Assembly: GCA_028687715.1 (NCBI GenBank)
Contig: JAQTZP010000001.1
Location: 103,876-167,875, forward strand
Source of the DNA: Minisyncoccota bacterium
GTDB lineage: Bacteria > Patescibacteriota > Minisyncoccia > Minisyncoccales > GWA2-38-27
Direction: 5' to 3'
Length of the DNA stretch: 64,000 nucleotides
The notes beneath the pieces were generated by a model. The model was not told where the DNA came from. It did no database searches and worked only from the letters and a program-made list of their open reading frames with translations. The position numbers were made by a program, and so were the translations under genes. Positions 1 through 64,000 of the stretch are shown piece by piece. Within the stretch, counting starts at the first letter, position 1. Every line of letters begins with the position of its first letter.

Positions 1-26
1 ATAAATTAGTATAACACCGTTAAATA

Positions 27-1140
27 ATGACAGAGGTTATTATCCAAATAGAAGACTTAGAGAAACAGCTCCATTATTTGATGGACTGTCTTTGACGCAG
101 ATAGGAAAAAAAAGAGATTAAGCGGGCTTGAAAAAGAAGCTAAAGAACCAGATTTCTGGCAGGATCCTCAAAAAGCTGTTTCTGTAAGTCATGAGATTTC
201 AGAATTAGACCAAGAGCTTAAAGAATTTGAAGTTTTAGAAAGAAGCTTGAAAGAATTAAAAGAACTCTTTGAACTTTCAAAAGGAGATGAAAAGCTTGTC
301 TTGGAAATTAAGGAAAAGTATACAGAATTAAAGAATAGAATTGATAAAAAGGAATTAAGGGTTTTTCTTTCCCAAAAGTACGATAAAGGCAATGCGGTAA
401 TAGGGATATACTCCGGAGCCGGAGGAGTTGATGCTCAGGATTGGGCCACAATTATTCTAAGAATGTATCAGAGATATGCAGAGAATAAAGGATTTAAAGT
501 AAATTTAATAGAGCAGTCATACGGAGAATCAGGGGGGCCTGAAGGAAGAATTGGAACAAAATCAGCAGCCTTAGAGATTAGAGGCTCTTATGCTTATGGT
601 TATCTAAGAAATGAGTCGGGAGTTCATCGTTTGGTCAGGCAGTCTCCTTTTTCTGCTAAAAAGCTCCGTCATACTTCATTTGTTTTAATTGAGGTTCTTC
701 CAGAAATTGAAAAAAAAGATATAATGGATATAGTTGTAAAGCCTGAAGATTTAAAAATAGACACTTACAGGGCTTCTGGCCCCGGAGGCCAGTATGTAAA
801 TCGCAGAGAGTCAGCAGTGAGAATAACCCATCTTCCCACCGGCATTGTTGCCGCATCCCAGTCAGAAAGACTTCAAGGCTTAAACAGAGAAAAGGCAATG
901 AAGATTCTTTATTCAAAACTCTACCAGCTGAAAGAGGCTGAGCATAAAAAGGAATTAAGCCAGATAAAAGGGAATAAGATTTCTGCCAGCTGGGGCAATC
1001 AGATAAGGTCATACGTCCTTCATCCGTATAAATTGGTAAAGGATTTAAGAACAGGAGTTGAGTCCTCAAATGTGGAAGAAGTGCTTGATGGAAATCTCGA
1101 TAAATTTATAGAGGCAGAGATAAAGCTTAAAAAGCAATAG
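27..1140 (+). CDS. prfB: Peptide chain release factor 2; needs a programmed +1 frameshift (ORF0 27-95, ORF1 from 94)
   Basis: ORF 247-1140 has SPF (RQSPFSA) and GGQ (SGPGGQYVN). ATG at 27 in frame 3 reads MTEVIIQIEDLEKQLHYLMDCL, then CTT TGA C. Frame 1 continues DADRKKKRLSGLEKEAKEPDFWQD, a typical RF2 N-terminus. Confidence 0.9.
90..96 (+). promoter_or_regulatory. RF2 autoregulatory +1 frameshift site CTT TGA C
   Basis: Exact canonical heptamer CTTTGAC joins the two prfB frames. No AGGGGG-like stimulator lies upstream (ATGGACTGT). Confidence 0.85.
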
Positions 1141-1146
1141 AAACCT

Positions 1147-1845
1147 ATGATTTTATTAGACAATGTAAGTAAAATTTATCCAAACCGTTCTTTATCAGGC
1201 GAACCGATAACAGCCCTAGAGAACGTTTCTTTTAAAGTGGGCAAATCAGAATTCATTTCTCTTTCCGGAAGGTCGGGAGCCGGAAAGACCACTCTGCTTC
1301 GTTTGATTTTAGGCCAGGAAGCTCCTAGTTCCGGCAGAATTCTTTTTGATAGTTACGATATCAGCGAGATTAAAAAATCAGAAATCTGCCATCTGCGGAG
1401 AAGGATAGGAACTGTGTTTCAAGATTACAAGCTGTTTCCCACTAAAACAACCTATGAAAACATCTCATATATTATGGAAGTAATGGGGGCTGACGACGAA
1501 GAGATTAAAAGAGATGTTCCGTATATTTTAGATTTAGTCGGGCTTACAGAAAGAGCCTGCAATTTCCCCAAAGAGCTTTCCGGAGGGGAAAAGCAGCGTT
1601 TGGCAATCGCTCGGGCTTTAATCCACAGGCCCGAGGTCATCTTAGCCGATGAGCCCACAGGCAATCTCGACCCTTATCATACTTCAGGGATTATAAGGCT
1701 TTTATTAAAGATTAATGATCTGGGCACTGCAGTAATTTTAGCAACTCATGACAAAGAGGTAATCAATAAAATCAGAAAGAGAGTTATTACTTTAGAAAAT
1801 GGAAGAGTTGCAAGAGATGATGAAAAAGGAAGATTTATGTTATAA
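1147..1845 (+). CDS. ftsE: Cell division ABC ATPase FtsE
   Basis: Walker [10 protein letters not shown], signature LSGGEKQR, Walker [12 protein letters not shown]; followed by ftsX. Confidence 0.9.
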
Positions 1846-1859
1846 AATAAATAATCATT

Positions 1860-2768
1860 ATGTTCACTTCTTTAAAAAGAACAATCAGAATAGGCATTAA
1901 AAGCTTTGCCAGAAATATCGGCATTAATATCGCCACTATTTTTATCATTACGCTGGTTATTCTCTTATTCAGCCTTTTATTTATCTTTAATTCTGCTTCA
2001 AAGATACTGATAGCGGGAATTCAGGAAAAAGTGGATGTTTCAATATATTTCAATGAAGACGCTCTAACAGAGAATATTATGGAGATAAAGTCAGTAGTTT
2101 CCCAAATTCCAGAAGTTAAAAATGTTGAATATGTTTCAAAAGAGGAGGCTCTTGATAAATTCATTGAAAGGCATAAAGAAGAGCCGATTCTGATAGAATC
2201 TATTACTGAAATAGGGGATAATCCGTTTCTCGCTTCTTTGAATATAAGGGTCTTGGAGGCTTCTCAATACAGCCAGGTTACCAGCTTGCTTGAAAACGGC
2301 TCTTTTAAAAACCTGATTAACAAGATTGATTATTATCAAAGGAAGCCTGTAATTGACAGGATTTTCTCAATAATATCAGCGGTTAATAGGGGAGGGTTTG
2401 CCACTGCTTTGGTCTTATGTCTTGTTTCTGTTTTTATAGCTTTTAATACCGTAAGGATTGCTATTTCAAACATGGGAGAGGAGATATCGGTAATGAGGCT
2501 AGTTGGAGCTTCAGATAAGTTCATAAAGGCTCCTTTTCTGATTCAGGGAGCTGTCTGTGGAATTATATCAGCCCTAATTGCTTTTATCTTGATTTTCAGC
2601 TTTTCTTATGCTATTACTTCCAAGGTTAAAGTCTTAGCTCCGGATGTAAGCGTTTTGGGGCTGTTTATCTCCAACGTCCTCTTTATATTCCTTCTCCAAA
2701 TAGCAGTAGGAGTAAGTCTCGGCATTTTCTCCAGCTTGATTGCTGTTAGAAAATATTTAAAGATATAA
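1860..2768 (+). CDS. ftsX: Cell division permease-like protein FtsX
   Basis: 302 aa with an N-terminal TM, an extracytoplasmic domain and three C-terminal TM helices; sits directly after ftsE. Confidence 0.85.
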   Translation: MFTSLKRTIRIGIKSFARNIGINIATIFIITLVILLFSLLFIFNSASKILIAGIQEKVDVSIYFNEDALTENIMEIKSVVSQIPEVKNVEYVSKEEALDKFIERHKEEPILIESITEIGDNPFLASLNIRVLEASQYSQVTSLLENGSFKNLINKIDYYQRKPVIDRIFSIISAVNRGGFATALVLCLVSVFIAFNTVRIAISNMGEEISVMRLVGASDKFIKAPFLIQGAVCGIISALIAFILIFSFSYAITSKVKVLAPDVSVLGLFISNVLFIFLLQIAVGVSLGIFSSLIAVRKYLKI

Positions 2769-2778
2769 CTGCCTATTT

Positions 2779-2849
2779 TGCGGGGTGGTGCAATGGTAAC
2801 ACGTTACGCTCTGGACGTAAAATTCTAGGTTCGAGTCCTAGCCCCGCAG
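2779..2849 (+). tRNA. tRNA-Gln (anticodon CUG)
   Basis: Hand-folded cloverleaf. Acceptor TGCGGGG/CCCCGCA has the U1:A72 pair I recall as typical of bacterial tRNA-Gln. Anticodon stem TTACG/CGTAA, loop CTCTGGA. T arm CTAGG-TTCGAGT-CCTAG. No encoded CCA. Confidence 0.9.
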
Positions 2850-3239
2850 CATCTTTGGACTTTTTGAGTAAAGTTCAACCAATTCAGCTCTATTTTTCCC
2901 AATTTTAAGGGGTTCTAACCGTTTATCTTCTGCTGAAAGCTTCCTCATTGGAATTAGCGTGTTTTCTGTGCTAATTGCTATCATTTTGTCTTGAAGTAGG
3001 AGGTTCGAGCCTAAATGCGAGAGTATCTCTTTTTTCTCATCTGTGTCCCCAGTTTCAAAGCTTTGCTTGGCATCGAGCGCGAAATTGAACACCTTGTCAG
3101 CTTTGTCCAGCCATTGGTCAACCCTTTGGCTGGTTTTGTTAAATACCTCCTCCCAGCGCTTTTTCTCTACGGTTAGCGGGTCTTTTCTTAGCTTGAATTC
3201 TTCTTCGTTTATTTCGCCCGCCGCCCTCCCATAGGAGAA
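2838..3239 (-). pseudogene. C-terminal remnant of a large serine recombinase-like integrase, overlapping the tRNA-Gln 3' end
   Basis: The open frame has no start: a stop lies at 3240-3242 and the track ORF uses GTG. The sequence ...WLDKADKVFNFALDAKQSFETGDTDEKKEILSHLGSNLLLQDKMIAI...LEPLKIGKNR...MLRG resembles, from memory, the C-terminal region of large serine recombinases. No catalytic N-terminal domain is present. The last 4 codons are encoded by the tRNA 3' acceptor. Confidence 0.5.
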
Positions 3240-3460
3240 TTATCAGGAGGATTGCTGCACTATAAAGTGATAACTAAAACAGGCCTAGACAGAAAGATGT
3301 TTTTAGAGGAGTTTAAAAAGTTTTCAGATTATAAATTCATTCTTCTTTAAAGATTTATTTCATGATATTATAGATTAACAATTCAATAAGGATTAACCTG
3401 CCTAATTAGGAGGTAAAATATTCTAATTAATATTTTTAATTAATAAATAATAATTAATAT

Positions 3461-4309
3461 ATGGAAAGACCTTCAAGTGTAAATCGTTTTGAGTTTTTAA
3501 TGTACGCTGCTTTGCTTATTAGTTCGGTTGGTGCATTTGTTAAATATAGCAGTTCTTCTTATGGATTTAATATTGCCCTTTTTGTAATACCGTTTCTGTA
3601 TACAATAATTCCTTTTATCCTTGTTTGGGTGGCAGCTCACCTAAGACAGGACTGGGCGCGATGGGTTGTAGTTATTTTAATGGGTATCGGAATAATATAT
3701 ATTGTTCCTTCACTATTTTTAGGTTTCTCTTATATTTCCCGTATTTCAGTGTCGGGTTCTGAAATAGGTTTAATGACCATAGGGTTAAATTTGATTCAAG
3801 TGATTTTAGAAATTATTGCCTTCTGTTACATTTTTTCCTCCGCTTCAAATAAATGGTTCTCCTCTGGCATGAATGAGGTATCACCAAACACTGATCCAGC
3901 TATACCTGTTGTGAATCAAACTTGGAGGAAAGGTATACTCACGACAAATATAATCTTTTTTCTTATTTATATAGGATTGATTGTGGGAGTCGACATGCCA
4001 ATAGTGCGTTCAGATCCCAGTCTGCTTGGTTTTTTACAAATCATGTATGTTGTTTTGGCTGGGTTTATGGTGTTTTTCTTATTAGAAACTTTTATATTTA
4101 GAAAGAAATTCGGCACAAGCGCCTCGGGTATAGATAGCGGAATAGTAACTGTTATTGTGCTTAGAAATATTTTATTTCTTTTGAATTTTATTCCATTTAT
4201 ACAATTGTTGGGCTTGGCTGGTTTACCAACTGTTGGCTCTATCTTACTTATAATTTATGTTATCTTAATTATTCGCCGTTTTAATTCACTAAAGGTTTTG
4301 CGGGCTTAA
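3461..4309 (+). CDS. Polytopic membrane protein, unknown function
   Basis: 282 aa with many hydrophobic helices; no recognisable motif. Confidence 0.55.
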   Translation: MERPSSVNRFEFLMYAALLISSVGAFVKYSSSSYGFNIALFVIPFLYTIIPFILVWVAAHLRQDWARWVVVILMGIGIIYIVPSLFLGFSYISRISVSGSEIGLMTIGLNLIQVILEIIAFCYIFSSASNKWFSSGMNEVSPNTDPAIPVVNQTWRKGILTTNIIFFLIYIGLIVGVDMPIVRSDPSLLGFLQIMYVVLAGFMVFFLLETFIFRKKFGTSASGIDSGIVTVIVLRNILFLLNFIPFIQLLGLAGLPTVGSILLIIYVILIIRRFNSLKVLRA

Positions 4310-4312
4310 TTT

Positions 4313-4990
4313 TTAGAGCTCTTTGATTTTTCCCATAACGATGGATGAAATACTTTTATGATAATCTTGGTCGCTATTCAAGATAACTTGTCCTGAAAAG
4401 ATATCTTTTACAAAAAAAGGCTTGCCGAAAATAATTTTTACCTTCCTTCTGAAAGACAAAAAATCGCGCCAAGTCATAAAATGAGCTCCATTTATAGAGA
4501 CAGGGATTATGGGAATATTAGTTTTATGAGAGAGAAAGCTAACGCCCCCTTTAATACTTAATGGTTTATTTTCCGCATTTTTCCTGCCTTCTGGAAAGAT
4601 ACAAACGCTACAATTATTATTTAAGATATTTATATGGTTTGCGAGGGCTTGTTCATAGTCCCGCAACCCTACATGCACTTGATGCGCTCCCCAAATTTTG
4701 AAAAATCCGCCGCCATATATAATTTTTTTCACTCCTTCCTTATCTTTATAGAAGCTCTTTTCTCAGCATGTATAAAACAAAGGCAGATGCCTGGATGAGA
4801 ATGGGAAAGCCGATGCGATTAAAATTGGATCTATCTCGCTAATGTGGTTGGATGCAAAAATTACATTATTTTCAGTGTCAATATTTTCAGCGCCAACGAT
4901 TTCTAGCCTGCAGAAAATTTTAAACGCTAAGCGCGTTGGCAACCAAACGAATCGTTAGAGAAAAGAAGTTATATTTTTATAGATTTTCAT
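4313..4990 (-). pseudogene. plsC: Decayed 1-acyl-sn-glycerol-3-phosphate acyltransferase (PlsC-like)
   Basis: ATG at 4990 gives MKIYKNITSFL, then an in-frame TAA at 4957-4955. It continues with RFVWLPTRLAFKIFCRLEIVGAENIDTENNVIFASNHISEIDP (the NHxxxxD box) and stops at ...LFYTC*. The C-terminal part, with FPEGRK and IPIIPVSING, is in another frame (track ORF 4313-4732, GTG-initiated). Confidence 0.7.
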
Positions 4991-5081
4991 TAAAATAATC
5001 GCTTTATGATATAATAATACAAAAGGTCGTTGTTATAAAGCTTTATAGGCCGAAATTTATTATTAAAATTAATATTAATAT

Positions 5082-5729
5082 ATGAATCCTTTCGTAATCT
5101 TCTTTTTCGCCCACAGTGTGATTGCAACACTTGTTTTGGGTATACTCTTTATTCGTAGAAACGACAGTGTTCTTAAGAGCTTCGGCGTAACGATGTTATT
5201 AAACGCCATCGCTTTCACAATTTGGAGTTTTGGATTGATTAGTCCCGAGAATTTAAATGCTTCTGTCAGCATAGGAAATGTATTTTTTCTCTCTTCACTA
5301 GTTTCTCTTTTTTACGTATCTGTGCACAAACAAAAAATTCCTACTCGTTGGTTATTGACCGCGTTAAGCGCTATAGCCGTCGCTTGCATATTCTATGTTG
5401 GTTATAAATTAGCCCCCGGGCATAGAGCGTATATTTCTCCGGAAGGCCTTTTGTTCTTCAATGGCAGGCCGATAACGCAAATGTTATATATTTTTGCTTT
5501 CATGATAGCTGCCTTACCCGCGATTGAGTTATTAGCCAATAAATTCAAAGCGAGTTACTCTTCGCTCGTTCGTTATATTCTCATTATCGAAGTAGTGGGA
5601 GGCATTATGCTTATTACTAGTGTAGATTTCCAAACCTTGAATATTGTAGGATGGATTATGGGATTAGCTTATTTGCTTCTCTGGACTTCATTATTGTTTA
5701 GTAAAAAAGCGTGGGCTGAAATCGCTTAA
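5082..5729 (+). CDS. Polytopic membrane protein, unknown function
   Basis: 215 aa with about 6-7 TM helices; lies directly upstream of the operon. Confidence 0.55.
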   Translation: MNPFVIFFFAHSVIATLVLGILFIRRNDSVLKSFGVTMLLNAIAFTIWSFGLISPENLNASVSIGNVFFLSSLVSLFYVSVHKQKIPTRWLLTALSAIAVACIFYVGYKLAPGHRAYISPEGLLFFNGRPITQMLYIFAFMIAALPAIELLANKFKASYSSLVRYILIIEVVGGIMLITSVDFQTLNIVGWIMGLAYLLLWTSLLFSKKAWAEIA

Positions 5730-5750
5730 ATGATATTCTCCAAAATGTCG

Positions 5751-5786
5751 CGCCCCGTATGTTACTAATTTATAATATACGGGGCG
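5751..5786 (+). promoter_or_regulatory. 10-bp GC-rich hairpin with TATAAT in its loop, upstream of the accessory operon
   Basis: CGCCCCGTAT (5751-5760) pairs with ATACGGGGCG (5777-5786). The loop is gttactaatttataat. There is no U-tract, so it is not a classic terminator. Confidence 0.4.
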
Positions 5787-5809
5787 TTCACGATTATAAA
5801 GGACTAATT

Positions 5810-6892
5810 ATGAAATCCGCAGTTATAAATTATAGCCAATGTTGGGAAGATCCTCATATTTTATTATCCGCATTGCAGGTTTCGAACGATGATATTGTGC
5901 TGTCCATAACTTCCGGCGGGGATAATGCGCTGGCTATATTAACCGAGAAGCCGGCGAGGGTGATCTCCATTGATTCGAATAATCTGCAAAATTATTTATT
6001 GGAGCTTAAGTTAGCTGCTATAGCAAATTTAGGCTATCGGGATTCCCTGAAATTTCTAGGCGCGGAGAGGACGACTGATAGGAGCGAAACTTTTAAAAAA
6101 ATCCAAAACTCTCTTTCGGTGGAGACAAGGTCATGGTGGCAGAAAAACCATCGAGCAATAGATGCGGGTGTTATTAACTGCGGCCGATTTGAGAAGTTTT
6201 TGAAATTATTTTCAAAACTTGCATTGCCGACTATACATTCGCAAAAAATAACATCAGAATTCCTTAATATCAGCGACATAGAGCAGCAAAAAAAATTCTA
6301 TGATAATATCTGGAATACATGGAAATGGAGGCTCTTTTTTAAAATATTTTCAAACAAATTAGTATTAAAAAAGTTTGCCAGGCAGAAAGGAATTTTCGAA
6401 TATGCCGATGTGCCGAATATTGGAGACATATATTTCAAAAGATTTCAAAATAATCTTCGGACCATTTCTCTCAGAGATAACTATTTTATGCATTATTGCC
6501 TTACCGGATTTTACAATTTAGAGTCGCTCCCGCCGTATCTGAACGAAATAAATAAAGACGCCATTATAGAGGGCAGGAATAAATTAAACATTGCGACAGG
6601 GGATATTTTTGATTATCTAAAGTCAATTCCTAATGGCTATTTTTCAAAATTTAATTTGTCGGATGTTTTTGAATTGCTTTCAGAAGATAAGAATGACAGG
6701 CTTTGGGAAGAAATTGTTCGCACGTCGAAAAATGGCGCCATAGCGATATACTGGAATAATTTAGTTAAGAGAACCTTCCCGTCGCATTTATCGAAGAATG
6801 TCTTTGACGATGTAGCCACTGCTGAGAAAATGCACAAAATCGACAAAGCCCCCTTTTATGGGAGCTTGTATATTAACCGAATAACTAAATGA
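5810..6892 (+). CDS. DUF3419 / BtaA-like protein (S-adenosylmethionine 3-amino-3-carboxypropyl transferase family)
   Basis: N-terminus YSQCWEDPHILLSAL...VLSITSGGDNALAIL and about 360 aa fit my memory of the BtaA/DUF3419 family. Start chosen at MKSAV (5810) rather than the track start 5759. Confidence 0.6.
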   Translation: MKSAVINYSQCWEDPHILLSALQVSNDDIVLSITSGGDNALAILTEKPARVISIDSNNLQNYLLELKLAAIANLGYRDSLKFLGAERTTDRSETFKKIQNSLSVETRSWWQKNHRAIDAGVINCGRFEKFLKLFSKLALPTIHSQKITSEFLNISDIEQQKKFYDNIWNTWKWRLFFKIFSNKLVLKKFARQKGIFEYADVPNIGDIYFKRFQNNLRTISLRDNYFMHYCLTGFYNLESLPPYLNEINKDAIIEGRNKLNIATGDIFDYLKSIPNGYFSKFNLSDVFELLSEDKNDRLWEEIVRTSKNGAIAIYWNNLVKRTFPSHLSKNVFDDVATAEKMHKIDKAPFYGSLYINRITK

Positions 6893-7785
6893 AATATAAA
6901 AAACCTTCGTCTCTTTTAATTAGTTTTTACCATTACCAGAAGGAAAGATTTCCAATAGTTTTTTTGGCGCTAGCCACTCTCCCCGTGATTTTAAGCTCAG
7001 CGGTCGTTGTGGCGCAGAATAAGTTAAACTTTTTACATATATTTTTGATACTGGTTGCTTCATTGAGTTATCTTTTTCACATTAGAGTTGTTGATGATTA
7101 TCGCGATTTCAAGCATGATAATCTTTATCATGAAGACCGTCCTGTGCAAAAAGGCGTGATATCATTAACGAATTTGAAGAAAATAGACATTATCGCAGCG
7201 ATCATACTTTTAGCGGTTGCGATTTCTTCGAACATTTATGGCTTAGCCATAGCTGTCTTCATGCTCATTTATACTTATATTGCAGAAAGAGAATTTTTTG
7301 TAACCAAAAAAATCCGCAAACACTTTTTTATTTATAATGCAGTAAACCTTTTCCAAATGACGCTGTTGCAAATTTTTGTTTATAATTTTTTCTTTAGAAG
7401 TTTTTATTTGAATCCAATTATAATTACGCATTTTTTATTAATCACTACAGGAACATCGATGTTTGATTTTTTGCGCAAACTTAAAACTCCACATGCAGAA
7501 AGCACTGGCAAGGACACATACACTTGGTATTTTGGCTTCAGAAATTCTTTGATTATCTATTTATTTTTTGTTTCTTTGCTCGCCCTGTTATTTTTTGTAC
7601 TGGCGAATGAAATGATTTTGAGTTTAGGGATTTGGCTTGTTATTATACTAATTTTTATCGCAATCTCTTTTTTAAATGCATATTTCCATTGGATTAAGAA
7701 AAGCGAGATGACGGATAAATTGTTGCAAGCAAATTCTTTATTTTTTTATGGGTTTTTAAATTTATTAATTTATTTTCTACGATAA
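6889..7785 (+). CDS. UbiA-superfamily prenyltransferase-like membrane protein
   Basis: About 8 TM helices. Motif VDDYRDFKHD(N8)RPVQKG matches the Asp-rich DDxxDxxxD...RPxxxG first motif of UbiA enzymes. ATGA overlap with the upstream gene. Confidence 0.6.
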   Translation: MKYKKPSSLLISFYHYQKERFPIVFLALATLPVILSSAVVVAQNKLNFLHIFLILVASLSYLFHIRVVDDYRDFKHDNLYHEDRPVQKGVISLTNLKKIDIIAAIILLAVAISSNIYGLAIAVFMLIYTYIAEREFFVTKKIRKHFFIYNAVNLFQMTLLQIFVYNFFFRSFYLNPIIITHFLLITTGTSMFDFLRKLKTPHAESTGKDTYTWYFGFRNSLIIYLFFVSLLALLFFVLANEMILSLGIWLVIILIFIAISFLNAYFHWIKKSEMTDKLLQANSLFFYGFLNLLIYFLR

Positions 7786-8951
7786 TGGCTAATTTTTCAG
7801 GTTTAATAAAAAATTGCTATCGCCTCCCTTGGACGTTGAATAATAATCCTAACGGGTGGATAGAGCCAACAACTTGCTGCCAATTAAAATGCCCAGGTTG
7901 TTATCGCGGGCGCGATAAAGACGGTGTGGCTTGCATGTATTTAGATTTGGACGAATTAAAGAATCAAATAAATAGATTTATAAATGAGAGAAACGTGGAA
8001 ACAATATCAATAGCCGGAGGCGAGCCGCTTTTATATCCGAAATTAAAGGAATTGATTTTATATATAAAATCACGAAAATTGAAAACAAGGATTTTTACAA
8101 ACGGCGTTCTATTAGACGCAGAACTCCTGGAAAAACTTAAAGAATGGGGAGCGAGTGAGATCGTTATACACGTTGATAAGTTTCAGACGAGGAATGGGGT
8201 AAAATTCAGCAACGAGGCGGAAGTTAATAAGATCAGAGAAGAATATTGCAATATTTTTAGGAAAACAAGCGGCATTAACCTTGGATTCATCCAGCCATTT
8301 TCTAAAGATAGCTTGTCTAATATTCCGGAGGTACTCGGATTTATGAGAAAAAATGCAGATATAGTGAGCGTCATTGTTTTTACTCTTTATAGCGATATAA
8401 ATTGGAATAATTCCGTAAGAGCAAATATTGACACTGATATTAAGGTTTCAGACGTGGTTAATGAAATAGAGAACCATTTTAATTATATTCCTTGCTCTTA
8501 TCTGGGAAGCACTGAAGATCCAGATGATCCTACTTGGCTTTTTTCTATTTCGGCTTCATATAAAGATTCTTCAATAGGTTTTTTTGATGGGAAATTTGAT
8601 GGCGAAATAGAATCAAGGTATTATGCGCGAAAAGGAAAATACCTCATCACAAAAGTTGGAAATAAAATTTCCATATTTAAGCTTATTAAGTTTATAAATT
8701 ATAAATGCATACGAGATATTCTTAAAAATTATATTATATCCTTAATCAAAAAACCCAGCAGAATCAAAGAAGAAACTTATCTTCAAAAGTTTTTAATATT
8801 GCGCGGGCCGAAATTTAGCCAGAATGGCGTAAGGGATTTATGCGCTGGCTGCCCAGATGTAATGTTTTATGATAATAAATTAGTTCCATCTTGCATCTTA
8901 GATGAAATCAAGCTGGGTAGAGATTTTGAATTTAAAGATTGGCAATTATGA
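7785..8951 (+). CDS. Radical SAM enzyme
   Basis: CQLKCPGC (CX3CX2C) near the N-terminus, GGEPLL, and a C-terminal Cys cluster CAGCPDV...PSC. TAATG overlap with the UbiA-like gene. Confidence 0.75.
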   Translation: MANFSGLIKNCYRLPWTLNNNPNGWIEPTTCCQLKCPGCYRGRDKDGVACMYLDLDELKNQINRFINERNVETISIAGGEPLLYPKLKELILYIKSRKLKTRIFTNGVLLDAELLEKLKEWGASEIVIHVDKFQTRNGVKFSNEAEVNKIREEYCNIFRKTSGINLGFIQPFSKDSLSNIPEVLGFMRKNADIVSVIVFTLYSDINWNNSVRANIDTDIKVSDVVNEIENHFNYIPCSYLGSTEDPDDPTWLFSISASYKDSSIGFFDGKFDGEIESRYYARKGKYLITKVGNKISIFKLIKFINYKCIRDILKNYIISLIKKPSRIKEETYLQKFLILRGPKFSQNGVRDLCAGCPDVMFYDNKLVPSCILDEIKLGRDFEFKDWQL

Positions 8952-11230
8952 ACAAAGGAGGCAAAGCAGAATCATTAATGAAGCTGAAAAAAGCAGATTT
9001 TAATGTGCCCGTATTCTTTATTTGCGATCCCTTTGAAAATGAAAAAAATATTTTAAGCAAGAAAACCAGGTTTTTACCTCGCGTAGAATATTTTGCGGTG
9101 AGATCTTCTGCAAAAAACGAAGATTCTAAAAAGGAGTCTATGGCCGGATATTATTATTCAGCCGTTGGAGTATCTGGGAAAGATATATTTAAAGAGTTTT
9201 TAAAAGTAAAAAATTCGTTCAACAAAGAGAGCGGGTCGGTTATTATCCAAGAGTTTATACCAAGCGATAAGGCGGGCGTGATTTTCTCGCAAATTGGCGA
9301 CAATAATATTGTCATAAATTCTAATATTGGGCTTTGCCAAACAGTTGTAAATGGCCATGCATGCGACGAATATATTTGCGATGCAACTGGCAAAATAATA
9401 AATAAAAACATTCCAAAGGAAAAAGAGGTTCAAGTTTTTGAAGATGGCAACATAGTCCATGAAAAAAGATTTACAGAGTCGCTGAATATCCACGAGATAA
9501 GGCAATTAGTATCTGTTGCGATGAAAATTCAAAAATTATTTAAAGCGCCTCAAGACATAGAATGGTGTTTTAGGGGAGATGTTTTATATATTCTTCAATC
9601 CCGTCCAATAACCCGTAATTTTGAACCGATAAACGAAGAATATTTTTTTGATAGCGCCAATATCGCTGAAAGCTATTCAGGAGTTGTTTTACCGCTTACA
9701 TATTCCTATGCACAATTTGTTTACGAGAAAGCGTACAAGGACCTTTTAATTATGTCGGGAGTATCTAAAAGAAGAATTGAAGACAACTCATATATTTTTG
9801 AAAATTTGCTGGGATATTTTTATGGGAGAATGTATTACAATATGAATAATTGGTATCGTATGGCCTCTTTTGTGCCTGGCTACAGGAGAAATAAGCATAA
9901 TTTAGAGTCGATGATTACGAGCAATGTGAAGGAAGAGATAAGCACATCCATTAAACCTTCTTTTTGGCTTAAAATTTTTTATCCGTCCATTGTGGTTGCA
10001 AAAGTAATATTCTATGGAATAACTGCAAGATTTTTTAAATTTAGCGTCGGCAATAAAATTAATAATTTTCAGAGTTATGATTTCGACGGTTTAACCTACG
10101 AAGGGTGCAAAAATTTGTTTGATAGATTAACCAGAGAGATGTTGCATAGGTGGTATGTAACCTTGGAAAATGATTTTTTTGTAATGACATACTCTGGTTT
10201 GCTAAAAAAAATAATTACTCCCGAAAAATTACAGGAAATCATGATATTTAAGAGTACAGCGACGCAACAAGTCGCCGCTATTGCCGATTTAAGCTCGAAG
10301 ATGCAAAACGATAAGGATTTATGGAGTGCCGTTTTGGCGAATAACGCCAAAAAATTCGATGCAAGAGTTTCTGAAAATATCGAAGTTGAAAGGGCGCTTA
10401 ATAAGTACTTTAAAAAATTTGGAGGCAGATTCGCCAACGAACTCAAATTAGAATCAATCGGAATCGATGAAGATATTAAAAAGTTATTCCCAGTCTTGAA
10501 AGCATATAAAAATTATAAAATTGAAGAGCGCAAATTAGATTCTATAAATATCAATGCACCTTTTTATAAAAAGATATTAATCTTTTTTATACTAAAGAAG
10601 TTCAATAAGTATGCATCTCAAAGAGAGGAATTTCGCTTGTTGCGTTCAAGCGCATTCGGCATCGTCAGAAAAATTTTTAGAAGGATGGGTGCCTTGCTCG
10701 CAGATAAATGTATTATCGGTGATTCGGATGATATTTTTTATTTATCAATGAAAGAAGTTTTTGAATTAAATTTAGAAAATAATCCGCTGATAAGTTTGAT
10801 TAGGAAAAGAAAGCAAGAATATTTATCCTACAAAAAAATTTCAACACCGGTTCATTTTTCTTCTAAAGATGATATAGCGATAAAAGAAGCGGACAAAAAA
10901 ATAATAAAGAAAAACCATATTAAGGCAAATCCTGCGTCAAACGGCACATCTAAGGGCAGAATCAAAATTTTTAAGGATTTTTTTATGCCAGATTCTATCG
11001 ATTTCGATATTCTTGTTGCCTCGCACACAGATCCTGGATGGACGCCCCTTATAGCGCTCTCAAAGGGCATGATAATAGAACATGGAGGAGTTCTATCCCA
11101 TGCATCAATTGTTGCAAGGGAATTGAATATCCCGGCGGTTATTGGTGCAACGGGCATTATGGATCAATTAAAAGATGGCCAAATAGTAGAAATTAATGGC
11201 TCTACAGGTTTTATTAAAATTATTTGTTAA
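8948..11230 (+). CDS. PEP-utilising phosphotransferase (PPDK_N ATP-grasp plus C-terminal swivelling His domain; rifampin-phosphotransferase/PpsA-like architecture)
   Basis: The N-terminus shows GGKAESL.., ..RSSA..ED, IIQEFIP and DIEWCF..LYILQSRPIT. The C-terminus shows HTDPGWTPL...GGVLSHASIVARELNIPAVIG. It lacks the PEP/pyruvate TIM-barrel C-terminus of the true ppsA at 35889. Confidence 0.7.
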   Translation: MNKGGKAESLMKLKKADFNVPVFFICDPFENEKNILSKKTRFLPRVEYFAVRSSAKNEDSKKESMAGYYYSAVGVSGKDIFKEFLKVKNSFNKESGSVIIQEFIPSDKAGVIFSQIGDNNIVINSNIGLCQTVVNGHACDEYICDATGKIINKNIPKEKEVQVFEDGNIVHEKRFTESLNIHEIRQLVSVAMKIQKLFKAPQDIEWCFRGDVLYILQSRPITRNFEPINEEYFFDSANIAESYSGVVLPLTYSYAQFVYEKAYKDLLIMSGVSKRRIEDNSYIFENLLGYFYGRMYYNMNNWYRMASFVPGYRRNKHNLESMITSNVKEEISTSIKPSFWLKIFYPSIVVAKVIFYGITARFFKFSVGNKINNFQSYDFDGLTYEGCKNLFDRLTREMLHRWYVTLENDFFVMTYSGLLKKIITPEKLQEIMIFKSTATQQVAAIADLSSKMQNDKDLWSAVLANNAKKFDARVSENIEVERALNKYFKKFGGRFANELKLESIGIDEDIKKLFPVLKAYKNYKIEERKLDSININAPFYKKILIFFILKKFNKYASQREEFRLLRSSAFGIVRKIFRRMGALLADKCIIGDSDDIFYLSMKEVFELNLENNPLISLIRKRKQEYLSYKKISTPVHFSSKDDIAIKEADKKIIKKNHIKANPASNGTSKGRIKIFKDFFMPDSIDFDILVASHTDPGWTPLIALSKGMIIEHGGVLSHASIVARELNIPAVIGATGIMDQLKDGQIVEINGSTGFIKIIC

Positions 11231-11232
11231 GT

Positions 11233-12240
11233 ATGAATATTGAAATTAAAAAGTATACACCAGAAACAATACTCCCAGAGCTGATAGATTTATTAAACAG
11301 GAAATATGGAAGCCATAAAAACTTCGATTATTTTATAAAAGACTATAATGCGGCGTTTACTTTTTGCGTGAAAAATAGGAATATACAATTTGAACCTATT
11401 GCCGTTTATTCAAATGGAGAATTGAGGGCTTATGCCGCAATCATTAAGGATAATCGCTTGAAAGACGGTGAAGTTTTTTTTGGTTTTTTCGAATCATCGA
11501 ACGAACCAGAAATATTTAATTTATTATGGAATGAATTAAAAATATTAGCTAAAAAATTGGGCGCATCTTTGATTAAGGGGCCGATTAATGGCAGTATTTG
11601 GCATCAATACCGCACAGTTAAAGAATCGAATGGGTCAACTTTCTTTAAATCTGAAGTTATTTCTGAAACATATTATTATGATTTTTTGAGATCTCGGAAG
11701 CCTAAGTTAGTGATTGATTATTATTCCGCATATCGAGAAAAATTTTCTGCTATTATTAATGCCGGAAAACCATCGTACGAAAAGCTCAGCGATTACGGCT
11801 TTTCCATCCAAGTAGCTAAAAACGCGAGTGAAACTGATCTGCAACAAATCGCATCGTTGTCGAGAAAAATTTTTAACGCGAATTGGGGCTTTACAGACCT
11901 CTCGGATGAGGAATTTTTACAACTTTATTCTGCCGAGAAGCTTGAGTCGCATTTGAGTAAATTATATTTACTGCGAAAAGGCAGCGACATTGTTGGGTTC
12001 AGCAACATTTTAAAAGGGGATGAATCGACTCTTATATTCAAGACTATAGGTGTTCTGCCCGAATATCATCGTTTGGGCCTTGGCAATGCGTTGGCGTTTA
12101 AGGCGCACCTTGATGCAGAAAGAGATGGTATTAAGAAAATGATATACGCCCTAATAAAAGAGGACAATAATATTAAAAATTTTCCAAAGGACGATGCTGT
12201 AATATTCCGCAAATATAGCGCCTTTGAATTTAAAATATAA
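11233..12240 (+). CDS. Two-domain GNAT-fold acyltransferase-like protein
   Basis: C-terminal GVLPEYHRLGLGNALAFKAH resembles GNAT motif A. 335 aa; overlaps the upstream gene. Confidence 0.45.
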   Translation: MNIEIKKYTPETILPELIDLLNRKYGSHKNFDYFIKDYNAAFTFCVKNRNIQFEPIAVYSNGELRAYAAIIKDNRLKDGEVFFGFFESSNEPEIFNLLWNELKILAKKLGASLIKGPINGSIWHQYRTVKESNGSTFFKSEVISETYYYDFLRSRKPKLVIDYYSAYREKFSAIINAGKPSYEKLSDYGFSIQVAKNASETDLQQIASLSRKIFNANWGFTDLSDEEFLQLYSAEKLESHLSKLYLLRKGSDIVGFSNILKGDESTLIFKTIGVLPEYHRLGLGNALAFKAHLDAERDGIKKMIYALIKEDNNIKNFPKDDAVIFRKYSAFEFKI

Positions 12241-12860
12241 TGTTTGCATCAATAATATTTTTTTTAATAATACTTTTCGGACTTATCTTAAATGAATTTG
12301 TCTCGAGGAAGTTTTTGATACCAGCCCATTTCAGCAGAAAAATGGCGCATATTTTTTCTGCATTAATAGTTTTTGCAATGCCCTTTTTCCTTTCGAAAAA
12401 CGAGATAATTATAATCGCCGTAATCTTTGCCATAATACTATTTTTGACTCGCAGAAAAAATATTTTTTCTTCTATCCATTCTGTTGAACGTAAAACCTTC
12501 GGGGAAATATTCCTCCCAATGGGAGTGGCTCTTTGTGCCTTTTGCTTTTTACCACAGAAAACTACTGCGTTTCAATTTGGTATTTTGATTATGGGAATAT
12601 CCGATGCTTTGGCCTCTATTTTCGGAGAAAAATTTGGCAAACATATTATTAAGTTGTTTGGTCATAAAAAAAGCATTGAAGGATCTGCTGTATTTTTTAT
12701 AAGCAGTACCATTATAGCATTATTTTTTACCAGTGGTTTTAACTATTGTATTTTTTCAGTTGCAATAATTCTTACATTTACAGAATTAGTGTCCGTTATT
12801 GGGCTCGATAATCTTATTTTGCCAGTGTTGGGCGCATATATGATTCAATTTATAAAATAA
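12240..12860 (+). CDS. Phytol/dolichol-kinase-like membrane protein (CTP-dependent cytidylyltransferase family 1)
   Basis: 206 aa, polytopic. GISDALASIFGEKFGKH...KKSIEGSAVFF matches the GDxxAxxxGxxxGK...K(S/T)xEGS signature of the CdsA/dolichol kinase/phytol kinase family. TAATG overlap. Confidence 0.55.
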   Translation: MFASIIFFLIILFGLILNEFVSRKFLIPAHFSRKMAHIFSALIVFAMPFFLSKNEIIIIAVIFAIILFLTRRKNIFSSIHSVERKTFGEIFLPMGVALCAFCFLPQKTTAFQFGILIMGISDALASIFGEKFGKHIIKLFGHKKSIEGSAVFFISSTIIALFFTSGFNYCIFSVAIILTFTELVSVIGLDNLILPVLGAYMIQFIK

Positions 12861-13312
12861 TGCCGCCGAAATATACGCTAGAGAAAATTAAATTTGGTAC
12901 AGGTGCTCCCACGTTTGAGAAAGTGTTGGAGCTTTACGAGGGTGGCAAGGTGACTAAGTTCAGGGAAGAACTTAACGGCTATTTTGCTGTTGTAGCTGGA
13001 ACACATGAATATAATGTTTATGTAGAAAAAAGCCATTATGACCGCGGTGATTGCGATTGCTATTTAGGCCAGCATGAAACCTTGTGCAAACATATGGTTG
13101 CGGTAGCAATTTACGCCGCCATGGGCGGCAAGGAATTAAGTAACGAAGATAAACAAACAATTGCGAAATTATTTTTGAAGTTAAATGCCGATTATTACGC
13201 CGGATTGTCTTCCGCGGTTATGTTTAGGACGGTAGGCGATTATCTCCGATACGCACTTTCAAAAATTACATTTCTGAAACCGATTTATATACTACCGATA
13301 AAATCGTTTTAG
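12860..13312 (+). CDS. SWIM zinc-finger protein, possibly frameshifted (a second open frame runs 13228-13563)
   Basis: CDCYLGQHETLCKH is the CxCx(n)CxH SWIM signature. The C-terminal tail is low-complexity. Frame 1 is open from 13228 and overlaps the 3' end. Confidence 0.5.
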   Translation: MPPKYTLEKIKFGTGAPTFEKVLELYEGGKVTKFREELNGYFAVVAGTHEYNVYVEKSHYDRGDCDCYLGQHETLCKHMVAVAIYAAMGGKELSNEDKQTIAKLFLKLNADYYAGLSSAVMFRTVGDYLRYALSKITFLKPIYILPIKSF

Positions 13313-13668
13313 GAAAAATTGAACCGCACATTAAAACAGATACGGAATTAAGTTTGTTGTTTGATAGAATGAACAATAAAATCGGTTTCAGAAATAATCC
13401 AAACGATTATACCGGAAAAGTTTTTTGCAAATCGCGAGTGGTGAATCCTCTTTGTCGGCATAATGGAAAAATTATGAGAGTTTCAGAAATAAATCCGAGC
13501 TGGGGTGGTATAATAGAGCGAGAGTCAAAACCGAAAGAGTATTTTTTGAAATTTGATAAATAGGCGGCGCGCCAGAGATGTATAGTTTGACCCATTTGCA
13601 AATAGATGTTATATTAATAACAATTGTTCTTTTACATAAATATGCTGACATCTCGAGAGGGCAAAACC

Positions 13669-14541
13669 ATGAACTGGTTACCACTATTATTGATGCTCGC
13701 AATAACATTTTGTTTAAGTATTTTAGGCAAATTAGTTATTAATCAACTACCAACAATTAAGGTGCTATTTGTAATGTATTTGTTTTGTTCTTTGTTGGTT
13801 TTTCTTTATTGGGCCGTTTTTGATAGGACATTTTTATATACCAAAGACTTTTTGCTGATATCTATAGGACTTGCTTTCTTAAATTATATTGGGGCTCAAT
13901 GTCAATGGTCCGCCTATAGGATAAATATGAGCAGAACCTCTCTTTTTCTGCCATTGACTAGTTTATTCGCAGCTATTTTGTATTGTATTTTTCTTCAGGA
14001 ATATGAACATTTAAGTTTTTTAGCTATTCTTGGATTCATTTTTCATTTAGTCGCGATATGGCTTTTTAAAATAGGGCAGAATAAAGGAAATAGAGAGAAG
14101 GATAATGCTTACGGGAAGTGGTTATTGTTAACAACCATATTGGTTATAGATAATGCCCTGATATACTTCTTCATTAAACTTTTATCTTTTGATATACCAA
14201 AAATACATTTTTTAGTATTTTGGTATTCAGGTTGTCTTTTTTATTTTTCCTTGACCTTTATTTTTAAAAAGGAGGGACAAATAGAGCCGTTAAGGAAAAA
14301 GCTATTCCTTCTTATTCCTTTGATAAGCTTGTTAACTATTTTTAATTTACTTTGCCAGTATTGGGCATTCCAGTTAAACTCTGGTACTACCACAGTTTCC
14401 TTTATTGCTCTTAACTCAACCTTCGTACCAGTAGTAGTCGGATGGATTGTTTTTAAAGAAGGTAAGAATATTAGTAAAATTGAAATAATAGGATTTTTGT
14501 GCGGTATAGCAGCTGCAATTCTTATTATTACATCGTATTAA
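13669..14541 (+). CDS. EamA/DMT-like 10-TM transporter
   Basis: About 290 aa with roughly ten hydrophobic helices in two halves. Start chosen at MNWLPLL. Confidence 0.45.
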   Translation: MNWLPLLLMLAITFCLSILGKLVINQLPTIKVLFVMYLFCSLLVFLYWAVFDRTFLYTKDFLLISIGLAFLNYIGAQCQWSAYRINMSRTSLFLPLTSLFAAILYCIFLQEYEHLSFLAILGFIFHLVAIWLFKIGQNKGNREKDNAYGKWLLLTTILVIDNALIYFFIKLLSFDIPKIHFLVFWYSGCLFYFSLTFIFKKEGQIEPLRKKLFLLIPLISLLTIFNLLCQYWAFQLNSGTTTVSFIALNSTFVPVVVGWIVFKEGKNISKIEIIGFLCGIAAAILIITSY

Positions 14542-14548
14542 GATTTAT

Positions 14549-14579
14549 AAGCTACGAGATTTATATCGTAGCTTTTTTA
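14549..14579 (+). terminator. Rho-independent terminator
   Basis: AAGCTACGA / TCGTAGCTT stem followed by TTTT. Confidence 0.7.
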
Positions 14580-14700
14580 TAATAAGTATATTAAAGTATA
14601 GAAAGAATATAGGCTAAGTTTATAGGTGTATAAGTTGACACAATTTATTATAAAAATATAATAATACCAGTACCAGCTTCCCTTTCTAAAGGAGAAAGCT

Positions 14701-14952
14701 ATGTTCTTGGCGAAGCTTTATTTAAGCATCGGGTTGTTCTTCTTTATAACTCTTCTTTTCTGGGATTTTTGCCTGATAGCGCTTTCTTTTTTAATGTGTT
14801 TTAAATACGAAAAAGGAAGGTATGAGTTTCCTAAAAAAGAGTTTTGCGAGTCAGTTCTATCAGCAACAGCTTCTATTATTTTCTGGCCCGTTGTAATAAT
14901 TCTAATGATCTCTGGACTCAGCTCTTATTTTAAAAGACAATCAAATGCTTAA
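14701..14952 (+). CDS. Small membrane protein
   Basis: 83 aa with two or three TM helices. Preceded by TTGACA-N16-TATAAT (about 14634-14661) and an AAAGGAG motif 7 nt before the ATG. Confidence 0.5.
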   Translation: MFLAKLYLSIGLFFFITLLFWDFCLIALSFLMCFKYEKGRYEFPKKEFCESVLSATASIIFWPVVIILMISGLSSYFKRQSNA

Positions 14953-15051
14953 AATATTAAGCCTATTGGGAATAATCCTAAGGCTTTTTTTTATCATTTA
15001 ATTGATTTTCTTTTAAAATATGGTTATTGTTAATTTAATCAGACAAATATT

Positions 15052-16119
15052 ATGCCTCTTTCAATAGGAATAGTGGGTTTGCCCAATGTCGGCAAATCAA
15101 CTCTATTTCAGACTTTAACTAAAAAACAGGTAAATATAGCTAATTATCCTTTCTGCACCATTGAACCGAGCATTGGTGTTGTTGCCGTTCCTGATGAAAG
15201 AGTGGACAAGCTTGCCCAATTAAATAAATCATTAAAAAAGATATATACCGCTATTGAGTTTTTTGATATTGCCGGACTGATAAAAGGGGCAAATAAAGGA
15301 GAGGGCTTGGGCAATAAGTTCTTGGCAAATATCAGGGAGACTGATGCAATTATCTATGTTCTTAGAGCCTTCTTAAATAAGGATATAATCAATACTCAAC
15401 AAGGCATTAATCCTTTGGCCGAGAAAGAAATCTTAGATACGGAATTGATATTAAAGGACTTAGAAACAATTGAAAAAAGAATCATTAGCTTAGAAAGCGA
15501 GATAAGGGCTAACAAGAAAGAGGCTGTTAAAGAATTGGAAGCTGTTAAAAGAATAAAAGAGCTTTTGGATAAGGGAAAGATATTAAGCGAGGAGCATTTA
15601 ACCGATGAAGATAGAAAAGTCATCGGGCAGTATCAGTTATTGACATCCAAGCCCAGATTATATCTATTGAACGGAAAAGATGAAGAAGTTGATGCAGATA
15701 CAATAGAAGAATTTAAAAAGAATAATTGGCATTTTTTAATAGCAGACCTTTTAACAGAATTTGAGACAGCTGATATTAAAAAGGAAGAACGTATTTCTTT
15801 GGGTTTATCCTTAGAATCTGAACTGGATATGGTTATTAAAAAAGCTTATGAGATACTGGGGCTTATAACTTTTTTTACCACAGGTCCTGATGAAACGAGA
15901 GCCTGGACTATAAAAAAGGGAGAGAAAGCGCCTCAAGCAGCAGGAATAATTCACAGCGATTTTGAAAAGCACTTTATAAAAGCAGAAGTTGTAAGCTACA
16001 GCGACCTTATTTCATCTTCAGGCTTTACAGGAGCCAGAGAAAAAGGATTGATTAGGATTGAAGGCAAAGAATATGTTGTTTTAGACGGCGATGTCATTGA
16101 GATAAAGCATGATGCTTAA
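15052..16119 (+). CDS. ychF: Ribosome-binding ATPase YchF
   Basis: GIVGLPNVGKSTLF P-loop, a coiled-coil insert, and a C-terminal TGS-like region FFTTGPDETRAWTIKKG...HSDFEK. Confidence 0.9.
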   Translation: MPLSIGIVGLPNVGKSTLFQTLTKKQVNIANYPFCTIEPSIGVVAVPDERVDKLAQLNKSLKKIYTAIEFFDIAGLIKGANKGEGLGNKFLANIRETDAIIYVLRAFLNKDIINTQQGINPLAEKEILDTELILKDLETIEKRIISLESEIRANKKEAVKELEAVKRIKELLDKGKILSEEHLTDEDRKVIGQYQLLTSKPRLYLLNGKDEEVDADTIEEFKKNNWHFLIADLLTEFETADIKKEERISLGLSLESELDMVIKKAYEILGLITFFTTGPDETRAWTIKKGEKAPQAAGIIHSDFEKHFIKAEVVSYSDLISSSGFTGAREKGLIRIEGKEYVVLDGDVIEIKHDA

Positions 16120-16180
16120 TAAAATATTATTTTGATGTTAAAATAAATAAAAGTCGAATAATAGTATCAATAATAAAGAT

Positions 16181-16876
16181 ATGAGAAAGATATTTATTTC
16201 CTTTACAATCCTATTATTTTTCACCGGAGCATTTAGCGTTTCAGCCCGAGACAATGAGCTTTCTTCTGCGGGGATTACTCCCGACAACCCTTTTTATTTC
16301 CTGAAAATCTGGAAAGAATCAATCCAGACGTTTTTTATTTTTGGAGCGGAAAACAAAGTAAAGCAGTACCTTCATTTGGCTGAAGTCAGATTAGCTGAAT
16401 ACGAGAAAATGATTGAAAAAGGCAAAGATGAAATTGCCAAAAAAACATTGGAAAAGTATGAAAATCAATTAAACCGCGCTTTAGAGAAAGCTGAACAGTT
16501 AAAAGAACAGGGGAAAAACATAGAAGATATTTCGCAGAAAACAGAGGATATTTTATCAAAACATATTGATGTTTTACAAAAGAACCTTGAAAAAGTTCCA
16601 GATTCAGCTAAGAAAGGAATTGAAAATGCGATAGAGGCGTCAAGCAAGGTTTTTAATAAGATTGGGCTTAAAAGCAAGGAGGAGAGAGCTTGTATTAGGA
16701 CAGGAGGAACTGTGTCTGTTTCTTCATGCTGTAAGTCAGCTTCTGATTTCCCAAACACCTGCCTTATAGGCGCCTGCGGATGTTCATTAGAAAACAGCCA
16801 TGAAGTAAAAGTTTGCGAATGCCAAGAAGGGAAGTGCTTTGACGGTAATAAATGCGCAGAGATTTCATTAGAATAG
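16181..16876 (+). CDS. Secreted protein with an N-terminal helical (DUF5667-like) domain and a Cys-rich C-terminus
   Basis: Signal peptide; NPFYFLKIWKE motif; eight or more Cys in the last 60 aa. Confidence 0.5.
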   Translation: MRKIFISFTILLFFTGAFSVSARDNELSSAGITPDNPFYFLKIWKESIQTFFIFGAENKVKQYLHLAEVRLAEYEKMIEKGKDEIAKKTLEKYENQLNRALEKAEQLKEQGKNIEDISQKTEDILSKHIDVLQKNLEKVPDSAKKGIENAIEASSKVFNKIGLKSKEERACIRTGGTVSVSSCCKSASDFPNTCLIGACGCSLENSHEVKVCECQEGKCFDGNKCAEISLE

Positions 16877-16901
16877 ATGATAATAAAGTATTTAATAATT
16901 T

Positions 16902-16935
16902 AAAAACCGCAAGTGATGCACTGCTTGCGGTTTTT
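16902..16935. terminator. Bidirectional terminator between convergent genes
   Basis: AAAACCGCAAG / CTTGCGGTTTT, with A and T runs on both sides. Confidence 0.7.
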
Positions 16936-16970
16936 ATGAGGCGCGAATCTCCATAATTAAACATTCTCCT

Positions 16971-17516
16971 TTATTCTTTAAAAAATCGTCTCAGAAAAGA
17001 CCTAAAAGACTTTGATTCGGGTTTGAGCTTGGGCCGAGGGGCTTTGTATTCCATAACATAACCGTCATCTTCATTAAATCCTTTGAAAGGCTTATAGACT
17101 ACAGCGGTTGCCTTAAATCCATTGTTTTTGAAAAAAAACTGGCCTTTTAGATTCCTTTCGCCTATCATAATAGTAATTTTCTTTTGCTGAATTGACGCTG
17201 AAATCCCCATAACTTTCGCCAAAAGCTGGCTACCTATTCCCATCCGGCGGTAAGCAGGATGGACTGCAATGCCGAATATCTCAATGAATCTTTTCCTAAT
17301 CTTGTAAATTATGTATCCTATCAGCTGTCCGTTATAAACAGCCACAATGCCGTTTGCGGGGTTTTTCCCTTTGGTTAAGCAGTTATAAAAATCATTCGGC
17401 TTCCAGGGATAACGAAAGCTTTGATTTTCAATTTCTATTACAGCAGATAAATCCCGGTCTAAAGACATCCAATAAAAAGAAGCAGTTATTTCGTGCTCTT
17501 TTTCTGAAATAGTCAT
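16971..17516 (-). CDS. GNAT N-acetyltransferase (RimI-like)
   Basis: IFGIAVHPAYRRMGIGSQLL is motif A. 181 aa. A strong AAGGAGG lies 7 nt upstream. Confidence 0.75.
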   Translation of the reverse strand: MTISEKEHEITASFYWMSLDRDLSAVIEIENQSFRYPWKPNDFYNCLTKGKNPANGIVAVYNGQLIGYIIYKIRKRFIEIFGIAVHPAYRRMGIGSQLLAKVMGISASIQQKKITIMIGERNLKGQFFFKNNGFKATAVVYKPFKGFNEDDGYVMEYKAPRPKLKPESKSFRSFLRRFFKE

Positions 17517-17667
17517 AGCGCGCCTCCTTTACAAAGAACTGTCACAGGATGTTGTCCTATTTTATCATATTCTATATTTCTAATATACTTTGTCAATTTT
17601 TTATTGACAGATTCATAATATTGAATATTATACAGACAGGACCTTTCAGTCTTTTTCAAGGAGAGAG

Positions 17668-18075
17668 ATGATGAGTTCTTTGGAACCGCCAGAAAATAAT
17701 GTTTTCTACGAAGATAATTTTTGTTGCGCTTGGCTCGTTTCTGAAGCAGTGGCAGAAGGCCATACGATAGTGGCTTTAAAAGAAGAGATAACGGATATTA
17801 ACAATATTCCCTTGGCTGATTACAAAGTTTTGGCTGAGATTATCTATTTTGTAAGAGACGCGCTTATTAAGGTTTTTAAGGTTGATAACGTCTATATTCT
17901 TTACATCAATGATAGAAAGCGCGTTCATTTTCATCTTATTCCGCGCGCAAAAGGAGGGGTTGAGGGTCTTAAGCTCCTAACTCAGGCGCCTCATCAATTG
18001 TCAGACAAAGAGCTGGAAAATATCCATATGCTTAGATTCCTGATGGAGAGTTTCAAGTTAGAGGAGATTATTTAG
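17668..18075 (+). CDS. HIT-family hydrolase
   Basis: Histidine triad VHFHLIPR. Confidence 0.75.
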   Translation: MMSSLEPPENNVFYEDNFCCAWLVSEAVAEGHTIVALKEEITDINNIPLADYKVLAEIIYFVRDALIKVFKVDNVYILYINDRKRVHFHLIPRAKGGVEGLKLLTQAPHQLSDKELENIHMLRFLMESFKLEEII

Positions 18076-18100
18076 TTCTTTTTTCAAGGGATAAAAATAA

Positions 18101-18164
18101 AGCAGGTTTTACCGCCTGCTCTTTTGTTAATAATAAAACCCCCTCCCCAAAAGGGGGGTTTTTA
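18101..18164. terminator. Two tandem hairpins forming a bidirectional terminator
   Basis: AGCAGG..CCTGCT+CTTTTG and AAAACCCCCT..GGGGGGTTTTT. Confidence 0.7.
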
Positions 18165-18183
18165 TTTCTGTTTGCCATAGAAC

Positions 18184-18588
18184 TTATTTTTTATAAGGGA
18201 TAAGCTTTAATATATTATATGGGAGAATTCTTTGAACCCCTTTTTGCCTTGATGAAAGATAAAACAATGTTATATAGCCTATAACCACAATATTTATAAT
18301 AAAGCTAATCAAGATTATAGGCCTTATAAATAGAAATAAGTTTGCTATAGAAAAAGTAAAATCTAAATTTATCAAATGGTTTAACGCTATCTGGGGCATA
18401 TTAACTTCTATTAATCTGTTTACTATATGCCAAGCGTGGGCTGAAAGATCTATGAGCATTAAAAAAACAATAAAGATAATGGGCTTTTTGAATTTCAAGA
18501 ATAAAGCCTTCTGCATAATTTTATTGTGCAGGTCTTCAGGTATTTCAATATCTTCAATTGATTTAATTTGTTGAGAAATTGAACTCAT
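18184..18588 (-). CDS. Membrane protein overlapping the sigma factor gene (putative anti-sigma factor)
   Basis: 134 aa, TM-rich; its 5' end overlaps the sigma gene by 26 nt. The role is assigned from position only. Confidence 0.4.
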   Translation of the reverse strand: MSSISQQIKSIEDIEIPEDLHNKIMQKALFLKFKKPIIFIVFLMLIDLSAHAWHIVNRLIEVNMPQIALNHLINLDFTFSIANLFLFIRPIILISFIINIVVIGYITLFYLSSRQKGVQRILPYNILKLIPYKK

Positions 18589-19186
18589 ATTTTTTATTAA
18601 TAGGTTTCTTATTATTTAAAACTTCAACTGGCTTAGTTAAATAATTCTTTAAAGATTTCTTTGCCCTGTAAAGATGGGTTTTAACCGTATTTAAAGGGAT
18701 AGAAAGCGCATCTGCAATTTCCTGACAGCTTAAGTCCTGGCGGTAAAATAATATTAAGGCAGTTTTTTCCCTAGGGTTTAATTTCTCTAAGGCTCTATTG
18801 ATTTCATCAGTTATTTCTATTTCCTTGGATTTATCATCAGTATAAGGAAGATTATCTTCTGACACTCCCGGATAATGCCTGCTGGTGTTTGATAAGATGG
18901 GAATTGCGGCAAGTCTTTTCTTTTTGCGGAACCAGTCATAAGCTTTGTTTGTAGCTATTTTATAAACCCAGGATTTGAAATTAAGATCAGGCTTAATCTT
19001 ATTGATTTCCTTAAAAACCTTTATAAAGGTTTCTTGAGTAAGGTCTTCGGCGCTTTCTTTCTCGTTTACCAAGCGATAGATATAATTGAAAATTTGCTTT
19101 TCATAGAAATAAAGAATTTCTTCAAAAGCAGATAAGCTTCCGTTTCTTGCCGATATTAAGGTTTTTTTATTTATCTCAAAATCCAT
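18563..19186 (-). CDS. ECF-type sigma-70 family RNA polymerase sigma factor
   Basis: Region 2 (EDLTQETFIKVF...SWVYKIATN) and region 4 HTH (LSCQEIADALSIPLNTVKTHLYRAKK). Start chosen at MDFEINKK. Confidence 0.8.
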   Translation of the reverse strand: MDFEINKKTLISARNGSLSAFEEILYFYEKQIFNYIYRLVNEKESAEDLTQETFIKVFKEINKIKPDLNFKSWVYKIATNKAYDWFRKKKRLAAIPILSNTSRHYPGVSEDNLPYTDDKSKEIEITDEINRALEKLNPREKTALILFYRQDLSCQEIADALSIPLNTVKTHLYRAKKSLKNYLTKPVEVLNNKKPINKKYEFNFSTN

Positions 19187-19272
19187 AATTTGCCAATAAT
19201 AATATGTTTTTATCCGTTCTCTATTATATAATACGAATTGAAAATTATAAAGTTTCATTATAATATTAACTT

Positions 19273-19788
19273 ATGGATATTATAACTCATGCTTTAATAG
19301 GCAGGGCCATATCTTTATCTAAAAAAGAAACAAGGCGCAGTATTTATTTTGCCGTGTTTTTCAGTCTTTTAGCTGATTTAATTTCTCTTCCTTTATACCT
19401 TTATATCGGTTTTATCAATAATAGGCTGTTTTGGATTCCTTTAAACAGCGACTGGGACGGATTTAGGGATCTTCACCCTTTTCTATCAGCTTTATACGAT
19501 ATCCCTCACAGCGTATTTTTTCTTTTGATAGTGATTCTGCCCCTTGTTTTATTTTTTAAACTGCCCAAGATTTCTTTTTGGGCCTATGGCGCTCATCTTT
19601 TTTTAGACTTATTCAGCCATTACGGCGAATGGGCTCTTAAGCCGTTTTATCCATTAGGTTATAAGTTTGAAGGTTTTACAAACGGCTGGAGCTGGTCCAT
19701 TCAAAGCATGGCAATTTTATGGATTTCTATTATAATAATTATTATAGTTTCTAAAAAGTTATTATCATATAAATCAAAGAAAATATGA
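19273..19788 (+). CDS. Membrane-bound metal-dependent hydrolase (YdjM/DUF457-like)
   Basis: [10 protein letters not shown] start and conserved His residues (HS..., LFSHYGEW). Confidence 0.5.
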
Positions 19789-20249
19789 AAACATTAATAT
19801 CAACGATTGTTTCTTTATCGGTTGTATGTTTATTTTTTTATCTCGGATATCACTATTTTAACAATATTAATTTAGAAGAAGAAAACAAACCAATAAATGA
19901 GGCAGTGAATATACAGAATCAGGAGCTAAAGATAGAGGTTTTAAAAGAAGGAGAAGGGGATGGGGCTGAAAACGGAGATTTATTGACAGTTGACTACACC
20001 GGCACCCTAGAGAATGGCGCTAAATTTGATTCAAGCATTGACAGAAAAACTCCTTTTGTTTTTACATTAGGCAAAGGAGAAGTTATTAAAGGTTGGGAGC
20101 AGGGGCTTTTAGGCGCAAAAGCAGGAGAAAAGCTTAAACTAATAATTCCTCCTAATCTCGCTTATGGAGAAAACGGAGTGTCAGGCTTAATACCTCCAAA
20201 CGCTGTACTGATTTTTGAAGTTGATGTTTTAGATATTGATAATGAGTAG
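19785..20249 (+). CDS. FKBP-type peptidyl-prolyl cis-trans isomerase, membrane-anchored
   Basis: [18 protein letters not shown]...[16 protein letters not shown]...PPNLAYG. Confidence 0.85.
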
Positions 20250-20285
20250 CTTGACATAAGGGTTAATCATAATATAGAATATAAT

Positions 20286-20402
20286 AGTGTCCCGGGGAGG
20301 AAGAGGGAATTCTGCCGGCCGATAAGGATCGTGCCCGGTTGACAAGCAGTCCACTTCTTGGAAACCTTCAGTTTCCACTATTCTCTCTTCCTCCATTTTT
20401 TA
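20286..20402 (+). ncRNA. Candidate small RNA 'a': three-way-junction RNA closed by a 15-bp purine/pyrimidine helix plus U-tract
   Basis: TTGACA at 20251 with TATAGA 16 nt downstream. GGAGGAAGAGGGAAT (20296-20310) pairs with ATTCTCTCTTCCTCC (20380-20394) and is followed by ATTTTTTATTT. Internal hairpins are GGCCGAT-AAGG-ATCGTGCC and TGGAAAC-cttca-GTTTCCA. Confidence 0.55.
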
Positions 20403-20454
20403 TTTCAGCTCAAAAAACCTTGACACCTATATCTTGTTTTTATAAAATAAATAC

Positions 20455-20560
20455 AGCATCGTTCTCTGGGAGGGAAGAAGGGCCGGCTGGCGTTAAGAGA
20501 GTTCGTAGGCCCTCTTCCCTCCCTATATATAATTAGGCCTTTATTAGGCCTTTTCTTTTT
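20455..20560 (+). ncRNA. Candidate small RNA 'b': 16-bp purine/pyrimidine hairpin plus a separate terminator
   Basis: TTGACA (20420)-N17-TAAAAT (20443). GGGAGGGAAGAAGGGCC (20468-20484) pairs with GGCCCTCTTCCCTCCC (20508-20523), with one bulged A. Then the AGGCC..GGCCTTTTCTTTTT terminator (20535-20560). Confidence 0.55.
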
Positions 20561-20561
20561 C

Positions 20562-20570
20562 TGGTATAAT
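20562..20570 (+). promoter_or_regulatory. Extended -10 promoter (TGgTATAAT) that would give a leaderless rlmE mRNA
   Basis: TATAAT ends at 20570. The ATG at 20577 sits at the expected transcription start distance. Confidence 0.45.
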
Positions 20571-20576
20571 AAAGCA

Positions 20577-21182
20577 ATGTATCGAAAAGATTTAAAAGAT
20601 GAAGCATATACTATAAGGGCTAAAAGAGAGGGTTATCCCGCCAGGTCTGTGTATAAATTAAAAGAGATAGACGAAAAGTATAAAGTGTTTAAAAAGGGGA
20701 ACTTGGTTTTAGATTTGGGATCTAGTCCCGGTTCCTGGCTTATCTATATCTCAAATAAAATAGGAGAGAAAGGAAGGGTGGTGGGAGTTGATTTAGAAGA
20801 TATCAAGATTCCTTTATCAGGCAACATTCTTTTTATAAAAAAAGATATTTTAAATACAAAGCCTTTGGATTTATTGATATTAGGAAAAAAATACAATGTT
20901 TTAGTTTCTGATCTTTCGCCTAAGACTTCAGGATTAAAATCTTTTGACAGCGCTAAGTCCTTAGAGCTTTCAGAAAAATCATTGGAATTGGCGCATAATT
21001 TGTTAGAAAAAGGAGGGAACTTCATCTGTAAGATATTTGAAGGAGAATCAGTCAGCGATTTTTTTAAGAAAGTCTCAGATAGTTTTGAATTTGTAAAAAG
21101 ATTTAAGCCGAGAGCAAGCTTTAAAAAAAGCAAAGAGCTCTATATCATCGCCAAAGGATTCAAAAAGATATATGAAGATTAA
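20577..21182 (+). CDS. rlmE: 23S rRNA U2552 2'-O-methyltransferase RlmE/FtsJ
   Basis: RSVYKLKEID...VLDLGSSPGSWL...VSDLSP. Confidence 0.85.
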   Translation: MYRKDLKDEAYTIRAKREGYPARSVYKLKEIDEKYKVFKKGNLVLDLGSSPGSWLIYISNKIGEKGRVVGVDLEDIKIPLSGNILFIKKDILNTKPLDLLILGKKYNVLVSDLSPKTSGLKSFDSAKSLELSEKSLELAHNLLEKGGNFICKIFEGESVSDFFKKVSDSFEFVKRFKPRASFKKSKELYIIAKGFKKIYED

Positions 21183-21834
21183 AGTTCTCTACGAAGACAA
21201 CCATATAATCGCCGTTTATAAAGAATCCGGTATTTTAACTCAAGGAGACAACAGCAGAAAACCCAGTTTGCTTTCTGAAACAAAGAAATACCTTAAAAAG
21301 AAATACAATAAGACGGGCAATGTCTTTTTGGGTTTAGTCCACCGCTTGGATATGCCTGTTTCAGGTATTGTTTTATTTGCTAAAACCACAAAAGCCGCTT
21401 CAAGGCTTTCTCAAGAGTTTAGAAACCATAAAGTTGAAAAAGTTTATCACGCCGTAGTTATAGGAAAGCCTGAAAAAAAGAGCGGGGTTTTGATAAGCTA
21501 TATTGAGAAAGATAAAGATAGAAACAAGGTTAAGGTTTTCAATACCTTAAAGCCTAAATCCAAAAGAGCAGAGCTTTATTATGAGATTATAAAATCTAAC
21601 AATAAATATTCTCTTTTAAAGATCTGGATTAAAACCGGAAAGCCTCATCAGATAAGAGCCCAGCTTTCTTTTTTAGGCTGTCCTATTTTAGGGGATGTAA
21701 AATACGGAGCTTACAATCCTTTAGATGACAAAAGCATTATGCTTTGCGCCAATGAGATTTCTTTTAAGCTTACTACTCAAGACAAAATTAAAAAGATTTC
21801 AGTTCCTCTGCCCCGAGCCTTTAAATTGACATGA
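21172..21834 (+). CDS. RluA-family pseudouridine synthase
   Basis: HRLDMPVSGIVLFAKT catalytic Asp motif and GKPHQIRAQL. Confidence 0.85.
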   Translation: MKIKVLYEDNHIIAVYKESGILTQGDNSRKPSLLSETKKYLKKKYNKTGNVFLGLVHRLDMPVSGIVLFAKTTKAASRLSQEFRNHKVEKVYHAVVIGKPEKKSGVLISYIEKDKDRNKVKVFNTLKPKSKRAELYYEIIKSNNKYSLLKIWIKTGKPHQIRAQLSFLGCPILGDVKYGAYNPLDDKSIMLCANEISFKLTTQDKIKKISVPLPRAFKLT

Positions 21835-21859
21835 TATTTCAATCTGATACCATTATGAT

Positions 21860-22001
21860 AGTCCCTCTTTCAGCGGGGAAGGAGAACTTACGGGAAGAAA
21901 CGGCTTCCATCAACACATTGATTCTCTTGGCTTCGGCCAGAGACGAACCGTTTCTTATCTTTTGAGGCAGAGGCCTCATGCTCTCTTTCCCTGCTTTTTT
22001 T
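21860..22001 (+). ncRNA. Candidate small RNA 'c': multi-hairpin RNA closed by a 14-bp purine/pyrimidine helix plus U7
   Basis: TTGACA at 21826. AGCGGGGAAGGAGA (21872-21885) pairs with TCTCTTTCCCTGCT (21982-21995) and is followed by TTTTTTT. Internal helices are AAGAAACGG/CCGTTTCTT, a UUCG-capped hairpin (CTCTTGGC-TTCG-GCCAGAG) and GAGGC-agag-GCCTC. Confidence 0.55.
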
Positions 22002-22051
22002 ATACTTAAAGTATTCTATTTTTTTCAAATCCAAGCTATAATTTAATAATT

Positions 22052-23026
22052 ATGTCTATAGATATTATCTCAAAAATAAAAGAGGCCGGGCTGTTGGGGA
22101 AAAGCGGTTCTAATTTTCCAGTTTGGATAAAATGGGATTCGGTGAAAAAAGCTGATGCTTTAAAGAAATACGTTATTGCAAATGCCGCAGAAGGAGAGCC
22201 AGAGGTTTTCAAAGACGGCTTTATCTTAAACAATTATCCCAAAGAGGTTGTCTTAGGAATAAAAGCAGCTTTAAACTGCATTGAAAAAAGTTCAGGCTAT
22301 ATCTATTTAAGAAAAGATTACTATAATAAGTTTAAATACACTCTCAATAAACTGATTAAAGGGGCTGATATAAAGCTTTTTAAAAAAACAGGAGGGTATC
22401 TGTCTGGCGAGGAGACAGTGCTTTTGAATATAATAGAGGGCAGACTTTCTGAACCAAGGATTAAGCCTCCTTATCCGACTGAATCAGGGCTTTTTGGATA
22501 TCCTAGTTTAATAAATAATGTTGAGACATTTTACCGGGTCTCTAAGGTCTTAAAAGGTGAGTATAAAGATAACAGATTCTATTCTATTTCAGGGGATGTA
22601 AACAACAGAGGAGTTTTTGAATTTAAGACAGATTTAAACATCAGCCAGATTCTTAAAGAAAGCAATAACTTTCCTGATTTTGATTTCTTTGTTCAGGCAG
22701 GCGGAGGGATATCAGGAGAGATTCTTCTTCCTTCTGAACTTGGCAGGCCGTTAAAAGGAACAGGAGGGATAATTATCTATAACAGAAAGAGAACAAATCC
22801 CGCCTCATTAATAGTTAAGAAGCTGAAATTCTTAATGAATGAGAATTGCGATAAATGCGTTCCTTGCAGAGAAGGAATATACAGAATATTTGAAATGGTG
22901 AAAAATAATGATATTGATAAAGATAAGCTGAATGAGATAGTTTTCGCTTTGGAAGAAACAAGCTTATGCGGGCTGGGAAAATGTTCAGTTGTTTCTATTA
23001 AAGGTTTTTTCAATAAATTGTTATGA
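22052..23026 (+). CDS. NuoF/HydB-like flavoprotein subunit homologue with a divergent FMN-site motif
   Basis: ANAAEGEPEVFKDG, GGYLSGEETVLL, PRIKPPYPTESGLFGYPSLINNVET, and 4Fe-4S CDKCVPCREG...SLCGLG. The canonical RGGAGFPTG is replaced by KSGSNFPVW. Confidence 0.7.
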   Translation: MSIDIISKIKEAGLLGKSGSNFPVWIKWDSVKKADALKKYVIANAAEGEPEVFKDGFILNNYPKEVVLGIKAALNCIEKSSGYIYLRKDYYNKFKYTLNKLIKGADIKLFKKTGGYLSGEETVLLNIIEGRLSEPRIKPPYPTESGLFGYPSLINNVETFYRVSKVLKGEYKDNRFYSISGDVNNRGVFEFKTDLNISQILKESNNFPDFDFFVQAGGGISGEILLPSELGRPLKGTGGIIIYNRKRTNPASLIVKKLKFLMNENCDKCVPCREGIYRIFEMVKNNDIDKDKLNEIVFALEETSLCGLGKCSVVSIKGFFNKLL

Positions 23027-24729
23027 AAATACAAGCAATTATTGATGACAAGAGAATTGAATCGGAAGAAGGCAAGACAATCTTGGAAGCAGCCAAAGAT
23101 AACGGCATTAAAATACCTTCTCTTTGCTTCCATTCAGACCTTAGTCCCGGAGCAAGCTGCCGTTTGTGCCTTGTAGAGATAAAAGGGAGAAAAGGGCTTC
23201 ATACTTCCTGCTCTGTAAAGCTTGAGCATAATATGGAAATTAGGACAAAAAGCCCGGAGATAGAAAAAGCCAGGAGAATTAATCTAGAGCTTATCTTTTC
23301 CCAGCACATTGAAGAGTGCGATGACTGTTTGTTAAAGCTTAACTGCGAGCTTTTAAGGCTTGCTGATGAGTTCAAGGTTGAAATCACAAGATTTTCAGAC
23401 AGAAAAAAGAAATATCCCATCTATAAATTCGGTCCTTCACTTATTTTTGACAGCTCTAAATGCATTGACTGCAGAAACTGCGTAGAGGTTTGCCATATCC
23501 AGCAGGCAGATTTCTTAGAAGTTAAAAAAAGAGGCTGTTTCTATGAAATAGTTCCTTCAAAGAATAAAAAGAGAGACTGCATTTACTGCGGTCAGTGCTT
23601 AGTTCATTGTCCAGTTGGAGCTTTTGAAGCAGTTGGAGAGTTTGAAGATATAGAAAAGCCCTTAAAAAACAAAGATAAGGTTGTAGTGTTCCAGTTTGCC
23701 CCTTCTATAAGAACCAGCATCGGGGAGGAGTTTAATCTTGATTACGGAGCAATAGTTACAGAAAAGCTGGCAGCAGCAATAAGGAGGCTTGGGGCAGACA
23801 AAGTATTTGACGTAAGCGTTGGAGCTGATTTTACCACTTATGAAGAAGCCAAAGAATTAGTTGAAAGATTAAAAGGAGGAAAAAATCTTCCTATGTTTAC
23901 TTCCTGCTGTCCTTCCTGGGTAAAGTTTGTTGAGTTTTATTATCCCAAGCTTATTCCAAATCTAACATCTGTCAGATCGCCTCATATCATCTCCGGAGCC
24001 CTTATAAAAACCTATTGGGCTAAAAGAGAAAACATTAATCCCAAAAACATAGTTGTTGTATCTATTATGCCTTGTGTTGCCAAGAAGTACGAGATAAGAA
24101 GAAAAGAATTGAAAATAAAAGGAATTAAACCAGTTGATTATGTTTTGACAACCCGAGAGCTTGCCTGGCTGATTAGAAAAAGAAAGATAGATATAAAGAA
24201 TATAAAGGGGGAGGAGTTAGACAGCGCCTTAGGCATGCCCAGCGGTTCAGGCATAATCTACGGGGCCACAGGCGGAGTAATGGAATCAGCTTTGCGCCAG
24301 GTCTCTTATAATCTTTTAAAGCAGCCTATTGACATAGAATTTAAAAAAGTAAGAGGCATGGAGGGAGTTAAAAAGGCAGAATTGAGTATCGGGGGCGGAA
24401 TCATTAAAGCGGCGGTTGCAAGCGGAATAGGAAATGCCAAAAGGATTTTAGACGAGCTTAAGAAAAACCCAAAGCTCTATAATTATATTGAGGTAATGGC
24501 TTGTCCTGGGGGCTGTATCGGAGGAGGAGGCCAGCCAGTGCCTGCTGATAAAGAGATAAGGAGAAAAAGAGCAGAATCTTTATACTCTATAGATGATAAA
24601 AAAGAGATTAAGACAGCAGGGGAGAGTCCTATAGTTAAAAGAGTCTATGATGAGTTTCTAAATAATGAGAAGCTAATAAAAGATATCTGCCATACAAGAT
24701 ATTTTAAGAAAAAGAAGGAAGTGAAATAA
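23023..24729 (+). CDS. hydA: [FeFe]-hydrogenase catalytic subunit with N-terminal 2Fe-2S and ferredoxin-like domains
   Basis: H-cluster motifs TSCCPSW, MPCVAKKYE and EVMACPGGCIGGGGQP. N-terminal CRLCLVEI, CIDCRNCVEVC and CIYCGQCLVHCP. Confidence 0.9.
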   Translation: MKIQAIIDDKRIESEEGKTILEAAKDNGIKIPSLCFHSDLSPGASCRLCLVEIKGRKGLHTSCSVKLEHNMEIRTKSPEIEKARRINLELIFSQHIEECDDCLLKLNCELLRLADEFKVEITRFSDRKKKYPIYKFGPSLIFDSSKCIDCRNCVEVCHIQQADFLEVKKRGCFYEIVPSKNKKRDCIYCGQCLVHCPVGAFEAVGEFEDIEKPLKNKDKVVVFQFAPSIRTSIGEEFNLDYGAIVTEKLAAAIRRLGADKVFDVSVGADFTTYEEAKELVERLKGGKNLPMFTSCCPSWVKFVEFYYPKLIPNLTSVRSPHIISGALIKTYWAKRENINPKNIVVVSIMPCVAKKYEIRRKELKIKGIKPVDYVLTTRELAWLIRKRKIDIKNIKGEELDSALGMPSGSGIIYGATGGVMESALRQVSYNLLKQPIDIEFKKVRGMEGVKKAELSIGGGIIKAAVASGIGNAKRILDELKKNPKLYNYIEVMACPGGCIGGGGQPVPADKEIRRKRAESLYSIDDKKEIKTAGESPIVKRVYDEFLNNEKLIKDICHTRYFKKKKEVK

Positions 24730-24797
24730 TTGACATTAAAATCTTTAATGATAAACTGAAAATAGTCCTTTTTATGTCTTTTCTCAAGGAGAAAATC

Positions 24798-24884
24798 ATG
24801 AAGCCGAAGCACAGAATAAAGAAAGCATTGAATAGAATTCGTTCTAGAATAAGATGGTTTAGGCTCAAATTAAAGTTGTGTTAA
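24798..24884 (+). CDS. Candidate 28-aa highly basic micro-protein (MKPKHRIKKALNRIRSRIRWFRLKLKLC)
   Basis: It has its own TTGACA-N16-TGaTAAACT promoter (24730-24757), AAGGAGAAAATC before the ATG, and two hairpins downstream, the second followed by U7 (to about 24955). Not in the ORF track because it is under 60 aa. Confidence 0.35.
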   Translation: MKPKHRIKKALNRIRSRIRWFRLKLKLC

Positions 24885-25019
24885 GAGTTTTGGACGCTTC
24901 GTCCGTTTAATCTCTTAAGCCTTTAGCATATTTCTGCTGAGGGTTTTTTTACTCTCTTGCTTTTTAAAAATATAGGAGTTAGAATAATTTAATAAAGCAA
25001 TTAGAAGATTAATAATCTT

Positions 25020-26738
25020 ATGAAGAAGAAAAACAAAAGTAAAAAGCTGATGAGGAAAAAAGCAAAAGTTAGTTTTAAAAAGAATAAAGTCAATAGAAAG
25101 TTAAAATTAAGAACGGTAAAGAAGAAAAAGATTAAAAAGCCGCCAAAGAAGATTATAAAGAAGGAAAAGAAAATAAAAAGGCATAAGATTAAAAAGAAAG
25201 CTGTTAAGAAGCCAAAGGTTGCAAAAAAGAAGATAATATTAAAACCTAAGCATAAGAAAGTAATAAATCATCGTTTAGATGTTTTAGAGCCTGTTAAGAA
25301 ACAAAAAACTGAGAAAAAGGAGCCTGTTGAGAAAACTTCAGAAGACATCCATAAAACCAGAATCAGAGTAATAGGCATTGGAAGCGGAGGCGGCGCAATA
25401 GTCTCTGAAATTGTTTCCAGGATTAAAAAAGCTGATTTCTATGTTGCAAATACTGATGTCAGGGCTTTGGTTAATGCAGATAAAAGGACCAAAAAGTTTC
25501 AATTTGGCCAGAGCTTAACTCAAGGATTGGGAACGGGAATGAATGCCGAGATAGGGGAGTTGGCAGCGATAGAGGAAAAAGAAAGAATAAAAAAGCTTTT
25601 AGAGGGTCAGGATATTTGCATCATTATTGCCTGTCTGGGAGGAGGAACCAGCTCTGGCTCTACTCCGGTGTTTGCTAAAATATCAAAGGATTTGGGGAAT
25701 ATCACCTACGGCATCTTTACTCTTCCGTTTGAGTTTGAAGGAGAAAGAAAGATGGAGGCTGCGCTAAATGCCTTAGACAAGATAAAATCAAATTTCAATG
25801 TCTATACCGTTATTCCCAATGAAAGAATATTTGAAATCATTGATAAAAATACTCCTTTAAAAGATGCTTTATCCGCTATTAATAGAAGACTGGCTGATAA
25901 TCTTGAGGGTTTGATAGAAATGATATATCTGCCAGGTTTAATCAACATTGATTTCGCTGATTTAAGAACAGTTTTATCAGGCTCGGGCAGGCTCACTTAT
26001 TTAAATTCAATTAAGGTAGAAGGTCCTAACAGAGAAGAGGTAATAAAGAAATTAGTATCAAGCCCCTTATACTATTACACTCCAAAAGGAGCCAAGGGCA
26101 TATTGTATAATATAACAAGCGGCAGAAATCTTCAGCTTACAGATGTTTCCCAGATTTCAAATTTAATCAAAAGTTTTGCAAACAGAAACGCTAAGATTAT
26201 TTTCGGAATCAGCGAGAATTTAAAAGATAAAGAAAGCATTAAGATAACTTTTCTGGCATCAGGCTGCTTAGCCAAGGATTTTTTAGGACCTAAGTCATTT
26301 AAGCCTGAAGTAAAAAAGGTTAGAATAAAGAAAAAATCAAAGATTAGTTTGAAAAATAATAAGATAGAAGAGAAAAAGCCGTTAGTTGAGAAGAAAAAGA
26401 AGCCTTTGAAAAAGACTAGGCTTCAAGCAGGCGATAAAAGGAAAATAAAGATTACTTTTTCCAAATCAAAGCCCCAAGAGGAGCAGAAAAAGATTGCTCA
26501 AACTCCTCCGGCTCCAGAGATCTCTAAAACCGAACAAGGAGAGATTTCTCTTAAAGCAAGCGGTTTGGAGAAGAAATCTTTAGAACAGGTATTTACCGAA
26601 GGAGTAAAAGTAAGAAGGAACGCTTTAGAAGTTAAAAAAAGCATGGAGGCGGCTGAAAAAGAGATTTTAGACCAGGAAAAATTCTGGGAAACTCCAGCAA
26701 TATTAAGAAAGAAAAAAGAAGATTCTTTAGAGTCATAA
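25020..26738 (+). CDS. ftsZ: Cell division GTPase FtsZ with a 113-aa polybasic N-terminal extension and a long basic C-terminal linker
   Basis: Core IRVIGIGSGGGAIV, GLGTGMNAEIG, GGGTSSGSTP. C-terminal peptide ETPAILRKK resembles the FtsA-binding (D/E)IPAFLR. The N-terminus is about 50% Lys/Arg. Confidence 0.85.
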   Translation: MKKKNKSKKLMRKKAKVSFKKNKVNRKLKLRTVKKKKIKKPPKKIIKKEKKIKRHKIKKKAVKKPKVAKKKIILKPKHKKVINHRLDVLEPVKKQKTEKKEPVEKTSEDIHKTRIRVIGIGSGGGAIVSEIVSRIKKADFYVANTDVRALVNADKRTKKFQFGQSLTQGLGTGMNAEIGELAAIEEKERIKKLLEGQDICIIIACLGGGTSSGSTPVFAKISKDLGNITYGIFTLPFEFEGERKMEAALNALDKIKSNFNVYTVIPNERIFEIIDKNTPLKDALSAINRRLADNLEGLIEMIYLPGLINIDFADLRTVLSGSGRLTYLNSIKVEGPNREEVIKKLVSSPLYYYTPKGAKGILYNITSGRNLQLTDVSQISNLIKSFANRNAKIIFGISENLKDKESIKITFLASGCLAKDFLGPKSFKPEVKKVRIKKKSKISLKNNKIEEKKPLVEKKKKPLKKTRLQAGDKRKIKITFSKSKPQEEQKKIAQTPPAPEISKTEQGEISLKASGLEKKSLEQVFTEGVKVRRNALEVKKSMEAAEKEILDQEKFWETPAILRKKKEDSLES

Positions 26739-26741
26739 TTT

Positions 26742-27620
26742 ATGGCAGATATTAAAAAAGCAATTATTCCGGTTGGCGGCTTGGGGACAAGATTCCTGCC
26801 TCTTTCAAAAGCAGTCCCTAAAGAGCTTTGGCCCTTGGCTGATGAACCTGTTATCCAAAAAATAATAACAGAGGTTAAAAACTCTGATATCGATGAGATA
26901 ATTTTTGTTTTAGGCCAGTCAAACAAGAAGATTTTAGAATATCTAAAGCCTTCTTTGAAAATAGAGAAAATCTTAAAAGAGAGAAAGAAGGAAAAGCTCT
27001 TGGCTGAATTTAAAGAGTTTGAAGATTTATTAAAAAGCATTAACTTCAGCTACGTTGTTCAGAAAAACCCCTTAGGAGACGGCCATGCAGTTCTCCAGGC
27101 CGCTAAACTTGCCGGCAGTGAGCCAGTAGGCTGTCTTTTTGCCGATGATGTGGTTGACTCAGAGACTCCTGTTATGTCTCAATTGACTAAGGTTTTTAAA
27201 ACCTGCCAAAAGCCTGTTTTAGCTTTGTACCGTCTTCCCAAAGATAAAATTTCTTCATACGGAGCTGTCAGTGTTGAAAAAATAGCCAGCCGCCTTTTTA
27301 AAATAAAAGGCATTGTGGAAAAGCCGGAGCCTGAGAATGCTCCTTCTGATTTGGTTATTGTTGGGAAATACATTCTAACTCCTGAAGTATTCGGCTATCT
27401 AAAGAAAGCAAAGCCGGGTCCAAAAGGAGAGATAATTTTAGCCGAAGTTTTAGATAAGATGATAAAGGACGGAAAGCTAGTCTACGGCTATGAAATTGAG
27501 GGAAAATGGCTTGAATGCGGGAACAAGCTTTCTTGGCTTAAATCAAATATTTATTTTTCCCTAAAACACCCGAAATTCGGTCCTGAAATAAAACAATTTC
27601 TAAAAGAAATAGAGAAATAA
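26742..27620 (+). CDS. galU: UTP--glucose-1-phosphate uridylyltransferase
   Basis: KAIIPVGGLGTRFLPLSKAVPKELWPL, VQKNPLGDGHAV. Confidence 0.9.
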   Translation: MADIKKAIIPVGGLGTRFLPLSKAVPKELWPLADEPVIQKIITEVKNSDIDEIIFVLGQSNKKILEYLKPSLKIEKILKERKKEKLLAEFKEFEDLLKSINFSYVVQKNPLGDGHAVLQAAKLAGSEPVGCLFADDVVDSETPVMSQLTKVFKTCQKPVLALYRLPKDKISSYGAVSVEKIASRLFKIKGIVEKPEPENAPSDLVIVGKYILTPEVFGYLKKAKPGPKGEIILAEVLDKMIKDGKLVYGYEIEGKWLECGNKLSWLKSNIYFSLKHPKFGPEIKQFLKEIEK

Positions 27621-27624
27621 TCTT

Positions 27625-28545
27625 ATGTACGATTTAATAATTATAGGGGGCGGGCCGGCTGGAATGACAGCTGGAATTTACGCCTGCCGCCAGGGGCTTA
27701 AAACCTTAATAATCACCAAAGGTTTTGGGGGGCAGATGGCTCAAAAGTCAGTTGAGATTGAAAATTATCCTGGTTTTGAGAAGATATCCGGGTTTGATTT
27801 AATTTCAAGGTTTGAGAACCATTTGAGAAGGCATGAGGTTGACATAGAGATAGACAGCGTTATTGAACTTAAAAAGAATAATAACGGCTTTCTTGTTTTA
27901 ACCAAAAGCAATAAAGAATTTAAATCAAAAACAGCAGTTATTGCTTCAGGCGGAGACCCAAAATCAACAGGGGCGTCCGGAGAAAAAGAGTTTGTCGGCA
28001 GGGGAGTCAGTTATTGTCCTGTCTGCGATGGTCCTCTTTTTTCAAACAAAGATGTTGCTGTTGTCGGCGGAGGAGACGCTGGTTTTGAATCAGCTCTTTT
28101 TTTATCAAATTATGTCAGAAAGATCTATATTTTAGAATATGATTCAAAGATTAAAGCTTCTCCTGCCAATCAGGCATTGGTTAAAAATATCAAAAATACA
28201 GAAATAATAACAAATGCTTCTTTAAAAGAAATAAAAGGAAAGGTTTTAGTAGAATCAATTGTCTATAATGATTTAAAACATAACAAAGAAAAAAGCTTAG
28301 ATGTAAGCGGCGTCTTTATTGAAATAGGATACGAGCCGGCAACCTCTTTCATATTAGACCCTTCTTTGGCTGATTTTAATAAAAAGAAAGAGATAAAAGT
28401 TAATTTAGATAATATGAGAACTAAAACGCCAGGACTTTATGCAATTGGAGATGTGGTAAGCGGCAAATGCAAACAAATCGTTGTTGCTGCGGCAGATGGA
28501 GCCAGAGCCGCTTTAGACATCAGCCATTATTTAAAAAATGAATGA
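27625..28545 (+). CDS. trxB: Thioredoxin-disulfide reductase
   Basis: YDLIIIGGGPAGMTAG, redox CPVCDG, GGGDAGFESA. Confidence 0.9.
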   Translation: MYDLIIIGGGPAGMTAGIYACRQGLKTLIITKGFGGQMAQKSVEIENYPGFEKISGFDLISRFENHLRRHEVDIEIDSVIELKKNNNGFLVLTKSNKEFKSKTAVIASGGDPKSTGASGEKEFVGRGVSYCPVCDGPLFSNKDVAVVGGGDAGFESALFLSNYVRKIYILEYDSKIKASPANQALVKNIKNTEIITNASLKEIKGKVLVESIVYNDLKHNKEKSLDVSGVFIEIGYEPATSFILDPSLADFNKKKEIKVNLDNMRTKTPGLYAIGDVVSGKCKQIVVAAADGARAALDISHYLKNE

Positions 28546-29758
28546 TAGAATAAAAAACATTAAAGCTAAAGAGATTTTAGACTCAAGAGGAAATCCTACT
28601 ATTGAGGCTGAACTTTATACTGAGAAAGGGATTTTTAAAGCCTCTGTTCCTTCCGGCGCTTCAGTGGGCAGATATGAAGCGGTTGAATTAAGAGATGGGG
28701 ATAAAGAAAGATATAACGGAAAAGGAGTTTTAAAAGCAGTTAAAAATATCACCCAGATAATTAGTCCAAAGATAAAAGGAGAAGACCCAAAGAATCAGAA
28801 AAAGATTGATAATTTAATGATAGAGCTTGATAAAACAGACGATAAATCAAAACTGGGCGCCAATGCGATTTTAGCGGTTTCTTTGGCAGTATCAAGAGCT
28901 GGAGCCGGTTCAAAAGAGATAAATCTCTGGCAGCATCTTAAAGAATTAATAGGGAATCAAAAAGATGTCTTTATGCCTTTGCCCTGCTTTAATATTATAA
29001 ACGGGGGAGCTCATTCTAACAATGAGCTTGATATTCAGGAATTTATGGTGATTCCTCAATATAATTCTTTTTCGGAAAACTTAAAAACAGGAATTGATGC
29101 CTATAATAAGTTAAAACTAATCTTAAAAAAAGAATTAAAAGAAGAATATCTTAAAATAGGGGATGAAGGAGGTTTTTCCCCAATGATTTCAGAAACATAT
29201 AAAGCTCTTGATTTTTTGACAAAAGCAGTTTCAGGTTATAAAGACATAAAGATTGGCTTAGACTGCGCGGCAAGCCAGTTCTTTAAAGATAATAAGTATT
29301 TCATAGACAATAAAGAGTTTGAAGCCGAAGATGTTTTATCTTTCTATAATAATTTAATTAAAAGCTACCCTTTGATTTATCTTGAAGACCCTTTTGATGA
29401 AAGAGATGAAAAGATGTGGAGGATTATTAAAAACCAATTTATTAATGTTATAATAATAGGTGATGATTTAACAGCCACAAATAAAAGGATAATCTCGGAT
29501 AAAAAAGACTTTATCAGCGGTGTTATCATAAAGCCGAATCAAAGAGGCACTATAACAGAAACTCTTGAAGCGGTGAGAGTTGCGAAAGATAATGGAATAA
29601 AAATAATAGTATCTCATCGCAGCGGAGAAACAGAAGATGACTTTATCAGCGATTTGGCGGTTGGAATCGGAGCTGATTTTATAAAGTCAGGAGCGCCTTA
29701 TCCAAAAGAGAGAATGGCTAAGTATAATAGGCTCCTTAAAATAGAGAAAACAATTTAA
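28538..29758 (+). CDS. eno: Enolase
   Basis: IKAKEILDSRGNPTIEAEL, SHRSGETED, IKPNQRGT. Confidence 0.95.
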   Translation: MNDRIKNIKAKEILDSRGNPTIEAELYTEKGIFKASVPSGASVGRYEAVELRDGDKERYNGKGVLKAVKNITQIISPKIKGEDPKNQKKIDNLMIELDKTDDKSKLGANAILAVSLAVSRAGAGSKEINLWQHLKELIGNQKDVFMPLPCFNIINGGAHSNNELDIQEFMVIPQYNSFSENLKTGIDAYNKLKLILKKELKEEYLKIGDEGGFSPMISETYKALDFLTKAVSGYKDIKIGLDCAASQFFKDNKYFIDNKEFEAEDVLSFYNNLIKSYPLIYLEDPFDERDEKMWRIIKNQFINVIIIGDDLTATNKRIISDKKDFISGVIIKPNQRGTITETLEAVRVAKDNGIKIIVSHRSGETEDDFISDLAVGIGADFIKSGAPYPKERMAKYNRLLKIEKTI

Positions 29759-29763
29759 TCATT

Positions 29764-30453
29764 ATGCCCAACTTATTTCTTTTAAGACACTTTAAATCCC
29801 AGTGGAATAAGGAAAACAGGTTTACAGGATGGGTTGATGTCCCTCTGGCAGAGGGCGAAGACGCTAAAGAGTGGGTTTCTAAAAAGATATTCAGCTTTAA
29901 TATAGAAAAGATTTATTCATCTCCTTTAATCAGGAACCAGCAGACTGTTTTAAAGATTCTTGAAAATAAAGGAAGATATCCTATTTTCATTCATTTAGAC
30001 AAAGGCAGAATGAAAGACCGGGGCTCTTTTGAAGAGATAAACAATGACTATATTCCTGTGTATATTTCTGAAAGCCTCAATGAAAGATATTACGGGAAGC
30101 TTCAAGGGTTAAATAAAGATGAAACAATTGAGAGATACGGCAGAGAAAAAGTTCGCCTCTTTAGAAGAAGCTTTGATATTGCTCCTTTAAAAGGGGAGAG
30201 CTTAAAAGACGTCTATAAAAGAGCAGTTCCTTTTTTTAAAAGATATATAGAAAGGGATTTAAAGGAAGGCAAAGATATATTGGTAGTAGCCAGCCATAAT
30301 TCTTTAAGAGCGCTTTTAAAGCATATTGAAAAAGTGCCAGATAAAGATATTATAAACTATGAGATTCCTTTCGGCGGCCTTATAAAGTACGAGCTTGATT
30401 CCAAGATGGCTGTGACAAATAAAGAGGTTGTTGCCAAAGATTTAGTTCTCTGA
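29764..30453 (+). CDS. gpmA: Histidine-phosphatase family phosphoglycerate mutase (dPGM-like)
   Basis: LLRHFKSQWNKENRFTGWVDVPL, NERYYG.LQG, VASHNSLRAL. Confidence 0.8.
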   Translation: MPNLFLLRHFKSQWNKENRFTGWVDVPLAEGEDAKEWVSKKIFSFNIEKIYSSPLIRNQQTVLKILENKGRYPIFIHLDKGRMKDRGSFEEINNDYIPVYISESLNERYYGKLQGLNKDETIERYGREKVRLFRRSFDIAPLKGESLKDVYKRAVPFFKRYIERDLKEGKDILVVASHNSLRALLKHIEKVPDKDIINYEIPFGGLIKYELDSKMAVTNKEVVAKDLVL

Positions 30454-30493
30454 TAAAATAAAAACATTATTAAAAATTAATTAATTTAAATCT

Positions 30494-31234
30494 ATGAATA
30501 ATCTTATTGATAAAATTAAGCAAAACAAGACAGCGATATTTTTTACCGCATCAGGCATTATAATTATCGGTCTAATTATCTATATAACTCAATCCTGTAG
30601 TTTATCAGGAGAACAACTTCTTGGAGCTCTATCAACAGATGAGGCCTCGCAGAAAGTCATTGACTTTATCAATGAAAATCTAAACGGCATGGCTACAGCG
30701 TCATTGGTAAGCATTGAAGAAAAGAGCGGCCTCTATATGATGAAAATTAAATTAAGCGATAACCAGGGAAATATGCAGGAAGAAGAAGCATACCTTAGTT
30801 TGGACGGAAAGCTCTTGTTTCCAAGCGTTATTAAATTAGCTGAGATTATTGTAGGTGATTTTTCAGTAAGCGAAGAAGAAGTCTGCTTGGAAAATGGAAA
30901 GCCTATCGCCTATTTCTTCGGTTCCAACAGCTGTCCTCACTGCGCTTGGGAGCATCCTATTTTTCAAAAAGTAATGGAGAAATTCAAAGACCAGATTTCT
31001 TTTCATGATAATATGGAAGGACAAGGAGACCAGGATATATTGTACAAGTTTAATCCCCAGGGAGGAATTCCAACAATGGTCTTAGGCTGCAAGTACTACA
31101 AGATAGGGTCTGGCGAGAAGGACGGAGAAGAAACAGAAACAAAAAACTTAACCGCAGTAGTTTGCAAGCTTACTGGGAATAAGCCCGAAGCTGTCTGCAG
31201 CGAAGTAAAAGATTTAGTTAATCAAATTCCATAA
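30494..31234 (+). CDS. Membrane-anchored thioredoxin-fold thiol:disulfide oxidoreductase
   Basis: N-terminal TM; CPHC active site in FFGSNSCPHCAWEHP. Confidence 0.65.
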   Translation: MNNLIDKIKQNKTAIFFTASGIIIIGLIIYITQSCSLSGEQLLGALSTDEASQKVIDFINENLNGMATASLVSIEEKSGLYMMKIKLSDNQGNMQEEEAYLSLDGKLLFPSVIKLAEIIVGDFSVSEEEVCLENGKPIAYFFGSNSCPHCAWEHPIFQKVMEKFKDQISFHDNMEGQGDQDILYKFNPQGGIPTMVLGCKYYKIGSGEKDGEETETKNLTAVVCKLTGNKPEAVCSEVKDLVNQIP

Positions 31235-31235
31235 T

Positions 31236-31475
31236 ATGGTTAAAGTTTATTCAACCCCTACCTGCGTATACTGCGCAACTTTAAAGCAGTATTTAAAAGA
31301 GCATGATATTGCCTTTGAAGACGTTGATGCTTCAAAAGATGAAGCAGTTTTTGAAGAGATGGTTAGAAAATCAGGCCAGATGAGCGTTCCGGTAATAGAG
31401 ATTAACGGAGAAATTGTTGTTGGTTTTGACAAAGAAAAAATAAATGAATTATTAAATATAAAGGAGCAGCAATAA
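31236..31475 (+). CDS. Glutaredoxin/NrdH-like small redoxin
   Basis: VKVYSTPTCVYCATLKQYL...VPVIEING. Confidence 0.8.
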   Translation: MVKVYSTPTCVYCATLKQYLKEHDIAFEDVDASKDEAVFEEMVRKSGQMSVPVIEINGEIVVGFDKEKINELLNIKEQQ

Positions 31476-31486
31476 TAAATTATTAT

Positions 31487-32488
31487 ATGATAAAAATAGC
31501 AATCAATGGCTTTGGCCGCATAGGCAGGCCTGTATTTAGGAGAATTTTAGGCTCTCATCCTGATTTAAAGGTGGTTGCAATAAATGATTTAACTGACACT
31601 AAAACTCTCAGTCATCTTTTAAAATATGATTCTATATATAGAAACTATAAAAAGAAGGTAAGCTTTGATAATGATGAAATTATAGTAGATAATGACAAGT
31701 TTAAGGTTTTTTCAGAACCAGACCCGGCTAAACTTCCTTGGAAAAAGCTTGATATTGATATTGTCTTGGAGTGCACTGGGTTTTTCACTGACTTAAAAGG
31801 AGCTAAAAAACATATTGAAGCTGGGGCTAAAAAGGTAATAATCTCTGCTCCGGCAAAAGATGAAGAGATTCCAGGATTTATCTTAGGTGTCAATGACCAA
31901 GAGTTTGACATAAGTCATCAGATCATTGATATGGGTTCCTGCACCACTAACTGTTTGGCTCCTATGGCTAAGGTCTTAAATGATAATTTTAAGATTATAA
32001 AGGGCTTTATGACTACTGTTCACAGCTATACCAACGACCAGAGGATTTTAGACCTTCCTCACAAGGATTTGAGAAGGGCAAGGGCTGCGGGTTTAAACAT
32101 CATTCCTACCACTACTGGCGCTGCCAAGTCAATAGGCAAGATGATACCGGAGCTTAAGGGGAAACTTGATGGAATTGCTTTAAGAGTGCCTACTCCAACA
32201 GTTTCAGTTTTAGATTTAATAGTTGAGACAGAGAAAAATACTGATATTAAAGAAGTAAATGAAGCATTTAAAAAAGCGGCAGATGAAAGAATGAAAGGAA
32301 TTCTAAGGATTGAAGAGTTGCCTCTTGTTTCTTCAGACTTTATAGGAGATACTTATTCTGCCATTGTTGATGAATCTTTAACAATGGTAAAAGATAATTT
32401 AATAAAGGTAGTTGGCTGGTATGACAATGAATACGGCTATGCCTCAAGACTAGCAGAGTTTTGCGAGTTTATGGGGAAGAGAATATAA
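31487..32488 (+). CDS. gap: Glyceraldehyde-3-phosphate dehydrogenase, type I
   Basis: IAINGFGRIGR, SCTTNCLAP, WYDNEYGY. Confidence 0.95.
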   Translation: MIKIAINGFGRIGRPVFRRILGSHPDLKVVAINDLTDTKTLSHLLKYDSIYRNYKKKVSFDNDEIIVDNDKFKVFSEPDPAKLPWKKLDIDIVLECTGFFTDLKGAKKHIEAGAKKVIISAPAKDEEIPGFILGVNDQEFDISHQIIDMGSCTTNCLAPMAKVLNDNFKIIKGFMTTVHSYTNDQRILDLPHKDLRRARAAGLNIIPTTTGAAKSIGKMIPELKGKLDGIALRVPTPTVSVLDLIVETEKNTDIKEVNEAFKKAADERMKGILRIEELPLVSSDFIGDTYSAIVDESLTMVKDNLIKVVGWYDNEYGYASRLAEFCEFMGKRI

Positions 32489-32503
32489 AAATAAAGTATC
32501 AAT

Positions 32504-32869
32504 AAAAAAGGCCCCGAAAGTATGAAGACTCTCGGGGCTTTTTATCATCAGCAATAGCTCAGCCAGACCCTTGGGATCAGGGAATTCGGCTTTCTTGGAA
32601 GAAAAACCTTCCCAGCATGCTTCTTTTTCAGGCATCACAGCTGTACAGGAGTTTATACAGCTCCGCCTGAGTACTCCAGCAAGCTTTTTCCAGCCTTTTT
32701 ACCGGCCGTAGTACGCCCGTTGGCAAGAAGGTTTCAGCCGCAGATGCTGGCAGTTTTGCTGTGGCCTGGTTCAACTTGGACTGCCTGCCATTTAGCAGAG
32801 CTGCCTTTGCTGAGGGAGCGTGTCGAAACCTATCCCAATATTCCCGCTTCTATTGCCAATGACAAGTAC
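32504..32869 (-). ncRNA. Unassigned structured RNA 'B' (about 365 nt)
   Basis: It has its own promoter and terminator, is much more GC-rich than its surroundings, and has no credible ORF. Nested closing helices: 13 bp (32850-32862 with 32545-57), then GGGAAU/AUUCCC (32840-45 with 32580-85), then the hairpin GGGA..UCCC. Confidence 0.6.
32506..32545. terminator. Bidirectional terminator shared by gap (+) and RNA-B (-)
   Basis: AAAAAGGCCCCGA...TCGGGGCTTTTT. Confidence 0.75.
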
Positions 32870-32875
32870 TATTTA

Positions 32876-32904
32876 TATATATCAAAGTTTGTGTTGTTGG
32901 TCAA
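32876..32904 (-). promoter_or_regulatory. Sigma-70-like promoter of RNA-B (TTGACC-N17-TATATA)
   Basis: Read on the minus strand: -35 at 32904-32899 and -10 at 32881-32876. Confidence 0.6.
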
Positions 32905-32953
32905 ATTTTATTTCTTGTATAAACATTATATTAACGCTTTATTAATATTTTAT

Positions 32954-33665
32954 AAAAAAAGAAGGCGTTTTACTTTTCTGTTTAGGGTTTCTGGATCATC
33001 CAGAAATTGACCTATTCAGTTTCAGTAAAACGCCCTGTGAGGGCTTAAGGTTTGAGTCGAAATAACCTCACCCTCTGGTTGTCTGCCCGACCGCAAAGTG
33101 CCACGACTCGTTGGCGGTGCGTCTAGTCAACAGACAACCATTATGTTCAAAAGAACCGATGTCGAAATCCTATGAATCCCTCTTCAGAAAAATCTTTTGG
33201 TAAATTTCTCTGAAGAAGAGGCGAAGAATTATTCTTCGCCACATTAGAAAGGAACTGACAGGCAACTCGCTGTGCACCGCGAGTTTTCGCGTTTTGCGGT
33301 CAATAACCGCAGATGGAGGCCGCAACTCGCGGAGATACACTCCACCAACGTTAAGTCGGTTGATTCCAATGCCAGAAACCCAATTGGGTCTCTACGCCCC
33401 GGTCTCCTCCTCAAAGGCAGGGGAGACCCTATTTTTAATGGGCGCCTCGCGAGCAAAGCCGCTTATTAAGGAGGCGGACTCCCACCAACTCCCTGTCAGT
33501 TTCAAAAGAACAAGTGGCCCCTGTAGTTCCTTGGGCGACCGGGGCTCCGTCTTCCCCAAGGACCGACTGTCGGCTCATCCAGGATTGCGTCGGCCGCACC
33601 TGACTGCTCAGCTGTTCTTGTCAGCCAAAAGACCCGCTGAGCGATCTCCTGACTACTTTCGTTAT
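32954..33665 (-). ncRNA. Unassigned large structured RNA 'A' (about 710 nt; possibly two RNAs split at the 33220-33240 hairpin)
   Basis: Consensus promoter and a long-stem terminator (33034-33024 pairs with 32974-32964, then a U-run). GC-rich with many perfect helices, for example CTGACAGG/CCTGTCAG, GGTCTCC/GGAGACC, CCTTGGG/CCCAAGG and GCTCAGC/GCTGAGC. Only spurious ORFs. Confidence 0.6.
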
Positions 33666-33671
33666 GTTGGT

Positions 33672-33700
33672 AGTATATCACCTCCCAGCAAATTTGTCAA
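33672..33700 (-). promoter_or_regulatory. Sigma-70 consensus-like promoter of RNA-A (TTGACA-N17-TATACT)
   Basis: Minus strand: -35 at 33700-33695 and -10 at 33677-33672. Confidence 0.65.
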
Positions 33701-33769
33701 GAGCTTGGTGAATGTTAATTTTTCCCCTTCTTTGTTTTTTTTAAAAAAGGTATAATAGACTAACAAATT

Positions 33770-34336
33770 ATGAAAAAGATTAAGGTTAAAGTTTCAGCCA
33801 GGCATATCCATTTGTCTTTGAAGGATTTAAAGGCTCTTTTTGGCCCTGATTACAAGTTAAAAAAACTTAAGAGCTTAAGCCAGCCTCAAGACTTTGCAGC
33901 CTTAGAAACAGTTAAGATTAGAAATAAAGATAAGTTTATTGAAAAGGTAAGAGTTGTAGGGCCGACAAGAAAAAATACCCAATTAGAGCTTTCAATGACA
34001 GATTGTTTTAGGCTGGGCATAAGGCCGGAATTAAGACTTTCAGGAGATATAAAGGGAAGTCCTGGCTTAAATATTTCAGGGCCTTTTGGTTCAATTAATT
34101 TAAAACAGGGCGCTATTGTTGCTAAAAGACATATCCACGCTAGTCCAGCAGAAGCTAAGGAATTAAAATTAAAAGATAAAAGCATAGTTTCTGTAATCAT
34201 TAAAGGAAAAAGGTCTTTAACTTTTAATAATGTGATAGTAAGAGTAAGCGATAATTACAGGCTTTGCATGCATATTGATACAGATGAAGGAAATGCAGCG
34301 GGAATCAATAAAACAAGCTTCGGCTTTATTTTATGA
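33770..34336 (+). CDS. pduL: PduL-type phosphate acyltransferase
   Basis: Duplicated SARHIHLS / AKRHIHAS motifs; 188 aa; precedes ackA. Confidence 0.85.
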   Translation: MKKIKVKVSARHIHLSLKDLKALFGPDYKLKKLKSLSQPQDFAALETVKIRNKDKFIEKVRVVGPTRKNTQLELSMTDCFRLGIRPELRLSGDIKGSPGLNISGPFGSINLKQGAIVAKRHIHASPAEAKELKLKDKSIVSVIIKGKRSLTFNNVIVRVSDNYRLCMHIDTDEGNAAGINKTSFGFIL

Positions 34337-35337
34337 TACTTATATTAAACTGCGGCAGCCAGTCAATTAAATGGAAATTGTTTGACAAAGGGCTTAAATT
34401 GAAAAGACAGAAAAAAAGAGAGGTTTTTAATTCTAAAGATTATAGAAAGGTTTTAATTGCTGAATTAGAAGGATTAAAAGAAGCGTCAAAGATAGAAAAG
34501 ATAGGCCATAGAGTTGTTCACGGAGGCGAAAGATTCAGGAAAAAAACAAGAATAGACAGCAGGGTTTTAAAAGAAATAAGAAAGCTTAACAGCTTGGCTC
34601 CTCTCCATAACCCTTTTAATCTCTTAGGAATAGAAACAGCTAAGAGGATTTTCCCGAAAGTTCCCCAGATTGCTGTCTTTGACACTGAAATATATTCTGA
34701 TTTGCCTGATTACGCTTCTACATATCCTCTGCCTGAAAATATAGCAGGAAAGTATAGAAGGTTTGGGTTCCACGGCATTTCTCACTACTATGCTATGAGG
34801 AAAGGAGCGCAGATGATTAATCGGCCTTATAATAAATTAAAGATAATAACCTGCCATTTAGGCGGAGGAGCAAGTATTACTGCTTTTAGAAATGGCAAGG
34901 CAATTGACACTTCAATGGGCTTTACGCCAATGGAGGGCCTTATGATGATGACCAGGTGCGGAGACATAGATCCAGGAATTACAATAGAGCTGGCTAAAAG
35001 GTTTTCAGTTAAAAGATGCGATAGAATCCTTAATTTTGAATCAGGATTTAAAGGCTTAACAGGCATAGACAGCATGATTAAGGTTCTTAAAAAGAGGAAA
35101 GATAAAAAAGTAAGGCTTGCTTTAGATATCTTCATTTACAGAATTAAAAAATACATCAGCGCTTATTTCGGGATACTTAAAGGATGCGATTTATTGGTAT
35201 TTACCGGAACTATTGGTTTTAAGTCTAAAATAATAAGGAATATGATTTTAAAAGATTTAGATATTTTAAAAAACACTAAAATTAAAGCGATTGAAACAGA
35301 TGAAGAGCTTGCTATAGCAGAGAAGATATTGATATGA
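34333..35337 (+). CDS. ackA: Acetate kinase (compact, 334 aa)
   Basis: ILNCGSQSIKWKLF, GHRVVHGGERF, PLHNP, FHGISH, CHLGGGASITA, TSMGFTPMEGLMMMTRCGDIDPG. Confidence 0.85.
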   Translation: MILILNCGSQSIKWKLFDKGLKLKRQKKREVFNSKDYRKVLIAELEGLKEASKIEKIGHRVVHGGERFRKKTRIDSRVLKEIRKLNSLAPLHNPFNLLGIETAKRIFPKVPQIAVFDTEIYSDLPDYASTYPLPENIAGKYRRFGFHGISHYYAMRKGAQMINRPYNKLKIITCHLGGGASITAFRNGKAIDTSMGFTPMEGLMMMTRCGDIDPGITIELAKRFSVKRCDRILNFESGFKGLTGIDSMIKVLKKRKDKKVRLALDIFIYRIKKYISAYFGILKGCDLLVFTGTIGFKSKIIRNMILKDLDILKNTKIKAIETDEELAIAEKILI

Positions 35338-35876
35338 AAAAGAGAATTATCATAGGAATAAATAATGATTCAATCAGGGATTCTTACTCTGATGTTTTCA
35401 AAAAAGATTTTAAGATATTTGCAGCAAAGGACGGGATTAAGCTTATTGATTTGGCAAAAAAACAGAAACCAGATCTTGTAATAGCTGATATCTCATTATC
35501 CCATAAAGGAGGCTTTGAAATACTTAAAGAGCTTAATAAAAAGAAAATCCCAATAGTAATATTTGCTCCTTATGAAAAAGAGGAGGAGCGGAAGAAAGCA
35601 ATAGAGCTTGAAGCAAAGGATTTTGTAAGCCCTGATCAGACATCGCCTTTTGAACTTTTAAGAAAGGTTAAAATCATTTTAGGCCAGCAGAAAAGCTATC
35701 GTTTGAATTTAATGGCTGATTCGGATAATATTAAGAAATTAATGAAGGATTTGGGTTATAAGCCGAAGTTAAAATGCGATAAATGCAATTCAGACATAAT
35801 TCTTTATTTAATCAGGGATTTTTCAAAAGGAGAAAGTCATTTTATAGTTTCATTTATCTGCCCTAAATGCGGCTAA
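35334..35876 (+). CDS. CheY-like receiver domain protein with a C-terminal zinc ribbon
   Basis: PDLVIADISL phospho-acceptor context; C-terminal CDKCNS...CPKCG. Confidence 0.6.
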   Translation: MKKRIIIGINNDSIRDSYSDVFKKDFKIFAAKDGIKLIDLAKKQKPDLVIADISLSHKGGFEILKELNKKKIPIVIFAPYEKEEERKKAIELEAKDFVSPDQTSPFELLRKVKIILGQQKSYRLNLMADSDNIKKLMKDLGYKPKLKCDKCNSDIILYLIRDFSKGESHFIVSFICPKCG

Positions 35877-35888
35877 TCAATAAAAATT

Positions 35889-38279
35889 ATGAACTCTAAA
35901 AAGAATATATTGTGGTTTGAAGAAATAAGAATAAAAGATATTGATTTGGTTGGAGGAAAGAATGCTTCTTTGGGAGAGATGATTTTTCATCTAACGCCTT
36001 CTGGCATTAATATTCCCAACGGCTTTGCAGCAACCTCAAGCGCCTATTTCTATTTCTTGGATAAAAACAACTTAAGAGACAAGATAAAAGATATATTAAA
36101 AGATTTAGATGTCTCTGACATAAAGAATCTTCAAGAAAAAGGAAGGGTTGTAAGAAATTTAATTATAAATAGTTCTCTGCCTGATGATTTGGAAAATGAT
36201 ATAGCTGAATCTTATCAAAAGCTTTCTGCTGAGTATAAAACTAATAATTTAGATGTAGCGGTTCGTTCTAGCGCTACTGCTGAAGACCTGCCCGGGGCAA
36301 GCTTTGCCGGCCAGCAGGAAACCTATCTTAATATTTCCGGTCCAAAAGAGCTTCTTTGGTCTGTTAAGAAATGCTTTGCTTCTCTTTTTACTGACAGGGC
36401 TATTGTTTACCGCCAGGAGATGAAGTTTGACCACTTAAAAATAGGTCTCTCTGTAGGCGTTCAAAAAATGGTTCGTTCTGATTTGTCTTCTTCGGGAGTA
36501 ATGTTTTCCTGCGATACCGAAAGCGGTTTTGGCGATGCTGTTTTGATAAATGCTTCATACGGCTTAGGCGAAAACATTGTCCAAGGAAAGGTTGAACCCG
36601 ACCAGTACTATGTTTTTGAAACTACTTTGAAAAAGGGCTTTAAGCCTATCATTGAAAAAAGAATAGGCAAAAAATCAATCAAGATGGTTTATACCAATAA
36701 TCCGAAGAAGCCCACAAAAAATGTTTTAGTTTCAAAACCAGAACAGAATAGATTCTGCCTTTCAGATGAAGATATTTTAACTCTGGCAAAATGGTCAACC
36801 ATTATTGAAGACCATTACAAAAAATCAATGGATTCAGAGTGGGCGAAAGACGGAAAAACAGGTAAGTTATACATTGTCCAATCAAGGCCTGAAACAGTTC
36901 AAAGCAGAAAGAACTTGAACTTTTTAGAAGAATATCTTTTAGATAAATCAAAATCTAATAAAATACTGGCAGTTGGATTAAGCGTAGGCAGTAAAATAGG
37001 CCAAGGCAGGGCTCATAGAATAATGAGCGCTAAAGATATCAGCAAGTTTAGAAAAGGAGAGGTTTTAATTACAGATATGACTGACCCTGACTGGGTGCCT
37101 GCTATGAAGATGGCTTCAGCGATTGTCACTGACAGCGGAGGAAGAACCGCTCATGCCGCTATTGTTTCAAGGGAGCTTGGAATTCCCTGCGTGGTTGGCG
37201 CTGGAAACGCCACTAAGGTTATAAAAACAGGCAAAGATATAACAGTGAGCTGCGCTGAAGGGGAAGAAGGCAAAGTTTATCAAGGCCTTGTTCCTTTTAG
37301 AATCAAAAGAACCGATATTTCAAATATGCCAAAGACTAAGGTGAAAATTACAATGAATTTGGGAGAACCGAGCCAGGCATTTTCATTAAGTTTTATTCCA
37401 AATGACGGAGTGGGTCTAGCCAGAGAAGAATTTATTATCGCCAATGATATAAAGATTCATCCGCTTGCCCTTATAAATTATAATAAGCTGAAGCCTGAAT
37501 TAAAAAAGAAGATAGATAAATTAACCTTAGGGTATAAAGATAAAGTTCAGTTTTACATTGACAAACTGAGCCAGGGAATAGGGAAAATAGGGGCTGCTTT
37601 TTACCCAAAGCAAGTGATTGTGAGATTTTCTGATTTCAAGACAAACGAATACCGCATGCTTTTAGGGGGAGAGCTTTATGAGCCTAAAGAAGAAAATCCC
37701 ATGATAGGCTACAGAGGCGCCTCCCGTTATTATGATGAGAGATTCTCAAAGGCATTTATTTTAGAATGCAAGGCAATTAAAAAAGTCAGAGAAGAGTTCG
37801 GCCTTGATAATGTTATGGCAATGATTCCTTTCTGCAGAACTATAGAGGAGGGCAAAAAAGTTATAAAGATTATGAATGAGAGCGGCCTTAAAAGAGAGAA
37901 CGGATTAAAAGTATATGTAATGTGTGAAATTCCTTCAAATGTGATTTTAGCTGAAGAATTCTTAGAAATCTTTGACGGATTCAGCATCGGTTCAAATGAT
38001 CTGACCCAGCTTATCCTGGGCCTTGACAGAGATAATGCAGAAATATCTCATATCGGCAATGAAAAGAATCAGGCGGTTAAAGAAATGATTAAAAAGGTAA
38101 TAAGGATTTCTAAAGATAAGAATAAGTATTCGGGAATCTGCGGCCAAGCACCTTCTGATTTTTTAGACTTTGCTGAATTTTTAATAGAAGAAGGAATTGA
38201 AAGCATGTCGCTTAATCCTGATTCAATAATAAAAACTTATCTTTTTATTGCTGAAAAGGAGAATAAAAATAAAGATTAA
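35889..38279 (+). CDS. ppsA: Phosphoenolpyruvate synthase (pyruvate, water dikinase)
   Basis: VGGKNASLGEM, TDSGGRTAHAAIVSRELGIPCVVG, GSNDLTQL; 796 aa. Confidence 0.9.
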   Translation: MNSKKNILWFEEIRIKDIDLVGGKNASLGEMIFHLTPSGINIPNGFAATSSAYFYFLDKNNLRDKIKDILKDLDVSDIKNLQEKGRVVRNLIINSSLPDDLENDIAESYQKLSAEYKTNNLDVAVRSSATAEDLPGASFAGQQETYLNISGPKELLWSVKKCFASLFTDRAIVYRQEMKFDHLKIGLSVGVQKMVRSDLSSSGVMFSCDTESGFGDAVLINASYGLGENIVQGKVEPDQYYVFETTLKKGFKPIIEKRIGKKSIKMVYTNNPKKPTKNVLVSKPEQNRFCLSDEDILTLAKWSTIIEDHYKKSMDSEWAKDGKTGKLYIVQSRPETVQSRKNLNFLEEYLLDKSKSNKILAVGLSVGSKIGQGRAHRIMSAKDISKFRKGEVLITDMTDPDWVPAMKMASAIVTDSGGRTAHAAIVSRELGIPCVVGAGNATKVIKTGKDITVSCAEGEEGKVYQGLVPFRIKRTDISNMPKTKVKITMNLGEPSQAFSLSFIPNDGVGLAREEFIIANDIKIHPLALINYNKLKPELKKKIDKLTLGYKDKVQFYIDKLSQGIGKIGAAFYPKQVIVRFSDFKTNEYRMLLGGELYEPKEENPMIGYRGASRYYDERFSKAFILECKAIKKVREEFGLDNVMAMIPFCRTIEEGKKVIKIMNESGLKRENGLKVYVMCEIPSNVILAEEFLEIFDGFSIGSNDLTQLILGLDRDNAEISHIGNEKNQAVKEMIKKVIRISKDKNKYSGICGQAPSDFLDFAEFLIEEGIESMSLNPDSIIKTYLFIAEKENKNKD

Positions 38280-38287
38280 TATATTTT

Positions 38288-39307
38288 ATGTTTGATATCA
38301 TAACTTTTGGTTCTGCTTCTTGGGACATATTTTTAAAGCCTAAAAGAGTTCAGACTGTCAAAAGCAATAAGTTTATTGCCAATAAAGGAGTCTGCTTTAA
38401 TTTGGGTTCAAAGATTGATATTGAAGAGCTTAATGTCTATTCAGGAGGAGGAGGAACCAACACTGCGGCAACTTTTGCAAATCAGGGCTTTAAAACAGCT
38501 TTTTCTGGAATGATAGGAGATGATATAGGGGGCAGAGAAATGACAGAAGAGCTTAAAAATAGGAATATAGATACTTCTTTAGTGGTTAAAACAAAACTAA
38601 GGCCCACCAACCACTCTTTTATAGTCATAATTCCCAACGAAGACAGGACTATTCTTGTCTATAGGGGAGCTTCGGAGCTGCTTTGTAAAGGAAACATAGA
38701 TTGGACCAAACTTAAGGCAGAATGGTTTTATTTGGCTCCTTTGTCTGGTTCGCTCTGCAATATATCCCGCGACTTGGTTGATTTTGCTTATAAGAATAAA
38801 ATAAAGGTTGCTTTTAATCCAGGCAATTCCCAGCTGATAATGCCCTCTAAGACTCTTAAAAATATATTTAAACATGTTAATATTTTAATTTTAAACCAGG
38901 AGGAAGCATCACTGCTTACTAAGATTCCATACACAAAAGAAAAAGAGATATTTAAAAAGATTGATGAGCTTTGTCCCGGTGTTTTTATAATGACAAAAGG
39001 CTCAAAAGGAGCAGTGGTTTCAGACGGAAGTTTTATCTATAGAGCAGATTCTTTGAAAACAGAAGTTATTGACAGGACCGGAGCCGGAGATTCTTTTGCT
39101 TCTGGATTTGTAAGCGGGTATATTAGGTCAAAAAGCGATATTAAATATGCAATTCAATTGGGAACAGCCAATTCAGCATACTGCTTGACAAAATACGGGG
39201 CTAAAAATGCTTTATTGAAGAAAAGCGATAAATTTAAAAAAGTGAAAGTAATAAAAGAATTATGCTCTAAAAATAATTCTTGCCAGATAAAAAATTATGA
39301 ATCTTAA
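38288..39307 (+). CDS. PfkB-family sugar(-phosphate) kinase
   Basis: GGGGTNTAATF and DRTGAGDSFASGF. It overlaps the fba gene, which suggests a phosphofructokinase-like role. Confidence 0.75.
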   Translation: MFDIITFGSASWDIFLKPKRVQTVKSNKFIANKGVCFNLGSKIDIEELNVYSGGGGTNTAATFANQGFKTAFSGMIGDDIGGREMTEELKNRNIDTSLVVKTKLRPTNHSFIVIIPNEDRTILVYRGASELLCKGNIDWTKLKAEWFYLAPLSGSLCNISRDLVDFAYKNKIKVAFNPGNSQLIMPSKTLKNIFKHVNILILNQEEASLLTKIPYTKEKEIFKKIDELCPGVFIMTKGSKGAVVSDGSFIYRADSLKTEVIDRTGAGDSFASGFVSGYIRSKSDIKYAIQLGTANSAYCLTKYGAKNALLKKSDKFKKVKVIKELCSKNNSCQIKNYES

Positions 39308-40145
39308 AAATTATTTGACTAAAGCTCAAAAAGAACATTGGGCTATAGGCCAATTTAATTTCTCAACAATAGAGCAGTTAAGGGGAATCCTTTCAGCCGC
39401 AAAAGAGACTAAAAGCCCTATTATATTAGGAACTTCTGAAGGAGAGAGCTCTTATTTAGGCCTCGAAGAAACTATAGCTTTATTTGAGATTTCTAAGAAG
39501 AAGTACAATGTAAATGCTTTTTTGAATTTTGACCATGGCAGGAACCTAGATTTAGTTAAAAAAGCAGTGGATTTCGGCTATAATTGCGTTCATTTCGACG
39601 GTTCTTCTCTTTCATTTGAAAATAATATTTCTGAAACCAAAAGAATTGTTGATTATGCGCATAAGAAAGGTGTCTTAGTTGAAGGGGAGCTTGGCAAAAT
39701 AGAAGGGGAATCAAAACTTCACAGAGAAGAAGTAAAGGTTAAACAGGAGAATTTAACATCTCCTGATGATGTTTTTAAGTTTGTAAAAGAGACAAAAGTT
39801 GATTCTCTGGCAGTTTCAATAGGCAATATCCATGGGATATACAGAAAAGAGCCGGGCATTGATTTTGAAAGGCTAAAGGATGTAAGCAAAAAGTCAAAAG
39901 CTTATTTAGTTCTTCACGGCGGTTCTGGAATTATGCCGAAAGACATTAGAAAAGCTATTAGTTTAGGCATTGTTAAAATAAATATCAATACAGAGTTAAG
40001 AATTGCTTGGAAGGAATCTTTAATTAAATCTTTGAAGGCTTTAGACAAAGAAGCAAGGCCTTATAAAATTCTGTCTCAGAGTGAAGATTCAGTTAGAAAA
40101 ATAACAAAAGAAAAAATAAAGTTATTTACAAATCCTAATTTATAA
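39297..40145 (+). CDS. fba: Class II fructose-bisphosphate aldolase
   Basis: AIGQFNF, NFDHG, LVLHGGSG, KININTE. Confidence 0.85.
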   Translation: MNLKNYLTKAQKEHWAIGQFNFSTIEQLRGILSAAKETKSPIILGTSEGESSYLGLEETIALFEISKKKYNVNAFLNFDHGRNLDLVKKAVDFGYNCVHFDGSSLSFENNISETKRIVDYAHKKGVLVEGELGKIEGESKLHREEVKVKQENLTSPDDVFKFVKETKVDSLAVSIGNIHGIYRKEPGIDFERLKDVSKKSKAYLVLHGGSGIMPKDIRKAISLGIVKININTELRIAWKESLIKSLKALDKEARPYKILSQSEDSVRKITKEKIKLFTNPNL

Positions 40146-40150
40146 CTAAT

Positions 40151-40582
40151 ATGAAAAGTAAATACTTGATATTAATTTTAATTGCGGCTATAATAGTAGT
40201 GCTGTTATGGCTGATGAAGATGTTTTCTGAAACAGGGCTTAAAATCATAACAGATAAGAATGAGTACGCCTCAGAAGAAGTTTTAAAGTTAAGGATAGAG
40301 AATGATTCAAATAAAAAGCTCTGTTTTTCTTCCTGCTACCCTTATTATATGGAAATAAAAGAAAACAATGATTGGAAGAGATATTCTTACAATGAATGCA
40401 GTTTTGAAGATAAAGCAGATAAATGCATTGATGTAAACGGGCTTAAAGGTTTTCAGCTTAATGTTCCGAAAGTCAGTTCCGGGACTCATCGTTTAGCCGT
40501 GTCAGTTTGTATAAGCTGCAATGAAAATGATGATTTTAAAGAAGAATCATTTTATTATTCAAACGAATTTATTATTAAATAA
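40151..40582 (+). CDS. Membrane-anchored hypothetical protein
   Basis: 143 aa with an N-terminal TM and a Cys-containing beta-rich ectodomain. Confidence 0.5.
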   Translation: MKSKYLILILIAAIIVVLLWLMKMFSETGLKIITDKNEYASEEVLKLRIENDSNKKLCFSSCYPYYMEIKENNDWKRYSYNECSFEDKADKCIDVNGLKGFQLNVPKVSSGTHRLAVSVCISCNENDDFKEESFYYSNEFIIK

Positions 40583-40587
40583 AATAT

Positions 40588-40803
40588 ATGAAAATTATCT
40601 TAGAGCGTGAAAAATGTATTGGCTGCGGAGCCTGCGCCGCAATTTGCTCAAAGCACTGGGAGCTGAAAGATGACGGGAAAACTGATTTAATAGGTTCAAA
40701 TCTTAATTCAGAGGGCAATTATGAAAAAGAAATAACTGATATTGAATGCAACCAAGAAGCGTCAGAAGGATGTCCTGTAAACTGCATTAAAATAATCAAA
40801 TAA
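40588..40803 (+). CDS. Small ferredoxin
   Basis: CIGCGACAAIC ... CPVNCI. Confidence 0.75.
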   Translation: MKIILEREKCIGCGACAAICSKHWELKDDGKTDLIGSNLNSEGNYEKEITDIECNQEASEGCPVNCIKIIK

Positions 40804-40810
40804 ATTACTT

Positions 40811-41461
40811 ATGCTAAAGATTTCAGCTGAAATAAGAAAGGAGTTTGGCAGAAAAACAGAGCCATTGAGGGAGAAGGATATTGTTCCTGCTGTTTTATAC
40901 GGACCTGAAATTAAAACTCAGTCAATAGAGCTGGATTTAAAAGAATTCAATAAAGTTTTTAGCGAAGCAGGGGAAAGCTCTCTTGTTTCTCTTTCTCTTG
41001 AAGGAAAAGAATTCTCTGTTTTAATTCATCAAGTTCAAACCGATCCAATGTCTGGAAAGATTATTCATATTGATTTCTATCAGCCTATTTTAACGGAAGA
41101 GGTTGAGGTTGAAGTGCCTTTAGAATTTGAAGGAGAAGCAGGAGCTTTAAAAGATTTAGGAGGAACTTTGTATAAAGGATTTCAAGAGGCAAAGATTAAG
41201 GCTCTGCCCCAGGATCTTATCCATGAGATAAAGGTAAACGTTGAAAAGCTTAAAACGTTTGACGATGTTATTTTAGTGAAAGATTTGGAAGTTCCAAAAG
41301 GAGTTAAGATTTTAAAAGACCCTGATGAAATAGTGGCTCGGGTGGTTCCTTTAGAAAAAGTAGAGGAAGAGCTTGAGAAGCCCATTGAAGAAAAGGTTGA
41401 AGAGGTTGAAAAGGTTGAGGCTGAAAGAAAAGAAGAGCCGGAGCCGGAAGAAGAAAAATAA
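40811..41461 (+). CDS. rplY: 50S ribosomal protein L25/Ctc with an acidic tail
   Basis: REKDIVPAVLYG, FYQP; C-terminal Glu-rich extension. Confidence 0.85.
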   Translation: MLKISAEIRKEFGRKTEPLREKDIVPAVLYGPEIKTQSIELDLKEFNKVFSEAGESSLVSLSLEGKEFSVLIHQVQTDPMSGKIIHIDFYQPILTEEVEVEVPLEFEGEAGALKDLGGTLYKGFQEAKIKALPQDLIHEIKVNVEKLKTFDDVILVKDLEVPKGVKILKDPDEIVARVVPLEKVEEELEKPIEEKVEEVEKVEAERKEEPEPEEEK

Positions 41462-41472
41462 TCATTATATCT

Positions 41473-42858
41473 ATGAGGGTTTTTAATTTTAGTTTATTAA
41501 TTATCTTTCTGTCTTTAGTTCTGCCTTTTTCAATATCAGCAGATAACGATATGGCTCAGAAATGCCTTTCTCTTTCTGAAAAAGGATGCCAGACAGATGA
41601 TGTAAGTTTGTGCCGAAAAGAATTAGAAGAATGCGAAGAGTATTATAATCTTGAAAGCCAGAAGATTGCCGCTGATATTACTAAAACTCAAGCAGAGAAA
41701 AACACTTTGCAAAATAAAATTTATACAATCAACAGCAAAATCAAGAATTTAAACTATCAAATCAGCCAAAGCAACTTGATTATTAAAGATTTAGGCTATC
41801 AGGTAAAAGACACCCAAGACTCTATAACCAACACTTCTTTAAAAATTGAAGATTCTAAGGAAAAACTGAAAAAAATACTGAGAACCATATACGAAGAAGA
41901 CCAAAAGCCTGTTATTGAAATTTTACTATCAGGAAAGGATTTGTCTGACTTTTTTGATAATTTAGTGGCTTTGGAGCTGCTTAACTCAAAGAATAAGAAT
42001 CTGCTCCAGGATATTAAAATTCTAAAATTAAATTTAGAAAATCAAAAAATATCTCTCGACAGCGAAAAAGACGACTTGGAAAGAACAGTTAAGATTCAGA
42101 CTCTTCAGCGGGATGAGAATTCAAAAACTAAAAAGGAGCAGGAATATTATTTAAACATAACAGAACAGGAGTATAATAAGCAGATTCAGCAAAAAAAAGA
42201 AGCAGATCAAAAAGCCGCATCAATCAGGGCAAGGATATTTGAACTAATCGGGGTTTCAAAAGCTCCGACTTTTGCCGAAGCTTTAGAGATTGCCAAATAC
42301 GCGGAAAGCGTTACTGGAATTCGTCCTGCGTTCCTTTTAGCTATTTTGACCCAGGAATCAAATATTGGAAAAAATGTAGGCCAATGCTATGTTAAGAACT
42401 TTTCCACAGGAGAAGGGATAAGAATTTCAGGCAGCGGAACTTTAATAAAAGTAATGAGCCCGACAAGAGACGTCTCTTATTTCTTAAGCATTACAAAAGA
42501 ATTAGGGAGAGATCCGGCCAATACTCCGGTTTCCTGCCCTTTAAGCTACGGCTGGGGAGGGGCAATGGGCCCGGCCCAATTCATTCCTTCAACATGGGTG
42601 AATTACAGAGACAGGGTAAAAGCAATCACAGGCAAACCGGCTGACCCTTGGGGTATAAAAGATGCATTTTTAGCATCAGCTCTGCATCTTACTGATTACG
42701 GAGCAGCAAAAAGAACGACAACCGGCGAATGGAATTCAGCTATGATTTATTTCTCCGGGACCACCCAAAGAACAAAATACAACGGATATGGATTTTACGG
42801 CGATTCCGTAATGAATATAGCTAAACGCTATGAAGAAGATATAAAGGCAATTGAATGA
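41473..42858 (+). CDS. Secreted coiled-coil protein with a C-terminal lytic transglycosylase-like domain
   Basis: Signal peptide and a long coiled coil. ILTQESNIG (catalytic Glu context) and GAMGPAQFIPSTW. Confidence 0.7.
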   Translation: MRVFNFSLLIIFLSLVLPFSISADNDMAQKCLSLSEKGCQTDDVSLCRKELEECEEYYNLESQKIAADITKTQAEKNTLQNKIYTINSKIKNLNYQISQSNLIIKDLGYQVKDTQDSITNTSLKIEDSKEKLKKILRTIYEEDQKPVIEILLSGKDLSDFFDNLVALELLNSKNKNLLQDIKILKLNLENQKISLDSEKDDLERTVKIQTLQRDENSKTKKEQEYYLNITEQEYNKQIQQKKEADQKAASIRARIFELIGVSKAPTFAEALEIAKYAESVTGIRPAFLLAILTQESNIGKNVGQCYVKNFSTGEGIRISGSGTLIKVMSPTRDVSYFLSITKELGRDPANTPVSCPLSYGWGGAMGPAQFIPSTWVNYRDRVKAITGKPADPWGIKDAFLASALHLTDYGAAKRTTTGEWNSAMIYFSGTTQRTKYNGYGFYGDSVMNIAKRYEEDIKAIE

Positions 42859-42872
42859 TATTTTTATCAAAT

Positions 42873-42908
42873 AAAAAAACACCCTTTTGATTTAAAGGGT
42901 GTTTTTAT
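42873..42908. terminator. Bidirectional terminator
   Basis: AAACACCCTT / AAGGGTGTTT flanked by A and T runs. Confidence 0.7.
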
Positions 42909-43954
42909 TTTGACTGAGCTGATATTAAAGAATCTATTATTTTTTCTATTTCTCCGTTTAATATCTTTTCTATGTCATACCAGGTTTTCTTTATTCTATG
43001 GTCTGTAACTCTGCCTTGAGGGAAATTATACGTTCTTATCTTCTCCGCTCTTTTTGCCCAGCCAACCTGGGATTTTCTATCAGAGGCTATTTTTGAAAGT
43101 TCCTCCAATTGTTTTTTCTCCAGCAGCCGAGCTGATAGAATAGCTAAAGCGTTTTCCTTATTCTGAAGCTGATTCCTTTCTGTCTGGGAGGTAACTACAA
43201 TGCCAGTTGGAATATGAGTTATTCTCACAGCAGTTTCTCTGCGGTTGACATATTGTCCTCCAGGGCCCGAAGCGCGATAGAAATCAGTTCTTATCTCATC
43301 AGGTTTAATCTTTATTTCTGTTGCTTTCGGCTTTGGAAGAATTGCAACCGTAGCGGTAGAAGTATGAACTCTCCCGGCTTTTTCCGTCTTAGGTATTCTT
43401 TGAACTCTATGGACGCCTCCCTCGTACTTCATTTTTGAATAAATATCAGGACCGTCTATTTCAAAAATTATCTCTTTAAATCCTCCTATTCCTATTGAAT
43501 GAGAATCTAATATCTTTTGCTTTAAGTTGTTAGAAGAAGCATACTTTGAATACATTCTGTATAAGTCTGCGGCAAACAATGCCGCCTCATCTCCGCCTGT
43601 TCCAGCCCTTATTTCAATAATTACAGAGTTAAAGCTTTCTGAAGCATCTTTATCTTCTTTTAATAATTCTTCTATTTCTTTAGTTAAGACCTTCTTTCTT
43701 TCTTCCAAGCTTTTAATTTCAACTTCAGCCAGAGAAATTAAATCAGGCTCTTCGGAAGATTTTAAAATCATCTTATTCTCTTCAATCTGCCTTTTTGCTT
43801 CTTCCAATTCGCTAGAGCTGTCTATTATTCTTTCAAGATATTTCTTTCTTTTTGAGATTCTTTCAAATTCCTCCCAATTTGAAGCAAGTTCAGGGTTACT
43901 GATTTGATTTATTATTTCCTCGTATTCCTTTTTAACCGACTTTATATCCCCCAT
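42905..43954 (-). CDS. prfA: Peptide chain release factor 1
   Basis: PKT tripeptide (RIPKTE), GGQ (SGPGGQYVN). Confidence 0.9.
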   Translation of the reverse strand: MGDIKSVKKEYEEIINQISNPELASNWEEFERISKRKKYLERIIDSSSELEEAKRQIEENKMILKSSEEPDLISLAEVEIKSLEERKKVLTKEIEELLKEDKDASESFNSVIIEIRAGTGGDEAALFAADLYRMYSKYASSNNLKQKILDSHSIGIGGFKEIIFEIDGPDIYSKMKYEGGVHRVQRIPKTEKAGRVHTSTATVAILPKPKATEIKIKPDEIRTDFYRASGPGGQYVNRRETAVRITHIPTGIVVTSQTERNQLQNKENALAILSARLLEKKQLEELSKIASDRKSQVGWAKRAEKIRTYNFPQGRVTDHRIKKTWYDIEKILNGEIEKIIDSLISAQSK

Positions 43955-43956
43955 GA

Positions 43957-44193
43957 TTACTTCTTTTTATTCTTTTTGGACCTCAATTCTTCTTTTTTAA
44001 CCAGTTTCTGCTTGAATTTTTCCACTCTTCCCATAGTATCTATAATCTTTGCCTTACCGGTATAAAAAGGATGGCATTTAGAGCAGATTTCAATTTCAAT
44101 ATGCTCCTTTGTAGATCCTACTTTAAAAGTATTGCCGCAGGCGCACTTGACCGAGGCATCTTGGTGATATTTCGGATGTATATCTTTTTTCAT
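43957..44193 (-). CDS. rpmE: 50S ribosomal protein L31
   Basis: MKKDIHPKY..Cx[11 protein letters not shown]. Confidence 0.9.
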
Positions 44194-44347
44194 AAATAAT
44201 GCTGTTTAATTTAATATCTTCCAATTATATCAGAATAAATTAGAAAATCAATGTTTTAGATGCTGGAATTGACCTTTTTTTATTGATTGGTTAATATACA
44301 TTAAATGTTCTTTTTTTGATTTCCAGGTTTTTAAAAGGAGGCTGATT

Positions 44348-44662
44348 ATGTCTTTTTGGACTGAAAAGACAGAATATCTAGTTTTTCCTGAAGATAAGAT
44401 AAAGAATATGCCCAGGATAATGATTCCCGGACTGGAAGAAACGCTTATAATTCCTCCAACTATCAATGGCAAAAATGTTTTAGATTTAGGATTCTTTGCC
44501 ATACACGATCTTTGTTTGGGATGGGTTGAATTAAGACACGGCTCTCTCAATAATTCGCTGGTTTGCACTAAATGCGGAGATTTTCATCTAAGCATTCCTT
44601 ATGAAGTTATAGACCATAAAACGTTCTTGGCCTATTTAAAAACTCTGGAAAAAGAAAACTAA
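44348..44662 (+). CDS. Hypothetical protein
   Basis: 104 aa, preceded by AAGGAGG 7 nt before the ATG. Preferred over the antisense ORF 44248-44568. Confidence 0.5.
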   Translation: MSFWTEKTEYLVFPEDKIKNMPRIMIPGLEETLIIPPTINGKNVLDLGFFAIHDLCLGWVELRHGSLNNSLVCTKCGDFHLSIPYEVIDHKTFLAYLKTLEKEN

Positions 44663-44663
44663 T

Positions 44664-44700
44664 AAGGGCGGTGCCAAACTAAGATGCCGCCCTTTGTCTT
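44664..44700 (+). terminator. Rho-independent terminator
   Basis: AAGGGCGG / CCGCCCTT stem. Confidence 0.6.
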
Positions 44701-44759
44701 AAATAATATATTGATTATTATTTTTTAAAATGCTATATTAAAAATATTCCAGTTATATT

Positions 44760-45482
44760 ATGACTGAATTAAAAAAGGAGTTAAATAATATTAAAGACGA
44801 AGACTTTGGAGTAAACCTCAATGAAATGAATGAGGCGGGTTTGTATTTTGGACATAGAACGAGCAGAATCCATCCAAAGATGAAGCCTTATATTTCTGCT
44901 TCAAGAAACGGCGTTGATATCATTGATCTGGAAAAAACAGCCTTAAAGCTTAAAGAGGCTTTATCATTGATTAAAACAATGATTTCAGAGAATAAAATTA
45001 TTGTTTTAGTAGGAACCAAAATCCAGGTTAAGAAATTAATTGAGGAAACGGCTAAAGAGTGTGGGCTTTTCTATATCACTGACAGATGGCTTGGAGGAAC
45101 ATTTACTAATTTCAAGGTTATAAGGAAGAGAATAGAATATTTTAAAGACCTTGAGAATAAAAAACAAAACCAAGAACTCTCAAAATATACTAAAAAAGAA
45201 CGTCTTAAAATAGATAAAGAATTAAGAGACCTTGAGGCGAAATTCAGAGGTATTAAGAACTTAGAAAGGATTCCAGATGCTATTTTTGTTTTTGATATTA
45301 GAAAAGACAGCCTGGCAGTCAAAGAAGCAAAAAGAGAAGGAGTTAAGGTTTTCGGGATAACAGATACTAATACCGACCCCACTTCGGTTGATTATCCCAT
45401 TCCGGCAAATGACGATGCGATAAGCTCTGTAAAGTATATTTTGGAGAAACTAAAAAATACAATCTTAGAAGCTAAAAAATAA
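44760..45482 (+). CDS. rpsB: 30S ribosomal protein S2
   Basis: EAGLYFGHRTSRIHPKM, TDRWLGGTFTNF, DTNTDP. Confidence 0.95.
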   Translation: MTELKKELNNIKDEDFGVNLNEMNEAGLYFGHRTSRIHPKMKPYISASRNGVDIIDLEKTALKLKEALSLIKTMISENKIIVLVGTKIQVKKLIEETAKECGLFYITDRWLGGTFTNFKVIRKRIEYFKDLENKKQNQELSKYTKKERLKIDKELRDLEAKFRGIKNLERIPDAIFVFDIRKDSLAVKEAKREGVKVFGITDTNTDPTSVDYPIPANDDAISSVKYILEKLKNTILEAKK

Positions 45483-46066
45483 TGGTTGATTTTGATAAAG
45501 TAAAAGAGCTTCGGGAAGAGACCGGAGTCTCAATAACAGAGTGCAAGAAAGCCCTTGAAGAATCAAGTGGTGATTTTGATAAAGCTAAAGAAATATTGAG
45601 GAAGTGGGGCAGGGAATTAGCCGGCAAAAAGTCTCAAAGAGAAGCAGGGCAGGGTATAATTGAAAGCTATATCCATCCGAATAAAAAAGTCGGAGTTTTG
45701 GTTGAGCTTAGGTGCGAAACTGATTTTGTTGCTAAATCTAAGGATTTTGGAAATTTAGCCCACGAACTTTGTCTTCAGATTGCTGCCTCAAATCCTCTTT
45801 TTCTAAAAGAAGAGGATATTCCAGAGGAATTTCTAGATGGTGAAAAAAAGATATATAAAGAGCAGTTTAAAAGTTCTACAAAGCCCGATAATATAATAGA
45901 GCAGATTATTGAGGGAAAATTAAAGAAATATAAAGAGGAGGTCTCGTTGATTTCTCAGCCTTGGATAAAAGATGATGCTAAAACAATTAAAGATTTAATA
46001 AACGATTATATCTCAAAGATAGGAGAGAATATAGAGATTAAAAGATTTAAAAGATTTGAGATTTAA
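45482..46066 (+). CDS. tsf: Elongation factor Ts (short form)
   Basis: VKELREETGVSITECKKAL, GVLVELRCETDFVA. Confidence 0.9.
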   Translation: MVDFDKVKELREETGVSITECKKALEESSGDFDKAKEILRKWGRELAGKKSQREAGQGIIESYIHPNKKVGVLVELRCETDFVAKSKDFGNLAHELCLQIAASNPLFLKEEDIPEEFLDGEKKIYKEQFKSSTKPDNIIEQIIEGKLKKYKEEVSLISQPWIKDDAKTIKDLINDYISKIGENIEIKRFKRFEI

Positions 46067-46078
46067 AGATTCTATTTT

Positions 46079-46453
46079 ATGTTAACCTTATTTTTTTTCA
46101 TTGTATTTATTGCAAGCTTTATTATAATGGTCTTCTTTATTATCTCAAGAATTCCAGTCTTAGCAGAGCTTCCTTTCGAAGAAAAAGAAAATAAAGAAAG
46201 ATTGTTTTTAAATAATTTAAAAGATAGGATAAAAGGCAATGGCTGGTTTAAGAATTTTTCGCTGGAGATGATTCTTCATAGGATTCTTTCTAAAATTAGG
46301 ATTCTGACGCTGAAAGTTGAAAACAAAACAGGATGTTATTTAATTAAGCTTAGGCAGAAAACTATTGAGAAAAAGAAAAGTTTTCAGGAAGACTATTGGG
46401 ATAAGTTGAAGATAAAGAAAAGAAGCAGAAAGAATAAAAAGTCTGATGAATAA
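46079..46453 (+). CDS. Small membrane-anchored basic protein
   Basis: 124 aa with an N-terminal TM and a Lys-rich tail. Confidence 0.45.
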   Translation: MLTLFFFIVFIASFIIMVFFIISRIPVLAELPFEEKENKERLFLNNLKDRIKGNGWFKNFSLEMILHRILSKIRILTLKVENKTGCYLIKLRQKTIEKKKSFQEDYWDKLKIKKRSRKNKKSDE

Positions 46454-46455
46454 CC

Positions 46456-46527
46456 GCCACTTTAGCTCAGCGGCAGAGCAACTGTTTTGTAAACAGTAGG
46501 TCCCCGGTTCGAATCCGGGAGGTGGCT
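46456..46527 (+). tRNA. tRNA-Thr (anticodon UGU)
   Basis: Hand-folded. Acceptor GCCACTT/AGGTGGC, anticodon arm ACTGT-TTTGTAA-ACAGT, T arm CCCGG-TTCGAAT-CCGGG. Confidence 0.9.
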
Positions 46528-46534
46528 CAGGGTG

Positions 46535-46562
46535 TTGACAAGAATTTTCAAAGAAGTAAGAT
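46535..46562 (+). promoter_or_regulatory. 16S rRNA promoter TTGACA-N16-TAAGAT
   Basis: Hexamers and spacing are identical to the 23S promoter at 50936. Confidence 0.65.
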
Positions 46563-46751
46563 AGAGATATAAAATAAATATATCAAAAATGATCTGTTAG
46601 AAGACAAAAATCAAAGAGAATTTAATGAAAAAATCAGGATTTGTCTTCCTGATTTTGTTTTAGAAAGAACCTTGAAAATTAAATAAAAACTGGTCAACTT
46701 TTTAAAGTTGTCCTGACTATTTCTTTTTTTAAGTTTTTTTAAAACTTAAAT

Positions 46752-48738
<1,987 letters not shown>

Positions 48739-48883
48739 TTTTTTTGAGTGTCGGCTAAGATTGATTTTTGAGAATTCTGAAATCAATTTTAAGGGTGTTT
48801 ATCGCCAACCTTTAAATAGCGATAATAGTCAGGGCAGCTTTAAGAAGTTGAAGAAAATAAGGCCTTTTTGAGGCTTTATTTTT

Positions 48884-48912
48884 TTGACATAGCTCTTTTT
48901 TCTTGATAAAAT
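48884..48912 (+). promoter_or_regulatory. Promoter upstream of tRNA-Ile (TTGACA-N17-TAAAAT with TGn)
   Basis: Read directly from the sequence; lies about 20 nt upstream of the tRNA. Confidence 0.6.
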
Positions 48913-48933
48913 CCTTACAAGAATTAAAATTTA

Positions 48934-49005
48934 GGGCGTGTAGTTCAGTGGTAGAACGCTGTCCTGATAAGACAGAGGCCGATGGTTCAATTCCATCCAC
49001 GCCCA
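48934..49005 (+). tRNA. tRNA-Ile (anticodon GAU)
   Basis: Acceptor GGGCGTG/CACGCCC, anticodon arm CTGTC-CTGATAA-GACAG, T arm GATGG-TTCAATT-CCATC. Confidence 0.9.
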
Positions 49006-49035
49006 CACATAATTAAATTAAGTATTTATAATAAA

Positions 49036-49491
49036 ATGACTGATAATTACATTACTCCTGAAGGATTGGAGGAATTAAAAAAAGAATTAAATTATTTAAA
49101 TACAGAAAAAACTAAAGAGATTGCGGATTTAATAAAACATACCGCTTCTTTCGGCGATTTAAAAGAGAATTTTGCCTATCATGATGCTAAAGAAAAACAG
49201 GCATTTCTTCAGAAAAGAATCTTGGAACTTAAAGACAGAATAAGAAACGCTAAGATTATTGAAAAAAAGAAAAGCAATGTTATAGAAATAGGCTCTGATG
49301 TCTTAATAGATTTTGACGGCAAAAAACAAAAGATTACAATTGTAGGCTCTGAACAGGCAGACCCTATAAAAGGAAGGATTTCTTATGAATCTCCATTAGG
49401 ACAGGCTATTTTAACAAAATCAAAAGGAGATAAGGTAAAGATTGATATAAATGGAGAAAAGATTGAATGCAAGATTATTAAAATTGAATAA
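49036..49491 (+). CDS. greA: Transcription elongation factor GreA
   Basis: ITPEGLEELKKEL..., DLKENFAYHDAKE, ISYESPLGQAIL. Start at MTDNY; the track start overlaps the tRNA. Confidence 0.9.
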   Translation: MTDNYITPEGLEELKKELNYLNTEKTKEIADLIKHTASFGDLKENFAYHDAKEKQAFLQKRILELKDRIRNAKIIEKKKSNVIEIGSDVLIDFDGKKQKITIVGSEQADPIKGRISYESPLGQAILTKSKGDKVKIDINGEKIECKIIKIE

Positions 49492-49516
49492 TGATAGGAC
49501 AAATTAATGTCCTACT

Positions 49517-49588
49517 GGGCCCTTAGTTCAGTGGTAGAACGCCTCATTTGCAATGAGGAGATCGCCGGTTCGAGTCCGGCAGGGTCCA
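49517..49588 (+). tRNA. tRNA-Ala (anticodon UGC)
   Basis: Acceptor GGGCCCT/AGGGTCC with the G3:U70 identity pair. Anticodon arm CCTCA-TTTGCAA-TGAGG. Confidence 0.9.
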
Positions 49589-49590
49589 TT

Positions 49591-50088
49591 ATGAATCAAA
49601 CAGAAATATCAGCGATAAAATATGATTTAATCAGAATAGCTGTATTATTGGGAATTTCTATTTTAGCCCCTTTATTCCACCAGCAGCATATAACAGGCTC
49701 TATTGTTAATGCTGTTTTATTTATCTCAGTTATTGTGCTTGGAGTTCAAAAAGCTGTTATAATAGGTTTAATTCCAAGCCTGGTTTCATTATCAATAGGG
49801 TTTTTGCCAGTGATTCTATTTCCTATGATTCCTTTCATTATGATATCAAATGTTATTTTAATTCTAACTTTTGATTATCTAAAAAAGAACTTTATTATAG
49901 GAGTAATATCAGCCAGTATTTTAAAGTTTCTATTCCTTTATTTTTCCAGCGATTTAGTAATTAAAATGATTATCAAAAAAGAGCTTGCTTTATCTGTCTC
50001 TTCAATGATGAGCTGGCCTCAGCTTTTTACCGCTTTAAGCGGAGGCATAATTGCTTATTTATTTCTAAAAACAACTAAAAGAATCTAA
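49591..50088 (+). CDS. Polytopic membrane protein (possibly a vitamin or precursor transporter S-component type)
   Basis: 165 aa with 5 TM helices. Start at MNQTE, directly after tRNA-Ala. Confidence 0.45.
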   Translation: MNQTEISAIKYDLIRIAVLLGISILAPLFHQQHITGSIVNAVLFISVIVLGVQKAVIIGLIPSLVSLSIGFLPVILFPMIPFIMISNVILILTFDYLKKNFIIGVISASILKFLFLYFSSDLVIKMIIKKELALSVSSMMSWPQLFTALSGGIIAYLFLKTTKRI

Positions 50089-50187
50089 AAGAGTTATCCA
50101 CAGGATAGCTCTTTTTTCTTGACATTTATTTATGGTATATTTAATAAAAGGTCGGAAACACTATAAAAGCTTAAACTAAGAAAAAAT

Positions 50188-50868
50188 ATGGAAGTATTTG
50201 ATTGGTATACGACTACTGTTAACTCATTGATGGATTTATGGGGCGGCTTTATTGAGTTTGTTCCCAGACTTATCGGCGCTTTAGTCATATTTATAATCGG
50301 CTGGTTTATCTCGGTAATTATTGGAAAAATAGTAGCAGAGGTTTTAAAGAGAATAAAGTTTAATAAGATTTTTGAAAAAGGAGATATAAAAGGAGCGCTT
50401 GATAGAGCAGAATTAAAGGTTGATGCCTCAAGCTTTGTTGGAGCAATTATTAAATGGATTTTAGTAATTGTCTTTTTATCAGCAACAGTAGAGGTCTTAG
50501 GCCTTGTTCAATTCGCTTCGTTTTTAAACGACGTATTAAGCTATCTTCCTAACGTAGTGGTTGCTGTATTGATATTTGTGGTAACAGTAATTATTACTGA
50601 TATTACTGAGAAATTAGTTCGAGCCGCACTAGAAAGCACAAAAATAGGTCATGCTAGCTGGGGCGGAGCCATTGCAAAATGGTCTATTTGGGTTTTCGCC
50701 ATATTCGCTATTTTGTATCAATTACAGATAGCTCCGGGCTTAATCCAAACCCTGCTTCAAGGAATAGTGGGCTTATTGGTTGTGTCATTCGGCCTTGCAT
50801 TCGGTTTAGGCGGAAAGGATGTAGCAGCTGAGATTCTTGGGAATTTAAAGAAAAAACTGCAAAGGTAA
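50188..50868 (+). CDS. TM-helix-repeat / mechanosensitive-channel-related membrane protein
   Basis: Repeated amphipathic TM segments (FVPRLIGALVIFIIGWFIS.., LPNVVVAVLIFVVTVII.). Confidence 0.5.
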   Translation: MEVFDWYTTTVNSLMDLWGGFIEFVPRLIGALVIFIIGWFISVIIGKIVAEVLKRIKFNKIFEKGDIKGALDRAELKVDASSFVGAIIKWILVIVFLSATVEVLGLVQFASFLNDVLSYLPNVVVAVLIFVVTVIITDITEKLVRAALESTKIGHASWGGAIAKWSIWVFAIFAILYQLQIAPGLIQTLLQGIVGLLVVSFGLAFGLGGKDVAAEILGNLKKKLQR

Positions 50869-50890
50869 TATTATTCTGAAAAAGTATAAA

Positions 50891-50928
50891 ACAACAGACT
50901 TTAACATCTTGTTAGAGTCTGTTTTGTT
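50891..50928 (+). terminator. Rho-independent terminator
   Basis: AACAGACT / AGTCTGTT followed by TTGTT. Confidence 0.6.
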
Positions 50929-50935
50929 AACTGCC

Positions 50936-50963
50936 TTGACAAAGATATCTGGTTTGTTAAGAT
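50936..50963 (+). promoter_or_regulatory. 23S rRNA promoter TTGACA-N16-TAAGAT
   Basis: Same hexamers and spacing as the 16S promoter. Confidence 0.65.
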
Positions 50964-51752
50964 TGAGGTAATAAGATATGAGATTAGTTGCAAAAACAAG
51001 AAATCGTAAAAACAAAGGAAGCGGATAACTTTTTGTTTTGTTTTATTGACTTGTATAGCAGCCGCTTCCAGAACGGCTGTTTTGTTTAACTAATCCATGG
51101 GAATGACAAGAAAGTTCATTGAAAATTTATTTCAATTATTAATTGTTAGCCAATTAATTTGAGACAATTTTTATGGGCAGATGGTGGATGCCTTGGGATA
51201 TCGAGGCGATGAAGGACGTGGCGTGGCTGCGATAAGCCTCGGGGAGGTGCTTAGCAACCTATGATCCGGGGATTTCCGAATGGGGAAACCCAGCACTATT
51301 AAAACAGTGTTGCGCGCAGTAATGCGCGAGCGAACCCGCTGAAGTGAAACATCTCAGTAAGCGGAGGAAAAGATAAAAAGGGAGAATCTCTAATAAGTTT
51401 CAAACTCTGTTTGAGAAAATTAGCGATTCTTTAATTTCCTTAGTAGCGGCGAGCGAAAAGGAAGAAGCTCAAACCCGGCTGCACTTCGGTGCGGCTGGGG
51501 GTTGTAAGGGGGTAGCGTCAGGAGCATCCTTTACTTTAAAGAAATTTAAAGTGAAGGATTCTTGCTGAGGGAGAACATTTAGGTAAAGTTTGTTTAAAAG
51601 AATCATTCTGGAAAGATGAACCATAGAGGGTAATAGCCCCGTATTTAAAAAACACTTTACGCTCCTTGTTATCTTTCTTGAGTACCTCGGGAAACGAAAA
51701 CCCTGAGGGAAACAGGCTGAACTAATCAGCCAAAGCTAAATACTACGATATC

Positions 51753-51791
<39 letters not shown>

Positions 51792-53582
51792 CAGGGATGT
51801 GATCCCGGTGAAATAGAACCTGAAACCATTTTGCCTACAAGGAGGCAGAGCGCAGAGCGTTTTGTTTCGAACTTTTCAGTTCGTGATAAAACGCTCTGCG
51901 TGATGCTGTGCCTATTGAAGAATGAGCCAACGAGTTTCAGCCTCAGTTTTGTTTAAGCCCTTACAGGGCGCAAGCATAGGGAAACCAAGTGTTAAAAGCG
52001 CGAATATTGAACTGAAGCTGAAGACCCGAAGCCAGACGAGCTTACCATGGCCAGGGTGAATCTTGATGAAAATCAAGAGGAGGCCCGAACCCGTGAGCCG
52101 TGCAATACTCTGGGATGAGCTGTGGTAAGGAGTGAAAAGCTAATCGAGTCTGGTAATAGCTGGTTCTCCCCGAAATAGCTTTAGGGCTAGCGTCGGTTTT
52201 ATTAAAATTGGAGGTAGAGCACTGAATGGAATTACGTGGATTTATCCAGTCTTTCCAATCAAACTCCGAATGCCAATTTTTTACACCGGCAGTCAGACTG
52301 TGGGGGCTAAGCTCCATGGTCTAAAGGAAAAGAGTCCAGATCTTCATCTAAGGTCCCTAAACTAAGCTAAGTGTTTTTAAGGAAGTAAAATTCCAGTGAT
52401 AGATAGGAGGTTAGCTTAGAAGCAGCTATCCTTTAAAAAGTGCGTAACAGCTTACTATTTAAGGAATTTTGCGTCGAAGATTTACGGGACTAAAGCTTAG
52501 TACCGAAGATAAGGCCTTTCATTTTATTTATAATTTGGAAGGGGTAGGGGAGCATCCTTCATTCTGCGAAGGTCAGTTGCGAAGCTGGCTGGAGGATGAA
52601 GGAGAGAGAATGTTGGCATGAGTAACCACAATGGACGTGAAAGTCGTCCACACCGTTAGCCTAAGGTTTCCTTGGCAATGACAATCAGCCAAGGGTTAGG
52701 CGGGCCTAAGAGAAAGCCGAAAGGCGTACTCGATGGACAGCCGGTTAATATTCCGGCCCTCTGATTTTACTTTTCTTAAAATGACAAAGAGCAGTAGTTT
52801 TTACGTATTATTGGATTTACGTTTGCAATATAAGGAGCAATCCAAGTGTTGTGAAAATCTTTTTCCACGGAAGAAGAAATTTAAATGAGCGCTCTTTCTA
52901 GAAAAGTTTTAAGAAAGTTATAGTAAGATTGGATCCGTACCGCAAACCGACACAGGTAGGCAGGCATAAGTGTGCCAAGGTGAACGGGTGAAAGCTCCTG
53001 AAGGAACTCGGCAAAAAAGCAGACGTAACTTCGGGATATGTCTTTCCCGAGAGCGCAAGCTTATCGGGACGCAGTGAAAGTCCCCCTAGCGACTGTTTAT
53101 CAAAAACACAGGTCCCTGCTAAACTCGTAAGAGGATGTATAGGGGCTGAGGCCTGACCAGTGCTGGAACGTCAAAAGTGCCGGTATTTGCCGCAAGGTGA
53201 ATGCTGAGTGCTTGAAGCGCCAGTAAACGTCGGCGATAACCATAATCGTCCAAAGGTAGCGTAATCCCTTGCCGTGTAAGTTACGGCCCGCATGAAAGGC
53301 TTAACGACTAGGGGACTGTCTCCAGGAGTTGCCCGGTGAAAATGCAGTACCGGTAAAGATGCCGGTTACCTGCGGCTAGACGGAAAGACCCCGGGAGCTT
53401 TACTGTAGCCTAATATTGAATTTTGATCTTGAATGCGTAGCGTAGGTGGGAGACTTTGAAATCCGCTTTTCGGGGCGGATGGAGTCGCCAATGAAACACC
53501 ACTCTTTTTAGGTCTTTATTCTAACTTTAGCGTTTTGCTAAAAGACAGTGTTTGGCGGTCAGTTTAAGTGGGGCACTTGCCT

Positions 53583-54344
53583 TAACTAATCTTGTAAAAA
53601 TAAAACGCGTTACAAGATGGGGCCGTTTTAGAGTAATCTAAAATGTAAAACTCGACTAATATGCTGGAACAACCGAGTATCTAAAAGTACTTAATTTTAG
53701 TATAATTAAGTAATAATCTTTTAGTGCGGTCAATCAGCAGGGAATTGTTTAAGAATTAAAAATTAAACAAGCCCTCAACGACTGCATGTCGAGTTCCTGA
53801 TATGAATATATAAATCAGGAAAGTGATACAGTCTGAACTTTATGGCGACATAAAGATTTGGTAATGTTAGCCTATTATAGTGCTCGCTAACTAATCCAAA
53901 ACTTAAAACTCTAATTTATGAAAAGTATAATAATTGAGGATTATAAAAATAAACTTTCTTTTAGCAAAAGACTTGGAAAAATTTTAGGAGATGGACATTT
54001 AGAAAAATTATATACTCCAGGACAAGGACGTTTAAAAGTAGAACATAGCTATAAACAGAAAGAAAAAGAATATGTAGATTGGTTTTATAAAGAATTTAAG
54101 AATTGGGTTCGCACAGAACCAAAACAGAAAATAAAGAAAGTTTGGGGTAAAATTCATAGTAATTATGGATTTTCTACTTATGGTCATAGATTATTAGGAA
54201 ATTTTCATAAAGATTTTTATCAGGATAGAAAAACAGATATATTTAGGAGGGAAATCAGGTGAAAAATTTATTAAAATAATTAATCCTTTTATAATTCCCT
54301 CTATGAGGTATAAAATTTCAAGAGTTTTAAGGTTAACAGAATTG
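53583..54344 (+). mobile_element. Group I intron 1, about 10 nt 3' of the P-loop GGGGC
   Basis: The exon ends in T (..CACTTGCCT) and the intron ends in G (..GAATTG). The ligated exons restore the helix GCCTCC-TAAAGAGTAAT-GGAGGC. Core-like elements CAACGACTG and GATACAGTCT. Confidence 0.8.
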
Positions 54345-54356
54345 CCTAAAGAGTAA
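53918..54356 (+). pseudogene. Decayed LAGLIDADG homing endonuclease gene
   Basis: The first motif LGKILGDGHL is present. The ORF stops at 54262. The second LAGLIDADG block is missing. The C-terminal homology (EKFIKIINPFIIPSMRYKI) resumes in the +1 frame and runs into the exon. Confidence 0.7.
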
Positions 54357-54532
54357 TGGAGGCGTTTATAAGGTCGGCTAGCTCCGGATGGAAATCGGAG
54401 CGATAGGATAAAGCCATAAGCCGGCTTTACTGCAAGACGGATATGTCGCGCAGTTGGGAAACCAGAACTTAGTGAACCGACGGATTTTTATAGAAAATCC
54501 GAAGATCATCAGACAAAAGTTACCCCGGGGAT

Positions 54533-55421
54533 AAACTCTGAAAAAAGAGTTTGTTGTCCAACCTACCTGAGAAGGTAGGAGTCTTAAAAATTAATTTTTA
54601 AGACATGTACGGCTTATAACGGTGAACCAAAAACAGGTCTTCCCTAAATGGGTTTTGAGTTTTTGGAATACCGTGGGAAGTCGGAAAGAATAATCTAAAT
54701 TTATGATTAATTTATCTAAAGAACAAAAATCTGTTCTGTTAGGAACAATCATTGGTGATGGATATCTTCAGAAAACAGGAAAACTTAACGCAAGATTAAG
54801 ATTAGAACATGGATATAAACAGAAAGAATATCTTCTATGGAAAATAAAAATGTTAGGATATTTGTTTCAGGGAAAACCAAAGTATCTAGAAAGAATTCAT
54901 CCCATAACAAAAAGGAAACATAGATATTGGCGTCATCAGTCTCAATCTACGCCTTATTTAGGTAAATTAAGAAAGGTTTTCTATCCCAAAGAAAAGAAAG
55001 AAATTCCAGAAAACTTTGGAAAATATATTACACCGTTAATGTTAGCGGTATGGTATATGGATGACGGCTATTATTATAAAAGGGATAGATGCAGTTATCT
55101 TTATCTAGGAAACGTGAATAAAAAAGAAGCTGATATTGTATCTAAGACAATACTTAATAAATTTAAGATTGAAACAAAGATAAAAGAGAGAAAGAAAGGA
55201 TATGCGATTTATTTTTCTCCCTCTGAATCTCAAAAATTAAAATTATTGATAAAAAATTATATTATTAATTATTTTAATTATAAAATTCCTTCTTGACCCC
55301 GTAACGACTTGTCTATTTTTAGACAGAGTAGGGTATTAATTGAAACCTTGCTAAAACGCCGTCTCCAGCCCATATTATTTATATGGCTGGATGAAGATAT
55401 AGTCTAATCTTAAAAAGATTG
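54533..55421 (+). mobile_element. Group I intron 2 at GGGGAT|AACAGGCT, which from memory is the site class of the yeast mitochondrial omega (I-SceI) intron
   Basis: The exon ends in T and the intron ends in G (..AAGATTG). Contains AAGATATAGTC, which from memory resembles a group I core element near P7, and CCCCGTAACGACT. Confidence 0.85.
54703..55296 (+). CDS. LAGLIDADG homing endonuclease (intact, double-motif)
   Basis: LLGTIIGDGYL and LAVWYMDDGYY. Confidence 0.85.
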   Translation: MINLSKEQKSVLLGTIIGDGYLQKTGKLNARLRLEHGYKQKEYLLWKIKMLGYLFQGKPKYLERIHPITKRKHRYWRHQSQSTPYLGKLRKVFYPKEKKEIPENFGKYITPLMLAVWYMDDGYYYKRDRCSYLYLGNVNKKEADIVSKTILNKFKIETKIKERKKGYAIYFSPSESQKLKLLIKNYIINYFNYKIPS

Positions 55422-55483
55422 AACAGGCTAGTAGAGCCCGAGAGTTCACATCAACGGCTCTGTTCGGCACCTCGATGTCGGCT

Positions 55484-56326
55484 AAAATGATTGGCCGCTT
55501 TCCGAGTAATCGGAATGACAAAATTCAGCTAATAACGGTGAAATCCATTGTTTATTTCGGCTCATAATGTTATTGTAAAATAATGGACAATACCGTGGGA
55601 AGTCAAAAAAAAATAAATTCAAAACAAAAAAGATTATTAATAGGAACTCTATTAGGTGATGGAACTTTAGAATTAAATGGTCGATATGCACGTTTAAGGA
55701 TAAACCACAGTTTAAAGCAGAAAACTTATGTCGAATGGAAGCATAAATTACTTTATAAATTAGCAGCACGAGATAGAATTGTTTGTTTTTCTAGAAATGC
55801 AGATTTAAGAACAAATAAAACGTATTATTTTTGCAGATTCGATACTAACACTAATTTTCTGTTAGATAGATTTTATAAAATCTTCTATGTTAATGGTAAA
55901 AAAAGAGTGCCTAATAACATAATCAAAGTTTTGAATGATCCTTTATCTTTAGCAGTATGGTTTATGGATGACGGATATAAAAGAAATGACTGTAATTCGT
56001 TAAGAATTAGTACTGATGCGTTTACTTTTAAAGAACAAATTTTACTTAAGAATTGTTTGAAAGAAAACTTTAATATAGATTGTAAAATTCATAGAAAAGG
56101 GAAATACTGGAATATTTATATTCCTAGTTTAGAAGCAAAAAAATTCTCTAGAATAATAAAACCTTATATTATTCCTGAGATGAAGTACAAAATTTTGACC
56201 CCGTAACGACTGAGGTTTAAACCAAGATGGTGGTGAATAAATTACCCATCATAATACGCTGACTCCCATTATTAAATGGGAAGATGATATAGTCTACACT
56301 TCAAGTAATTGAAGACTGATAATGTG
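55484..56326 (+). mobile_element. Group I intron 3 at GATGTCGGCT|CATCACATCC (peptidyl-transferase-centre region)
   Basis: The exon ends in T and the intron ends in G (..TAATGTG). It shares AATACCGTGGGAAGTC, TAACGGTGAA, CCCCGTAACGACT and GATATAGTCT with intron 2. Confidence 0.85.
55583..56206 (+). CDS. LAGLIDADG homing endonuclease (intact, double-motif)
   Basis: LIGTLLGDGTL and LAVWFMDDGYK; paralogue of the intron 2 enzyme. Confidence 0.85.
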   Translation: MDNTVGSQKKINSKQKRLLIGTLLGDGTLELNGRYARLRINHSLKQKTYVEWKHKLLYKLAARDRIVCFSRNADLRTNKTYYFCRFDTNTNFLLDRFYKIFYVNGKKRVPNNIIKVLNDPLSLAVWFMDDGYKRNDCNSLRISTDAFTFKEQILLKNCLKENFNIDCKIHRKGKYWNIYIPSLEAKKFSRIIKPYIIPEMKYKILTP

Positions 56327-56401
56327 CATCACATCCTGGGGGTGGAGCCGCTCCCAAGGGTTTGGCTGTTCGCCAATTAAAGTGGTACGTGAGCTGGGTT
56401 C

Positions 56402-56432
<31 letters not shown>

Positions 56433-56750
56433 ACCGCAGGCGTTTGAGTCTTGAGAGGAGTTCCAGATAGTACGAGAGGACCTCTGGGAACTGACCTCTG
56501 GTCTACCAGTTGTTTTGCCAAAAGCATCGCTGGGTAGCTAAGTCGGGAAGGGATAAGCGCTGAAAGCATATAAGCGCGAAGCCTACCTCAAGATTAGGAC
56601 TCTTAGATTTCTCGAAGACTACGAGATTGATAGGCTGCAGGTGAAAGGGCAGTAATGCCTTGAGCCGAGCAGTACTAATAAATCGATTATTTTTCTCAAA
56701 TAAAATTGGCTGACAATTAATGATTGGAATAATACGATATTAAAGATATT

Positions 56751-56860
56751 ATAAGGGGGCTATGCCGAGAGTGCTCCACCCGTTCCCATACCGAACACGG
56801 AAGTGAAATCTCTCATGGCCGATGATAGTGCTTTAGCGCGAAAGTAGGTAGCTCTCTTAT
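56751..56860 (+). rRNA. rrf: 5S rRNA
   Basis: CCACCCGTTCCCATACCGAACACGGAAGT. The terminal helix ATAAGGGGGC/GCTCTCTTAT closes the molecule. Confidence 0.9.
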
Positions 56861-56877
56861 AATGTCTTTAATATCAA

Positions 56878-56902
56878 AAAGCGCTTAATTAAAGCGTTTT
56901 TT
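56878..56902 (+). terminator. rRNA operon terminator
   Basis: AAGCGCTT-AATT-AAAGCG followed by TTTTTT. Confidence 0.65.
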
Positions 56903-56954
56903 ATTTCCTCTTGATGCCTTGCTGTTTAAGATGTAGAATAGGCTAATAAATATT

Positions 56955-57746
56955 ATGTTAGACTTTTATAATAAAAATAAATATCTGATAACAATACTAT
57001 TTCTGGTATTAATCATAATCCTATTTAATCTTTATCAGAAAGAAATTAAAGCTTTATTTTATTCAATTTCTTCTCCTATCCAAAAGACTTTCTGGAAAAT
57101 AGGGGATTCTTTTTCAGGGTTTTTCGAATCAGCGATGACAATAAAAGAACAGAGAATCAATGAACAAAGAGTTATATCCGAGAACCAAAAACTATTGGCT
57201 GAAATAATTGCCTTAAAGAGTCTTGAAAAGGAAAATGAAGCTTTAAGATATGCTTTAGGCATAGAACTTAAAAAAGATTATGATAAGCTAATACTTGCCC
57301 AAATAATAAGCAAAGACCCTTCAGATGACTATATTCTGATAGACAAAGGTTCAAAAGAAGGCGTCTTAAAGGATATGCCGGTTATTACAAAAGAAAAGAT
57401 TATCGTTGGGAGAGCAGAAGAGATCTATGATAGTTTCTCAAAAATAATGCTTATATCAAATAAAAAAAGCTCCTTTGATATTAATATTTATGACAAAGAT
57501 ATCTCAGGCATAGCAAAAGGAACAGGCAGTTTTAATCTATTTATAGATCTTTTGCCCCGGGATAAAGAAGTATTAATCGATGATATTGTTATTACCAGCA
57601 GTTTTGGAGGAGTGTACCCCAGCGGTTTAATAGTTGGAGAAATAACAAAGATTAAAAAGAATGATATTGAATCTGTTCAGCAGGCTGAAATAAACCTTGC
57701 CTTTGACATCAAAAACATAGATTATTTATTTGTTATAGGAAATTAA
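56955..57746 (+). CDS. mreC: Rod shape-determining protein MreC
   Basis: N-terminal TM, coiled coil (ENQKLLAEIIALKSLEKENEALR) and a beta-rich C-terminus; followed by an mreD-like gene and PBP2. Confidence 0.8.
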   Translation: MLDFYNKNKYLITILFLVLIIILFNLYQKEIKALFYSISSPIQKTFWKIGDSFSGFFESAMTIKEQRINEQRVISENQKLLAEIIALKSLEKENEALRYALGIELKKDYDKLILAQIISKDPSDDYILIDKGSKEGVLKDMPVITKEKIIVGRAEEIYDSFSKIMLISNKKSSFDINIYDKDISGIAKGTGSFNLFIDLLPRDKEVLIDDIVITSSFGGVYPSGLIVGEITKIKKNDIESVQQAEINLAFDIKNIDYLFVIGN

Positions 57747-57748
57747 AT

Positions 57749-58066
57749 ATGAACTTTTTAAAGGGATTATCTTTTATTCTTCTTTTTTATCTTTTAGCTT
57801 TATTAGAAACCACCTTTTTAGTTTTCTTTAATATCTTTGGGGTTACTCTGAATTTGATTTTAATAATCGTGATGTTGTGGAATATCTTTGAAAGTTCAAA
57901 AAGCTTTTTTGGGCTGTATCTTGCATTTATCGGAGGATTCTTTTTGGACGTTTTCTCAAGCAGTTCTTTTTTCAGCTATAATATCTTGCTCTTTTTAATT
58001 ATTAGTTTTGTTATAAAAATGGTAATCAAAGATTATGTTCGAATTCCATTTGCCCAAGAATCTTAA
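57749..58066 (+). CDS. mreD: MreD-like small membrane protein
   Basis: 105 aa with 3-4 TM helices; sits between mreC and mrdA. Confidence 0.5.
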   Translation: MNFLKGLSFILLFYLLALLETTFLVFFNIFGVTLNLILIIVMLWNIFESSKSFFGLYLAFIGGFFLDVFSSSSFFSYNILLFLIISFVIKMVIKDYVRIPFAQES

Positions 58067-59990
58067 TAATAAAAGGTTGAACTTGCTTTCTAGAAAAGAT
58101 ATAGAGCCTCATGATATTTTTTTAGACAGTTTAGCAAAGAAAAAACAGGTTGAATTTGGCATGTCAGAGAGAAAAATAGAAGTGCCCTTGTCAGAAAAGC
58201 TTTTAAAGACCTTCCTATTTTTCATTATCATATTAATGCTTGTTCTATTCGGAAAAACTATAGAGCTCCAAATCTTTAATAGCAAGAAGTATCTGGTTTT
58301 AGCTGAAGAGAATAAATTCACCTATAATTCCATCCGTTCTACCAGGGGAGTAATATATGACAGCCTGGGAAATCAAATTGTTTTCAATAAACCCAGTTTT
58401 AATTTGATTGTCAATAAAAAAGAGCTTCCTGAATCAGAATCAGAGAGAGAAAACATTTTTTTACAAGTGGCAGAGATTATAGGACAGAGCATGGATGATA
58501 TTAAGGGAAAGATTAAAAAAGGAGAGACTAATACTATTTTGATTTCAGAAAACCTTGATAGGGAAAAACTGATACTTATAGAAACAAAGATTATGAATTT
58601 TAATGGTTTTGACATTGAACAAAGCGCAGTCAGAGAATATGCAGATGGCGATAAATACGCCCACATAATAGGCTATACTGCTGTAGCGACCAAGGAAGAT
58701 ATATCAAATAACCCTAATACTTATTCAAATTCTGATTACGTCGGCAGGATAGGCCTTGAAAAAGCCTATGAAGATGTCCTAAGAAAGAATCCAGGGAAAA
58801 TAAGGATTGAAAGAGATGCGTTTGGCAATGAAATATCAAAAGAAATAATATCTCAGCCTGAATCAGGAAAAAGCTTGGTTTTATGGCTTAATTCCGAGCT
58901 TCAGAAAAAACTATACGATGAGCTTAATAAAACTCTTGAAAGAATCGGTTCTAAAAAAGCAGTAGCAGTTGCTCTGGATCCAAAAACAGGAGGCGTCTTG
59001 TCCTTGATAAGCATTCCAAGCTTTAATAATAATCTATTCATCAAAGGTTCTGACCAAAAAGCTTTAAGCAATCTCTTAAATAACGTCGAAGAACCGTTAT
59101 TTAATAGAGCTATAAGCGGGAAGTATCCAACTGGTTCAACAATAAAGCCCTTAATTTCAGCTGCAGCGCTTCAAGAAAATATAATATCAGCCTCAAAAGA
59201 AATCAACTGCCAGGGCGCAATTACTATTCCTCATAGATATAATCCAGAGATTATATACAGAATAAATGACTGGACTACTCACGGCCCAACTGATATGAGA
59301 AAGGCAATAGCAGAATCATGCAATGTTTATTTCTTTACAATCGGCGGAGGATACGGCTCTCAAAAAGGGTTAGGCCCTACCAGGATCAAGAAATATCTTG
59401 ATTTATTCGGCTGGGAGGATAAAACAGGCATAGACCTGCCTAATGAAGTGTCTGGTTTTGTTCCTTCTATAGATTGGAAAAAAGAGTATAAAAATGAAGG
59501 GTGGTGGGATGGAGATACCTATAATCTTTCAATAGGCCAGGGAGACATAGGAATAACCCCTATTGAAGTTGCCGCTTCTTTTACTGCCATTGCCAACGGC
59601 GGCACTTTATACAAACCAAAGATTGTCAAACAAATCGTTGACAGCGAAAAAAACTTAGTTGAAGAAATAAGGCCAGAAATTATCAGAGAGAATTTCATAG
59701 ACCCGGAATACTTAAAGGTTGTAAGAGAAGGAATGAGAATGGGAGTAACCGGCATAGGAGCTCCTGTTGCCTCATCTGTTTTTTTAAACTCTCTGCCTGT
59801 TGCCACTGCCGCTAAAACAGGAACTGCTCAGGTTCCTAAGGCTGGTTATTATAATAACTGGATTACTGTTTTTGCCCCTTATGACGATCCTCAAATAGTT
59901 CTAACAATAATGATTGAAGAAGTGGAAAATGTCCAAGCAGCAGTTCTTCCAATAGCTAAAGAGGTATTAGGGTGGTATTTCAGCAAATAG
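58035..59990 (+). CDS. mrdA: Penicillin-binding protein 2 (elongasome transpeptidase)
   Basis: SxxK (GSTIKP), SxN (SCN), KTGTA. Confidence 0.9.
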   Translation: MFEFHLPKNLNNKRLNLLSRKDIEPHDIFLDSLAKKKQVEFGMSERKIEVPLSEKLLKTFLFFIIILMLVLFGKTIELQIFNSKKYLVLAEENKFTYNSIRSTRGVIYDSLGNQIVFNKPSFNLIVNKKELPESESERENIFLQVAEIIGQSMDDIKGKIKKGETNTILISENLDREKLILIETKIMNFNGFDIEQSAVREYADGDKYAHIIGYTAVATKEDISNNPNTYSNSDYVGRIGLEKAYEDVLRKNPGKIRIERDAFGNEISKEIISQPESGKSLVLWLNSELQKKLYDELNKTLERIGSKKAVAVALDPKTGGVLSLISIPSFNNNLFIKGSDQKALSNLLNNVEEPLFNRAISGKYPTGSTIKPLISAAALQENIISASKEINCQGAITIPHRYNPEIIYRINDWTTHGPTDMRKAIAESCNVYFFTIGGGYGSQKGLGPTRIKKYLDLFGWEDKTGIDLPNEVSGFVPSIDWKKEYKNEGWWDGDTYNLSIGQGDIGITPIEVAASFTAIANGGTLYKPKIVKQIVDSEKNLVEEIRPEIIRENFIDPEYLKVVREGMRMGVTGIGAPVASSVFLNSLPVATAAKTGTAQVPKAGYYNNWITVFAPYDDPQIVLTIMIEEVENVQAAVLPIAKEVLGWYFSK

Positions 59991-60015
59991 TATTTAATAT
60001 GCTAATATAATAAAT

Positions 60016-61572
60016 ATGGGGTTATTAAATAAAAAACAAATAAGAACTCGTTTTGCGCCCTCACCAACAGGCAATCTTCATATTGGAAGCGCCAGAACAG
60101 CTTTATTTAATTATTTATTTGCCAGAAAGAATAGGGGAGAGTTCATACTAAGGATTGAGGATACTGATAAAGAAAGGTCAAAGATTGAGTATGAGGAAGA
60201 TATTATAGATGGCTTAAAATGGCTTGGTCTTAATTGGGATAGCTTTTACAGACAAAGTGAGAGAAAAGATATCTATAGAAAATACTTAGAGAAATTATTA
60301 GATGAAAAAAAAGCCTATTACTGCTTTTGCAGAAAAGAAGAGCTTGAGGCAAAAAGACAGGAGCAGATAAGCAGGGGAGCAGCGCCTAAATACAACGGCA
60401 AATGCGCTTCTCTTAGTGAAGATGAGGCTGAAGAAAGAATTAAAAAAGGTGATGAATATGTTATCAGATTTAAAATTCCTGCAAAGAAGATAAAATTCAA
60501 TGACCTGATAAGAGGTGCAGTTGAATTTGACAGCTCATTGATAGGGGATATGGTTATTGCTAAAGACCTTGATAATCCTTTATATAACTTCACTGTGACA
60601 ATAGATGATTTTGAAATGAAAATCACCCATATTCTAAGAGGCGAAGATTTGCTGCCCAATACTCCCAAACAAATAATACTTCAGGAAGCTCTTGGATTCA
60701 CCCAGCCGATCTATGCTCATTTGCCCCTTATCTTAGGCCCTGATAAAAGCAAGTTAAGCAAAAGGCATGGGGCAGAATCGCTGTCAGAATATAGAAGACA
60801 GGGATACTTAGAAGAAACCCTTGTCAACTTCTTATCTTTTTTAGGATGGAATCCAGGAACTGAAAAAGAGATTTTTTCTCTTTCTTCTTTAATTAAAGAA
60901 TTCTCTATTGATAAGGTTCAAAAATCAGGAGCTGTGTTTAATATAAAGAGACTGGATTATTTAAACGGCTTTTATATCCGCCAAAAACCGCTTGATAAAT
61001 TAACTGAACTTTGTATGCCTTATCTGATTGAAGCAGACCTGATAACCCCTGTTTTTGAAACTCAGGAAAGGCTTCCTAATTTAACAGGGATATTTGGAAA
61101 AGAGATTGTTTCGGGGTATAATATGAAAGAGACAGGAGAAAAGATTGATTTTAATTGTTTAAAAAGAATTATATCAATATACCAGGAAAGAATAAAAAGG
61201 CTGTCAGAAGTTCCAGAGCTTGTTGATTTTTTCTTCAAAGAAAACCTTGTTTATGAGAAAAAGCTGCTTTTCTGGAAAAATACAGAGATAGGGGAGTTGA
61301 TAATAATTCTTGAAAAGCTCAAAGAAATAGTTTCTCAGATAGAAGAAAAAGACTGGAATAGTAAAAAATTAGAGGATATTTTAATTTCTGAATCAGATAA
61401 AATATCTCTTGAACTGAAAAACGTCAAGGATAGGGGATACCTTATTTGGCCCTTCAGGGCTGCTATAACCGGAAAAGAGTCTTCTGCCCCTCCTTTTGTC
61501 GTCTCAGAGATTTTAGGAAGAAAAAAGACTATAAAAAGGATAGAAAATGCTATTAATTTGATAAAAAGATAA
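60016..61572 (+). CDS. gltX: Glutamate--tRNA ligase
   Basis: RFAPSPTGNLHIGSARTAL (HIGH) and KLSKR (KMSKS). Confidence 0.9.
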   Translation: MGLLNKKQIRTRFAPSPTGNLHIGSARTALFNYLFARKNRGEFILRIEDTDKERSKIEYEEDIIDGLKWLGLNWDSFYRQSERKDIYRKYLEKLLDEKKAYYCFCRKEELEAKRQEQISRGAAPKYNGKCASLSEDEAEERIKKGDEYVIRFKIPAKKIKFNDLIRGAVEFDSSLIGDMVIAKDLDNPLYNFTVTIDDFEMKITHILRGEDLLPNTPKQIILQEALGFTQPIYAHLPLILGPDKSKLSKRHGAESLSEYRRQGYLEETLVNFLSFLGWNPGTEKEIFSLSSLIKEFSIDKVQKSGAVFNIKRLDYLNGFYIRQKPLDKLTELCMPYLIEADLITPVFETQERLPNLTGIFGKEIVSGYNMKETGEKIDFNCLKRIISIYQERIKRLSEVPELVDFFFKENLVYEKKLLFWKNTEIGELIIILEKLKEIVSQIEEKDWNSKKLEDILISESDKISLELKNVKDRGYLIWPFRAAITGKESSAPPFVVSEILGRKKTIKRIENAINLIKR

Positions 61573-61575
61573 TAT

Positions 61576-61833
61576 ATGAGAAATATACTTTTAGTTTCTT
61601 TAATTATTATTGGACTGGCAGCTCTATTCTTGCCAAACTTTTATATCTCATCAAATAATATCTTTAAATCGTCATACAGCTACCTCGGGTCCTTAAAAGC
61701 CCAAGTAGGTGATACCCTAATAGGTTTTTGGTCTAACGAAAAACCAAAACTAGAACAAGAATTCAATAAAGAAGTATTAGAAATAAAGTTAGAATCCCTA
61801 AAGATTAAAGAATATATTTCTAATATTTATTAA
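61576..61833 (+). CDS. Small membrane-anchored protein
   Basis: 85 aa with an N-terminal TM. Confidence 0.45.
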   Translation: MRNILLVSLIIIGLAALFLPNFYISSNNIFKSSYSYLGSLKAQVGDTLIGFWSNEKPKLEQEFNKEVLEIKLESLKIKEYISNIY

Positions 61834-61851
61834 AAACTCGTATTTTTAACC

Positions 61852-61879
61852 TTGACATTATGGTTAGGGAGGATATATT
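61852..61879 (+). promoter_or_regulatory. Promoter of the xer gene (TTGACA-N16-TATATT)
   Basis: Read directly from the sequence. Confidence 0.55.
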
Positions 61880-61891
61880 ATGAATATGTAT

Positions 61892-61906
61892 AATGTCGTA
61901 AAATAT
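61892..61906 (+). repeat. 15-nt direct repeat AATGTCGTAAAATAT, copy 1 (xer 5' UTR)
   Basis: Identical to 62914-62928. Confidence 0.8.
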
Positions 61907-61954
61907 AGGTAAAACGTCATATTTAATACAAAAAGAGTCTTCCCTATCAATTAT

Positions 61955-62914
61955 ATGAAAAAATCAAACAAGTCCATAATAGAGCATATACCTGATTTTT
62001 TAGACTACTGCGAAGTAGAAAAAGGACTTTCAGATAATACTCAGAAAAACTACGAACACTATCTTAATAAATTTACTAACTGGTTAAGATATAAAAAGAT
62101 TGATAATTTAAAACCCCATGAACTTACCCCGGACCATATCTGGGATTACCGCCTTTTTTTATCCAGGCACATTGACCGAAATACAGGCAAGACCCTAGGT
62201 AAAGCTACTCAAAACTACTATTTAATCGCTTTAAGAGCCCTTTTAAGCTATTTTTCATCAAAAGACGTGGTTTGTATCCCATCGGATAAAATAACCCTCC
62301 CAAAAGACGTTAAAAAGGAAAAAACTATAAAATTCCTTAATTTAGAGCAGGTTGAAAAGCTTTTAACAGCTCCTGATATTAAAGCCATAAGCGGTCTTAG
62401 AGATAGAGCTATTTTAGAGGCTTTTTTTTCAACCGGTCTTAGGATTGCTGAACTGGCTTCTTTAAATACCGAACAATTCTATAACCTAAAAGGAAAAAAG
62501 GACTTAGAGCTTGGAATTATTGGAAAAGGAGGCCATCCTCGAACTGTTTATTTCTCTGAACGGGCTCTGTTATGGATAAAGAAATACTTATCAGAAAGAA
62601 AAGATAGGGAAAAACCATTATTTATACATTTTAGGGCCAGGAAGGATGCAGATATAAGGCTTACTCCCCGTTCAATAGAAAGGATTGTTAAAAAGTATGC
62701 GATTCTATCAGGAATTCCTGTTTTTACAACGCCTCATACTCTAAGACACTCTTATGCCACAGATCTTTTAACCCAAGGAGTTGATTTGCGCGCTATCCAA
62801 GAATTTTTAGGCCATAAAAACATTGTTACTACTCAAATATATACTCATGTAACAAACAAACGCTTAAGAGATATTCACCGCCAGTTTCACAGCGGAAGAA
62901 AATTAAAAGAATAA
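61955..62914 (+). CDS. Tyrosine recombinase XerC/XerD family
   Basis: RDRAILEAFFSTGLRIAEL, TPHTLRHSYATDLL, LGHKNIVTTQIYTHV. Confidence 0.85.
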   Translation: MKKSNKSIIEHIPDFLDYCEVEKGLSDNTQKNYEHYLNKFTNWLRYKKIDNLKPHELTPDHIWDYRLFLSRHIDRNTGKTLGKATQNYYLIALRALLSYFSSKDVVCIPSDKITLPKDVKKEKTIKFLNLEQVEKLLTAPDIKAISGLRDRAILEAFFSTGLRIAELASLNTEQFYNLKGKKDLELGIIGKGGHPRTVYFSERALLWIKKYLSERKDREKPLFIHFRARKDADIRLTPRSIERIVKKYAILSGIPVFTTPHTLRHSYATDLLTQGVDLRAIQEFLGHKNIVTTQIYTHVTNKRLRDIHRQFHSGRKLKE

Positions 62915-62928
62915 ATGTCGTAAAATAT
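62914..62928 (+). repeat. 15-nt direct repeat AATGTCGTAAAATAT, copy 2 (starts at the last base of the xer stop codon)
   Basis: Identical to 61892-61906. Confidence 0.8.
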
Positions 62929-63257
62929 TAAAACTCCACTTTCCAGTTGTTTCTGGGCATAAATTTTCTGTCAGTGAGCTTGGCGGATTTTATTTTTCCT
63001 ATGATAAAAGAATCGCAGTGGTCATCGCTTGTATTGATTGTGTAGGCGTTAAAAATATGGCCTGGGCTGATTCTATCTTTATTGAAAATCAAGTGCTCCC
63101 CTTCCCTGCCGATATCCGTGCTTAAGCTGTAAGGTTCAACTTCTCTCCATCCTTTTAACTGCTTGTTTGTTCTTGGATAATAAATCATTACTGTTTCCAG
63201 CTTGGAGCCGGCCCGGGCAATAATTCTCAATATCTTTTTATAATCCATATACTCCAT
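62928..63257 (-). CDS. Hypothetical small protein (possibly WYL-like beta-barrel)
   Basis: 109 aa. WREVEPYSL...FIIGKIKSAKLTDRKF loosely resembles a WYL-type ligand-sensing domain. Confidence 0.4.
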   Translation of the reverse strand: MEYMDYKKILRIIARAGSKLETVMIYYPRTNKQLKGWREVEPYSLSTDIGREGEHLIFNKDRISPGHIFNAYTINTSDDHCDSFIIGKIKSAKLTDRKFMPRNNWKVEF

Positions 63258-63262
63258 AGATT

Positions 63263-64000
63263 TTAAGATTTCTTGAATACCGGACAGATTTCCATAAAAT
63301 CGCAGTGAGAGCAGAATCTGGTTCTTCTCGGATAGAAATTATTACCGCTTCTAATCTTATTTATAACTCCCAAGAAATTATTCTTAATCTCATCTTTATA
63401 GACTTTGGATACATCAAAATTCTGGATTTTCTTGCTTGAAAGATAGTAGAAGCTAACAATATCAACTTTTCTATCAAAATTCAATTCAGCTAAGAGTTTA
63501 TAGAATTCCAGCTGAGAGCAGTCTTGATTATTCATGCTTGTCTTAAAATCAATAATCCTTAAACTGCCGTTTTCAAGTTCATCAATTCTGTCAAACTTTC
63601 CTGAAACTGATATTTCTTCGTTTACCGGCTGAATCATATCTTTATAATCAGAGAAAGAATTTCTAATATCTTTTGTTGGAATTAAAAATAGATGAGGATT
63701 TATATCTTTTAATTCAAAGAAATTCTTGAGCAGAATCAAAGACTCTTTATATGTTTTTCTCTCATGCTCTATATTATTAAACCCTCCAGACTCCCCTATC
63801 GGCGGTTCTTTTGATATGTCTGTTTCAGAAAACCAGGCTGAAAACAAACAGCTTTTAAGATTATTAAAGCTTCTTTCTTCTTTGGGCAGATGATAAAATA
63901 ATGTTATTGCCCCATGGACTGCCTGTCCTTTTGTCTTGTAATCCCTGGGCTTTATAAATTCCTTTTTTCTTGGAGCTATCTCGGGATCAAGATAATTAAA
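63263..64000 (-). CDS. PD-(D/E)XK nuclease with a C-terminal Cys cluster (Cas4/RecB/AddB-nuclease-like), 5'-partial at the window edge
   Basis: GKFDRID...LRIIDFKTS, QLEFYKLL, CSHCDFMEICP. The frame stays open to position 64000 (..KGQAVHGAITLFYHLP..). Confidence 0.7.
   Translation of the reverse strand, partial: FNYLDPEIAPRKKEFIKPRDYKTKGQAVHGAITLFYHLPKEERSFNNLKSCLFSAWFSETDISKEPPIGESGGFNNIEHERKTYKESLILLKNFFELKDINPHLFLIPTKDIRNSFSDYKDMIQPVNEEISVSGKFDRIDELENGSLRIIDFKTSMNNQDCSQLEFYKLLAELNFDRKVDIVSFYYLSSKKIQNFDVSKVYKDEIKNNFLGVINKIRSGNNFYPRRTRFCSHCDFMEICPVFKKS

Follow-up and report, generated by a model that had tools for sequence, protein, structure and literature searches.

The 325-nt spacer between an FKBP-type isomerase gene and rlmE, in the 64,000-nt stretch of DNA that we analysed (the window), holds two promoter-helix-terminator units, both on the gene strand (+), and the observation of these units is real. 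The reading of them as two separate promoter-hairpin-terminator units that are candidate RNA genes without known relatives is partly supported. To a more specific reading we give roughly even credence: that they are two paralogous, lineage-specific, end-paired small RNA genes, whose products are likelier to bind protein than to act by base pairing. Transcription of the candidate RNAs (RNA1 and RNA2), the positions of their ends and any function they may have are predicted from the sequence. The host genome is 0.70 Mb in size with 36% G+C, and its rRNA genes are interrupted.

Architecture of the two units

The features of the locus, in order of position, are as follows.

19785-20249, + strand: FKBP-type isomerase gene (FKBP_C Pfam, E 5.6e-35)
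20251-20280, + strand: promoter P1, TTGACA at 20251-20256, 18 nt, TAGAAT at 20275-20280; 11/12 consensus
20288-20402, + strand: candidate RNA1, about 110-115 nt, ends predicted from the promoter and the T-run
20296-20310, + strand: RNA1 5' purine arm GGAGGAAGAGGGAAT, which pairs with 20380-20394
20314-20339, + strand: RNA1 inner hairpin A, loop AAGG, in the MFE and centroid folds
20340-20358, + strand: RNA1 single-stranded linker, 19 nt, unpaired in the centroid fold
20359-20377, + strand: RNA1 inner hairpin B, 7 Watson-Crick pairs, loop CTTCA, in the predicted fold
20380-20401, + strand: RNA1 3' pyrimidine arm ATTCTCTCTTCCTCC (20380-20394), A (20395) and T6 (20396-20401), terminator-like in form
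20420-20448, + strand: promoter P2, TTGACA at 20420-20425, 17 nt, TAAAAT at 20443-20448; 11/12 consensus
20455-20560, + strand: candidate RNA2, about 100-105 nt, ends predicted
20468-20523, + strand: RNA2 long hairpin, arms 20468-20484 and 20508-20523, 16 pairs, A20479 bulged, 23-nt apical region 20485-20507
20535-20560, + strand: RNA2 intrinsic terminator, 6-bp stem and 5-nt loop (stem-loop 20535-20551), T-rich run to 20560
20562-20579, + strand: rlmE extended -10 promoter TGGTATAAT (20562-20570) and ATG (20577), a neighbour of the pair and separate from it
20577-21182, + strand: rlmE (FtsJ/RlmE Pfam, E 4.4e-48)

The earlier note had described two TTGACA-containing promoter-like regions about 170 nt apart, each ahead of a G+C-rich RNA that is closed by a helix of 15-16 bp and ends in a U-tract or a separate terminator, the pair lying between the FKBP gene and rlmE with the extended -10 of rlmE after it. 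All of these elements are present, and Pfam matches identify the genes on both flanks.

P1, which begins 2 nt past the FKBP stop codon, and P2 are the sole 11/12 matches to the promoter consensus across 1.6 kb of scanned sequence. Over the 1.4 Mb of strand in the genome, 66 sites match this well, or about one per 21 kb, compared with 29-46 in block shuffles; this is an enrichment of roughly 1.5- to 2.3-fold in an A+T-rich genome, and one 11/12 site alone is weak evidence. Two such sites within 170 nt, on the gene strand and each just before a helix, are unexpected by chance. The start-site contexts, ATAGT after the -10 of P1 and ACAGC at P2, are of a kind found at 14 of 75 of the genome's TTGACA promoters, as against 4 of 75 at control offsets.

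The predicted folds were compared with dinucleotide shuffles, 200 for each RNA, none of which was as good as the RNA itself: RNA1 folds at -44.6 kcal/mol (shuffles -31.2±3.7; z -3.66) and RNA2 at -46.7 kcal/mol (shuffles -31.8±3.4; z -4.45). RNA1 is predicted to be a three-way junction, in which a closing helix formed by GGAGGAAGAGGGAAT and ATTCTCTCTTCCTCC (15 pairs, one of them G-U; duplex energy -24.4 kcal/mol) surrounds hairpin A, the open linker and hairpin B. The unpaired junction consists of the 19-nt linker together with G20338 and T20339, and a further TTGACA (20339-20344) lies inside RNA1, beginning one base before the linker. RNA1 has one G-U pair in its closing helix and another at the foot of hairpin A, both of which can form on the + strand only, and its minus strand folds worse (-40.9 against -44.6 kcal/mol); these pairs and the flanking signals favour the + strand. 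For RNA2 the prediction is a simple hairpin, about 60 nt long, followed by a terminator. Its long hairpin has a duplex energy of -33.0 kcal/mol and a G+C content of 62.5%.

Base composition and stem length also set the units apart from their surroundings. In RNA1 the region 20295-20393 has a G+C content of 52.5%, compared with 35.7% for the window, and as G+C islands RNA1 and RNA2 stand at about 62%, compared with an intergenic mean of 34±11%. There are 52 intergenic islands of at least 55% G+C in the genome, 30 of which are tRNA, tmRNA, rRNA or RNase P genes; RNA1 and RNA2 make up 2 of the 22 without a known explanation. A genome scan placed the RNA1 stem among 22 uninterrupted stems of at least 15 bp (150 stems reach at least 12 bp). 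The small ORFs at 20339-20536 (+) and 20229-20396 (-) gave no Pfam match at E 0.01 or better.

The main rival to the RNA-gene reading is that the units are terminators or insulators only: the RNA1 helix and U-run would end the FKBP transcript, the RNA2 hairpin and terminator would shield the rlmE promoter from read-through, and the promoters would be fortuitous or give rise to short by-products. We consider this possible but rather unlikely. The FKBP gene has no terminator before 20396 other than that of unit 1, and the T6 run directly follows the RNA1 stem, so that this helix and its U-run could simply terminate FKBP transcription, a point that we counted against RNA genes. The number of 11/12 matches that arise in the shuffled genomes agrees with fortuitous promoters, short promoter-then-terminator units are common in the genome (at least 25 among the matches listed), and neither unit is conserved. 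However, the genome's usual terminators have short stems and loops of 3-8 nt, whereas the RNA1 stem, despite the U6 directly after it, is 15 bp long and encloses 69 structured nt. The 16-bp helix of RNA2 has no U-run, being followed by TATATATAATT, and would be redundant with the canonical terminator 12 nt downstream. We counted both of these features, the structured insert of RNA1 and the separate terminator of RNA2, for RNA genes over plain terminators, and at the genomic frequency of 11/12 sites it is unlikely by chance that two near-consensus promoters would each stand 8-20 nt before a helix. Should the units be terminators and nothing more, there would be little remarkable in them.

Relation between the units and the search for relatives

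The earlier note had held that the two units are not copies of one another because their arms differ, and this we would revise. The arms are one indel and a few changes apart, and an alignment of the units extends from the promoter over the 5' arm and the first inner hairpin. Its local score is 22, compared with 15.7±2.1 for shuffles, 4 of 300 of which reached that score. When the two are read side by side, RNA2 has one more G in the 5' arm and a matching additional C in the 3' arm, and the three innermost pairs of the closing helices differ between RNA1 and RNA2 on both sides. This pattern fits a tandem duplication after which the units diverged but retained their helices; the two units are probably diverged tandem copies (paralogues), a comparison of only two sequences being weak evidence. 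There was no structural covariation beyond that between the two paralogues. The publicly listed runs that hold the locus are four DNA runs from one study, with identical contigs and no variants, and no RNA run is among them; because the locus is identical across them, they offered no usable strain covariation.

Within its own genome the pair stands alone. A BLAST search with the 325-nt region returned the region itself and 14 short matches at E 0.016 or worse, and the genome stem scan found no other purine/pyrimidine stems of like kind, only these two adjacent copies.

For searches of other genomes we built two single-sequence covariance models, R1 from RNA2 and R2 from RNA1, by giving each RNA twice to the aligner; RNA1 was not aligned by R1, and there is accordingly no joint model. 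Among the 38 other genomes of the family, R1 gave two weak matches (E 0.07 and 0.48). We rejected both: the one in G024 runs into the 3' end of a gene and has no arms in common with the query, and the one in G043 is a cluster of pyrimidine-first hairpins. R2 matched none of the 38, and in 150 other genomes of the order it gave one marginal, partial match of 28.1 bits, in G182. The likeness there is confined to hairpin B and part of the linker; of the 15 closing pairs 8 are non-canonical, hairpin A is absent, and the 5' part overlaps a tRNA-Thr on the opposite strand. We did not accept it as a homologue of the whole RNA. Hairpin B is the only part of RNA1 with even a marginal look-alike elsewhere.

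Sequence comparison gave no homologue either, and synteny was absent on both flanks. BLAST of the 325-nt region against 40 relatives found short A+T-rich matches only, the best of which (G002, E 8.9e-5) lies inside a 507-aa ORF and was set aside. Of 41 genomes examined for rlmE, 7 have it, and of 39 examined for FKBP, 6 do; the regions upstream of rlmE differ in 6 of 6 relatives and those downstream of FKBP in 5 of 5. On 53 metagenomic rlmE loci, at best 68% identical, R1 and R2 detected no homologue beside rlmE, and weak matches at one of these loci, L058 (R1 E 0.046, R2 E 6.2), proved to be a single unrelated G+C-rich hairpin. Conservation outside this genome, the lack of which the earlier note had named as evidence against its own proposal, was thus looked for in 38 genomes of the family and 150 of the order, and at 52 rlmE and 5 FKBP loci, with 0 convincing homologues. 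For this reason the candidate RNA genes appear to be lineage-specific at best, and they constitute no demonstrated RNA family.

The units might instead be a DNA-level palindrome, REP- or MITE-like, or a relic of mobile DNA, duplicated in place and without function as a transcript. This we regard as improbable. It has in its favor that the purine-first order of the arms holds on both strands, that a relative holds an intergenic cluster of CCTCCCCC/GGGGGAGG hairpins, and that FKBP and rlmE are both patchy in the family, as counted above. In addition, a scan of species genomes for the arm pattern returned 7 loci, all in unrelated taxa, 4 of which are near-identical, multi-copy hairpins in Bilophila or Lawsonia. 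These palindromes (L103-L106) have nearly the same arms in purine-first order and form very stable hairpins of about 25 bp, a likeness that is partly imposed by the search pattern; they differ in occurring in unrelated organisms, in having short loops and in showing no flanking promoter or terminator. Against a mobile or dispersed element, the present genome holds just the two adjacent copies and no dispersed ones, no target-site duplication and no transposase was seen near the pair, two pattern scans of viral contigs gave 0 and 0 matches, and promoter and terminator signals neatly flank each copy.

Known RNA families and possible partners

We searched the whole window with Rfam at gathering scores and found nothing in the region. 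Relaxing the search to E up to 10 on 20200-20620 produced noise, the best match being mir-326 at 22.1 bits against a cut-off of 66, and there was no aptamer (riboswitch) match in the region. The small and large SRP RNA models (RF00169 and RF01854) matched nothing in the window, the region or the whole genome at E up to 1, and neither did the 6S RNA model (RF00013) in the window, region or genome. The earlier note had been unable to match the pair to SRP RNA or to a riboswitch, and the empty results from Rfam and from the SRP and 6S models agree with it. RNase P RNA (81.5 bits, below its cut-off of 100) and the tmRNA gene lie at other sites in the genome, and RNA1 and RNA2 differ from both. Readings as rRNA helix mimicry, K-turn, C/D, H/ACA, retron or 5S-like RNAs, compared by eye and with Rfam only, were unsupported.

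SRP RNA deserved particular attention, and here the protein side could be consulted as well. Ffh (PF02978, PF00448) was not found in the genome, nor was an SRP-type GTPase motif in any long ORF. SRP RNA, Ffh and FtsY were found neither in the genome nor in 25 relatives, nor in samples of 60 other genomes of the class and 60 of the phylum, in a search for which the finding of SecY served as positive control. Passages in two papers report SRP absence, one of them for the Parcubacteria lineage (PMC4508563; see also PMC8080830). Because the lineage is reported to lack SRP, Ffh and FtsY were not found and no SRP RNA model matched, we ruled out a divergent SRP RNA.

6S RNA was rejected on similar grounds: beyond the missing RF00013 match, RNA1 folds as a three-way junction (about 110 nt) and RNA2 as a simple hairpin (about 60 nt) plus terminator, whereas 6S RNA is rod-shaped, measures about 150-200 nt and has a large bubble at its centre. 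There is also a likeness to end-paired stable RNAs as a class. In 4.5S/SRP RNA, 6S RNA and Y RNAs the ends are held in a long helix and the functional parts are apical, in a small RNA with a strong promoter; RNA1 and RNA2 likewise are small, have strong promoters and are predicted to form a long helix that joins their ends and leaves the putative working parts apical. They differ from 4.5S/SRP and 6S RNA in matching none of the corresponding models, in being too short and in lacking the 6S central bubble. With generic sRNA genes they share a sigma-70-type promoter, a length of about 100 nt, an intrinsic terminator, an intergenic position and a G+C content above that of the genome, but they have no single-stranded 5' seed, no conservation and no target above shuffled probes.

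The exposed parts of the RNAs are the AAGG loop of hairpin A, the RNA1 linker and the RNA2 apex. Four exposed or apical segments were compared with 678 start regions as mRNA targets, and the best interactions (-19.5 to -26.7 kcal/mol) were within or near the range of shuffled probes. The pyrimidine arms do contain CCUCC, which the earlier note had remarked is missing from the 16S rRNA of this organism while allowing that the likeness could be coincidence. The remark on the 16S rRNA is correct. The organism's own 16S 3' end reads GGATCATTTCATT (48727-48739), without CCUCC, and CCUCC is paired with a probability above 0.997 in both RNAs (in RNA1, at 20390-20394, P(unpaired) is 0.003 or less). 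Because it is buried in the helix, the motif offers no free anti-Shine-Dalgarno sequence or C-rich seed, and it is best treated as coincidence. RoxS/RsaE (RF01820) resemble the pair in carrying CCUCC-type motifs complementary to GGAGG boxes, but the C-rich motifs of RoxS/RsaE sit in open loops, whereas those of RNA1 and RNA2 are fully paired, and there is no Rfam match.

We therefore propose the following for the pair, with the qualification given at the outset. A tandem duplication would have produced two small non-coding RNA genes confined to the organism's own lineage, each with its own sigma-70-type promoter and intrinsic terminator, and the products would be about 110 nt (RNA1) and about 100 nt (RNA2) long. 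In either RNA a very stable purine/pyrimidine helix of 15 or 16 bp would lock the 5' part to the 3' part; we infer this helix to be a protective or recognition handle, and the apical parts would be the working surfaces. Paired ends of this sort are typical of stable RNAs that bind protein, whereas regulators that act through a seed are usually built differently. We favor protein binding over base pairing since the ends are locked (-24 and -33 kcal/mol), CCUCC is paired and no target rose above the shuffled controls. CsrA is the only concrete lead to a partner, and it is a weak one.

This lead can be stated as a reading of its own, in which the RNAs bind and titrate CsrA; we consider it quite improbable. 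The genome has a csrA gene (G000:C6:51651-51809; PF02599, above the cut-off at 78.8 bits) whose leader is rich in GGA, and FliW was not found, so that an RNA antagonist is plausible given CsrA without FliW. The loop of hairpin A exposes AAGGA, which we take to fit a CsrA site, and the purine arms are GGA-rich; the 5 GGA motifs of RNA1, in about 100 nt, are equalled or exceeded by 155 of 9230 intergenic 110-nt windows. (The densest intergenic GGA window encodes a small acidic protein instead of an RNA.) RNA1 resembles CsrB, RsmY and RsmZ in that its promoter and terminator are its own, its sequence is rich in GGA, one hairpin loop displays a GGA, and the host has csrA and no fliW. However, known CsrA sponges expose many GGA motifs, whereas GGA is unpaired in 1 of 5 cases in RNA1 and 0 of 2 in RNA2, or 1 of 7 in all. 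That single exposed GGA is the one in hairpin A (20326-20328), where P(unpaired) is 0.997 for each G and 0.127 for the A, and one AAGGAT per 100 nt is not rare. Nor do the RNAs co-occur with CsrA in the family: CsrA is found in 19 of 39 family genomes, and a homologue of RNA1 or RNA2 in none of the other 38.

The position of the pair suggests another possibility, a cis-regulatory leader. The region lies directly upstream of, and on the same strand as, two rRNA-modification genes, rlmE and a pseudouridine synthase gene, and the units could be tandem attenuators or an orphan riboswitch-like junction with signal-dependent read-through; the closed three-way junction of RNA1, with its closing helix doubling as terminator, would suit this, and the relative G022 has an imperfect CCUCC/GGAGG hairpin (z -4.55) 45-135 nt before its rlmE. 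We nevertheless judge such a leader decidedly improbable. Because the ATG of rlmE follows its own extended -10 after only 6 nt, the rlmE mRNA is probably leaderless, and two terminators intervene. A separate promoter for each unit would be unusual in a leader, no aptamer model matched, and an uninterrupted purine/pyrimidine stem of at least 9 bp occurs upstream of rlmE at 1 of 52 loci, the organism's own.

Two further readings assign the CCUCC motif a function. In one, which we hold to be highly improbable, the pair would be regulators of a GGA-box regulon, in which their GGAGG:CCUCC duplexes and the exposed GGA loop would either titrate CsrA or, after unwinding, present CCUCC to the boxes. 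The idea rests on a 16S rRNA without anti-Shine-Dalgarno, on AAGGAG/GGA boxes kept in part of the leadered mRNAs (of 80 leadered candidate mRNAs, 22 have SD-like boxes, and GGAG peaks at -12/-11) and on CsrA without FliW; if it were true, a lineage-specific RNA layer would stand in place of SD/anti-SD control. The other, that the RNAs act as an anti-Shine-Dalgarno in trans, supplying the CCUCC lost from 16S and pairing with the surviving AAGGAG boxes, takes support from the same 16S end, the same boxes and the placement of CCUCC near the RNA1 3' end, but is hardly credible. The motif is paired in both RNAs. The readable 16S ends of 15 relatives (family and order) likewise lack CCTCC, and PMC9297842 describes anti-SD loss lineage-wide, for a Parcubacteria subgroup, whereas the RNAs were seen in a single genome. 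We found no stretch complementary to the 16S tail by which they could dock there, and the GGA boxes have a simpler candidate reader in CsrA.

Should the RNAs be expressed, the pair would be a compact and testable case in which tandem duplication has given rise to young RNA genes specific to one lineage, within a function-shedding genome of 0.7 Mb. The surroundings also raise a sharper question, namely what reads the surviving AAGGAG boxes where 16S has no anti-SD, and CsrA is an obvious candidate. Our full-text literature search surfaced no studies of regulatory small RNAs in the candidate phyla radiation, which we offer as an impression and not as a claim of absence. The same search, on small RNAs of these organisms, surfaced a paper on TIGR-Tas guide RNAs.

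Purine- and pyrimidine-rich hairpins in other genomes

The two candidate hairpin RNAs between the FKBP gene and rlmE (RNA1 and RNA2) are purine-first, with a purine-rich 5' arm and a CCUCC-containing 3' arm. Upstream of rlmE in one relative (G022, locus L020), by 45-135 nt, lies an imperfect hairpin of approximately 70 nt in which this order is reversed, the 5' arm being rich in CCUCC and the 3' arm in GGAGG. Its predicted fold has an energy of -25.5 kcal/mol (z of -4.55 against mononucleotide shuffles), and it was matched by neither of the single-sequence covariance models built from RNA1 and RNA2. In another relative (G043, locus L026, 1383-1645), CCTCCCCC/GGGGGAGG hairpins, which are pyrimidine-first, fill a 730-nt gap between divergent genes; ten inverted repeats were found. 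A very stable, multi-copy palindrome is present in Bilophila and Lawsonia (loci L103-L106). Its purine arm is almost identical to that of RNA1, and we regard the palindrome as probably a repeated extragenic element.

Translation starts, the 16S 3' end and CsrA

The 3' end of the 16S rRNA, GGATCATTTCATT (window 48692-48739), does not contain CCUCC, and the motif is likewise absent from the 16S ends of all 15 relatives in which that end was readable (loci L029-L043). Loss of the 16S anti-SD is already known for one Parcubacteria subgroup from an earlier paper (PMC9297842). At rlmE, only 6 nt separate the extended -10 element from the ATG (window 20562-20579), and from this spacing the mRNA looks leaderless; genome-wide, the ATG falls at most 12 nt past the -10 in 12 of 92 promoter-ORF pairs.

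Despite the missing anti-SD, AGGA, GGAG or GAGG boxes precede 22 of the 80 leadered candidate mRNAs in this genome, where GGAG peaks at position -12/-11. Such boxes may function in CsrA binding rather than as SD sites. A csrA gene is present outside the window:

C6:51651-51809, csrA, with a strong promoter and several GGA motifs in its leader

CsrA is encoded by 19 of the 39 genomes of the family. A search of our genome for fliW did not find it.

Signal recognition particle and RNase P RNA

SecY was found in this genome, whereas the SRP54-type GTPases (Ffh and FtsY), the Ffh M domain and SRP RNA were not. Matches to PF00448 (SRP54-type GTPase) were likewise lacking from the order sample (0 of 26 genomes), the class sample (0 of 61) and the phylum sample (0 of 61), and TIGR00959 gave nothing above its cut-off among five complete genomes. 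Absence of the SRP is already described in two earlier papers (PMC4508563, PMC8080830). The RNase P RNA (C5:46365-46701) is a divergent or reduced form, because it scored 81.5 bits against an Rfam gathering score of 100.

Further transcription units, G+C islands and rRNA gene structure

We list 25 promoter-then-terminator units in this genome. Two that lie outside the window resemble each other, with predicted transcripts of approximately 45 nt:

C2:75094, + strand, TTGACA promoter, hairpin of ~30 nt beginning CTCTGGAG, T7 run
C2:51747, - strand, TTGACA promoter, hairpin of ~30 nt beginning CTCTGGAG, T7 run

Additionally, 22 intergenic islands of 55-75% G+C overlap no tRNA, rRNA, tmRNA or RNase P gene, and may harbour additional genes for RNAs, short ORFs or repeated sequences. 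Examples of these unexplained islands are:

C1:1346-1500
C1:2336-2490
C2:101496-101580
C3:38321-38465
window 33031-33145

The rRNA genes within the window are interrupted (48100-48700 and 53579-56317): the conserved 16S core is left near 48112 and regained before 48692, and the 23S appears as split Rfam matches with approximately 2.7 kb between them (53579-56317).

What the first reader, a model, noticed from the sequence alone, without database searches (positions are those of the whole stretch)
32489..33769. 1.28-kb ORF-free, GC-rich locus encoding two large, highly structured minus-strand RNAs of unknown class
Between gap and pduL there is no credible ORF, and the only track ORFs translate to low-complexity Arg/Pro/Ser strings. 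Composition switches to visibly higher GC. Two consensus-like promoters face leftwards: TTGACA-N17-TATACT at 33700-33672 and TTGACC-N17-TATATA at 32904-32876. Each is followed by a long array of perfect helices and a stem-plus-U-run terminator. Predicted RNAs are about 710 nt (A) and about 365 nt (B). I tried to match them to RNase P RNA, tmRNA, SRP RNA and 6S. I did not find GAGGAAAGUCC or ACAGAA..GGCUUA, a T-arm followed by an acceptor strand, a tag ORF ending in ..AA stop, or the SRP GNRA/AGCA motif. Either these are very divergent housekeeping RNAs or they are undescribed large ncRNAs in the size class of OLE, GOLLD or ROOL.
Basis: partly seen in the sequence, partly recalled or inferred. 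Interest (0 to 1): 0.75.

Follow-up and report, generated by a model that had tools for sequence, protein, structure and literature searches.

The report
Two unclassified structured RNA genes
A GC-rich stretch with no protein genes in a tiny-genome (Patescibacteria) bacterium carries two stand-alone folded RNA genes: the smaller belongs to a conserved RNA family that is in no catalogue and has no known job, and the larger has no relatives that I could find.

Summary
Window 32489-33769 has no credible ORF and no codon periodicity. It is 46-60% GC against about 33% in the flanks. It holds two minus-strand transcription units, each with a promoter and an intrinsic terminator. No Rfam 15 family matches (RNase P, tmRNA, SRP, 6S, OLE, GOLLD, ROOL, raiA, introns), even at E<=10, and ARAGORN finds nothing credible.

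RNA B (about 365 nt) is a real, conserved structured RNA. I found four more full copies and one decayed relic, all on the same strand in the same gap|pduL spacer of distant relatives. Each full copy has its own TTGACA promoter and terminator. The copies share invariant 12-20 nt blocks and show strong covariation: 43 curated pairs, 92% paired, 20 changed on both sides, 0/500 shuffles. The core is pseudoknotted and laid out like RNase P P1-P2-P3-P4, but the RNase P signature sequences are absent. Most relatives lack B, so it is accessory rather than housekeeping.

RNA A (about 710 nt) has no homologue anywhere I could search. Its support comes from one sequence only, and a GC-rich coding control also folds well (z -6.5).

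Caveat: Rfam also misses this genome's own 23S introns, so "no hit" does not prove novelty. Function is unknown for both RNAs.

The parts
33672..33700 (-). Promoter of RNA A: TTGACA, 17 nt, (TG)TATACT
   Evidence: Scan, (11 of 12 matches, TG motif). Such sites are rare in the window. Coordinates.
32952..33665 (-). RNA A, about 710 nt, GC-rich, no ORF, no homologue found
   Evidence: Folding. No 3-nt periodicity. No match in Rfam, phages or plasmids, 46 related loci, or 1.84e9 protein representatives searched with the spurious ORF. The transcript ends are inferred from the promoter and terminator, not measured.
33220..33240 (-). Internal 9-bp hairpin GGCGAAGAA/UUCUUCGCC followed by UCUUCUUC; possible partial terminator inside RNA A
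   Evidence: Terminator-like site. Its function is not tested.
32952..33036 (-). Terminator of RNA A: long hairpin (AGGGCGUUUUACU...AGUAAAACGCCUU) plus a U7 run
32876..32904 (-). Promoter of RNA B: TTGACC, 17 nt, TATATA
   Evidence: Equivalent TTGACA-16/17-TAnnnN promoters lie upstream of all four homologues.
32501..32869 (-). RNA B, about 365 nt including the terminator; member of a conserved structured RNA family
   Evidence: Homologues in L005, L024/L025, L048/L049 and L050, and a relic in L016. Covariation.
32850..32865 (-). B helix P1, 5' strand; pairs with 32542-32557
   Evidence: 5 of 13 pairs changed on both sides.
32832..32838 (-). B helix P2, 5' strand UUGGGAU; pairs with 32571-32577 AUCCCAA
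   Evidence: 5 of 8 pairs changed on both sides (UUGGAGAA/UUCUCCAA in L024, UCGGAAAG/CUUUCCGA in L050).
32809..32814 (-). B pseudoknot, 5' strand CUCAGC; pairs with 32558-32563 GCUGAG and crosses P2
   Evidence: 29 of 30 cells pair. The outer pair is C-G, U-A or G-U in different lineages.
32790..32808 (-). Invariant single-stranded block AAAGGCAGCUCUGCUAAA
   Evidence: Identical or nearly identical in all five copies.
32746..32789 (-). B hairpin H1 (GC.GGCAGU / ACUGCC.GC) with a variable loop of 6-27 nt
   Evidence: The stem is nearly invariant; the loop is replaced in the L024 clade.
32587..32741 (-). B P3 domain (GCGGCU...AGCCG), including the helix-5 module at 32608-32691
   Evidence: P3 has 3 of 6 pairs changed on both sides. 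In the module, 12 of 13 pairs covary. Model R1 gives 72 bits here and 68-82 bits in the homologues, in L005's second RNA (L5A), and 31 bits in the L016 relic.
32558..32586 (-). Conserved 3' core AAUUCCCUG-AUCCCAA-GGGUCUG-GCUGAG (junction, P2 3' strand, junction, pseudoknot 3' strand)
32501..32538 (-). Terminator of RNA B (11-bp stem plus a U-run). It works in both directions and also ends gap on the + strand
   Evidence: Equivalent terminators follow all homologues.

Best explanation
The locus holds two separate non-coding RNA genes on the minus strand. Each is read from its own sigma-70-type promoter and ended by its own intrinsic terminator.

RNA B belongs to a previously uncatalogued structured RNA family of about 300-350 nt, found sporadically in Patescibacteria, always in the spacer between gap and pduL. 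Its fold has these parts:
- a long terminal helix, P1;
- a strictly conserved internal loop;
- a second helix, P2;
- a junction that carries a variable hairpin, a 19-nt invariant single strand, a conserved hairpin (H1) and an independently folding domain (P3, with the helix-5 module);
- a pseudoknot (CUCAGC/GCUGAG) that locks the junction to the strand between P2 and P1.

I infer that B is a stable, trans-acting structured RNA, either a protein- or ligand-binding scaffold or a ribozyme-like core. It is accessory rather than essential. RNA A is most likely a second, lineage-specific structured RNA occupying the same variable slot.

Shown here: the transcription signals, the absence of coding signal, the conservation and the covariation-supported fold of B. 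Inferred: that the RNAs are expressed, stable and act in trans. What they bind or do is unknown.
For: - Non-coding: no substantial ORF and no period-3 signal. Indels between the conserved blocks of B break any reading frame.
- Transcription units: promoters and terminators, conserved in all five B copies.
- Family: B homologues sit at the same syntenic site and on the same strand in L005, L024/25, L048/49 and L050. Their PduL proteins are only 54-60% identical to the window's, or to each other between lineages.
- Structure: RNAalifold predicts 78 pairs, 32 with compensatory change. A curated set of 43 pairs is 92.1% paired, with 20 pairs changed on both sides. None of 500 shuffles reached this, and slid controls gave <=5. 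The pseudoknot pairs in 29 of 30 cells. In the helix-5 module, 12 of 13 pairs covary.
- Strand: G-U pairs occur in the helices of B, and the minus strand of A is 36 kcal/mol more stable than the plus strand.
- Accessory status: 14 related loci with gap next to pduL have spacers of 77-453 nt (most of them 77-190 nt) and no B. L016 keeps only a decayed 3' part.
- Not a known family: Rfam 15 at gathering score, at E<=10 on 1451 nt and at E<=10 on 335 nt; ARAGORN; motif scan.
Against: - RNA A has no homologue, so its structure and function rest on one sequence. A GC-rich coding insert in a relative folds almost as well (z -6.5).
- B is known from only five sequences in three lineages. Shuffle controls can be beaten by related sequences alone, although the slid controls argue against that here.
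- No expression data were available.
- Rfam is demonstrably blind to some RNAs of this genome. The LAGLIDADG-bearing 23S introns give no group I hit at E<=1. CPR RNase P RNAs are known to be very diverged (PMC8172020). A highly derived member of a known class is therefore not excluded.
- No partner protein, ligand or target was identified. The conserved blocks of B show no complementarity to the rRNAs or tRNAs of the window beyond shuffled controls.
Confidence: 0.62

Rival explanations
1. RNA B is an extremely derived RNase P RNA, that is, the housekeeping option of the first reader. Its P1, P2, variable hairpin and crossing helix would correspond to P1, P2, P3 and P4.
For: - Its size, about 330 nt, fits.
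- The order of elements is the same: P1-P2-hairpin-[pseudoknot 5'] ... P2'-J-[pseudoknot 3']-P1'. Compare the RF00010 consensus.
- There are faint look-alikes in the same order: GGCUGA against GGCUUA, AAAGGCAG against AuAGGgcAg, and GAAU just before the P2 3' strand. These were read by eye.
- Lui et al. 2021 report that 10 of 35 complete CPR genomes lacked a detectable RNase P RNA until thresholds were lowered to 5 bits, and that helices can be missing (PMC8172020).
Against: - No RF00010 hit appears at E<=10 even when only 335 nt are searched, so any hit would score below about 13 bits.
- nhmmer with the RF00010 consensus and with E. coli M1 RNA finds nothing at E<=100.
- CR-I (GAGGAAAGUCC), CR-II, CR-IV and CR-V (ACAGAA..GGCUUA) are absent.
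- The crossing helix has no bulged U, and the A-rich J3/4 is missing.
- B is absent from most syntenic relatives and has decayed in L016.
Confidence: 0.07
2. A and/or B are leftovers or passengers of mobile or foreign DNA, delivered into a variable cargo slot. Examples would be free-standing, highly diverged intron-like ribozymes or RNAs associated with mobile elements. On this view they are not host-beneficial RNAs.
For: - The gap|pduL spacer is a variable site. It is 77-190 nt in most relatives, but up to 3.6 kb elsewhere, holding unrelated minus-strand cargo behind a TTGACA promoter. In L013, L014, L019, L027 and L028 the cargo is GC-rich membrane or coiled-coil proteins without Pfam domains.
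- B is distributed sporadically among lineages that are about equally distant from one another.
- The GC content is foreign-looking.
- Rfam does not recognise this genome's own introns. Patescibacterial group I introns are known to escape RF00028 (PMC13011429).
Against: - There is no transposase, integrase, reverse transcriptase or homing endonuclease nearby.
- There are no matches in phage, plasmid or viral collections.
- B has its own promoter and terminator, and a 13-16 bp helix joins its two ends, which is not an intron layout.
- B keeps invariant 12-20 nt blocks across hosts whose PduL is only 54-60% identical, which points to purifying selection on function.
- There is no similarity to the 23S introns of the same window.
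Confidence: 0.15
3. RNA A is not a functional RNA. It would be acquired GC-rich DNA, or a dead gene, that happens to lie between a leftover promoter and a terminator, with hairpins that are incidental.
For: - No homologue was found in any search.
- The folding z-score is not discriminating, because the GC-rich coding insert of L028 gives z -6.5.
- Many helices are long and nearly perfect, there are no GNRA tetraloops, and the plus strand also folds well (z -8.1).
Against: - There is no trace of coding periodicity (S/N 1.4) and no protein remnant.
- A near-consensus extended -10 promoter sits exactly at the GC-rich boundary, and a strong terminator sits at the other end.
- The minus strand is 36 kcal/mol more stable than the plus strand, through G-U pairs.
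- Patescibacterial genomes are compact, and 0.7 kb of junk would be unusual (general knowledge).
Confidence: 0.25
4. RNA A is a circularly permuted (two-piece) tmRNA gene, or a tmRNA interrupted by an intron.
For: - With its threshold lowered to 80%, ARAGORN calls one permuted tmRNA spanning almost exactly RNA A.
- GGGAUUCAUAGGAUUUCGAC at 33181-33162 resembles the tmRNA 5' consensus GGGGcuGAuucuGGAUUCGAC (consensus recalled from memory; the sequence is).
Against: - There is no hit at the default ARAGORN threshold and no hit to any Rfam tmRNA model at E<=10.
- The proposed 3' tRNA-like domain has no T-loop, only a 4-bp stem with loop GCCGA.
- There is no G3-U70 pair and no CCA context.
- ARAGORN reports 'tag not identified', with a 32-aa tag ending in FY.
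- The GGUUUCGAC-like word in B is not conserved in B homologues.
Confidence: 0.02

Closest known systems
Large structured bacterial ncRNAs of unknown or recently emerging function (OLE, GOLLD, ROOL, raiA motif RNA)
   Same: They are stand-alone RNA genes with their own promoter and terminator. They are hundreds of nucleotides long and GC-rich in AT-rich genomes. They have many conserved helices and invariant single-stranded blocks. Their phylogenetic distribution is sporadic. There is no obvious partner gene next door.
   Different: There is no sequence or structure homology; the Rfam models for these families give nothing even at E<=10. B is smaller (about 330 nt) and so far known only from five Patescibacteria contigs, always at one syntenic site. 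A is known from one genome only.
Bacterial RNase P RNA, class A (RF00010)
   Same: B has a similar length and the same order of core elements: a terminal helix, a second helix, a hairpin, then a helix whose 3' strand lies between the 3' strands of helix 2 and helix 1. That crossing arrangement is like P2/P4.
   Different: The universal CR-I to CR-V sequences, the bulged U of P4 and the S-domain motifs are absent. B has an extra conserved 11-nt loop between P1 and P2. B is dispensable in most relatives.
Diverged group I introns of Patescibacteria (PMC13011429) and the 23S introns of this same window
   Same: They are structured and GC-richer than the genome, they contain crossing helices, and Rfam does not detect them.
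   Different: A and B are not inside any host RNA or protein gene. They have their own promoters and terminators. No homing endonuclease is present. They show no similarity to the window's 23S introns.
tmRNA (including two-piece forms)
   Same: The size range fits, and A contains a GGAUUUCGAC word like the tmRNA 5' box. There is a low-threshold ARAGORN call.
   Different: There is no tRNA-like domain, no alanine identity pair and no credible tag, and Rfam finds nothing.

Membership tests
RNase P RNA class A (RF00010) | Covariance-model score (gathering score 100 bits; diverged CPR forms were found at lowered thresholds) | tested here: not met
   Not listed at E<=10 on 1451 nt or on 335 nt covering B alone, where E of about 7 corresponds to 13-14 bits. 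E. coli rnpB scores 318.6 bits with the same tool.
RNase P RNA class A (RF00010) | Conserved regions CR-I GAGGAAAGUCC and CR-V ACAGAA...GGCUUA, which form P4 with a bulged U | tested here: not met
   No match with <=2 mismatches on the RNA-sense strand. nhmmer with the RF00010 consensus and with M1 RNA finds no hit at E<=100. B's crossing helix CUCAGC/GCUGAG has no bulge.
RNase P RNA class A (RF00010) | P1-P2-P3-P4 core topology (the P4 3' strand lies between the P2 3' and P1 3' strands) | tested here: met
   B has the same order of strands. Many pseudoknotted RNAs could share this, so it is weak evidence.
RNase P RNA class A (RF00010) | Essential, so present in every genome of the clade | tested here: inconclusive
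   B is absent from the syntenic site in most relatives and has decayed in L016. Whole genomes could not be searched, so a copy elsewhere cannot be excluded.
tmRNA (RF00023 and permuted families) | tRNA-like domain with a T-loop, a G3-U70 pair and a CCA end; a tag reading frame | tested here: not met
   ARAGORN at default settings finds none. Rfam finds none at E<=10. The call at 80% threshold has no T-loop, and its tag is not identified.
SRP RNA / 6S RNA | SRP domain IV motif (GGAA tetraloop, AGCA loop); for 6S, a rod with a central bubble | tested here: not met
   Rfam finds none and the motif scan finds none. B is multi-branched and pseudoknotted.
OLE, GOLLD, ROOL, raiA, HEARO and the other large Rfam ncRNAs | Match to the family covariance model | tested here: not met
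   No hit at gathering score over the whole window, nor at E<=10 on the locus, nor in L005.
Group I / group II introns | Match to RF00028/RF00029 and related models; insertion in a host gene with exon continuity | tested here: inconclusive
   There is no Rfam hit, but the window's own 23S introns are missed as well, so this negative result is weak. The context argues against an intron: own promoter and terminator, no host gene, and a terminal helix joining the two ends.
RNA B family (defined here) | Blocks GCAAAGGCAGCUCUGCUAAA, GGCAGUCC, GAAUUCCC and AGGGUCUGGCUGA, in this order, between a terminal helix | tested here: met
   Window, L005 and L024 carry the blocks exactly; L048 and L050 carry one to three substitutions in them. 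nhmmer gives E of 1e-76 to 1e-95.
RNA B family (defined here) | Helices P1, P2, H1, P3 and helix 5, kept through compensatory changes | tested here: met
RNA B family (defined here) | RNA A as a member or paralogue | tested here: not met
   The B profile and the helix-5 model R1 give only noise in A (8.8 and 7.6 bits, E>3).

The most novel reading that the evidence does not exclude
RNA B is the core of a new ribozyme or ribonucleoprotein class peculiar to Patescibacteria. Its covariation-supported, RNase-P-like P1-P2-hairpin-pseudoknot core and its 19-nt invariant single strand would form an active or binding site. In the extreme version, B is a radically re-invented RNase P RNA in lineages where the canonical one is undetectable. 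RNA A would be a second new large RNA. The gap|pduL spacer would be a slot in which structured RNAs and membrane proteins are exchanged as accessory cargo.
Probability: 0.12. Interest if true: 0.9.

Novelty: categorically new. Interest (0 to 1): 0.62.

Why it matters
Patescibacteria (the CPR) make up a large share of bacterial diversity. They have tiny genomes, and almost nothing is known about their non-coding RNAs. Standard catalogues already fail on their introns and on some of their RNase P RNAs.

A conserved, pseudoknotted RNA of about 330 nt, with strictly invariant single strands and no relation to any catalogued family, is the kind of object that has in the past turned out to be a ribozyme, a riboswitch-like sensor or an RNP scaffold. 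B now comes with five sequences, a testable secondary structure and defined ends, so biochemical and structural work (probing, pull-downs, cryo-EM) is directly possible.

The locus also shows a compact genome keeping a variable slot whose cargo can be either a protein or a structured RNA.

If B were shown to be a hidden RNase P, that would change how the completeness of CPR genomes is judged. If A and B prove inert, the case still documents how misleading folding z-scores and 'no Rfam hit' can be in GC-rich islands of AT-rich genomes.

Tried and rejected
1. Known families. I ran Rfam at gathering score on the whole window, at E<=10 on the locus, and at E<=10 on B alone. I ran ARAGORN at default and relaxed thresholds. 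I ran fuzzy scans for RNase P, tmRNA, SRP and tRNA signatures, and nhmmer with the RF00010 consensus and E. coli M1 RNA. All were negative or noise.
2. Similarity between A and B, or other copies in the window: none.
3. Phage, plasmid and viral origin: blastn against INPHARED and PLSDB, and three viral pattern scans, found nothing.
4. 'Spurious ORF' trick. I searched the 153-aa ORF over A against 1.84e9 protein representatives (0 hits). I searched the 146-aa ORF called over B in L005 against 5.8e9 proteins (only itself).
6. Pseudogene hypothesis for A: tblastn with the inserted proteins of relatives found nothing.
7. Antisense-target hypothesis: duplex energies of B's invariant blocks against the window's rRNAs and tRNAs were no better than shuffled blocks.
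8. rRNA mimicry. A 17/18-nt match of B to the genome's own 23S is real, but it was noticed after the fact and is of borderline significance. A 16S 530-loop resemblance is within chance by my own estimate.
9. Further PduL-anchored look-ups (L041, L042, L045, L046) brought no more B copies.
10. Literature searches for described Patescibacteria ncRNA families found none relevant.
Full report
**1. What is at the coordinates**

The window comes from a MAG labelled 'Candidatus Pacebacteria bacterium'. Its PduL protein is identical to an NCBI entry on a 176,868-bp contig, and the next best homologue is only 62% identical.

- Between gap (31487-32488, +) and pduL (33770-34336, +) there are only short, overlapping ORFs on both strands.
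- GC rises to 0.46-0.60, against 0.29-0.42 in the flanks.
- Neither half of the region shows codon periodicity. Signal/noise is 1.4 and 1.8. It is 6-19 for gap, pduL and GC-rich inserted genes of relatives, and 3.2 for the 16S gene.
- A near-consensus promoter with a TG extension (TTGACA-17-TATACT, 33700-33672) points leftwards into the GC-rich block. Only 11 sites this good exist in the 64-kb window on both strands; shuffles give 4.3 +/- 2.4.
- A second promoter, TTGACC-17-TATATA, lies at 32904-32876.
- Each unit ends in a hairpin followed by a U-run: 33036-32962 plus U7, and 32538-32511 plus U6. The second terminator works in both directions and also serves gap.
- Predicted transcripts are about 710 nt (A, 33665 to 32952) and about 365 nt (B, 32869 to 32501).

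**2. Folding, and a caution**

- A folds to -297.2 kcal/mol (z -8.8) and B to -145.6 kcal/mol (z -5.7).
- For A the minus strand is 36 kcal/mol more stable than the plus strand, as expected if G-U pairs are used on the minus strand. For B the two strands are nearly equal.
- As controls, I folded a size-matched piece of the AT-rich gap gene (z -0.1) and a GC-rich protein-coding insert from relative L028 (z -6.5). That insert does have strong codon periodicity.

In this setting the z-score does not, by itself, separate a structured RNA from GC-rich foreign DNA.

**3. Known RNA families**

- Rfam 15 at gathering score finds only the rRNA operon and four tRNAs in the window.
- At E<=10 on 1451 nt of the locus, the only matches are terminator look-alikes.
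- At E<=10 on B alone, two noise hits of 13-14 bits appear.
- ARAGORN finds no tmRNA.
- With its threshold lowered to 80%, ARAGORN calls a 'permuted tmRNA' over RNA A. That call has no T-loop, no G3-U70 pair and an unidentified 32-aa tag. I treat it as noise.
- Fuzzy scans for CR-I, CR-II, CR-IV and CR-V of RNase P, the tmRNA T-arm and the SRP domain IV motif are negative.

Two caveats apply.

- This window's own 23S gene is interrupted by insertions at 53579-54343 and 54505-56317, which carry LAGLIDADG-type ORFs, plus a short one at 56422-56440. No intron family is reported there even at E<=1. This agrees with a report that patescibacterial group I introns escape RF00028 (PMC13011429).
- Lui et al. 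2021 found that 10 of 35 complete CPR genomes lacked a detectable RNase P RNA until the RF00010 threshold was dropped to 5 bits (PMC8172020).

'No Rfam hit' is therefore necessary but not sufficient for novelty.

**4. Relatives and synteny**

Contigs carrying PduL homologues show a conserved block: enolase, PGAM, thioredoxin-like protein, glutaredoxin, gap | spacer | pduL, ackA, response regulator, ppsA.

- In 14 related loci the spacer carries no B and is 77-453 nt long; in most of them it is only 77-190 nt.
- In others the spacer is enlarged and carries unrelated cargo on the minus strand, behind a TTGACA promoter.
- In L013, L014, L019, L027 and L028 the cargo is GC-rich membrane-anchored, coiled-coil or HEAT-like proteins with no Pfam family.
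- In the window, L005 and the L024 clade the cargo is RNA.

The spacer is thus a variable cargo slot.

**5. RNA B is a conserved family**

| Locus | Source | B position (minus strand) |
|---|---|---|
| L005 | NCBI GCA_964516865.1, contig CAZEXD010000002.1 | 8325 to 7975; 77% column identity to the window copy |
| L024 / L025 | JGI metagenomes | found with the conserved blocks |
| L048 / L049 | PduL 87% identical to L024's | spacer 2940-3396 (aligned stretch 3300 to 2950) |
| L050 | NCBI GCA_040961665.1; PduL 71% identical to L024's | spacer 2927-3372 (aligned stretch 3280 to 2937) |
| L016 | JGI metagenome | decayed relic only: the helix-5 module and the 3' core (E 3.6e-8 and 5.5e-5), no promoter, no 5' core |

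- The hosts are far apart: PduL is 54-60% identical between the three lineages.
- B nevertheless keeps invariant blocks: GCAAAGGCAGCUCUGCUAAA, GGCAGUCC, AAACUGCCAGCA, GAAUUCCC and AGGGUCUGGCUGA.
- Indels between these blocks are not multiples of three, and the reading frames differ between copies. The conservation is therefore not protein-coding.
- All five copies have a TTGAC(A/C)-16/17-TAnnnN promoter upstream, and a GC-rich hairpin plus U-run immediately after the 3' strand of the terminal helix.

**6. Structure of B**

- RNAalifold on five sequences predicts 78 pairs, 32 of which keep pairing through changes on both sides.
- A curated set of 43 pairs (P1, P2, H1, P3, helix 5) is 92.1% paired, and 20 pairs changed on both sides. 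None of 500 column shuffles reached these values. Sliding the partners by 1-3 columns drops pairing to 32-44% and compensatory pairs to 0-5.
- A further helix, CUCAGC (32814-32809) with GCUGAG (32563-32558), crosses P2. It pairs in 29 of 30 cells, and its outer pair is C-G, U-A or G-U in different lineages. The core is therefore pseudoknotted.
- The helix-5 module (window 32691 to 32608) is an 8-bp helix, a conserved internal loop (GGAGUAG opposite AAAGAG) and a 5-bp helix. In it, 12 of 13 pairs covary.
- A second RNA just upstream of B in L005 (L5A, 8640 to 8370, with its own promoter and terminator) carries the same module inside a different frame. The module therefore behaves as an independent domain.
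- A covariance model of the module finds it only in B copies, L5A and the L016 relic. It does not find it in RNA A.

**7. Is B a hidden RNase P?**

I obtained the RF00010 consensus and structure by running E. coli rnpB through the same tool. B has the same order of core strands as RNase P: P1, P2, a hairpin, a helix 5' strand, the body, the P2 3' strand, a joiner, the helix 3' strand, and the P1 3' strand. A few short look-alikes occur in the same order.

The defining features fail.

- There is no CR-I or CR-V sequence, no bulged U, no A-rich J3/4 and no S-domain motif.
- Any RF00010 hit would score below about 13 bits.
- There is no local sequence similarity to the consensus or to M1 RNA at E<=100.
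- B is missing from most relatives at this site and has decayed in one.

I keep this as a low-probability rival (about 0.07). CPR RNase P RNAs are known to be aberrant, and I could not search the whole genomes.

**8. RNA A**

No homologue was found by any route:

- blastn and nhmmer against all fetched loci;
- phage, plasmid and viral collections;
- a search of 1.84e9 protein representatives with the 153-aa spurious ORF;
- the B profile and the helix-5 model.

A is not a remnant of the proteins found in the same slot elsewhere.

Its predicted fold has long, nearly perfect helices (18, 13, 12 and 9 bp) and no GNRA tetraloops. It also has an internal terminator-like hairpin at 33240-33220.

Two independent Logan assemblies of the same organism both break inside A, leaving 33431-33472 unassembled. 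I cannot explain this without the reads.

I judge A to be a probable but unproven structured RNA, at about 0.6.

**9. How it most likely works**

- Shown: there are two minus-strand units with promoter and terminator and no coding signal. B is under purifying selection for a specific pseudoknotted fold with invariant single strands, and it is dispensable in most relatives.
- Inferred: both are stable, trans-acting RNAs. B's invariant internal loop and its 19-nt single strand would form a binding or active site for a protein, a small ligand or another RNA.
- Unknown: the partner and the biological role. No complementarity to the window's rRNAs or tRNAs stands out.
- The slot-like behaviour of the spacer suggests accessory, possibly horizontally exchanged, cargo.

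**10. Verdict**

The locus is real and is not explained by any catalogued RNA. B is a new, covariation-supported RNA family. A is an orphan candidate.

Confidence that B is a structured RNA family is about 0.9. Confidence that it is truly unrelated to known classes is about 0.75. Function is unknown. Interest is 0.62.

Noticed in passing
window 51175-56685: The 23S rRNA gene is split by large insertions (53579-54343 and 54505-56317, plus about 19 nt at 56422-56440). They carry LAGLIDADG-like ORFs (53918-54262, 54703-55296, 55583-56206). Rfam reports no group I or group II intron there even at E<=1, so these introns are too diverged for the catalogue models.
   Followed up: partly
window 48180-51174: The 16S-23S spacer is 3 kb. 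Besides tRNA-Ile and tRNA-Ala, it holds protein-coding ORFs: a GreA-like 169-aa ORF at 48982-49491, and membrane proteins at 49507-50088 and 50188-50868. The first two overlap or abut the tRNA genes.
   Followed up: no
window 33431-33472: Logan assemblies of the same organism from two sequencing runs both end at 33430 and restart at 33473, inside RNA A. Contigs of other relatives (L041, L045, L046) also end 145-245 nt upstream of pduL. This may reflect strain variants or hard-to-assemble structure in this spacer.
   Followed up: partly
L013, L014, L019, L027, L028 (spacer between gap and pduL): In these relatives the same spacer carries minus-strand genes behind a TTGACA promoter. They encode unrelated, often GC-rich (up to 69%) proteins with an N-terminal membrane helix and coiled-coil or HEAT-like regions, and have no Pfam family. 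L013 and L024 share a leader hairpin, AAGCUGAAAU(U)UCAGCAA, although their cargo differs (a protein against RNA B).
   Followed up: partly
L005 8370-8640 (-) and 8738-9658 (+): L005 has a second structured RNA (L5A, about 270 nt, with its own promoter and terminator) upstream of its B copy. It shares B's helix-5 module. Next to it are two identical tandem copies of a 137-aa membrane-protein gene.
   Followed up: partly
window 32561-32577 vs 56352-56368: B's invariant block UCCCAAGGGUCUGGCUG matches the genome's own 23S rRNA (H91/H92 region) at 16 of 17 positions, in the same sense (blastn: 17 nt, 94% identical). By my own estimate this is borderline significant. Whether it is mimicry or chance is not resolved.
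   Followed up: partly
L028 5830-6552 (-): A GC-rich gene with clear codon periodicity still folds with z -6.5 against dinucleotide shuffles. Folding z-scores are therefore unreliable for GC-rich islands in these genomes.
   Followed up: yes
L016 5900-6650 (-): Next to the decayed B relic, the enlarged spacer of L016 holds AT-rich small ORFs on the minus strand. I did not identify them.
   Followed up: no
window 33473-33484 (RNA A): RNA A contains CCGCCUCCUUAA, which resembles the anti-Shine-Dalgarno end of 16S rRNA (CCUCCUU). L5A contains CACCUCCUU. This was not tested against chance.
   Followed up: no
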